Positions 1 through 32,000 of a stretch of DNA of 32,000 nt are shown here, piece after piece. How positions within the stretch are numbered: position 1 is the stretch's first letter; every line of letters starts with the position of its first letter. A program made the position numbers and the translations under genes. The stretch comes from Acinetobacter wanghuae (GTDB lineage Bacteria > Pseudomonadota > Gammaproteobacteria > Pseudomonadales > Moraxellaceae): NCBI RefSeq assembly GCF_009557235.1, contig NZ_CP045650.1, positions 1,320,001 through 1,352,000 on the forward strand, in the 5' to 3' direction. Below the pieces are notes generated by a model, which had not been told where the DNA came from, made no database searches, and saw only the letters and a program-made list of their open reading frames with translations.

Positions 1-1
1 T

Positions 2-1666
2 GAAGTGTGGGATGTGGATTCTGCGATTGCTGCGGTGAAAGAAGAACTCAAAGATCCAATGTGGCTATCCAATTTAATCAAAACACATTTGATTGATAAT
101 CCACATCGCGTACAGCTGACTTTAGTACCGGATGCTGAAAAATCGGCTAAAGACATTGCCGATGAAAAAGCACGTTTGGCTGAAATTGGTAAAAATCTAA
201 CTGAAGCACAAAAAGCGGACATTATTGCGCAAACTGAAGCACTCAATGTCCGTCAAGATACACCTGATGATTTGAATTTATTGCCGAAAGTGGGCTTGGA
301 AGATGTGCCGGCTGAATTGCAAATTGTGCAAGGTCAACTGCGTGAAATCATCTCAAACCAAACGGATACGCCGTTGAATTTGTATCATGCAGGTACCAAT
401 GGGATTTACTACCAACAAGTGCTCGTACAAATTCCAGATGAAGTGGTGCAATCGCCGTATTTCAACCTCTTGTCGATTTTGGTCGGTGAAGTCGGTGCTG
501 GAGAATATGACTATCTCACTTTCCAACAGCTACAAACAGCGGTCAGTGGTGGTCTAGGAATGGGTGCATCATTGCGTTCAAAAGTGGATGATAAACATAA
601 GATCACCGCTTGGTTAACCTTAACCACAAAATCATTGGTGAATAACTTAGAAGCCATTCAATTGCTTAAAACAGGCTTTGAAAAGCTTCGTTTTGATGAA
701 AAAGATCGCATCATTGAGTTATTGCAACAACGTAAAACCCGTTGGCAATCGCGTGTATCTGGCTCAGGTCATAGCTATGCAATGCAAATTGCATCACGTC
801 ATCATAGTGCTTTGGCATTACGTGATTATAAAAATACTGGCTTAGGTGCATTGAATTGGTTGGTTGATTTAGTCAATAAGATTGAACAAGATGATGCGGC
901 CTATGAAGCGCTCATTACTGAGCTTAAAGCCATTCATCGTATATTGCTGCAAGCACCAAAACAGTTCTTGGTGGTGTGTGAAGAACCACAATCGGATCGT
1001 TTAGTTGCTGAAGTTCAAGACGTTTGGGACAAAGTTGACATTGAACAAACACCTGTGACTTTAACTCAAGTGAATCATGTTGTCGGAACACAAGATGAAG
1101 CGTGGTTAGTTCAAGCCAATGTGCAGTTCTGTGCGGCTGCGTATCCTGTGGTAGAAGTTTCACACCCAGATGCAGCACCTTTAATGGTTCTGGCTGCTTA
1201 TTTGCGTAATGGTTTCTTGCATAGCGCTATTCGTGAAAAAGGTGGTGCATACGGTGGTGGCGCGAGCTACGATGGTAATGCATGTTCATTCCGATTCTAT
1301 AGCTATCGTGATCCACGTTTAGCAGAAACTTTCCAAGACTTTGACGCAAGTTTGGACTGGATTATGAATGCACCACAACTCGAACATCAGCTTGAAGAAG
1401 CGATTTTAGGGCTGATTGCGGGTATGGATAAGCCAGGTTCACCTGCAGGTGAAGCAATTACCGCATGTTATGCTTATCTACATAAACGCACGCCAGCATT
1501 CCGTAAGCAAATGCGTGAACGTTTACTCGCTGTCACTTTAGATGACTTGAAACGAGTGGCGGAAACCTATTTAGTGAAACAAACAGCATCAAAAGCTGTG
1601 GTTGCACCCATGGCAAAACGTGAAACTTTAGAACAACTCGGATTTGTGATTCAACAAGTCCAATAA
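2..1666 (+). CDS. M16-family zinc peptidase (PreP/PqqL-like insulinase), C-terminal ~554 aa; 5' end lies outside the window
   Basis: The frame is open to the window edge, so the track's GTG at 5 is internal. Long ORF with a TAA stop at 1664-1666. The REKGGAYGGGA segment and overall layout recall the non-catalytic C-terminal halves of PreP-type M16C peptidases (recollection only). Confidence 0.7.
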   Translation, partial: EVWDVDSAIAAVKEELKDPMWLSNLIKTHLIDNPHRVQLTLVPDAEKSAKDIADEKARLAEIGKNLTEAQKADIIAQTEALNVRQDTPDDLNLLPKVGLEDVPAELQIVQGQLREIISNQTDTPLNLYHAGTNGIYYQQVLVQIPDEVVQSPYFNLLSILVGEVGAGEYDYLTFQQLQTAVSGGLGMGASLRSKVDDKHKITAWLTLTTKSLVNNLEAIQLLKTGFEKLRFDEKDRIIELLQQRKTRWQSRVSGSGHSYAMQIASRHHSALALRDYKNTGLGALNWLVDLVNKIEQDDAAYEALITELKAIHRILLQAPKQFLVVCEEPQSDRLVAEVQDVWDKVDIEQTPVTLTQVNHVVGTQDEAWLVQANVQFCAAAYPVVEVSHPDAAPLMVLAAYLRNGFLHSAIREKGGAYGGGASYDGNACSFRFYSYRDPRLAETFQDFDASLDWIMNAPQLEHQLEEAILGLIAGMDKPGSPAGEAITACYAYLHKRTPAFRKQMRERLLAVTLDDLKRVAETYLVKQTASKAVVAPMAKRETLEQLGFVIQQVQ

Positions 1667-1685
1667 AATCATAAAAGGATAAGGG

Positions 1686-2843
1686 ATGGCGCTTAAAATT
1701 TTTAAGCGCTCGACTTCAGTACTTGGCGTGACGCTGAGTACTTTTGTTGCAGCGCAGACGTATGCGGAAAATGTATCAAAAACCACGTTGAATGACAGCC
1801 CGATGCCAGCAACGGCTGAAGCGTGCGCAGCGGTGGAAACCAATGCTGAGCGATTGGCGTGTTATGATCGCGTGTTTAAGATGCCCGAAGTTGATATGCC
1901 ATCATTGGTGTCTGAGCGTCGTGCTGCTGCTGAATTAGCGCCTGAACCTGAAACGATTACAGGTAAAATTGGGCAAGCAGTATCCAATATTTATGCTGCT
2001 GATGCGCCTGATTTAAAGCCGAATTTATCGTTAATGGATAGTCGGTGGGAACTGTCACCAGAAAGTAAACTCGGTACGTGGAATATTCGCGCCTATCAGC
2101 CAGTTTATTTAATGCCGGGTTTTTGGACGTCAAATAAAAACGAACGTCCACGCAGTGAAAATCCACAAAATACAGTCACAGATGTTGAAGAGCGACCATT
2201 AACGTCAATGGAAGCCAAGTTCCAATTATCGTTAAAAACCAAGGCTGTGGAAAATATCTTTGGCAATAATGGTGATGTGTGGCTGGGTTATACGCAAAGT
2301 TCACGTTGGCAAGTGTATAACGGGGGTGAATCTCGACCGTTTCGTGAAACCAATTATGAGCCTGAAGCCAGTTTGGTGTTTCGAACCAATTATGAAATTT
2401 TGGGTCTAAATTGGCGTATGTTTGGTTTAGGGATTAACCATCAGTCCAATGGCCGTTCTGATCCATGGTCACGTAGTTGGAATCGAGTGATGCTTAATTT
2501 CGGCTTCGAGAAAGACAATTTTTCTCTAATGGTGCGTCCATGGTATCGCATTGAAGAAGATTTCAAAGATGATAATAATCCAGATATTACCGACTATATT
2601 GGTCGTGGTGATATCACTGCATTTTATCGTTGGAAAGATCATGATTTTTCATTATTAATGCGTCATAGTTTTAAAGGTGGTGAGGATAATCGTGGAGCGG
2701 CACGATTTGATTGGTCATTCCCAATCAATGGTCGTTTACGAGGGAATTTTCAGCTCTTTGATGGCTATGGTGAAAGTCTCATTGATTATAATCATCGTGC
2801 GACTTATATCGGTTTAGGCGTGTCCTTAATGAACTGGTATTAA
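1686..2843 (+). CDS. pldA: Outer-membrane phospholipase A1 (OMPLA)
   Basis: Signal peptide ending in AQTYA. OMPLA hallmarks are present: YTQSSRWQ and the catalytic HQSNG motif. A purine-rich SD (AAAGGATAAGGG) lies directly before the ATG. Confidence 0.85.
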   Translation: MALKIFKRSTSVLGVTLSTFVAAQTYAENVSKTTLNDSPMPATAEACAAVETNAERLACYDRVFKMPEVDMPSLVSERRAAAELAPEPETITGKIGQAVSNIYAADAPDLKPNLSLMDSRWELSPESKLGTWNIRAYQPVYLMPGFWTSNKNERPRSENPQNTVTDVEERPLTSMEAKFQLSLKTKAVENIFGNNGDVWLGYTQSSRWQVYNGGESRPFRETNYEPEASLVFRTNYEILGLNWRMFGLGINHQSNGRSDPWSRSWNRVMLNFGFEKDNFSLMVRPWYRIEEDFKDDNNPDITDYIGRGDITAFYRWKDHDFSLLMRHSFKGGEDNRGAARFDWSFPINGRLRGNFQLFDGYGESLIDYNHRATYIGLGVSLMNWY

Positions 2844-2855
2844 TTGTCCTGACTT

Positions 2856-2890
2856 AAAAAAACCACGCATCATGCGTGGTTTTTTATTTT
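2856..2890. terminator. Bidirectional Rho-independent terminator between convergent pldA and ktrB
   Basis: A-run, then stem AACCACGC / loop ATCAT / GCGTGGTT, then a T-run. It reads as a terminator on both strands. Confidence 0.85.
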
Positions 2891-2903
2891 GTTCATTGCA
2901 GCA

Positions 2904-4241
2904 TTAACCGATTTGAATTTCTGAAGGTGGATGTTTAAGTCGACTTCTTTTTGGTGTTGCAATGAAATAAGCAAGGGTTAAAGGACCTAATCTGCCGGCA
3001 AACATCAGTAACATGAGAATAAATAAACTCGCGGGTTGCAGCTCTTCAGTTACGCCACGGGATAAGCCGACAGTACAAGCAGCAGACACTGCTTCAAACA
3101 GTAAATCCAAAAATTCTAAATCAGGCTCTAGCACCAATAAGCTAAAGAAACCAATCATGACCAATCCTGCGGTAATACATACTACAGACAATGCTTTAAA
3201 TGCAGTTTGCTTAGGGATCGAGTGTTTAAAGAGGCGAGTTTCATCTTCACGTCTTAAAAAGCTAATCACACTTAAAATTACGATAATAAATGTGCCGACT
3301 TTAATGCCGCCTGCAGTACTTAACGACCCACCGCCAATAAACATCAAGCACATGGTGACTAAAGTGGAGGCATTGGTCAGCTGATCCATAGGAACACTAT
3401 AGAATCCAGATGAACGTGGCACGGTCGCATGGAACCATGCATTTACCGCCTGATCACCCAAGCTCATGAGACCGAGCGTTTGCGGATTTGATGCTTCTAA
3501 TAGCCAAATGGTAATAAAAGCAAAAAGATTCAATCCACAGATGGTGGTGATAATCAGCTTGCTATTGGTGCTGAGTTTTTTCCAACGTTTATGGCGTTTG
3601 ACATCCATCAGAACCAAAAAGCCCACACCGCCAATGATGTACAGCATACTAATGGTAAAGGTAATGAAATACTGACCCGAGAAGCTCATTAAACTATTGG
3701 GAAATAATGAGAACCCGCCATTATTAAACGCGGAAATACTATAAAACGCAGCATAGAAAAAGGCTTGGTTAAAATTATAGTCTTGCATCCACGCGATGGT
3801 TAGAATAATCGTACCGATCGCTTCAAAAAAGAGTGAATACAGGAAAACTGCTTTAATGGTATAGGTCACTTTTTTAAGACTGGTTTGCCCAATGGATTCT
3901 TGCGCCATCACTTGTTGCTTTAAACCGAGCTTTGGCGCAAGGCTCATCACCGCCAAAATAGCGAAAGTCATAAAACCCAAACCGCCACATTGCAACAGCA
4001 GCATAATGACCACTTTTCCAAAAACGGTATAGGCTTCACCAATGTTCACTACAGAAAGCCCCGTGATGGTGACAGCAGAAGTGGCAGTGAAAATGGATTG
4101 TAGCCATGTGACATCATTATGATGGGCAAAAGGCAGCATGAGTAAAGCAGAGCCAATCACGATTAAAATAAAAAAGCCCAGTGCTAATAAACTTGGTGGG
4201 CTGAGATTAATCGTTCGATTTTTTTCAATGATCTTTTTCAT
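2904..4241 (-). CDS. ktrB: TrkH/KtrB-family K+ uptake membrane subunit
   Basis: 445 aa and polytopic. It has repeated glycine-containing pore-loop motifs (TITGLSV, NNGGFSLF, GGGSLSTAGGIKV) typical of the TrkH/KtrB family. ATGA start/stop overlap with upstream ktrA. Confidence 0.85.
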   Translation of the reverse strand: MKKIIEKNRTINLSPPSLLALGFFILIVIGSALLMLPFAHHNDVTWLQSIFTATSAVTITGLSVVNIGEAYTVFGKVVIMLLLQCGGLGFMTFAILAVMSLAPKLGLKQQVMAQESIGQTSLKKVTYTIKAVFLYSLFFEAIGTIILTIAWMQDYNFNQAFFYAAFYSISAFNNGGFSLFPNSLMSFSGQYFITFTISMLYIIGGVGFLVLMDVKRHKRWKKLSTNSKLIITTICGLNLFAFITIWLLEASNPQTLGLMSLGDQAVNAWFHATVPRSSGFYSVPMDQLTNASTLVTMCLMFIGGGSLSTAGGIKVGTFIIVILSVISFLRREDETRLFKHSIPKQTAFKALSVVCITAGLVMIGFFSLLVLEPDLEFLDLLFEAVSAACTVGLSRGVTEELQPASLFILMLLMFAGRLGPLTLAYFIATPKRSRLKHPPSEIQIG

Positions 4242-4894
4242 GCGTGCTTAAAGTACTTTGAAAGACGGCGTAGCGGTTCTAATAAACCCTCGACCACTAA
4301 AAAGTCATCAGTTTGTAAAATTAAATGAGGGTCTAAGCTGTATTGCAGGGTGTCGCCACGCTTATGCATTAAAGTTCTTACCTCAGGGACATGATCCATC
4401 AGTTGATGTAAACGCATGCCATTTTGATCTGCATGAATCTGAATTTTAACAATGAAATGATCATCTTCAAGTGCCATATAACGACTGACCATGGGGTAAC
4501 TTAAAGACTGAGCAATGCGCACACCCATATCTTCTTCAGGATGAATGATCTTATTCACGCCCAAATGGGTCAAAATCATATGATGCGCTTTAGATTTGGC
4601 TTTGACCCAAATTTTTTCAACACCCATGTTCTTTAAATGTAAGACACACAAAATACTGGCTTCAATATCTTCACCAATGGCAACGACCACTGCTTCGCAT
4701 TTTTGTACATTCAGTTCATCGAGCACATGTTCATCTGTCGCATCGGCAATCACGGCATGACTGAGCTGCTCAGAAATATTTTCAACATATTTTTTATTTA
4801 AATCGATGCCGATCACATCATGATTCAGACTCATCAGTTGGGTGGCAACCGTGGCTCCGAAACTGCCTAAGCCAATCACAGCGAATAATGCCAT
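4238..4894 (-). CDS. ktrA: K+ uptake regulatory subunit (RCK; TrkA-N/TrkA-C), KtrA-like
   Basis: 218 aa with an N-terminal Rossmann motif VIGLGSFG (GxGxxG). The size fits KtrA rather than the 458-aa TrkA. Its TGA stop (4238-4240) overlaps the ktrB ATG (4239-4241). Confidence 0.85.
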   Translation of the reverse strand: MALFAVIGLGSFGATVATQLMSLNHDVIGIDLNKKYVENISEQLSHAVIADATDEHVLDELNVQKCEAVVVAIGEDIEASILCVLHLKNMGVEKIWVKAKSKAHHMILTHLGVNKIIHPEEDMGVRIAQSLSYPMVSRYMALEDDHFIVKIQIHADQNGMRLHQLMDHVPEVRTLMHKRGDTLQYSLDPHLILQTDDFLVVEGLLEPLRRLSKYFKHA

Positions 4895-5028
4895 GGATGT
4901 TTAATCCTCTTCGTACTTCAATATGTATTTAAAAACTGCTGAAATTTTGCCATAAATTTTAAAGATTTAATCTAATCAACTTCATTTTAATTGTAGTTAT
5001 CGAGTTAATCCGTTGCTTATTCAAACAT

Positions 5029-5053
5029 AAAAAAACCGCCTCGAAAGACGGTT
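5029..5053 (-). terminator. Rho-independent terminator of ilvA (minus strand only)
   Basis: On the minus strand: CCGUC / loop UUUCGA / GGCGG, including one G-U pair, followed by UUUUUUU. The G-U pair becomes a C-A mismatch on the plus strand. Confidence 0.65.
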
Positions 5054-5069
5054 TTAAAACATTAAACGC

Positions 5070-6608
5070 TTATTTTAAGAAACGTTGATAACCTAAGTTG
5101 TTGGTAATTTCAAGATATGGATAAGTAATGCTTTCCAAGGTTTTAATCAAACCATCTGGGTTTTGCTGCGCATCTTCTGCTTCTAAGCCCACCAAGACAC
5201 GACCTTCCGCTGCACCGTGGTTACGGTAGTGGAACAGGGTAATGTTATGTGTTGGACCCAGACGCTCTAAGAAAGTCAGCAACGCACCTGGGCGTTCAGG
5301 GAATTCCACACGGAATAGGCGTTCATTCTCGATATCGGCATGACCACCGATCAAATAACGAATATGCAATTTTGCGACTTCATCATCCGATAAATCATCG
5401 ACGTCATATTGGAATTTCAATGTTTCATAGATTTCTTGACGTTCTTTTTCGCCATTTTTTAGACTAATGCCAACAAAGACTTGCGCTGCTGTGGCATCAC
5501 TAGCACGGTAGTTAAATTCAGTAATATTACGACCTTGTAGTGCACGGCAGAATTTTAAGAACGCGCCTTTTTCTTCAGGAATAGTGACAGCAAAAATCGC
5601 TTCTTTACGTTCACCGAGTTCTGTGCGCTCTGCGATATAACGTAGGCGGTCGAAGTTCATGTTGGCACCGCACACGATCGACACCATATTTTTGCCTGTC
5701 AGACCATGTTCAGCGACATATTTTTTGATCCCTGCTAAAGCCATCGCACCTGATGGCTCAACAATACTACGGCATTCGTCATAGGTGTCTTTAATGGCTG
5801 CACAGATTTCGTCTGTATTAACAAGCACAACATTCGGCTCAACAATTGGCCCTGAATTGTCAGACTTTTGCAGACGAATCACATCAAATGGTTTTTCACC
5901 AATTTGTGCAACTGCTGTGCCATCGGCAAATAAACCTACAGACGGTAATATCACACGTTCATTGGCTTCTAAAGCAGCTTTTAAACAAGCAGATTCGTCA
6001 TACTCGACAGGAATGACTTTAACATGTGGTGCAACATCACCTAAATAAGCCGCAACACCTGCGATTAAGCCGCCACCGCCTACTGCGACGAATACATACT
6101 CTACGTCACGCCATTGACGTAAAATTTCATTGGCAATCGTACCTTGACCTGCCATAACGAGTTCATCGTCATAAGGTGGAATAAAGGTCATCCCATCTTC
6201 TGCTGCGCGTGCAATCGCGTATTTATTTGCAACATCAAATGAATCGCCATGCAGTAAAACTTCACCGCCTAGGCGTTTTACCGCTTGAACTTTAATATCC
6301 GGTGTAGTCTTTGGCATGACAATAATCGCACGGATACCGAGTTTTTTGCCAGATAATGCTACGCCTTGTGCATGATTACCTGCAGATGCCGTAATGACAC
6401 CACGTTCAAGTTGCTCTTTTGGCAATTGGCTAATTCGGTTGTACGCACCACGAAGTTTAAATGAGAAAACGGGTTGCAGATCTTCACGTTTAAAGCGGAT
6501 GTTGTTATTGAGTCGTTCGCTAATTCGTGGCGCTGCCTCTAGAGGGGTTTCGATTGCAACATCGTAGACTGTTGCTTGTAATATTTGTCGAACCAAACGA
6601 GACAGCAT
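5070..6608 (-). CDS. ilvA: Biosynthetic threonine dehydratase (threonine ammonia-lyase)
   Basis: 512 aa. PLP-lysine motif FSFKLRGAYN and a GGGGL loop are present. The long C-terminal extension is consistent with the two ACT-like regulatory domains of IlvA. Confidence 0.9.
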   Translation of the reverse strand: MLSRLVRQILQATVYDVAIETPLEAAPRISERLNNNIRFKREDLQPVFSFKLRGAYNRISQLPKEQLERGVITASAGNHAQGVALSGKKLGIRAIIVMPKTTPDIKVQAVKRLGGEVLLHGDSFDVANKYAIARAAEDGMTFIPPYDDELVMAGQGTIANEILRQWRDVEYVFVAVGGGGLIAGVAAYLGDVAPHVKVIPVEYDESACLKAALEANERVILPSVGLFADGTAVAQIGEKPFDVIRLQKSDNSGPIVEPNVVLVNTDEICAAIKDTYDECRSIVEPSGAMALAGIKKYVAEHGLTGKNMVSIVCGANMNFDRLRYIAERTELGERKEAIFAVTIPEEKGAFLKFCRALQGRNITEFNYRASDATAAQVFVGISLKNGEKERQEIYETLKFQYDVDDLSDDEVAKLHIRYLIGGHADIENERLFRVEFPERPGALLTFLERLGPTHNITLFHYRNHGAAEGRVLVGLEAEDAQQNPDGLIKTLESITYPYLEITNNLGYQRFLK

Positions 6609-6712
6609 GTTAATTTTCCATCTAACAGTTTAAAATAGTCGCTTATTGTAACAAACCATGTGGCTTAGCGGGTCAAAAATACTGCTAAAGTCCAAATTAG
6701 TTGAGTGAAGTC

Positions 6713-7384
6713 ATGAGTCTATATGCAACCCAAGATGAGAAAAAGCAAGCTGCAGCCAAAGCGGCTTTAAAACACTTACCAAAAGGCGGCATTTTAGGCG
6801 TAGGTACAGGTAGTACTGTAAACTTCTTAATTGATCTTCTCCCAGAGCTTCAATTGGAAGCAGCTGTTGCAAGTTCTGAAGCAACTGCACAGCGTTTAAA
6901 AAAATTAGGTATTGAAGTGGTCGACATGAACTCTGTTTCAGGTCTTGACGCTTATGTGGATGGCGCAGACGAAATTGATCGTCATATGCACATGATTAAA
7001 GGTGGTGGTGCTGCACTGACTCGTGAAAAAATTGTTGCGTCTATTGCGAAAAAATTCGTATGTATCGTCGATGATTCAAAATGGGTGGAACAGTTGGGTC
7101 GTGAATTCCCACTCCCTGTAGAAGTGATTCCAATGGCGCGTTCTGCTGTAGCACGTAAAATTGTCTCTTTAGGTGGTGATCCTACTTACCGTGAAGGTGT
7201 AGTGACAGATAACGGTAATGTGATTTTAGACGTGCATAACTTGAATATCTTAAATGCACTTGAGGTTGAAAAAACACTGAACGATGTTCCAGGTGTGGTA
7301 TGTAACGGGATCTTTGCATTAAACAAAGCAGATATTGCGATTGTTGCAACAGATAACGGTATTGAAGAACGTACTGCGGTTTAA
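6713..7384 (+). CDS. rpiA: Ribose-5-phosphate isomerase A
   Basis: Strong colinear resemblance to E. coli RpiA ([54 protein letters not shown]). The track's start at 6701 is a TTG. The ATG at 6713 gives a 223-aa protein that matches RpiA in length. Confidence 0.9.
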
Positions 7385-7416
7385 TTTTAATTTCCTGACA
7401 AAATAATCCCTCTAAA

Positions 7417-7466
7417 TCTCCCTTTAAGAAAGGGAGACTTTAAAGCCCCTCTTTTACAAAGAGGGG
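7417..7466 (+). repeat. Twin 21-nt hairpins (REP-like palindromic element / rpiA terminator region)
   Basis: TCTCCCTTT-AAG-AAAGGGAGA (7417-7437) and CCCCTCTTT-TAC-AAAGAGGGG (7446-7466). Each has a perfect 9-bp stem and a 3-nt loop. The downstream GGGGAGATT (7471-7479) can alternatively pair with AATCTCCCT (7415-7423). Confidence 0.7.
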
Positions 7467-7493
7467 TGTGGGGAGATTAAAAAAAGAACAACA

Positions 7494-8177
7494 ATGACTC
7501 TATCCGAACTTCCTGAAATTCAAATCACCCGAAATCTACGCTCAACTCGGCTACGTCTACGCATAGATGGTCAGCAGATTAAACTGACGGCACCTGTATT
7601 TTGTACTCAACGCCAAATTCAAAATTTTATTCAGCAATCTGAAAGCTGGATGATCAAAACATGGCAGGCACAACAAGAAAAAAATCAACAGATTGATCGA
7701 AGTCTGCCGCTTGAATTAAAGTTATTTAATCGCGCTGCTCCCATTCAAATTACCTACCAAAGCCAAAAGCAAAACTTTATCTTTGACGATCAACAAAATT
7801 GTGTGGCTATCAGTGATCGTTATCCTGAAAGTTATTTAAAACAGTTTGTTATTGCATATGCGAAACAATATTTACCGCCGTATTTGCATCAGGTATCGCT
7901 TGAATGCGGGTTGTCATACCAAGTATGTCATATTCGTCAGCCCAAAACACGTTGGGGGAGTTGTTCTGCTAAACAGAATATTATGCTCAACAGTGGTCTT
8001 ATTCTATTTGATGAGTCAATTGTGCGTTATCTTTGTGTACATGAACTTGCGCATACGCAGTACTTTGATCATAGTGTGCGCTTTTGGTCTTTGGTGCAAA
8101 AGTTTGATCCTAACCATAAAGTACATCGACAGATTCTAAAAAATACATCAATGCCATATTGGTGGTCGGAATCCTAA
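7494..8177 (+). CDS. YgjP-like metal-dependent hydrolase (DUF45 / M48-like, HExxH)
   Basis: 227 aa with HELAHTQYFDHS (HExxH zinc motif) near the C-terminus, preceded by RWGSCS. This is the typical YgjP-family layout. Confidence 0.75.
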   Translation: MTLSELPEIQITRNLRSTRLRLRIDGQQIKLTAPVFCTQRQIQNFIQQSESWMIKTWQAQQEKNQQIDRSLPLELKLFNRAAPIQITYQSQKQNFIFDDQQNCVAISDRYPESYLKQFVIAYAKQYLPPYLHQVSLECGLSYQVCHIRQPKTRWGSCSAKQNIMLNSGLILFDESIVRYLCVHELAHTQYFDHSVRFWSLVQKFDPNHKVHRQILKNTSMPYWWSES

Positions 8178-8191
8178 ATCAAAAATGTATT

Positions 8192-8220
8192 AAGTCGCTT
8201 TAATGCGGCTTGATTTTTTT
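8192..8220 (+). terminator. Rho-independent terminator after the ygjP-like gene
   Basis: Stem AAGTCGC / loop TTTAAT / GCGGCTT (one G-U pair), then GA and TTTTTTT. Confidence 0.6.
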
Positions 8221-8354
8221 GAATTGATTAAATGTTTCATCTCAATGTTTGTATTGCTAATAAAACAGCCAATTACTCCTAAAATAGTTCAGAAAATAGG
8301 AACTTCCTGTCATACTAGCCGCATATAAGAAACAGCTATGTTGAGGTAGTCATC

Positions 8355-9404
8355 GTGATTTCAGTGGGTATTGTTGGTGGTACAGGTTATACAGGCGTCG
8401 AACTTTTACGTCTTTTGTTACGCCATCCGAATGTGCAAGTCACAACCCTGACTTCTCGCACCGAAGCTGGTCGTCGCGTTGATGCGATGTTCCCTAGTTT
8501 ACGTGGACATACTGATCTTCAATTTTCTGATTTAGATTTAGACGTTCTTAAACAATGTGATGTGGTATTCTTCGCAACACCGCATGGTGTGGCAATGAAG
8601 CATGCAGAGGAACTCGTTGCTGCCAATACAAAGGTCATTGATTTAGCTGCAGATTTCCGTCTACAAGATTTAGCAGAGTTTGAAAAATGGTATGGCATGC
8701 AACACGCGTGTCCAGAATTATTAAAAGATTCAGTTTATGGTTTGTCAGAACTCAATCGTGAGAAAATTAAACACGCTCAGGTGATTGGGAATCCGGGGTG
8801 TTATCCAACGACGGTTCAACTCGGTTTAGCACCCGTTTTAAAATCAAGTGAAGCGTTGGTTAAACCTGAAAGTATTATCATTGATGCAAAATCAGGTGTT
8901 TCTGGCGCGGGTCGTAAAGCCAGTCTCAGTGGAATCTATTCTGAAAATGCAGATAATTTCAAAGCTTATGGCGTGGCAGGTCACCGTCATCATCCTGAAA
9001 TTGTGGAGGCTTTAGAAAATATCTCAGGTCAAAAAGATGTGTTTGATCATATTCTTTTTGTGCCGCATTTGGTGCCAATGATTCGTGGTATGTTGTCGAC
9101 CATCTACATCGATTTAACTGAAGCAGGTCAGGCAGCGGATTTACAGGCATTGTATGAAGCTTTCTATGCCAATGAAACGTTTGTAGATGTGATGCCTGCG
9201 GGCAGTTCGCCTGAAACGCGTTCGGTGCGTGGTGCAAACCAACTTCGTATTGCGCTTTATAAACCACAACCGACAAAATTGGTGGTTTTGGTGGCACAAG
9301 ATAACTTGGTTAAGGGTGCGGCAGGTCAAGCAATCCAAAACATGAATTTGATGTTTGATTTTGCAGAAGATGCCGGTTTAACCAATATTGGTCTATTACC
9401 ATAA
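8355..9404 (+). CDS. argC: N-acetyl-gamma-glutamyl-phosphate reductase
   Basis: N-terminal GGTGYTG dinucleotide-binding motif and active-site Cys motif [11 protein letters not shown] start. 349 aa. Confidence 0.9.
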
Positions 9405-9479
9405 GAAACGTATTTGAACTTCACACGCATTTAAATTTCGATTTAAATGTGTGTCTTGATTAAAGAAAAAGAGATCACG

Positions 9480-10232
9480 ATGCCGAAGAATGAGTCAAAC
9501 GAAACCATCCAAAATGATTCAACTGTTAAAACGCCGTTTATGAAAACCAATATGCCGTTGGTATTGGGTGCTGCAATTTTGGTGGTGAGTAGTGGATTAC
9601 TGGGGTATACGGTTGGACATCGTCAAGGCTTAACCGTCGTCGGTTTTGATGCAGATGCTGAGCAATTGGTTGAAGTGGTTCAAAAGCAAAAGGCAAGCTT
9701 AGAAGCATTGAACAAAAGCTATAATGCCGCGGTTCAAGAACGTGATTTAGCGGTAAGTAACTCTAATGATCTCTACACCGGTATGAAAGTGGCGCGTGAT
9801 GAACATGCACAAGCTGAAAGCTTAAGTGTGATCTATCGTGAAATTCTGCGTCAACGGGGTGGTATTGCACTGGCTGTGCAGCATTTAGGCATTAAACCTT
9901 TACCCGATAATGCTTACGAATATCAATTGGATCTCGTTCAAGTCAGCCCAAATCATCGTCGTGCCTCAGGCAGTGTTGAAATTCGTCTGATTAATGGCTC
10001 AGAAATTTTAGTGGTGCCCCTTGAAGATAAAAACTTTAATTTTGAAAATTACGAACGTTTAACGGGTCGCTGGACCATGCCGAAAGGCTTTAGCCCACAA
10101 TTTATTGAAGTCCGTTTAACCGGTGGTGCAAAACCGATTGCTCGACGTTTTAGTTGGGGTAAAGGGAAACCAATTGAAAACCAATCTGCTATTTTATCGG
10201 AAATTCCGAAAACAGCAGCCAATGCAAATTAA
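9480..10232 (+). CDS. Conserved hypothetical protein: single-pass membrane anchor plus a coiled-coil region
   Basis: One TM segment (PLVLGAAILVVSSGLLGY) followed by a heptad-like segment. The ATG at 9480 has an AAAGAG SD 6 nt upstream, whereas the track's ATG at 9447 has none. Function not recognisable. Confidence 0.6.
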   Translation: MPKNESNETIQNDSTVKTPFMKTNMPLVLGAAILVVSSGLLGYTVGHRQGLTVVGFDADAEQLVEVVQKQKASLEALNKSYNAAVQERDLAVSNSNDLYTGMKVARDEHAQAESLSVIYREILRQRGGIALAVQHLGIKPLPDNAYEYQLDLVQVSPNHRRASGSVEIRLINGSEILVVPLEDKNFNFENYERLTGRWTMPKGFSPQFIEVRLTGGAKPIARRFSWGKGKPIENQSAILSEIPKTAANAN

Positions 10233-10250
10233 GTGTGAATCTAAAATCTT

Positions 10251-10664
10251 ATGCCAAGCAATAAACGTCAACCGTGTTTAAGCGAAATCAAGAACGCCTT
10301 TTACCAATCGGGCATTATCGATTGGCATATTCATCCGCGTTTAGAAAATGAACCGCTTGATGATGAAGAATCGGACATTGCGGTACAAACAGCACCACCA
10401 GAATTCAAACGTCCACCGATGTATGCTGTTGTTTTAATGAACGATGATTACACGCCGATGGAGTTTGTAATCGAAATTTTACAACAATACTTTGCAATGA
10501 ATCTTGACCAAGCGACACAAGTAATGCTAACTGTACATTATGAAGGAAAAGGTGTAGCTGGGGTCTATCCACGAGACATTGCGGAGACCAAAGCGAACCA
10601 AGTCAATAATTACGCTCGATATCAAGGTCATCCTTTACTTTGCCAAATAGAGCCTAAAGATTAA
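10251..10664 (+). CDS. clpS: ATP-dependent Clp protease adaptor ClpS
   Basis: The core [27 protein letters not shown]...[11 protein letters not shown]...HPLLC closely parallels E. coli ClpS. It lies immediately upstream of clpA. Confidence 0.85.
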
Positions 10665-10673
10665 GGGGGTTAC

Positions 10674-12950
10674 ATGCTCAGTCGTCAATTAGAAGTATCA
10701 CTACGTTTGGCTGTCAGCATGGCTCGTCAAAAGAGACATGAGTTTCTCACAGTAGAACATTTATTACTGGCATTATTAGACAACGATTCTGCCGTAAATG
10801 CGCTCAAAGCATGCGGTGCAGATATTCTAGTGCTGCGTAAAGAACTCGAAGAATACGTTGAGCAACATACACCAAAGCTCGGTGAAAATAACGACCAAGC
10901 ACCACATCCAACCGAAAGTTTTGATCGCATTTTGCAACGTGCTATTTTCCACGTGCAATCGAGCGGTGGCGACCGTACTGTTGAAGGTGCAGATATCTTG
11001 GTTGCGATGTATTCTGAGCGTGACTCCTTTGCCGTTTACTTATTGAAACGTCATCAAATCAATCGTTTGACACTCACACAATATTTGGCGCATGGTACAC
11101 GTAAAGAAGAAGTCCACGCTGAAGAAGAAGTGGAAGAGCTTGATGGTGAAACAACCAGTTCTGCCAATTCAGGTCCACTTGATCTGTATACCACCAATTT
11201 AAACATTGAAGCGCAAAAGGGTAAAACGGATCCTTTAATTGGGCGTGAAAAAGAAATTGAGCGTGCTGCACAAATTTTATGTCGCCGTCGGAAAAATAAT
11301 CCACTTCTTGTCGGTGATCCAGGGGTTGGTAAAACCTCGATTGCTGAAGGTTTGGCATGGCTGATTGTGAACGGTAAAGCACCAAAACCGCTTGAAAATG
11401 CTGAGATTTTTAGTCTTGATATTGGTGCATTGGTCGCAGGCACAAAATATCGTGGTGACTTTGAAAAACGTTTAAAACAACTTTTGAACGCTTTGAAAAA
11501 AAAACCCGATGCAGTTTTATTTATTGATGAAATTCATATGATTATTGGTGCAGGCTCAAGCATGGGTAGCAGTATGGATGCATCAAATCTGATTAAACCA
11601 GCACTGTCGAATGGTAGCTTACGTTGCATTGGTTCAACGACCTTCCAAGAATATCGTCAAGTCTTTGAAAAAGATCATGCTTTATCGCGCCGTTTCCAAA
11701 AAATTGATATCAATGAGCCTTCAATTTCAGAAACGATTGATATTTTACGTGGCTTAAAATCGAAGTTTGAAGAATTTCATTCGGTTGAATATGATGATCA
11801 AGCTTTGGTTTCTGCGGTTGAACTGTCTTCTAAATTCATCAATGATCGCTTCTTACCAGATAAAGCCATCGATGTGATTGATGAAGCAGGCGCGCAACGT
11901 CGCTTGAAAGCTGAGCAAGAAGATAAAACGATTACCGTTGAAAATATTGAAGATATCGTATCGAAAATTGCACGTATTCCACCAAAAACGGTGTCCAAAG
12001 ATGATAAGAGTGTTCTAGAGCATCTTGAACGCGACCTAAAACGTGTCGTGTTTGGTCAAGATGAAGCGATTGAAGCGTTAGCATCAGCAATTAAACTTTC
12101 TCGTGCCGGACTGAAATCGCCCGACAAACCAGTAGGTAGTTTTGTCTTTGCGGGTCCGACAGGCGTGGGTAAAACAGAAGTGACCAAGCAGCTTGCCAAA
12201 TTAATGGGCGTTGAATTGGTCCGTTTGGACATGTCTGAGTATATGGAGCGTCATGCCGTTTCACGTTTAATTGGCGCGCCTCCGGGCTATGTGGGCTTCG
12301 ATCAAGGTGGCTTGCTCACCGATGCGATTCATAAGAATCCGCATTGCGTATTGCTTCTAGATGAAATTGAAAAAGCGCATCCAGATGTCTTTAATTTGTT
12401 ATTGCAAATTATGGATCATGGGTCATTGACGGACAATAATGGGCGTAAATCTGACTTCCGTAATGTGGTGCTTGTATTGACTACCAATATTGGCGCAGAA
12501 AGTATTTCTCGAGTCAGCATTGGCTTCATGGATCAAGACAATAGCAACGATAACCAAGATGCAATGAAAAAAGCATTCTCACCAGAATTCCGTAACCGTT
12601 TGGATGGTGTGATTCAATTTAAAGCCTTGCAAAATACGATTATTGAAAATGTGGTCGATAAGTTCTTAACCGAACTACAAGCGCAATTGGATGATAAGAA
12701 AGTTGTGCTTGAGGTTGATCAAAGTGCACGTGAATGGATGTCTGAAAATGGCTATGACCGTTTGATGGGTGCACGCCCGATGCAACGTTTAATCCAAGAG
12801 CACTTGAAAAAACCACTTGCTGAAATGATTCTCTTTGGTGAGCTTGCTGAAAATGGCGGTAATGTGGCTGTTTCAGTGAAGAAAGAAAATGGTAAAGCAG
12901 TCGGTCTAAAACTTGAAGTGTTTGAAGATTCAACCGCTGAACCGGCTTAA
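10674..12950 (+). CDS. clpA: ATP-dependent Clp protease ATP-binding subunit ClpA
   Basis: 758 aa with two AAA+ modules (Walker A motifs GDPGVGKT and GPTGVGKT; Walker B motifs LFIDEIH and LLLDEIEKA) and an N-terminal Clp_N repeat. Confidence 0.95.
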   Translation: MLSRQLEVSLRLAVSMARQKRHEFLTVEHLLLALLDNDSAVNALKACGADILVLRKELEEYVEQHTPKLGENNDQAPHPTESFDRILQRAIFHVQSSGGDRTVEGADILVAMYSERDSFAVYLLKRHQINRLTLTQYLAHGTRKEEVHAEEEVEELDGETTSSANSGPLDLYTTNLNIEAQKGKTDPLIGREKEIERAAQILCRRRKNNPLLVGDPGVGKTSIAEGLAWLIVNGKAPKPLENAEIFSLDIGALVAGTKYRGDFEKRLKQLLNALKKKPDAVLFIDEIHMIIGAGSSMGSSMDASNLIKPALSNGSLRCIGSTTFQEYRQVFEKDHALSRRFQKIDINEPSISETIDILRGLKSKFEEFHSVEYDDQALVSAVELSSKFINDRFLPDKAIDVIDEAGAQRRLKAEQEDKTITVENIEDIVSKIARIPPKTVSKDDKSVLEHLERDLKRVVFGQDEAIEALASAIKLSRAGLKSPDKPVGSFVFAGPTGVGKTEVTKQLAKLMGVELVRLDMSEYMERHAVSRLIGAPPGYVGFDQGGLLTDAIHKNPHCVLLLDEIEKAHPDVFNLLLQIMDHGSLTDNNGRKSDFRNVVLVLTTNIGAESISRVSIGFMDQDNSNDNQDAMKKAFSPEFRNRLDGVIQFKALQNTIIENVVDKFLTELQAQLDDKKVVLEVDQSAREWMSENGYDRLMGARPMQRLIQEHLKKPLAEMILFGELAENGGNVAVSVKKENGKAVGLKLEVFEDSTAEPA

Positions 12951-12963
12951 ATTTTCTGATGAG

Positions 12964-12991
12964 AAAAACCCGTGTAAACACGGGTTTTTTT
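12964..12991 (+). terminator. Rho-independent terminator of clpSA
   Basis: AACCCGTG / loop TAAA / CACGGGTT followed by a T-run (positions 12985-12991 are all T, including the two T's that close the stem). Confidence 0.9.
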
Positions 12992-13019
12992 GTATATTCC
13001 ATTTGTTAAGAACTTAAAA

Positions 13020-13382
13020 ATGATGATCACGGATTTATCTGTAACGAAGCTTTTAACCACATTAGGGTTATTTTTTCTGACTGCTTTAATGGAAATACTT
13101 GGTTGTTATTTTCCTTACCTGATTTTAAATCAAGGTCGTAGTCACTGGTTTTGGATTCCAACCGCCTTAGTATTGGCTATTTTTGTTTGGTTACTTACTT
13201 TGCATCCTGCTGCATCGGGTCGTATTTATGCTGCATATGGGGGAATCTATATTTTCTCGGCACTGATGTGGCTAAAGTTTGTTGACCACGTGAGTCTATC
13301 TCGTTGGGATGTGTTAGGCGGGGCGATTGTTATTGCAGGTGCATTGATCATTATTTTGCAACCACAAGGTTTGATTCGATAA
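13020..13382 (+). CDS. ynfA: UPF0060 family small membrane protein YnfA
   Basis: Colinear with E. coli YnfA (EI.GC.FP..., FVWLLTLHPAASGR.YAAYGG.Y). The track's TTG start at 12990 sits inside the clpA terminator T-run, so the ATG at 13020 is preferred. Confidence 0.75.
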   Translation: MMITDLSVTKLLTTLGLFFLTALMEILGCYFPYLILNQGRSHWFWIPTALVLAIFVWLLTLHPAASGRIYAAYGGIYIFSALMWLKFVDHVSLSRWDVLGGAIVIAGALIIILQPQGLIR

Positions 13383-13458
13383 CTTTTATTGTTGAAAAAT
13401 AAATCATTGGAGGGATCGTCTTTTTAATCTCATTATTTTGTTTAAATCAACGCTACAT

Positions 13459-13482
13459 AAAAAAAGCACCCGAAGGTGCTTT
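13459..13482 (-). terminator. Rho-independent terminator of argF
   Basis: On the minus strand: AAGCACC / loop UUCG / GGUGCUU followed by UUUUUUU. Confidence 0.85.
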
Positions 13483-13498
13483 CGTTTAAGCTAAAAGC

Positions 13499-14419
13499 TT
13501 AGTCTTTTTTAAGGTTTTCATTAAGCAAGAATTCAACCAATGCTTTTTGAGCATGTAAACGGTTTTCTGCTTCATCCCAAACCACGGCATTTTTGTGATC
13601 AAGCATGTTTTCTGAAATTTCTTCACCGCGATGCGCAGGTAAACAATGCATAAATAAGCAATCAGGGTGTGCAATATCCATTAGGCGCTCATTCACTTGA
13701 TAGTCTGCAAATGCCTTTTCACGGATTTTTTGCTCTTCTTCTTGTCCCATGCTCGCCCAAACATCGGTCACGATGAGATCAGCATTGACCGCAGCATCTT
13801 CAGCTGAATCTACCAATTCAACACAATGCGCAAATTCAGTTAAGAATTTTTCTTGTGGTTCATAACCTTTAGGCGCAGCAATTTTTAAATTAAAGCCCCA
13901 CATATGTGCAGCTTCAATATATGAGTTACACATATTGTTGCCGTCACCGATCCAAGCCACTGTTTTACCTTCGATTGAACCGCGTTGTTCAAGGAAGGTT
14001 TGCATGTCAGCGAGCAGTTGGCAAGGGTGATGATCATCGGTCAATGCATTGATTACAGGAACTTTTGAATACGATGCAAAGCGTTCCACGATGTCATGAC
14101 CAAAAGTACGAATCATCACAATATCAAGCATGCTTGATATGACACGTGCAGAATCTTCAACGGGTTCGCCACGACCTAATTGCGAATCGCGAGAAGAAAG
14201 GAAAATTGCGCTACCGCCAAATTGGCTCATGCCAGCTTCAAACGAAACACGTGTGCGAGTACTCGATTTTTCAAAAATCATACCCATGACTTTGCCAACA
14301 AAGGGTTGGAAAACTTCATTGTTATGCTGTTTGCGCTTCAGTTCAATTGCGCGTTGCAAAATTTGGTTCAGTTCTAAAGTCGATAAATCACGTAAAGTTA
14401 GAAAGTGACGGAGAGCCAT
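13499..14419 (-). CDS. argF: Ornithine carbamoyltransferase
   Basis: Carbamoyl-phosphate motif STRTR, ornithine-binding motifs DDHHPCQ and [12 protein letters not shown]. 306 aa. Confidence 0.9.
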
Positions 14420-14532
14420 CAGTTACTCCACAATAATCGCTGAAAATATATGATCAACAATCAGTTGTTGGTTGGTTAAGAAAAAATACGGAATCGGCTA
14501 ATATACTATATGACAGGCAAATTGCAAAAGAA

Positions 14533-15195
14533 CTAACGGTTTTGATGGGCGTCTAGAAAGCGATCGACACAATAACTGATGTATTTGTTGGTTTCTTGAG
14601 CATTTTCTTGAGCAGGAATGCCCATTAAAATGCGCCATTCTAAATTTCTCAAAATGCCAAAATAAAGTTGCGCTGAATATTCAGGATTTTCACAATATAA
14701 CAACCCCTGATCATGAGCATTTTGTAGTGCATTGCTAATCACTTGTTGAATATACACCGGCCCACGCTCATGAATATGCAATGCAATATCCGGATTGCGT
14801 TGACTTTGCTCCAACACCAAACGCATAAAGGCTGAATTTTCAGGGGCAACAATATGTCGATAAAAATTAATCAATGTGTCAATCAGGTAACTACGTAAAT
14901 CACTCGTCATGCGTTCAATCGGTAAGCTGATATCTTCAAAAAACTGATGGCGGCGATAATCACAAATGGCTTTAAATAAACCTTCTTTATTGCCAAAGTA
15001 TTTATAAATAGAGGCTTTCGAGCCGCCAGCATGATTGACAATATCATCGAGTGAGACATTGTCATAACCACGGTCTAGGAATAATTGTGTGGCACTCATC
15101 AGTAAAGCAACACAGCGTTCATGTCCGCGCTTGGTGGGAGGCACATCTTTAGCCAAGGGCTCTAATTGAACGTGTACTTGCATATTAAAGTGCAT
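14533..15195 (-). CDS. TetR/AcrR-family transcriptional regulator
   Basis: N-terminal HTH signature VSLDDIVNHAGGSKASIYKYFGNKEGLF. About 220 aa. Divergent from prpB. The start codon is uncertain (15195 or 15183). Confidence 0.8.
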   Translation of the reverse strand: MHFNMQVHVQLEPLAKDVPPTKRGHERCVALLMSATQLFLDRGYDNVSLDDIVNHAGGSKASIYKYFGNKEGLFKAICDYRRHQFFEDISLPIERMTSDLRSYLIDTLINFYRHIVAPENSAFMRLVLEQSQRNPDIALHIHERGPVYIQQVISNALQNAHDQGLLYCENPEYSAQLYFGILRNLEWRILMGIPAQENAQETNKYISYCVDRFLDAHQNR

Positions 15196-15408
15196 CGATA
15201 GAATAAGAAATCAGTTGCGATTATAACAACTTTGTGAGCACATTTCAGAAATACCCTATGGTTGATATTTCGTCAGACAATACATCTATAAAATACTTGA
15301 ATATTTGACTAAAGTTTTAGAGTATTTATTCTATACAGCCATAGCGCGGCTAAGCCAAATGGGTATACTCAAAATTCAATAAGTATAGCGAAGACTGTGG
15401 AAAGGACT

Positions 15409-16293
15409 ATGACACAAAAAATGTCTGCAGGTTTAAAATTTAGACAAGCATTAGAAATCGAAAAACCACTACAAATTATGGGCACAGTAAATGCCTATTC
15501 AGCCATGATGGCGACCCAAGTGGGTTATAAAGCGATTTATGTTTCGGGTGCAGGTGTCGCCAACTATTCCTATGGTTTACCTGATTTAGGCATGACCAGT
15601 CTGGATAATGTCCTTGAAGATGTACGACGTATCACAGAGCGTGTCGATACGCCACTGTTGGTTGATATCGATACAGGTTGGGGTGGTGCATTTAATATTG
15701 CGCGTAGCATCAAACAGATGATTGCAGCAGGTGCAGCAGCCGTTCATATTGAAGATCAGGTGGCACAAAAACGTTGTGGACATCGTCCCAATAAAGAAAT
15801 TGTGACCCAACAAGAAATGGTGGATCGTGTTAAAGCCGCAGTTGATGCAAAAACTGATTCAGACTTTGTGGTTATGGCACGTACGGATGCTTTACAAAAA
15901 GAAGGCTTACAAGCGGTAATTGATCGTGCTTGTGCGTGTGTGGAAGCAGGTGCAGATGCCATTTTTGCTGAAGCCATGACGGACATTAGCATGTATAAAA
16001 CAGTGTGTGATGCGGTGGGTGTGCCTGTACTTGCCAATTTAACCGAATTTGGTGACACACCTTACTACACGGTAGATGAATTGGGTGAACAAGGTATTCG
16101 TATGGTGTTGTATCCATTAACCGCAACACGTGCAATGCAAAAAGCGGCATTAGAAGTGATGCAATCGGTACGTCAACATGGCACACAAGTGAATGTACTG
16201 GATAAAATGCAACAACGAAAAGAATTATACGAATTTTTAGACTATCACAGCTTTGAAAATACCTTAGATAAACTGTTTAAGCAGGAGAATTAA
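15409..16293 (+). CDS. prpB: 2-Methylisocitrate lyase
   Basis: PEP-mutase/isocitrate-lyase fold motifs ([21 protein letters not shown]). It lies 4 nt upstream of prpC. The ATG at 15409 is preferred over the track's GTG at 15397. Confidence 0.9.
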
Positions 16294-16297
16294 AAGA

Positions 16298-17425
16298 ATG
16301 GCTGAAGGAAAAGTACTCACAGGCGCGGGATTGCGCGGACAAGTGGCAGGTAAAACTGCACTTTCAACTGTTGGCAAAAGTGGTGCAGGTCTCACCTATC
16401 GGGGTTACGATGTTCAGGATCTTGCAGAAAATTGCCAATTTGAAGAAGTGGCTTATTTAATCTTCTTTGGTGAATTGCCAAGTACTGAGCAATTGGCTCA
16501 ATATAAAGCAAAACTTAAATCTTTACGTGCTTTGCCACAGGCCTTGAAAGAAGTGTTGGAACGTATTCCTGCGGATTCGCATCCAATGGATGTGATGCGT
16601 ACGGGTGTGTCTATGCTCGGTAACATTGAAACTGAAGCAAGTTTTACCGATCAGCAAGATGTGGCAGATCGTATTCTCGCAACATTACCTGCGATTATTT
16701 GCTATTGGTACCGCTATAGCCATGACGGCGTACGTATTGAGGAAAATACGGATGATGACTCAATTGGTGCGCAATTCTTGCATTTGCTGCGTGGTGAAAA
16801 GCCGAATGAATTGCATGAACAAGTCATGAATGTATCTTTGATTTTGTATGCTGAGCATGAGTTTAATGCTTCGACATTTACAGCGCGTGTTTGTGCATCC
16901 ACTTTATCGGATATGCATTCGTGCATTACCGGTGCAATTGGTTCATTGCGTGGTCCATTGCATGGTGGTGCCAATGAAGCTGCAATGGAAATGATTGAGA
17001 ACTGGACATCCGCAGACGAAGCAGAACGTGAAATGTTGGGTAAGCTTGAGCGTAAAGAAAAGATCATGGGCTTCGGTCATGCGATTTATAAAGACAATGA
17101 TCCAAGGAATGGCATTATCAAAATTTGGTCTGAGCGTTTAGCCAAAGATGTGGGCGACACCGTACTCTATCCAGTGTCCGTGCGCTGTGAAGAAGTGATG
17201 TGGCGTGAAAAGAAACTTTTCTGTAATGCTGATTTCTTCCATGCATCGGCTTATCACTTTATGGGCATTCCGACCAAACTGTTTACGCCAATTTTTGTGA
17301 TGTCACGTGTTACAGGTTGGGCAGCCCATGTGATGGAGCAACGTGCCGATAACCGTATTATTCGTCCAAGTGCCGATTATACTGGTCCTGAATTACGCAA
17401 AGTTGTACCGATTGCACAGCGTTAA
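16298..17425 (+). CDS. prpC: 2-Methylcitrate synthase
   Basis: Short-type citrate synthase family protein of 375 aa (GPLHGGANEAA, GFGHAIYKDNDPRN) located directly after prpB. Confidence 0.9.
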   Translation: MAEGKVLTGAGLRGQVAGKTALSTVGKSGAGLTYRGYDVQDLAENCQFEEVAYLIFFGELPSTEQLAQYKAKLKSLRALPQALKEVLERIPADSHPMDVMRTGVSMLGNIETEASFTDQQDVADRILATLPAIICYWYRYSHDGVRIEENTDDDSIGAQFLHLLRGEKPNELHEQVMNVSLILYAEHEFNASTFTARVCASTLSDMHSCITGAIGSLRGPLHGGANEAAMEMIENWTSADEAEREMLGKLERKEKIMGFGHAIYKDNDPRNGIIKIWSERLAKDVGDTVLYPVSVRCEEVMWREKKLFCNADFFHASAYHFMGIPTKLFTPIFVMSRVTGWAAHVMEQRADNRIIRPSADYTGPELRKVVPIAQR

Positions 17426-17440
17426 TTTGAGTTAAATCAT

Positions 17441-17466
17441 AAAGGTCTCGAAAGAGACCTTTTTTA
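17441..17466 (+). terminator. Rho-independent terminator of prpBC
   Basis: AAGGTCTC / loop GAAA / GAGACCTT followed by TTTT(T). Confidence 0.9.
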
Positions 17467-17675
17467 CGTACACAGCTTAACTAGAAAAGCTTAATATTCT
17501 GATAAATATGACTATTTAAATAAAAATGACTGATATTGAATATCAAGATAAAGACTAATTGGTAATTGATTGTGCTAAGTGATGAAATCATGATCTATTT
17601 TCAAAATTAAAGCTATCATCCGATAGCAATCGGTGTTAAAAATAAAAATAAAGTGCATAACGAAAGTGGGTAGAA

Positions 17676-17909
17676 ATGATGAAAACTACAGTTAAATATG
17701 TTGTTCTAAAAAGTTTAGACTATCAGCTTGGAACACCGTTATTTCAAGAGGAAATTGAGGCTGATGGCCAGTACTTTGACCAGATTCCGAGCACATTTGA
17801 ATATCAAAAATTGAAACTCAAAGTCAAAAGCAAAGAACTCAAGCGTGTTTACCTGGCTGAAGAAAATGACGATTCACAAACGATTATTGTTAAAGTGGTT
17901 GTGATCTAA
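17676..17909 (+). CDS. Hypothetical small protein (77 aa)
   Basis: An ORF in an AT-rich patch that is followed by its own terminator. The SD is weak and I recognise no motif. Confidence 0.45.
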   Translation: MMKTTVKYVVLKSLDYQLGTPLFQEEIEADGQYFDQIPSTFEYQKLKLKVKSKELKRVYLAEENDDSQTIIVKVVVI

Positions 17910-17920
17910 ATATCAACACA

Positions 17921-17946
17921 AAAAGGCTGCTGATGGCGGCCTTTTT
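17921..17946 (+). terminator. Rho-independent terminator
   Basis: AGGCTGC / loop TGATG / GCGGCCT (one G-U pair), flanked by AAA and TTTTT. Confidence 0.7.
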
Positions 17947-18285
17947 GTCTGCTGTATCATTAAAATTTGCATCATAGACATAATAAAAATTAAATGAACA
18001 GATTTGATAATTTATATTCTGCTTTAGATGCGGATAACTCTGATTCTAAATCGGTTGAATCATGCAGTGATTAATGGCTGATTGTTATTTGAAAATAAAC
18101 ATACCGAAATAATGACCTGAGATTAATGTGATCTTTTAAGTAATAAATGTATCTTTTGTGAGTCATATAAGCCGATATCAGTGACTTAAATCATTTACAT
18201 TTACATTGAACTAAAATGTAACAGGTGCAGGCTTTTTTGATCCAAAATTAGGAATACGATGGTAACTCAATCAAGGAGTATGACC

Positions 18286-18564
18286 ATGTCAAACCAAGAT
18301 AAGCAAAATCAACAGGGTAATTCAGCGCAACCACAGCGTCAGCAGAATCAGCAAAACCCGAATCAACAACAAAATCCAAATCAGCAGCAACAGCAACAAG
18401 ATCAGAAAGATTCGACCCAACGTCAGCAGAATCAACAACAGCAAGATCAACAGAATCTAAATCAACGTCAACAAAATCCAAATCAACAACAGCAGCAACA
18501 ACCACAGAATGAGCAAAGTTCTCATCAACGTGATCAGCAAGATCAATCCAATAAACAACGTTAA
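18286..18564 (+). CDS. Gln/Asn-rich low-complexity small protein (92 aa from the ATG at 18286)
   Basis: AAGGAG SD at 18273-18278, 7 nt before the ATG at 18286. The upstream ATGs at 18259 and 18280 have no SD or poor spacing. A strong terminator follows directly. By hand count, 45 Q and 15 N in 92 residues. Confidence 0.6.
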   Translation: MSNQDKQNQQGNSAQPQRQQNQQNPNQQQNPNQQQQQQDQKDSTQRQQNQQQQDQQNLNQRQQNPNQQQQQQPQNEQSSHQRDQQDQSNKQR

Positions 18565-18573
18565 AATTCATTC

Positions 18574-18604
18574 AAAAAAAAATCGCTTTCGGGCGATTTT
18601 TTTA
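18574..18604 (+). terminator. Rho-independent terminator of the Q/N-rich gene
   Basis: A-run, ATCGC(T) / loop TTCG / (G)GCGAT, then TTTTTTT. Confidence 0.8.
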
Positions 18605-18802
18605 TTTCTCTTATTATTTTGATGCCAGTATTTCATTTTATTTATGATCAAAATCAATCCCTATAATTCTTGATACATCTGATCTATAGCCTATTTAAAT
18701 ATAAGCGCGCATGATGAATAGAGAGCCAAAATTAAAATTGAACAAATCACACGATAGAGAAGGTTGTTGGCGGCGGTTGAAATTAAATAAAGAGATAACA
18801 AT

Positions 18803-19030
18803 ATGACATTTAAAAGAGTAATCGTTCATCCGATGTATCAAGACTTCCACACAACCCCGCGCATATATTTTATGGGCGAATATAACGATCATCAGCAGTT
18901 AATTAATGTATTTAATCATACGCATCAAAAACTTAAACCCATTGAAGGCACTTATCAGTGGGAACTGCTAGACCATTCTGTCGTATATTTTGTTGAAGAA
19001 GATTCTAAATTCCCAAGAAAAACGATGTAA
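18803..19030 (+). CDS. Hypothetical small protein (75 aa)
   Basis: AAAGAG SD 8 nt upstream of the ATG. AT-rich. No recognisable motif. Forms a pair with the next ORF (11-nt gap). Confidence 0.45.
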   Translation: MTFKRVIVHPMYQDFHTTPRIYFMGEYNDHQQLINVFNHTHQKLKPIEGTYQWELLDHSVVYFVEEDSKFPRKTM

Positions 19031-19041
19031 GGGCATCATGA

Positions 19042-19248
19042 ATGACATTTCCACGTAAACAATTGATTTTGTATCATCAGGCACAGCCCGACAACAAACG
19101 CTGTGCATGGGCAAACTATAATGAAGAGGGTAGTCTTTTATATATCACGGACTATTATGGAGAATTACTTGAATGCATGAATGGAAGTACGCTCCTGATT
19201 GATCAAGAGCTATGGGTCATTCAAATGGAAGAAATCTTGAGTGACTAA
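19042..19248 (+). CDS. Hypothetical small protein (68 aa), possible paralogue of 18803-19030
   Basis: Same strand, 11 nt after the previous stop. Both proteins start with MTF and share weakly alignable segments. Confidence 0.45.
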   Translation: MTFPRKQLILYHQAQPDNKRCAWANYNEEGSLLYITDYYGELLECMNGSTLLIDQELWVIQMEEILSD

Positions 19249-19356
19249 ATGATGGGGACTCAAGTTCTTCTAAAAATAGCGGAATGTATTTTATTTAACG
19301 TCGCTGCTTTAAAGTCGATTCAGTACAGAATCTAATTCGCTATTTTAAACAAGGTA

Positions 19357-19405
19357 TTTCAACTTCATCCTAGCAGTGAAAACGATCACTCAGATGAAGT
19401 TGAAA
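19357..19405. repeat. Long perfect inverted repeat (13-bp stem, 23-nt loop) between convergent genes
   Basis: TTTCAACTTCATC (19357-19369) pairs with GATGAAGTTGAAA (19393-19405). The loop contains a nested AGTGA...TCACT stem. Confidence 0.7.
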
Positions 19406-19429
19406 ATATCGCATAAGTTTTCTTGTGAC

Positions 19430-20920
19430 CTAAATTTGAATCTTTGAATACTGACCGAACCATGGTTGAGCATCTTCAAGTTGCTTGGCAAGTTGTAATA
19501 GACGATCTTCACGACCAAAAGGTGCAATAAATTGTGAGCCTAGGGGTAAATTATTTTTATTCCAATACAGCGGCACAGACATGGCAGGCAAACCAGTAAT
19601 ATTGGCAAGTTGGGTGTAAGGCACCCATTTTAAATTCTCTCGGACAATTTGATCGACCAATTTACCACGCGCCAATAAGTGTGCCTGACCCATGCCTAGC
19701 AGTGCTTTTAAAATTGGTTTTTGCCATGCGGGTGTTTTGATTTCGCCATTTTTAGGTGCAACTGATGCAGTGGCAGGTGTTAAAAATAAATCATATTGAT
19801 CAAAGAAATGGTTCATTTGGGTGACATATATGCCCCAATTGCTTAAGTTCTGAATATATTCAACCGCTGAGGTTTTTGCACCAAAGGCTGCTAATGTTAG
19901 AGAATCAAGTTCAAAATCGCCGTTTTGGGTTGGATATTGCTTCTTAATTTCATCCAACATAAATGAAAATTGACTGAACCATGTGGTAATAAAGTCTTTT
20001 GCTAATTGCATCCCGTCGATTGCAGGACGTGCTTCAATCACGTCATGACCTAAAGATTGTAAAAGTTGAACAGTTTGCTCCATCGCTTGAATTGCATCTT
20101 TAGAAATTTCAGTATCAATCGGTGAATCATAACTAAATGCAATTTTTAATTTCTTTGGCGGTGTTTGGATGGCATCAAGATAGCGCTGATTTGGGCGTTG
20201 AATAACAAATAAAGCATTGTGATCTTCACCATGGGTCGCATCAAGCATGGCAGCGCTATCACGTACCGTCTTGCTGAGTACATGCTGAACAGCAGCACCG
20301 TGCATCGCTTCACTCATGTTTGGACCCCAAGGAATCCGTCCACGACTCGGTTTTAAACCAAACAGCCCGCAATAGGACGCAGGAATACGAATAGACCCGC
20401 CGCCGTCACTTGCACCAGCAATAGGCACAATCCCTGCTGCAACGGCAGATGCTGAACCGCCAGATGAGCCACCACTATTGTGTTTTAAGTTCCAAGGATT
20501 CTTACATGCTCCCCAGGCATCGGGTTCGGTAATGCCTTTAATGCCGAATTCAGGGGTATTGGTGCGACCAAAGGTTACGATTCCAGCTGTATTCCAACGA
20601 TTGACAATTTCCGCATTGGTATCCGCAATATAACCTATACGCTTAAAGCCTTCACATCCATAAGAGGTTGCATGACCTGCATATTCTTGAAACAAGTCTT
20701 TTACAAGAAAAGGAACACCGGCAAATGGACCTGTAAGCGTGCTTCGAGCGCGCTGCCTTGCATAATCATCCATAGGAATGACAACTGCATTCAGTTTGGG
20801 GTGCGTTGCATCACGACGTGATAATGCGAGCTTAAGTAACTCTTGTGCGGTGACTTGTTTTTTTGCAACCAATCCGGCTAGTCCTAAGCCATCATATTGC
20901 ATATATTCAATGATGTTCAT
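19430..20920 (-). CDS. Amidase-signature family amidase
   Basis: 496 aa with the canonical GGSSGGSASAVAAG amidase signature. AAGGA SD 6 nt before the ATG. Confidence 0.85.
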   Translation of the reverse strand: MNIIEYMQYDGLGLAGLVAKKQVTAQELLKLALSRRDATHPKLNAVVIPMDDYARQRARSTLTGPFAGVPFLVKDLFQEYAGHATSYGCEGFKRIGYIADTNAEIVNRWNTAGIVTFGRTNTPEFGIKGITEPDAWGACKNPWNLKHNSGGSSGGSASAVAAGIVPIAGASDGGGSIRIPASYCGLFGLKPSRGRIPWGPNMSEAMHGAAVQHVLSKTVRDSAAMLDATHGEDHNALFVIQRPNQRYLDAIQTPPKKLKIAFSYDSPIDTEISKDAIQAMEQTVQLLQSLGHDVIEARPAIDGMQLAKDFITTWFSQFSFMLDEIKKQYPTQNGDFELDSLTLAAFGAKTSAVEYIQNLSNWGIYVTQMNHFFDQYDLFLTPATASVAPKNGEIKTPAWQKPILKALLGMGQAHLLARGKLVDQIVRENLKWVPYTQLANITGLPAMSVPLYWNKNNLPLGSQFIAPFGREDRLLQLAKQLEDAQPWFGQYSKIQI

Positions 20921-20962
20921 TGCTTATCCTTAGCATGTTAATAAAAATAATGTTCTAGCGTA

Positions 20963-22390
20963 TTATGAAGCCAGTACCACTTGATTACGACCCAAGTGTT
21001 TCGCACGATACAGAGCTTGGTCAGCCTGATTAATTAAGTATTGTAAATTCTGTGTTTGTGGTGCTTCACGATGCAAAATCCCGAGACTCACCGTAATATG
21101 AAGCGGTTTCGTTGCCGCTTGATAAATCGGGGTTTTTTGTACCAAATCTCGAATACGCTCAGCAATATATTGTGCTTCACCAGGATCAATGTCCCAAAGT
21201 AAAATCACAAATTCCTCACCGCCAATTCGCGCAAAAAGATCATTGCTGCGTAAATTACAGCGCACCAGCTCGACAAACTGTTGCAGCACACCATCTCCAG
21301 CATGATGCCCATATTGGTCATTTAAACGCTTGAAGTGATCAATATCGAGCATAATCACTGAAAATGACAATTTTTTGGCTTGTTTAAGCCGAAGTTCCGC
21401 TTCTTGGAAAAAGAAATGCCGATTCATGGTTCGGGTTAAACTGTCATGGTTGGCGAGGTAAAGCACACGCTTAAACAGTTCATTTCGGTTTTGACTAATG
21501 ATGCATAAAATTAATGGTGACAATGCCAACATAAACAAGCCAATACGAATAGAAATAAAGGTGCTTGAGTTGGCAATTTCATTTTGTGCTAAATAATATT
21601 GCGCTAAGCTGTGATAGCTGAGTAAGACCACAAATACATTAATCATGGTCACGCTAAACAAGCGATAGGTGAGAGCCACCCAAATCAGTGCTGCAAGCGG
21701 GTAGAGCATTGCACCCGGTCCCACAAAAATATGGGTGAGTAACACACACAGCATGACGCTGAGAATAGGTAAATAATAAGTCAGCCGATAACTTTTATGA
21801 CGGCGATTATAAATAAAATGCCGAATTTCTTTGTGCCGAGGAAATGCCAAGATCAGCGGTAAAATTAGAATATAATTGACCATTTCGCCAGTCCACCATA
21901 AGCCAAAATCTACCCAGAGCTGTTCTTTAGTCATAAATGAACCGGGAATATTGGGTAAAGTGAATACCGCGAAAGCTGCACTGGCTAAGCAACCGGCAAA
22001 GGCAAAAATGCCAAACAAATGAATGAAAGTAAAACCAGTGTTGTAGTATTTATAGTTAATATTGAAATAACGGATAAAAAATAAAGACACAATCACACTG
22101 ATTAAATTGGCAAGGGTCAAAAATAACGTCAGCGTCAGTTGATTGCCCGTTAATAGGTCTGCAAATAGATAGGCACAAAATGCCCCAAGCCAGCCGCCCT
22201 TTAGGTTTAAGTGTGGGAAACGCAAAAAAACCGCAAGCAGCGCGGCATTTGCAGGCCATAGCAACGCTAAATAGCTAGTTGGCCTTGTTGCAATTCCAAT
22301 TAAACAACAAATTAAAACCACAAACGAGATGACCAAGTAGGCATGAGTTTCTGGATCAATTTGAAGTTGCTTCAATTCAGTTAAACGCAA
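20963..22390 (-). CDS. Membrane-anchored diguanylate cyclase (GGDEF domain)
   Basis: The N-terminal ~300 aa are polytopic (roughly 8-9 hydrophobic segments). The C-terminal part has the GGEEF active site, with an RxxD I-site (RSND) 5 residues upstream. TTG start with an AAGGA SD. Confidence 0.85.
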   Translation of the reverse strand: MRLTELKQLQIDPETHAYLVISFVVLICCLIGIATRPTSYLALLWPANAALLAVFLRFPHLNLKGGWLGAFCAYLFADLLTGNQLTLTLFLTLANLISVIVSLFFIRYFNINYKYYNTGFTFIHLFGIFAFAGCLASAAFAVFTLPNIPGSFMTKEQLWVDFGLWWTGEMVNYILILPLILAFPRHKEIRHFIYNRRHKSYRLTYYLPILSVMLCVLLTHIFVGPGAMLYPLAALIWVALTYRLFSVTMINVFVVLLSYHSLAQYYLAQNEIANSSTFISIRIGLFMLALSPLILCIISQNRNELFKRVLYLANHDSLTRTMNRHFFFQEAELRLKQAKKLSFSVIMLDIDHFKRLNDQYGHHAGDGVLQQFVELVRCNLRSNDLFARIGGEEFVILLWDIDPGEAQYIAERIRDLVQKTPIYQAATKPLHITVSLGILHREAPQTQNLQYLINQADQALYRAKHLGRNQVVLAS

Positions 22391-22658
22391 AAATGAAGAT
22401 CCTTAAAATATTTTTTATTGAGCATGCGTTTTTGAGTCAACGCACTGTAAAAGCCTTTTTTATTTTGAATATGAATCAGTATGTCTAGACAAACACCTTT
22501 TATTAAACAAAATATATACAAAAAACATGCAAAAGGGAATTGGCTCTAGAAAAGCAATTGTAAAAAAAATGCTCATAAAACTGAAAAGCTTGATTGAGCG
22601 CCAAGCATGGTTTAAAAATGTGGTAAGTTAAATCCAATGTTCAAATGATACTTTTAAT

Positions 22659-23126
22659 ATGAATAAAATATGTCTCAGTCTTATGCTCGCTTTCGCTTCG
22701 TCATGTGTTATGGCAACAGAAAATAAAAAAGCCGATACGCGTGTTACCGATGTACCGAATACATTTAAAGTCGTGACGCGTCCAGAAATTGCGGGTTTAT
22801 GGGGTATGCAAATTAAACCCAATCATAAATGTATTGAATATTATAATTTTAAAGCCAATAACAGCGTCATTATTAAAAGTGCTGAAGAATGGTCATCAGG
22901 GATTTATGAATATCAACCTGTGGCTGATCCGACACAGCAAATTCCGGCTTTAGTTTTACAAGTGAAATATGACAATAATGAGAAAGACTGTTCAGGTAAT
23001 CAGGAAGACCAGAGCGGTGAATTAACGCAGTATTTTGTGAAATGGAAAAACGCCAACACAATTGATTTTTGTGCCAATGAAAAAGGCGAGCAGTGCTTTG
23101 CGACTCTGAATCGTGTCTTGCCTTAA
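22659..23126 (+). CDS. Secreted/lipoprotein-like hypothetical protein (155 aa)
   Basis: N-terminal signal peptide MNKICLSLMLAFASSCVMA, with a possible lipobox-like ASSC or a cleavage site after VMA. Four further Cys residues. No recognised family. Confidence 0.6.
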   Translation: MNKICLSLMLAFASSCVMATENKKADTRVTDVPNTFKVVTRPEIAGLWGMQIKPNHKCIEYYNFKANNSVIIKSAEEWSSGIYEYQPVADPTQQIPALVLQVKYDNNEKDCSGNQEDQSGELTQYFVKWKNANTIDFCANEKGEQCFATLNRVLP

Positions 23127-23145
23127 GGATATGTCATTAACATCC

Positions 23146-23178
23146 AAAAAAAACCGCTGATCAATCAGCGGTTTTTTT
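23146..23178. terminator. Bidirectional Rho-independent terminator (22659 ORF / accC)
   Basis: AAAAAAAA-ACCGCTGA / loop TCAA / TCAGCGGT-TTTTTTT. Confidence 0.9.
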
Positions 23179-23182
23179 AGAA

Positions 23183-24547
23183 TTAGGCTTTCGATTCATC
23201 GGTTTCTAATTCTTTAAGCAAATGATTTTCCAAATAATGGATATCCATTGCTTGTTCGCAGAAGTTTTCATCGCGTAGGATTAAATCTTTATGCAAAGGA
23301 ATGTTGGTTTTAATTCCCGTTAATATGATTTCATCCAAGGCTTGCTTCATACGTGCAATTGAGGTTTCACGGTCTTTACCATGCGCAATCAATTTAGCAA
23401 TCATCGAATCATAATAGGGTGGAATGCTATAACCTGGATAGATATGTGAATCTAAACGGATACCTGCACCACCTGGGGCATAGAAGGATTCAATTTTGCC
23501 AGGACAAGGCATAAATGTTGAAGGGTCTTCAGCATTAATACGGCATTCCAACGCATGACCTTTTAAAATCACATCTTCTTGCTGAATATTAAGCCCTAAA
23601 CCTGCAGCAATACGAAGCTGTTGTTCAATAATATCGACACCTGTCACCATTTCAGTTACAGGATGTTCCACTTGAACACGGGTATTCATTTCAATAAAGA
23701 AGAATTCACCTTCTTCAAATAAAAATTCAAACGTACCCGCACCGCGGTATTGCATCATTTTACAAGCATTCACACAGGCTTCTAAAATATCGGCACGTGC
23801 TTGTTCAGGTAAATTTGGTGCAGGCGCTTCTTCAAGCACTTTTTGATGACGGCGCTGTAAGGAACAATCGCGATCATAAAGATGAATCGCGTGACCATTA
23901 CCGTCCGCTAAAATTTGCACTTCCACATGACGCGGTTTTTGTAAGAAACGCTCCATATAGACCGTGTCATCACCAAACCACATTTCTGCATCGCGCTGTG
24001 CTGCTTGTACAGATTCTAATAATGTATCGAAGCGTTCAACAATACGCATACCACGACCACCACCACCGGATGCGGCTTTGACGATCAATGGGAAACCAAT
24101 TTGTTTGGCTTCAGCAATGGCATTGTTGGTGGTCACGGCATGAGCAGAGCCGGGTACAGTCGGTACGCCTGCTTTACGCATTGCGGTAATGGCAGAGACT
24201 TTATTGCCCATTAAACGAATATGTTCAGGGCGTGGACCAATAAAGATAAAACCTGAATTTTCTACAATTTCAGCGAATTCAGCATTTTCAGACAAGAAAC
24301 CATAACCGGGATGGATCGCATCCGCACCGGTAATTTCAGCTGCTGTAATAATGGCAGGAATATTTAAATAGCTGTCACTGCTTGCACCCGGACCAATACA
24401 AACCGCTTCGTCGCAGAAGCGTAAATGCATCAGGTCTTTGTCTGCATCTGAGTAGACCCCAACGGTCTTAATACCCAAAGTTTTACAAGCACGGGTAATG
24501 CGTAACGCAATCTCACCCCGGTTTGCAATTAAAACTTTTTGCAACAT
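23183..24547 (-). CDS. accC: Acetyl-CoA carboxylase, biotin carboxylase subunit
   Basis: 454 aa with the N-terminus [16 protein letters not shown], an ATP-grasp region (GGGGRGMR) and [13 protein letters not shown]. Confidence 0.95.
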
Positions 24548-24568
24548 TGTGTTTAATCCCCGAAGTGC

Positions 24569-24985
24569 TTAAGCGCGGTAGCGGAAAAGTGGTTGACCAA
24601 ATTGAATCACTTCGCCATTTTTCACTAAAATTTCTTCAACAACGCCACTTTGTGTTGCTTCAATCGGGTTCATGATTTTCATTGCTTCGATAATACCTAA
24701 AGTATCACCCGCAGAAACCGTTTGACCGACTTTAATAAAGGTTGCTTCACCCGGACTTGGTGCCGCATAGAACACCCCGACCATTGGTGATTTTTCGACA
24801 GCACCACGTGGTGATTTTGCTGCGGGTACATCAGCCGCAGGCGCAGGCATTGCAGGAACAGCTGCTGCAACCACTGGATTACGACGAGTTAAAGCAATAG
24901 ATTGATCGCCTTCTTTAACTTCGATCGCCTGTAAGTCAGATTCAATCATCAAGTCGATGAGTTTCTTGATTTTACGGATATCCAT
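24569..24985 (-). CDS. accB: Acetyl-CoA carboxylase, biotin carboxyl carrier protein
   Basis: 138 aa with an Ala/Pro-rich linker and the biotinylation motif IEAMKIMN. It lies directly upstream of accC. Confidence 0.95.
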   Translation of the reverse strand: MDIRKIKKLIDLMIESDLQAIEVKEGDQSIALTRRNPVVAAAVPAMPAPAADVPAAKSPRGAVEKSPMVGVFYAAPSPGEATFIKVGQTVSAGDTLGIIEAMKIMNPIEATQSGVVEEILVKNGEVIQFGQPLFRYRA

Positions 24986-25001
24986 GAGACAGTATTCCTA
25001 A

Positions 25002-25457
25002 TTAAGATTGCTTAGAAGATTGAATTTTTTCAATGATATAATCGAGTGCTGCGGCATAGCCTTTAGCACCTAAACCACAAATGATGCCGATGGCTTTATC
25101 AGATAAATATGAGTGGTGACGGAATGCTTCGCGGGCATGTACATTGGATAAATGCACTTCAATAAATGGAATAGCCACGCCAAGTAAGGCATCACGCACT
25201 GCGACTGAGGTATGGGTCAGTGCGGCAGGATTAATAATGATGTATTGGACACCATCTTTTTGTGCTTGATGAATACGATCGACAACTGCACCTTCCCAAT
25301 TGCTTTGGAAAGTATCGAGTTCAAGAGCAGCATTTTGAGCTTGAGCAATAAGTTGCTGATTGATATCCGCTAGGGTGAGATGACCATAAACTTCTGGTTC
25401 GCGCTGTCCTAGCAGATTTAAATTCGGTCCGTGAATGACCAAAATGGTCGAACTCAT
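25002..25457 (-). CDS. aroQ: Type II 3-dehydroquinate dehydratase
   Basis: 151 aa with [21 protein letters not shown] and the (H)[11 protein letters not shown] motif. The aroQ-accB-accC order is typical. Confidence 0.95.
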
Positions 25458-26259
25458 TCAGCATGCTCCAATTTGAAAGTTGTCGTATAAGTTTGCAAGA
25501 TGTCTGCAAAGTTCCACTATTATTGCATAAAATTCTAGATTTTTATGAAAAATTCCGAGAATTGGCTAAATTTCAACATGCAAAATAGTGGCTATATAAT
25601 GAAAAAGTTGCAACGATTTAGCAATGTTAAAAAATGACATTTCTTATAATTCTGTTTATTTTTGTATTGTAAACCCGATTGGCAAAAACTATGCATACAC
25701 ATTGTGTAACAGCTCGGTATAGCTGATGGCTTGTCATTATTTTTAAATGATGCTTTTGAGCATAACATCTGGATATAGATTCGAATAGTCATGAGCGATA
25801 TATGGAATGTTTTGGTTAAAGTTAATTTAAGAATCATCTTTAGTCGAGATGTTGAATAGCTGCTCAAGCTTTAAAAAAATAATAATTACAACAAGATAAG
25901 TTTTGATACTCAGACTTAAAATTTAAAATAACGCTGATTTTTACTCATTTGAATATTGTTTGGAGAGAGTGAAGAAATGCTGGCAACGTATCTCATTCAC
26001 TAAATAGTTTGTATAAATATTGCTCTAAAATATTATTGTGAATGAATGACTTAAAAATAGAATCAATAACTTCGCATTGACGAATCTGTTCATTATTTTT
26101 GAATATTAAAGCGGTTTAACGCCGTTGAATCTTATTTTGGAGTGGCAGAATCGTATTGGATATTCGCTTTAATCATTTTTTGCATGTGTGAAGGCTATAT
26201 CAGCATAGAAAAAAGGTTTTATAATGCCGAGCACGATTTACCTAGTGCTGAAGATGACA

Positions 26260-26730
26260 ATGACGCCTGCATGTAAACTTTTAACCTCGAAAAAAATAGA
26301 ATTCACCGTCCATGAATATACCCATGATGCCAATGCACAGAGCTTTGGTTTAGAAGCCGCAGAAAAATTAGGGCTTCGGGTTGAAGAAGTGTTTAAAACA
26401 CTGTTAGTGACCGATGATAAACAGTATTTTGTTGCGATTTTGCCTGTACATCACCAATTAAGTTTAAAAAAAGTTGCACAGGCATTGGGCTGTAAAAAAC
26501 TACAAATGGCAGATCCTAAACAGGCTGAACGCTTAACGGGTTATTTGGTCGGTGGTATTAGTCCGATTGGGCAAAAGAAACGCTTAAAAACCCTTATTGA
26601 TGCGTCTGCACAAACCCTTGCTAAGATGTATGTCAGTGGCGGGAAGCGTGGTCTTGATATTGGTTTAGCACCTCATGATTTATGCCAAGTCTTAGATGCT
26701 CAATTTGCAGATGTGCTTGATGAGAAGTAA
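26260..26730 (+). CDS. ybaK: Cys-tRNA(Pro)/Cys-tRNA(Cys) deacylase YbaK
   Basis: Colinear with E. coli YbaK from MTPA.KLL onward ([13 protein letters not shown]). The start codon is uncertain: in-frame ATGs at 26224, 26254 and 26260. Alignment with YbaK favours 26260. Confidence 0.8.
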
Positions 26731-26839
26731 ACAAATATCTTTATCTGAGTCGTAAAAGAAACAGATCAGCCGATAGACTTGATGCGGTTTTATGATTTTA
26801 GGTATCAAGTTACTCTGCCGAACGCTGATCTAAGACAAT

Positions 26840-26868
26840 AAAAAAGCCCATTAAGTTGGGCCTTTTTT
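26840..26868. terminator. Bidirectional Rho-independent terminator (ybaK / tusE)
   Basis: AAAAAA-GCCCA / loop TTAAGT / TGGGC-C-TTTTTT. Confidence 0.8.
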
Positions 26869-26879
26869 ATCATTCATAC

Positions 26880-27191
26880 TTATAGACAGTTGGGTGGCTT
26901 TGGAATACCTGCCAAACGACTCAAATGACGTGCGACTAATCCAGTATTAAACTTTTCTTGCAATACTGCGTTATTAATCTCGCTGCTCACGGTTTTCATC
27001 AAGTATTTAATTAAAGGACGTGTGGCAGGAGAGTGCCCAAATTGATGGTAGAACTGTCGAACAGCATTCAAGACTTCAAAGTGCCAAGGGCTTAAATCAA
27101 GTTCTAAGCTGTTGGCGAGTACTTGTGCAACATCTTCATTCCAAATCGTGTAATCGACTAAATGACCATCTTGGTCTAATTCTAAATTCAT
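26880..27191 (-). CDS. tusE: Sulfurtransferase TusE / DsrC family
   Basis: 103 aa. The DsrC/TusE-type C-terminal tail ends in PKPPNCL, with the conserved penultimate Cys. It is the last gene of the tusDCB cluster. Confidence 0.8.
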   Translation of the reverse strand: MNLELDQDGHLVDYTIWNEDVAQVLANSLELDLSPWHFEVLNAVRQFYHQFGHSPATRPLIKYLMKTVSSEINNAVLQEKFNTGLVARHLSRLAGIPKPPNCL

Positions 27192-27201
27192 GAGGTACTC
27201 T

Positions 27202-27495
27202 TTACTTCATTGAAACACAGCGACTAAATGCCAAGCAAAGCGCTGCAAAATCGGCATAGTCGATGATTTTAACATTGGATGCATAAGGCTGCGTTAAAAG
27301 CTCGGCATCATTTTCTAAGACATAAACGGCAGTTAAAGACTGTATAAAGTCATGAGTTATGCCAAGTACAGCTTCACCTAAAATAACCACTTGATCGTCA
27401 GGGGCGTGTATTTGTGCTAATTGCTTAATGCTTTGCGCCGTAGCGACATAATTGGATTGAATTAAATAGAGCGTTGCAGGCGTCATCGTATTCAC
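27202..27495 (-). CDS. tusB: tRNA 2-thiouridine synthesis sulfur relay protein TusB / DsrH
   Basis: 97 aa in the DsrH position of the cluster. GTG start with an AAGGAAG SD 7 nt upstream. Confidence 0.75.
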   Translation of the reverse strand: MNTMTPATLYLIQSNYVATAQSIKQLAQIHAPDDQVVILGEAVLGITHDFIQSLTAVYVLENDAELLTQPYASNVKIIDYADFAALCLAFSRCVSMK

Positions 27496-27507
27496 TTGTT
27501 ATCTTCC

Positions 27508-27858
27508 TTACCAATACAGCACATGGTCAAAGCCACGAATAAATTCAGGACTGAGTTCAATAAAGGTAAGTTCTTGTTCAGATTGTTGTACAAAGGCAGA
27601 GTTTTGATTTTTTTGTTCCACTAAAATGGGCGTTAAATCATAGAACTCAAAACTATCTACCATATTCGATGCCAATTTGAATGCATGTTTGACTTGATCA
27701 AATTGTAAATCTGAACGGAGTAAGCTGAGTGCTGCGCCTTGTAATAATATTTTTACTTCCGCACCGAAGGTTGCTAATACCATGGTCGCAGATAAGCTTT
27801 CGTGCACTTGCAGGCTAGATAAATTTGCCTGAGTCAGAATAACGAGTACAGATTTCAC
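27508..27858 (-). CDS. tusC: Sulfur relay protein TusC / DsrF
   Basis: 116 aa of DsrE/F-fold size, positioned between tusD and tusB. GTG start. Confidence 0.75.
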   Translation of the reverse strand: MKSVLVILTQANLSSLQVHESLSATMVLATFGAEVKILLQGAALSLLRSDLQFDQVKHAFKLASNMVDSFEFYDLTPILVEQKNQNSAFVQQSEQELTFIELSPEFIRGFDHVLYW

Positions 27859-27901
27859 ACAATATACCTTTTAAAAGCAACAATTCACGAAAACATAATC
27901 A

Positions 27902-28270
27902 TTAGAATTGAATAAGACGTTGTGCAGATTGAACAGCATCCGCAAGTTCACCTAAACCAACCAATTCAAATTTTTCAGCTAAGTTATGCTGTTGAATATT
28001 GTGACGTTGAGCATTTTCCTGATCTGTGATTCCACGTGCGAGTGCTGCACTGACACATACAGGTAAACGGATATTTAAAGCTTGCCATGCATGCGTTAAA
28101 TGACGTTGGTCGTCTGCAACCCATTGCAATGTATTCGCAACCGAAACGCCGTCTTGATAAAAGAACACGCGAAAAGGTTCCTGTTTATCATGCAGCGCTT
28201 GGGCAAGACCTAAGGCATGCCAAGCATGAATGGACGTAGGTGCAGAGGTGATCAGAATTAAGGTGCTCAT
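27902..28270 (-). CDS. tusD: Sulfurtransferase TusD / DsrE
   Basis: 122 aa and colinear with E. coli TusD, including the conserved Cys in PVCVSAALARG and the C-terminal ...IQF. Confidence 0.85.
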   Translation of the reverse strand: MSTLILITSAPTSIHAWHALGLAQALHDKQEPFRVFFYQDGVSVANTLQWVADDQRHLTHAWQALNIRLPVCVSAALARGITDQENAQRHNIQQHNLAEKFELVGLGELADAVQSAQRLIQF

Positions 28271-28521
28271 CGAATTTCACTACAGGCTGGATCAACACAT
28301 GTTGATTCTGGGCGACATAATAAGAAGGTAGTATACAATGATTTTAGGCGACATATTTTCTATTTAAGACATAATATAAAGTTGTTTTTTGAAATAAACT
28401 AATTAAAACAATAATTTAAAATACTACATTTAATGATATCAACACTAAACTCTAAATTTATCTGCACAAAATAGTTTCAATTTTTTCTAATTTTTCAGCA
28501 TTACAAGATAGAATAGAAAAC

Positions 28522-28543
28522 AATCTGCACCAAATCTGCACCA
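28522..28543 (+). repeat. Exact tandem 11-bp direct repeat AATCTGCACCA x2 abutting the integrase start codon
   Basis: Copies at 28522-28532 and 28533-28543 are identical. A third partial copy, ATCTGCAC, lies at 28460-28467. Confidence 0.9.
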
Positions 28544-28547
28544 AGAA

Positions 28548-29585
28548 ATGAAACTACCAAAACCGATTCAGCGCGGTGAAAGCTGGCGCATCATTGTGAC
28601 CTTTGAAAAAAAGCGCTATTCAATCACAAGGGACTCTGCAAAAGAGTGCGAGCTTTGGGCAATAGATAAATTATCCGAACTTCGAACCAATAAAAAAGCC
28701 ATTGCACAAGGTGAAAAGCCCGCATACCCATTTAGGGAATTGTGCGCTAAATATTATCAAGAGCATGGTCGCCATATGAAATCTGCACGGACCATCAATT
28801 TTAAAATTAAAAATATTGACCGTATTGCACCAAATTTAGCAGACAAATCGATTTATGACTTTAAGCCTACTGACATTGCTGAATGGCGAAATAATCGGAA
28901 AAAAGAAGTAAAAGTAGCAACACTTAGAAATGAGCATGCAATTTATTCAGCAGTATTCACTTATGCAATGAAAGAGCTATTTCTAATTGAATCAAACGTG
29001 TGGCACTCAGTCACCATGCCGGGTAAGGAAAAATCACGAAGTCAGCGTATTACTGATGAAGATCAAGCAAAAATGCTTGAAGCACTAAGTTGGGATGGTA
29101 CGACAACACCTGAAACCTCACGACATTATGTGGCTTGGGCATTTTTATTTGCTTTAGAAACCGCAATGCGACAAGGCGAAATTCTTGCAATGAAAAAGCA
29201 GGATATTAAAGATGGTTTTGTACATTTACCGATGACAAAAAATGGTGAATCTCGGAACGTGCCACTATCTAAAGAAGCCAAGCGACTTTTATCACTATTA
29301 CCAAAAACCAATAAGCAACTTGTGTCGCTTGATAAAGATAGATGCTGTGCAACATGGGTGCGTGCTAAGAAACGAGCAGGGCTGCCGCACATCAATTTCC
29401 ATGATTCGCGGCATGAAGCCATTACACGTATGGTGAAGGTCAGAAAATTACCGGTTGAAGTCTTGGCTAAGATCACAGGGCATAAAACCATTTCTATGCT
29501 TGTGAATACTTATTACAATCCAGATGCTCAAGACTTGGTTGAAATGTTTAATGACAGTGAGAATAGTGAGAATGTGGAACTTTAA
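28548..29585 (+). CDS. int: Tyrosine site-specific recombinase (phage integrase family)
   Basis: 345 aa. The catalytic residues appear in canonical order: R (ETAMRQGE), K (TKNGESRNVPL), HxxR (FHDSRHEA), H (ITGHKT) and Y (NTYYNP). Confidence 0.9.
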   Translation: MKLPKPIQRGESWRIIVTFEKKRYSITRDSAKECELWAIDKLSELRTNKKAIAQGEKPAYPFRELCAKYYQEHGRHMKSARTINFKIKNIDRIAPNLADKSIYDFKPTDIAEWRNNRKKEVKVATLRNEHAIYSAVFTYAMKELFLIESNVWHSVTMPGKEKSRSQRITDEDQAKMLEALSWDGTTTPETSRHYVAWAFLFALETAMRQGEILAMKKQDIKDGFVHLPMTKNGESRNVPLSKEAKRLLSLLPKTNKQLVSLDKDRCCATWVRAKKRAGLPHINFHDSRHEAITRMVKVRKLPVEVLAKITGHKTISMLVNTYYNPDAQDLVEMFNDSENSENVEL

Positions 29586-29775
29586 TGTTCCACGCTATTG
29601 TTAATTTATAGCAAATGCTATATTTTTGAATCAGGGCAAAGAGTAGATCTTGTCTTTTGTTGTATCTAAATTAAGGAAGTGTGAAATGTACACCGTCACT
29701 GTTTTTCGACAATGTTAAGCCTTAGTTTTACGTTGCTAAGTTCTGTTGATTTAAGTGTTTTAAGTGAGGTGGATT

Positions 29776-30291
29776 ATGAATAACTATAAAGCATTAGATA
29801 TTGCTAACTATATTATTTGTTATGCAAATAATGAGCAAAAAAAATTATCAAATCACTCTCTGACCCCATTGAAGCTTCAAAAAATTCTGTATTATGTATC
29901 GACAGAGTATTTTAAAAAATATGGAAAGCGCTTATTTAGTGAAGATTTTCAAAAGTGGCAATATGGGCCAGTAGTTAAAGATGTCTATCATGAATTTAAG
30001 TCTTCAGGTCTTCATCATATAGCTAGACCAAAAGCAAAATTAGAAATATCTGAAACTGGTAGTATTTTTCGCAAAGAATTTGATATAAATACTTTGAATA
30101 GTGATAGTGAATTCGTGATGATTGCGGAAAATGTTATAAAAACTTATATGCCTTGGAAAGCTTTTGATCTTGTTGAGCGAACTCATGATGAAATAGCATG
30201 GAAAAAATTCGAATGCGATATCATGAAGGGTGTTGAATTAACTTATTCTGACTCTGAATTATTATCTGCTAAATCGATTAATGATAAATAA
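29776..30291 (+). CDS. DUF4065 / Panacea-domain protein (PanA / SocA / GepA-like putative antitoxin)
   Basis: ALDIANYII...LTPLKLQKILYYVSTEYFKKYGKRLFSEDFQKWQYGPVVKDVYHEFK matches my recollection of the DUF4065 consensus (LKLQKLLYY...F.AW.YGPV...Y..F). GAGG SD 6 nt before the ATG at 29776; the track's start at 29764 is a GTG inside the SD. Confidence 0.75.
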   Translation: MNNYKALDIANYIICYANNEQKKLSNHSLTPLKLQKILYYVSTEYFKKYGKRLFSEDFQKWQYGPVVKDVYHEFKSSGLHHIARPKAKLEISETGSIFRKEFDINTLNSDSEFVMIAENVIKTYMPWKAFDLVERTHDEIAWKKFECDIMKGVELTYSDSELLSAKSINDK

Positions 30292-31103
30292 TGACTAACC
30301 ATGCTCAAGAAACCTTTATTAAAAGGCATTTGAATCCTGAGAATTTTAATCAAAAGGAGATTGTAGAGGAAACAGCTTTATTATTTAGCATTCTCATCGA
30401 TGATTATGTGAAAACAGCTGCTAAAGAAACCTTCTACAATCTACCTTATAAGGATATTTCTGTTCTAGTTTTTGATGATAAATCTAACGATATTAAGACA
30501 GATTCATTTAATGGATTTATAACTACAGTAACCGAAGAAATCAAAAATACTTTTAATTCATATGAATTAACAACAGAATTGGAACATGCGACTGCATGCT
30601 ATGAAAAATTTGCTTCACATATTGAATTAGCATTAATTCAGAAGCGATTCATGCTTGATACGGCAAAAGAAGCAAATAGAGTAGCAGGTGTAGCAAGAAA
30701 AGATGCTGATTTTGCAAAAAAACAAGCTAAGAAAGCTAAAGAAATGTCTAATGCAATGGTTACCAACTTTGTAACTATTCTCGGTGTATTTGCCACCATT
30801 ATTATTACCGTCTTCGGCGGTATGCAAATAATTAGTGCGACAACGAAGCTATTGCAAACTGATTTAAATCTCGCAACTTTATTTTTAGTTTTATCGTTTA
30901 TATCACTTTTAATCATATTAATTTTATGGATGCTTTTCTCATTTATAATTAATCTTAAAAAGGATGTTAATAGTAACTCTGCCCTTATTACAGCCATAAC
31001 TGTTTTATCAATAACTATTATGTTATCTGCTGCTTACATAATTTTTTCAGGAAAAGATTTCTCACAAACAAGCGCAAAAGTGCTTGTTAAAGATGATAAA
31101 TAA
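30291..31103 (+). CDS. Hypothetical protein: soluble N-terminal domain, basic coiled-coil segment and 3 TM helices (putative toxin/effector partner)
   Basis: The ATG overlaps the upstream TAA by 1 nt (TAATG). Residues 1-135 are soluble with no motif I recognise. Residues 136-150 are RKDADFAKKQAKKAK. Hydrophobic helices lie at about 156-182, 193-220 and 231-252. Very AT-rich. Confidence 0.7.
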   Translation: MTNHAQETFIKRHLNPENFNQKEIVEETALLFSILIDDYVKTAAKETFYNLPYKDISVLVFDDKSNDIKTDSFNGFITTVTEEIKNTFNSYELTTELEHATACYEKFASHIELALIQKRFMLDTAKEANRVAGVARKDADFAKKQAKKAKEMSNAMVTNFVTILGVFATIIITVFGGMQIISATTKLLQTDLNLATLFLVLSFISLLIILILWMLFSFIINLKKDVNSNSALITAITVLSITIMLSAAYIIFSGKDFSQTSAKVLVKDDK

Positions 31104-31106
31104 AAA

Positions 31107-31126
31107 CGAGAGCTAATTCGCTCTCG
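31107..31126. terminator. Hairpin between the convergent cargo module and the phage-like operon
   Basis: CGAGAGC / loop TAATTC / GCTCTCG. On the minus strand it is followed by a U-rich tract. The TAG stop of the minus-strand ORF lies at the stem-loop junction. Confidence 0.6.
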
Positions 31127-31400
31127 GTCTTCCTTTTCTGATTTTGGTAGTGAGTATTTCGTGAGCAAGGCGTGGATTATATAAACCTTTGCCTTGCGAT
31201 CCTTGGTTAATTGAAATCAACTTTTCACGTATTGTAGGTACAGACAAATTGTATTTTTGAGCAAGATGTGCAGCAGTCACCAACTGCACATCAACCTCTT
31301 TTAATTCCTTTACAACTGCACCACCGCAGATTTCTTGCCCCAACATTACTTGAGGCGGTTTATCTGATTCAACTGTAATGGTGTAGCGAAAAGCACCCAT
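31113..31400 (-). CDS. Putative HTH DNA-binding protein (prophage regulator / excisionase-like)
   Basis: 95 aa from the ATG at 31400, with a perfect AAGGAGG SD 7 nt upstream. The track's start at 31403 is a TTG. HTH-like segment VTAAHLAQKYNLSVPTIREKL and a basic C-terminal tail. Confidence 0.6.
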   Translation of the reverse strand: MGAFRYTITVESDKPPQVMLGQEICGGAVVKELKEVDVQLVTAAHLAQKYNLSVPTIREKLISINQGSQGKGLYNPRLAHEILTTKIRKGRPRAN

Positions 31401-31555
31401 CAAGACACCTCCTTTAAACTCTCGACAACACTTTCAGGCAACCCAGGCACATCATTAAATGCTTTAGCAAATCCACCATCTGCGATGAATTGATCCATGA
31501 GATTGACTTGCTTATCAATTTCCAATTCTTCGACTTCGATTGTTTGTTCAGTCAT
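31400..31555 (-). CDS. Small acidic hypothetical protein (51 aa), absent from the ORF track
   Basis: MTEQTIEVEELEIDKQVNLMDQFIADGGFAKAFNDVPGLPESVVESLKEVS. GGGAG SD 7 nt upstream. Its ATG overlaps the upstream stop (ATGACTGA), and its TGA overlaps the downstream ATG (TGATG). Confidence 0.6.
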   Translation of the reverse strand: MTEQTIEVEELEIDKQVNLMDQFIADGGFAKAFNDVPGLPESVVESLKEVS

Positions 31556-31988
31556 GGCTTGGCTCCCGTGCTTCGATCATTGCTTTTTTACTGGTAAGGG
31601 ATTTATCCCAAGAGCCTGTAAAGTCGAAAGATGGTGCTTCTTCCGCAAAATAATCACCTTTCCAACAGAAGGCACAGATATCCATATCCTTAACAGGACG
31701 GATGCTTGACCACCAGTACTTATTTGAGTGACCATCTTTCAGCCAATATTTAGCCCATCTAGGGGCTTGCAACCAATCCACATTTGGATTGCCAATCATG
31801 TTTCGCTTTTCAACCAAAACAAACCCTTTAGGCACCGCATTCGCTTTGGCTGCTTGCCACATTTCCCAACCGCTATGCGTTGTTAAGCAATAAAAGCGAA
31901 AGTTTGTTGGGGTTGTCTCACCATCAGTATTCCAACCTTTAGATTGAGCAACTTCTTTAAAGGCATTTAATTCTTTTTGAATATCCAT
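31548..31988 (-). CDS. Phage-like hypothetical protein (Trp-rich, 146 aa)
   Basis: The ATG at 31988 is preceded by a GAGGTGG SD; the track's start at 31991 is a GTG. It is translationally coupled to the downstream small ORF. No recognised domain. Confidence 0.6.
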   Translation of the reverse strand: MDIQKELNAFKEVAQSKGWNTDGETTPTNFRFYCLTTHSGWEMWQAAKANAVPKGFVLVEKRNMIGNPNVDWLQAPRWAKYWLKDGHSNKYWWSSIRPVKDMDICAFCWKGDYFAEEAPSFDFTGSWDKSLTSKKAMIEAREPSHD

Positions 31989-32000
31989 CACACCACCTCG

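Follow-up and report, generated by a model that had tools for sequence, protein, structure and literature searches.

The two overlapping genes described here, gene 1 and gene 2, probably form a PanA-PanT type II toxin-antitoxin module of PanT cluster T4 that sits on a prophage-like element of Acinetobacter wanghuae. Pairs of this kind were already described in 2022, and the module is a new member of that group, not a new family of toxin or defence proteins. The original prediction had offered the N-terminal domain of gene 2, in partnership with PanA, as an undescribed toxin or defence family; that idea falls with the match of gene 2 to the characterised cluster T4, an outcome set beforehand as counting against it. 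The same prediction had read the pair as a PanA with a membrane-acting toxin, and this has fared better: neutralisation of such a toxin by PanA appears to be the best supported reading, because toxicity and an effect on the membrane have been shown by experiment for relatives of gene 2.

The open reading frame list of the window (the whole analysed stretch of 32,000 nucleotides) gives gene 1 as 29764/29776-30291 and gene 2 as 30291-31103, both on the plus strand, and confirms that the stop of one and the start of the other overlap by a single nucleotide (TAATG at 30289-30293). The overlap, which comes without a separate Shine-Dalgarno sequence for gene 2, suggests translational coupling; overlaps or very short gaps, commonly -4, -8 or -13 nt, are typical in related loci. 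Gene 1 is likely to start at ATG 29776, downstream of the Shine-Dalgarno-like GAGGTGG at 29766-29772, and to encode a product of 171 residues; GTG 29764 is merely the earliest possible start codon. A terminator-like hairpin straddles the integrase stop (Table 1), and the pair therefore looks like a transcription unit of its own. A scan for sigma-70 promoters in the 190-bp gap 5' of the pair gave no convincing match and no hits above those in shuffled sequence. The predicted closing hairpin was recovered by the consensus scan for terminators and is common to the pair and the convergent phage-like operon beyond it.

Table 1. Features of the panA-panT module and its surroundings, in positions of the window
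Feature	Position	Strand	Basis
Tyrosine integrase of integrated element (context, outside module)	28548..29585	+	PF00589 5.2e-20, PF24624 Int_N 2.6e-8; GC 0.396
Terminator-like hairpin at integrase stop	29573..29594	+	8-bp stem, consensus scan (consensus match only)
Upstream non-coding region of pair	29595..29775	+	Read directly from sequence; contains GAGGTGG
panA, stand-alone Panacea/DUF4065 antitoxin, 171 aa	29776..30291	+	PF13274 SocA_Panacea E 8e-21
panT, 270-aa T4-cluster membrane toxin (predicted), GFH30_06255 / WP_153371410.1	30291..31103	+	Homology to T4 members
PanT N-terminal domain, aa 1-91	30291..30563	+	AF2 domain model, pLDDT 89.9, pTM 0.83
PanT stalk, soluble part (aa 94-156) of continuous helix	30570..30758	+	Helix 94-188 in full-length AF2 model, pLDDT 79
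TM1, aa ~157-180	30759..30830	+	Hydropathy peak 2.27
TM2, aa ~194-219	30870..30947	+	Hydropathy peak 3.04; helix 194-223 in AF2 model
TM3, aa ~231-252	30981..31046	+	Hydropathy peak 2.16; helix 229-254 in AF2 model, lower pLDDT
GC-rich closing hairpin	31107..31126	.	7-bp stem, 5 GC pairs; terminator-like on both strands (consensus scan)

The flanks are those predicted, a tyrosine integrase on one side and, on the other, convergent minus-strand reading frames that match PHROGs (phrog_17994, 1e-17; phrog_7138, 6e-6). The module is AT-rich, with a GC content of 0.300 against 0.396 in the integrase, 0.419 in the downstream phage-like genes and 0.404 in the remaining window, and the GC counts made earlier by hand were exact (18/60 at 30301-30360, 10/60 at 30901-30960 and 26/60 at 12001-12060). 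No match was found when nucleotides 28400-32000 were searched against phage genomes, nor did an Rfam scan of 24000-32000 return anything at E up to 0.1. We take the pair to be an AT-rich moron that travels on a prophage-like element with an integrase.

The DUF4065 hallmark reported earlier for gene 1 (LKLQKILYY and F.KWQYGPVV.DVYHEFK) is borne out by the profile search, in which PF13274 matches at 75.5 bits against a cut-off of 25.7 and residues 34-143 cover positions 1-113 of the 113 in the profile. The protein consists of the Panacea domain only, with no extra N-terminal domain, and is matched by phrog_1281 at E 7.9e-39. Among phage proteins, its closest relatives are the PanAs that accompany T4 toxins, and identity stands at 43% with the PanA from Moraxella phage Mcat28 and at 40.5% with phiNIH1.1 p52. 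We also considered whether gene 1 is an equivalog of SocA, the founding Panacea protein, from the type VI SocA-SocB system of Caulobacter crescentus. It matches the NCBIfam model NF047745 (SocA_antitoxin) at E 2.6e-20, with 72.8 bits against a cut-off of 190 bits; judged by sequence, gene 1 has a domain in common with SocA without being its functional orthologue. The toxin of the Caulobacter system is soluble and binds the replication clamp, and SocA serves as its ClpXP adaptor. In contrast, PanAs have been reported generally to neutralise without ClpXP or Lon, and stand-alone Panacea domains to neutralise their toxins through direct protein-protein binding.

The product of gene 2 is 100% identical to the A. 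wanghuae hypothetical protein WP_153371410.1 and at most 88% identical to any other sequence in the databases searched. It matches two PHROGs of unknown function, 38724 (3.5e-29) and 5763 (1e-25). The predicted layout of a soluble N-terminal part, the lysine-rich helix RKDADFAKKQAKKAK and three transmembrane segments agrees with the hydropathy profile. In the AF2 and alignment analysis, the N-terminal domain is compact and helical with one β-hairpin, and carries a conserved LPY53KDI motif. A single helix of about 95 residues (94-188) links it to TM1 and is followed by two further transmembrane helices in the full-length monomer model, which has a pTM of 0.49. The stalk begins with a conserved K106-x3-H-x2-L113-A-x2-Q117-K motif and ends in a lysine-rich juxtamembrane stretch; the net charge over residues 120-155 is +4. 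TM1, with its signature TILGVF...FGG, is the best-conserved part of the family, and 99 of the 102 diverse members compared carry an ILGxF-like motif. Almost no variation, or none at all, is seen across the family at Y53, K106, L113, Q117, I163, L164, G165, F167, F175, G176 and G177; conservation is poor in TM3, and the sequence beyond TM2 varies between members. The family-wide count of transmembrane segments was made by crude hydropathy, and since this over-splits long segments we do not take it as evidence.

Structural comparison gave nothing that could be used as evidence. The best PDB match to the N-terminal domain model in a fold search has E 0.53 and a TM-score below 0.5, with a recurrent weak likeness to globin-like and RsbR-N folds. 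For the full-length model, the best PDB match by Foldseek has E 0.55, and the sole match in BFVD is an uncharacterised siphovirus protein (E 9e-3). A faint likeness of the cytoplasmic helical domain to non-haem globin sensor domains may be recorded in passing. DUF334 (PF03904), the NCBI label of phiNIH1.1 p53, does not apply, as there is no hit for gene 2, and the scores of p53 (13.9 bits) and P9 gp52 (14.9 bits) fall short of the 30 required.

Kurata et al. (2022; PNAS 119:e2102212119, PMC8832971) describe the toxins of cluster T4 as having an N-terminal coiled-coil-like region and C-terminal transmembrane helices, and list the pairs in Dataset S1 in antitoxin-toxin order; they include P9 gp51/gp52, phiNIH1.1 p52/p53 and four pairs from Acinetobacter (A. 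larvae, A. pittii, A. puyangensis and A. wuhouensis), whose toxins have the accessions WP_067554229.1, WP_126117649.1, WP_097078505.1 and WP_087552128.1. Gene 2 has three hydrophobic segments after residue 157 and the helix 94-188 running into TM1, and PanA lies directly upstream of it. By BLASTP, it matches P9 gp52 of a Streptococcus phage at E 4e-10, phiNIH1.1 p53 at E 8e-10 and its Mcat28 homologue at E 2e-21; the T4 member in a prophage of H. rodentium ATCC 700285 is matched at E 6e-14 (hhalign probability 98.5%, E 2.8e-15). The PanA/PanT overlaps in the P9, phiNIH1.1 and H. rodentium records are -10, -13 and -20 nt, the values given in Dataset S1, from which we conclude that these records are the listed pairs. 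Identity to members outside the Moraxellaceae is low (19-30%), and the coiled-coil and transmembrane part of the alignment inflates the scores. A purely compositional match is argued against by invariant, position-specific motifs, which are common to members from Gammaproteobacteria, Epsilonproteobacteria and Firmicutes. On this evidence from sequence comparison, gene 2 is a homologue of the T4-cluster PanT proteins.

The link was made by direct comparison with phage records that bear listed accessions or strain names; the accessions of our 19 homologue clusters include no T4 accession from Dataset S1, and none of the T4 accessions searched for is present in the NetFlax supplements. In E. coli, the outcome for T4 is mixed (PMC8832971): one pair, WP_095295401.1/WP_095295403.1 from Helicobacter sp. 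13S00482-2, was validated as a toxin-antitoxin system, P9 gp52 was toxic yet not rescued by its own PanA, and a C. difficile member was non-toxic. The Helicobacter sp. toxin strongly depolarises the inner membrane, with no permeability to SYTOX Green (PMC8832971). We connect gene 2 to this toxin by way of the published clustering and of the members from H. rodentium and Campylobacter concisus: a search begun with the C. concisus protein led to H. pylori and H. muridarum, and within the phage collection to H. rodentium, but not to strain 13S00482-2.

The present pair resembles the T4 pairs of Kurata et al. (2022) in its antitoxin-first, overlapping or abutting genes, its stand-alone Panacea protein and its phage or prophage location. 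Its toxin shares with theirs the soluble N-terminal part, coiled-coil stalk and C-terminal transmembrane helices, together with the motifs PY, K..H..LA..QK and ILGxF..FGG. Gene 2 differs from many Firmicutes members in having no Cys-rich CxxxC...H loop after TM2. Its accession is absent from the 2022 dataset, and it comes from a different species than the listed pairs and is divergent in sequence.

The family comprises 2,535 representatives at 50% identity and is covered by no model in Pfam, NCBIfam or PADLOC. A check on whether the two genes co-occur as a unit had been proposed, and they do: a PanA-like reading frame lies directly upstream on the same strand in 21 of 21 genome loci, which were retrieved by a pattern for gene 2 only, and in six phage or prophage records. 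PF13274 was called upstream of the gene 2 homologue in all Acinetobacter contigs examined, and the two genes are always adjacent across distant phyla. PanA and PanT also diverge together (Mantel r 0.82, reached by 0 of 5000 permutations). Two copies of gene 2 have decayed, one split (L012) and one frameshifted (L020). The setting is more varied. The integrase-proximal slot predicted for the pair holds in this window and not elsewhere, as two other Acinetobacter prophages carry the pair at different sites, one inside the tail module and the other behind the lysozyme gene; in streptococcal phages it follows the lysin, next to virulence morons. Adjacency to an integrase as a general rule was rejected, because a similar integrase lies within 4 kb in only a few related loci and the surroundings of the pair vary among Acinetobacter.

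We suggest that PanT would be inserted into the inner membrane through TM1-3, leaving the N-terminal domain and the stalk of some 60 residues in the cytoplasm; the lysine-rich juxtamembrane segment is consistent with the positive-inside rule. Oligomerisation through the glycine-rich TM1 (ILGxF...FGG) could then create a small ion-conducting path and collapse the membrane potential. PanA, translated from the same mRNA, would bind the cytoplasmic part of PanT and keep it from acting for as long as PanA is neither lost nor triggered. The payoff is most probably either stabilisation of the element or a benefit to the lysogen through abortive infection or exclusion.

Other PanA-neutralised membrane toxins are known, namely PanT T3 (E. 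coli STEC O31) and T12, NetFlax node D11 (Bartonella apis/choladocola). They have in common with T4 neutralisation by a stand-alone Panacea protein, C-terminal transmembrane helices, a charged N-terminal region and depolarisation. Their pores are large enough to let SYTOX Green in; the validated T4 toxin depolarises but does not permeabilise. T3 and T12 are set apart from T4 in the clustering of Kurata et al. (2022), and many predicted membrane-spanning PanTs are described as small peptides. RexAB, the type III CRISPR effector Cam1 and the RosmerTA toxins reach the same outcome as T4, loss of membrane potential by a small membrane protein of a mobile element; we found no sequence or PADLOC similarity between them and this pair, and their partner proteins and triggers differ.

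The same parts may instead have been selected for anti-phage defence, with PanA sensing infection and the freed PanT depolarising the cell before the phage cycle is completed. The proposal concerns biological role, on top of the toxin-antitoxin mechanism, and offers no alternative mechanism; the prophage would carry the pair for the lysogen. We regard it as quite possible without favouring it. The pair occupies moron positions in prophages, whether int-proximal as here or in the post-lysin, tail-module and post-lysozyme positions seen elsewhere, and its GC content (0.30) is well under that of the surrounding element, but an addiction or stabilisation module would be expected in a prophage just as much. 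Ernits et al. (2023) propose Panacea as a sensor and show that RosmerTA, another membrane-depolarising toxin-antitoxin system, protects against phage; against this, our literature search found no published phage-challenge data for any T4 pair. The PADLOC check proposed with the original prediction brought no support either, as PADLOC-DB 2.0 gave no hit for gene 1 and for gene 2 only a CorA-like one at E 0.016. A bolder conjecture, which we think unlikely to hold as a whole, would make the T4 PanTs structurally new small oligomeric ion-channel effectors in which the helical domain gates a glycine-zipper TM1 pore via the stalk and PanA acts as the infection sensor, the whole forming an uncatalogued abortive-infection or exclusion system.

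It is improbable that gene 2 is non-toxic in its native host, a benign membrane protein such as an exclusion or anchoring factor that works with its Panacea partner. The harmless C. difficile member, the total of eight PanTs that were non-toxic in Kurata et al. (2022) and the existence of decayed copies would all fit. However, two other T4 members are toxic, one with demonstrated depolarisation, and the antitoxin-first overlapping order, strict co-occurrence and co-divergence are the signature of a toxin that needs neutralising.

Membership of gene 2 in the CorA/MIT cation-channel superfamily, as a distant relative, is very improbable. Its architecture is reminiscent of CorA: a cytoplasmic domain leads into a long stalk helix that passes unbroken into TM1, TM1 closes on a motif like G-M-N, and a basic patch comes after TM2. 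CorA proteins carry the motif YGMNF at the end of TM1, which the FGGMQ of gene 2 resembles; the third residue of the motif varies, however, among Q, N, D and S, and epsilonproteobacterial members have lost FGG. The sub-threshold PADLOC hit is joined by a sub-threshold Pfam CorA hit to the Mcat28 homologue, at E 0.001 and spanning almost all of that protein, and one T4 entry in Dataset S1 is labelled 'MIT_CorA-like' by CDD. Against these stand the Foldseek ranks of CorA structures (30-32, probability 0.05, TM 0.13), the absence of CorA at E up to 10 in a profile search of PDB sequences and its failure to rank among the top 25 Pfam families by number of matches in 102 members. CorA (PF01544) itself gives no Pfam hit for gene 2, and the highest-scoring family member reaches 18.9 bits where 27 are needed.

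Least credible of all is a holin-like lysis-timing protein with gene 1 as antiholin or regulator, for the position directly 3' of an endolysin or lysozyme gene in streptococcal phages and A. thermotolerans and weak XhlA hits in 5 of 102 members are outweighed by the distance of the pair from lysis genes in this window and in locus L030, a separate annotated holin elsewhere in SpT152, a length of 270 residues with a 155-residue soluble domain unlike known holins, a validated relative that depolarises without permeabilising, and the failure of gene 2 to match any holin family in Pfam or PHROGs.

Read as a PanA-PanT pair, the module is biologically ordinary, one more case of a published toxin-antitoxin family in a prophage. 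Members are currently labelled 'hypothetical' and at times 'DUF334', 'alanine-zipper' or 'coiled-coil'; an annotation as PanT (T4-type) membrane toxins, partnered by PanA, can be given to GFH30_06255 and the other members among the roughly 2,500 representatives.

On its sequence, the pair formed by gene 1 (panA) and gene 2 (panT) belongs, as a further member, to a PanA-PanT family that has been described before. The survey of Panacea partners by Kurata et al. 2022 (PMC8832971) validated three membrane-targeting PanTs; one of them, from Helicobacter sp. 13S00482-2, has C-terminal transmembrane (TM) helices and a coiled-coil-like N-terminal region and is placed by Dataset S1 of that study in cluster "T4". 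The cluster is large, covers Firmicutes, Epsilonproteobacteria, Fusobacteria and Spirochaetes, and includes four Acinetobacter species (A. larvae, A. pittii, A. puyangensis and A. wuhouensis) as well as Streptococcus phage P9 gp52 (marked "Toxic") and phiNIH1.1 NP_438165.1 (PMC8832971). For comparison, three T4 pairs were taken from the phage collection (P9, phiNIH1.1 and the H. rodentium ATCC 700285 prophage); their PanA/PanT overlaps (-10, -13 and -20 nt, respectively) equal the values in Dataset S1, confirming that they are the listed pairs. Gene 2 matches P9 gp52 (BLASTP E 4e-10), phiNIH1.1 p53 (E 8e-10) and the H. rodentium T4 protein (E 6e-14), and a profile without epsilonproteobacterial sequences aligns with the last at an hhalign probability of 98.5%. 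This homology runs against the original prediction that gene 2 may represent an undescribed toxin or defence-effector family. The tie to the validated Helicobacter sp. 13S00482-2 PanT rests on the clustering by the Kurata authors.

Features of the panA-panT locus and of the region before the integrase gene
Feature	Position	Strand	Remarks
ORF	25002-25457	-	151 aa
Intergenic gap	25458-26223		~760 bp, AT-rich, GC 0.29-0.30
Longest ORF in gap	25592-25867	-	91 aa
ORF	26224-26730	+	168 aa
Block of small ORFs	26880-28270	-	
Spacer before integrase gene	28271-28547		277 bp
Hairpin	29573-29594		on integrase stop
GTG codon	29764	+	merely the earliest possible start of gene 1
Gene 1 (panA)	29776-30291	+	171 aa; likely start ATG 29776; GAGGTGG 4-10 nt 5' of start
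TAATG	30289-30293	+	gene 1 TAA and gene 2 ATG share one base
Gene 2 (panT)	30291-31103	+	270 aa; identical to GFH30_06255 / WP_153371410.1
Hairpin	31107-31126	both	terminator-like

On the Acinetobacter wanghuae chromosome, both ORFs lie where they had first been placed, and the three GC counts made by hand at that stage are exact. The GC content of the module is 0.30, compared with 0.40 for the core genome, 0.396 for the integrase and 0.419 for the adjoining phage-like genes; this low value suggests that the pair was acquired separately, as a moron within the element. No promoter for the pair was confidently identified, scan matches being no more numerous than in shuffled sequence. The whole window yielded no tRNA gene, and thus the attachment site of the integrase-bearing element is not a tRNA; its second end is outside the window. 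The integrase gene itself begins beyond a block of small minus-strand ORFs. Further upstream, no Rfam family matched the AT-rich gap between two ORFs (E up to 0.1), and the gap contains no ORF of at least 100 aa.

Gene 1 matches PF13274 (SocA_Panacea) over the whole profile at 75.5 bits (cut-off 25.7) and has no additional N-terminal domain, which makes it a stand-alone PanA. Orthology to SocA was rejected (the NCBIfam equivalog requires 190 bits, and gene 1 scores 72.8). Its best phage relatives are precisely the PanAs whose partners are T4 toxins. The association holds across genomes: when a single genome from each species was searched with a peptide pattern from gene 2 alone, 21 loci were returned (Acinetobacter, Moraxella, Psychrobacter, Campylobacter, Streptococcus, lactobacilli, Pediococcus and Virgibacillus), and a PanA-like ORF lies directly upstream on the same strand in every one, and likewise in the phage or prophage records of Mcat28, Javan179, P9, phiNIH1.1, SpT152 and the H. 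rodentium prophage. The two genes mostly overlap by 1-22 nt, and normalised PanA similarity follows PanT similarity (Mantel r 0.82; 0/5000 permutations as high).

The position of the pair varies among Acinetobacter prophages. The integrase-adjacent slot emphasised by the original prediction is real in the window but is not a general feature: the pair lies within the tail-gene block in L030 and after the lysozyme gene, at one end of the prophage, in L032, so that integrase adjacency is incidental. Such moron positions, together with the low GC, make a role in phage defence or exclusion plausible, though less likely than not. There is no PADLOC model for the pair.

Several copies are unusual. 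In Psychrobacter cibarius (L012) the PanT-like gene is split (2735-3031, 3899-4471) by an insert of ~870 bp, and in a Streptococcus sp. (L020:3535-4381) it is frameshifted; both retain an intact PanA ORF upstream, as if the toxin had decayed and the antitoxin survived. Another Streptococcus sp. (L013) has two PanA-like ORFs (1511-1993, 3363-3824) less than 2 kb apart, with a T4-like toxin after the second only. In Staphylococcus phage SpT152 the pair-like region spans the record ends (L004:1571-2541 and L002:10-795): an unannotated PanA-like ORF (L004:1571-2026) is followed by SpT152_068 (weakly PanT-like, E 2e-9) and SpT152_001 (clearly PanT-like, E 1e-51), two tandem toxin-like genes that adjoin the integrase.

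Gene 2 has no Pfam, NCBIfam or PADLOC family above threshold and matches two PHROG families without assigned function (phrog_38724, 3.5e-29; phrog_5763, 1e-25). Of 1.84 billion representatives covered by a full HMMER scan, 2,535 match the family with E <= 1e-3, and 1,430 reach E <= 1e-10; 102 diverse members gave no consistent Pfam family, their matches being scattered, sub-threshold and to coiled-coil or membrane models. Hydropathy places three TM segments at ~157-180, ~194-219 and ~231-252, directly preceded by a Lys-rich net-positive stretch. In the full-length AlphaFold2 model (22-sequence alignment, pLDDT 79), residues 1-91 fold into a compact, helical N-domain that has a single beta-hairpin; it is followed by a continuous helix (94-188) that turns into TM1, and by two more TM helices. 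The N-terminal 135 residues (30291-30695), modelled separately with 52 sequences, gave pLDDT 89.9 and pTM 0.83. Neither the full-length model (best E 0.55) nor the N-domain model (best E 0.53) has a significant PDB match. The top weak matches of the N-domain are recurrently proteins with a globin fold, among them RsbR-N and pXO1-118, which are non-haem sensor domains (TM 0.39-0.47, rmsd about 7 Å), and the predicted likeness is a lead only. A CorA-like homology, considered on weak matches, was rejected on Foldseek, a PDB-sequence profile search and the 102-member Pfam scan.

Aligned members share position-specific, invariant residues (P52-Y53, K106, L113, Q117, I163-L164-G165-x-F167 and F175-G176-G177) that coiled-coil or TM composition alone cannot explain. 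Alignments A1 and A3 of the family (with L015 and L028) also reveal VAN or VAG in place of the TM1 FGG in Campylobacter and Helicobacter members, and show that in many Firmicutes members TM2 is joined to TM3 by a Cys-rich CxxxC...H loop, which the Acinetobacter protein lacks.

When the T4 toxin of Helicobacter sp. is expressed, transcription, translation and replication stop together, with strong depolarisation but no SYTOX Green uptake, unlike the T3 and T12 toxins, which form large pores (PMC8832971). Several PanA-PanT pairs form complexes, and neutralisation is independent of ClpXP or Lon (PMC8832971); the neutralising surface of stand-alone PanAs is the Panacea domain itself (Ernits et al. 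2023). Homology to tested systems gives good support to reading the locus as an antitoxin with a membrane toxin. One T4 member is non-toxic in E. coli and another is toxic yet not rescued there, which would fit a non-toxic membrane protein, but we consider this unlikely for gene 2; a holin-like function is most improbable. For the toxin, we suggest that the N-domain and stalk lie in the cytoplasm and that TM1, which is the sole strongly conserved membrane segment, packs helix against helix through its small-residue motif in an oligomer that would leak ions rather than open a large pore. PanA would be made from the same message and would keep PanT in check.

In the streptococcal phages Javan179, P9 and phiNIH1.1 (L003, L005 and L006), the pair has the endolysin gene on one side and known virulence morons on the other (phospholipase A2, DNase, SpeL and paratox). 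The streptococcal pair thereby shares its cargo region with medically relevant toxin genes.
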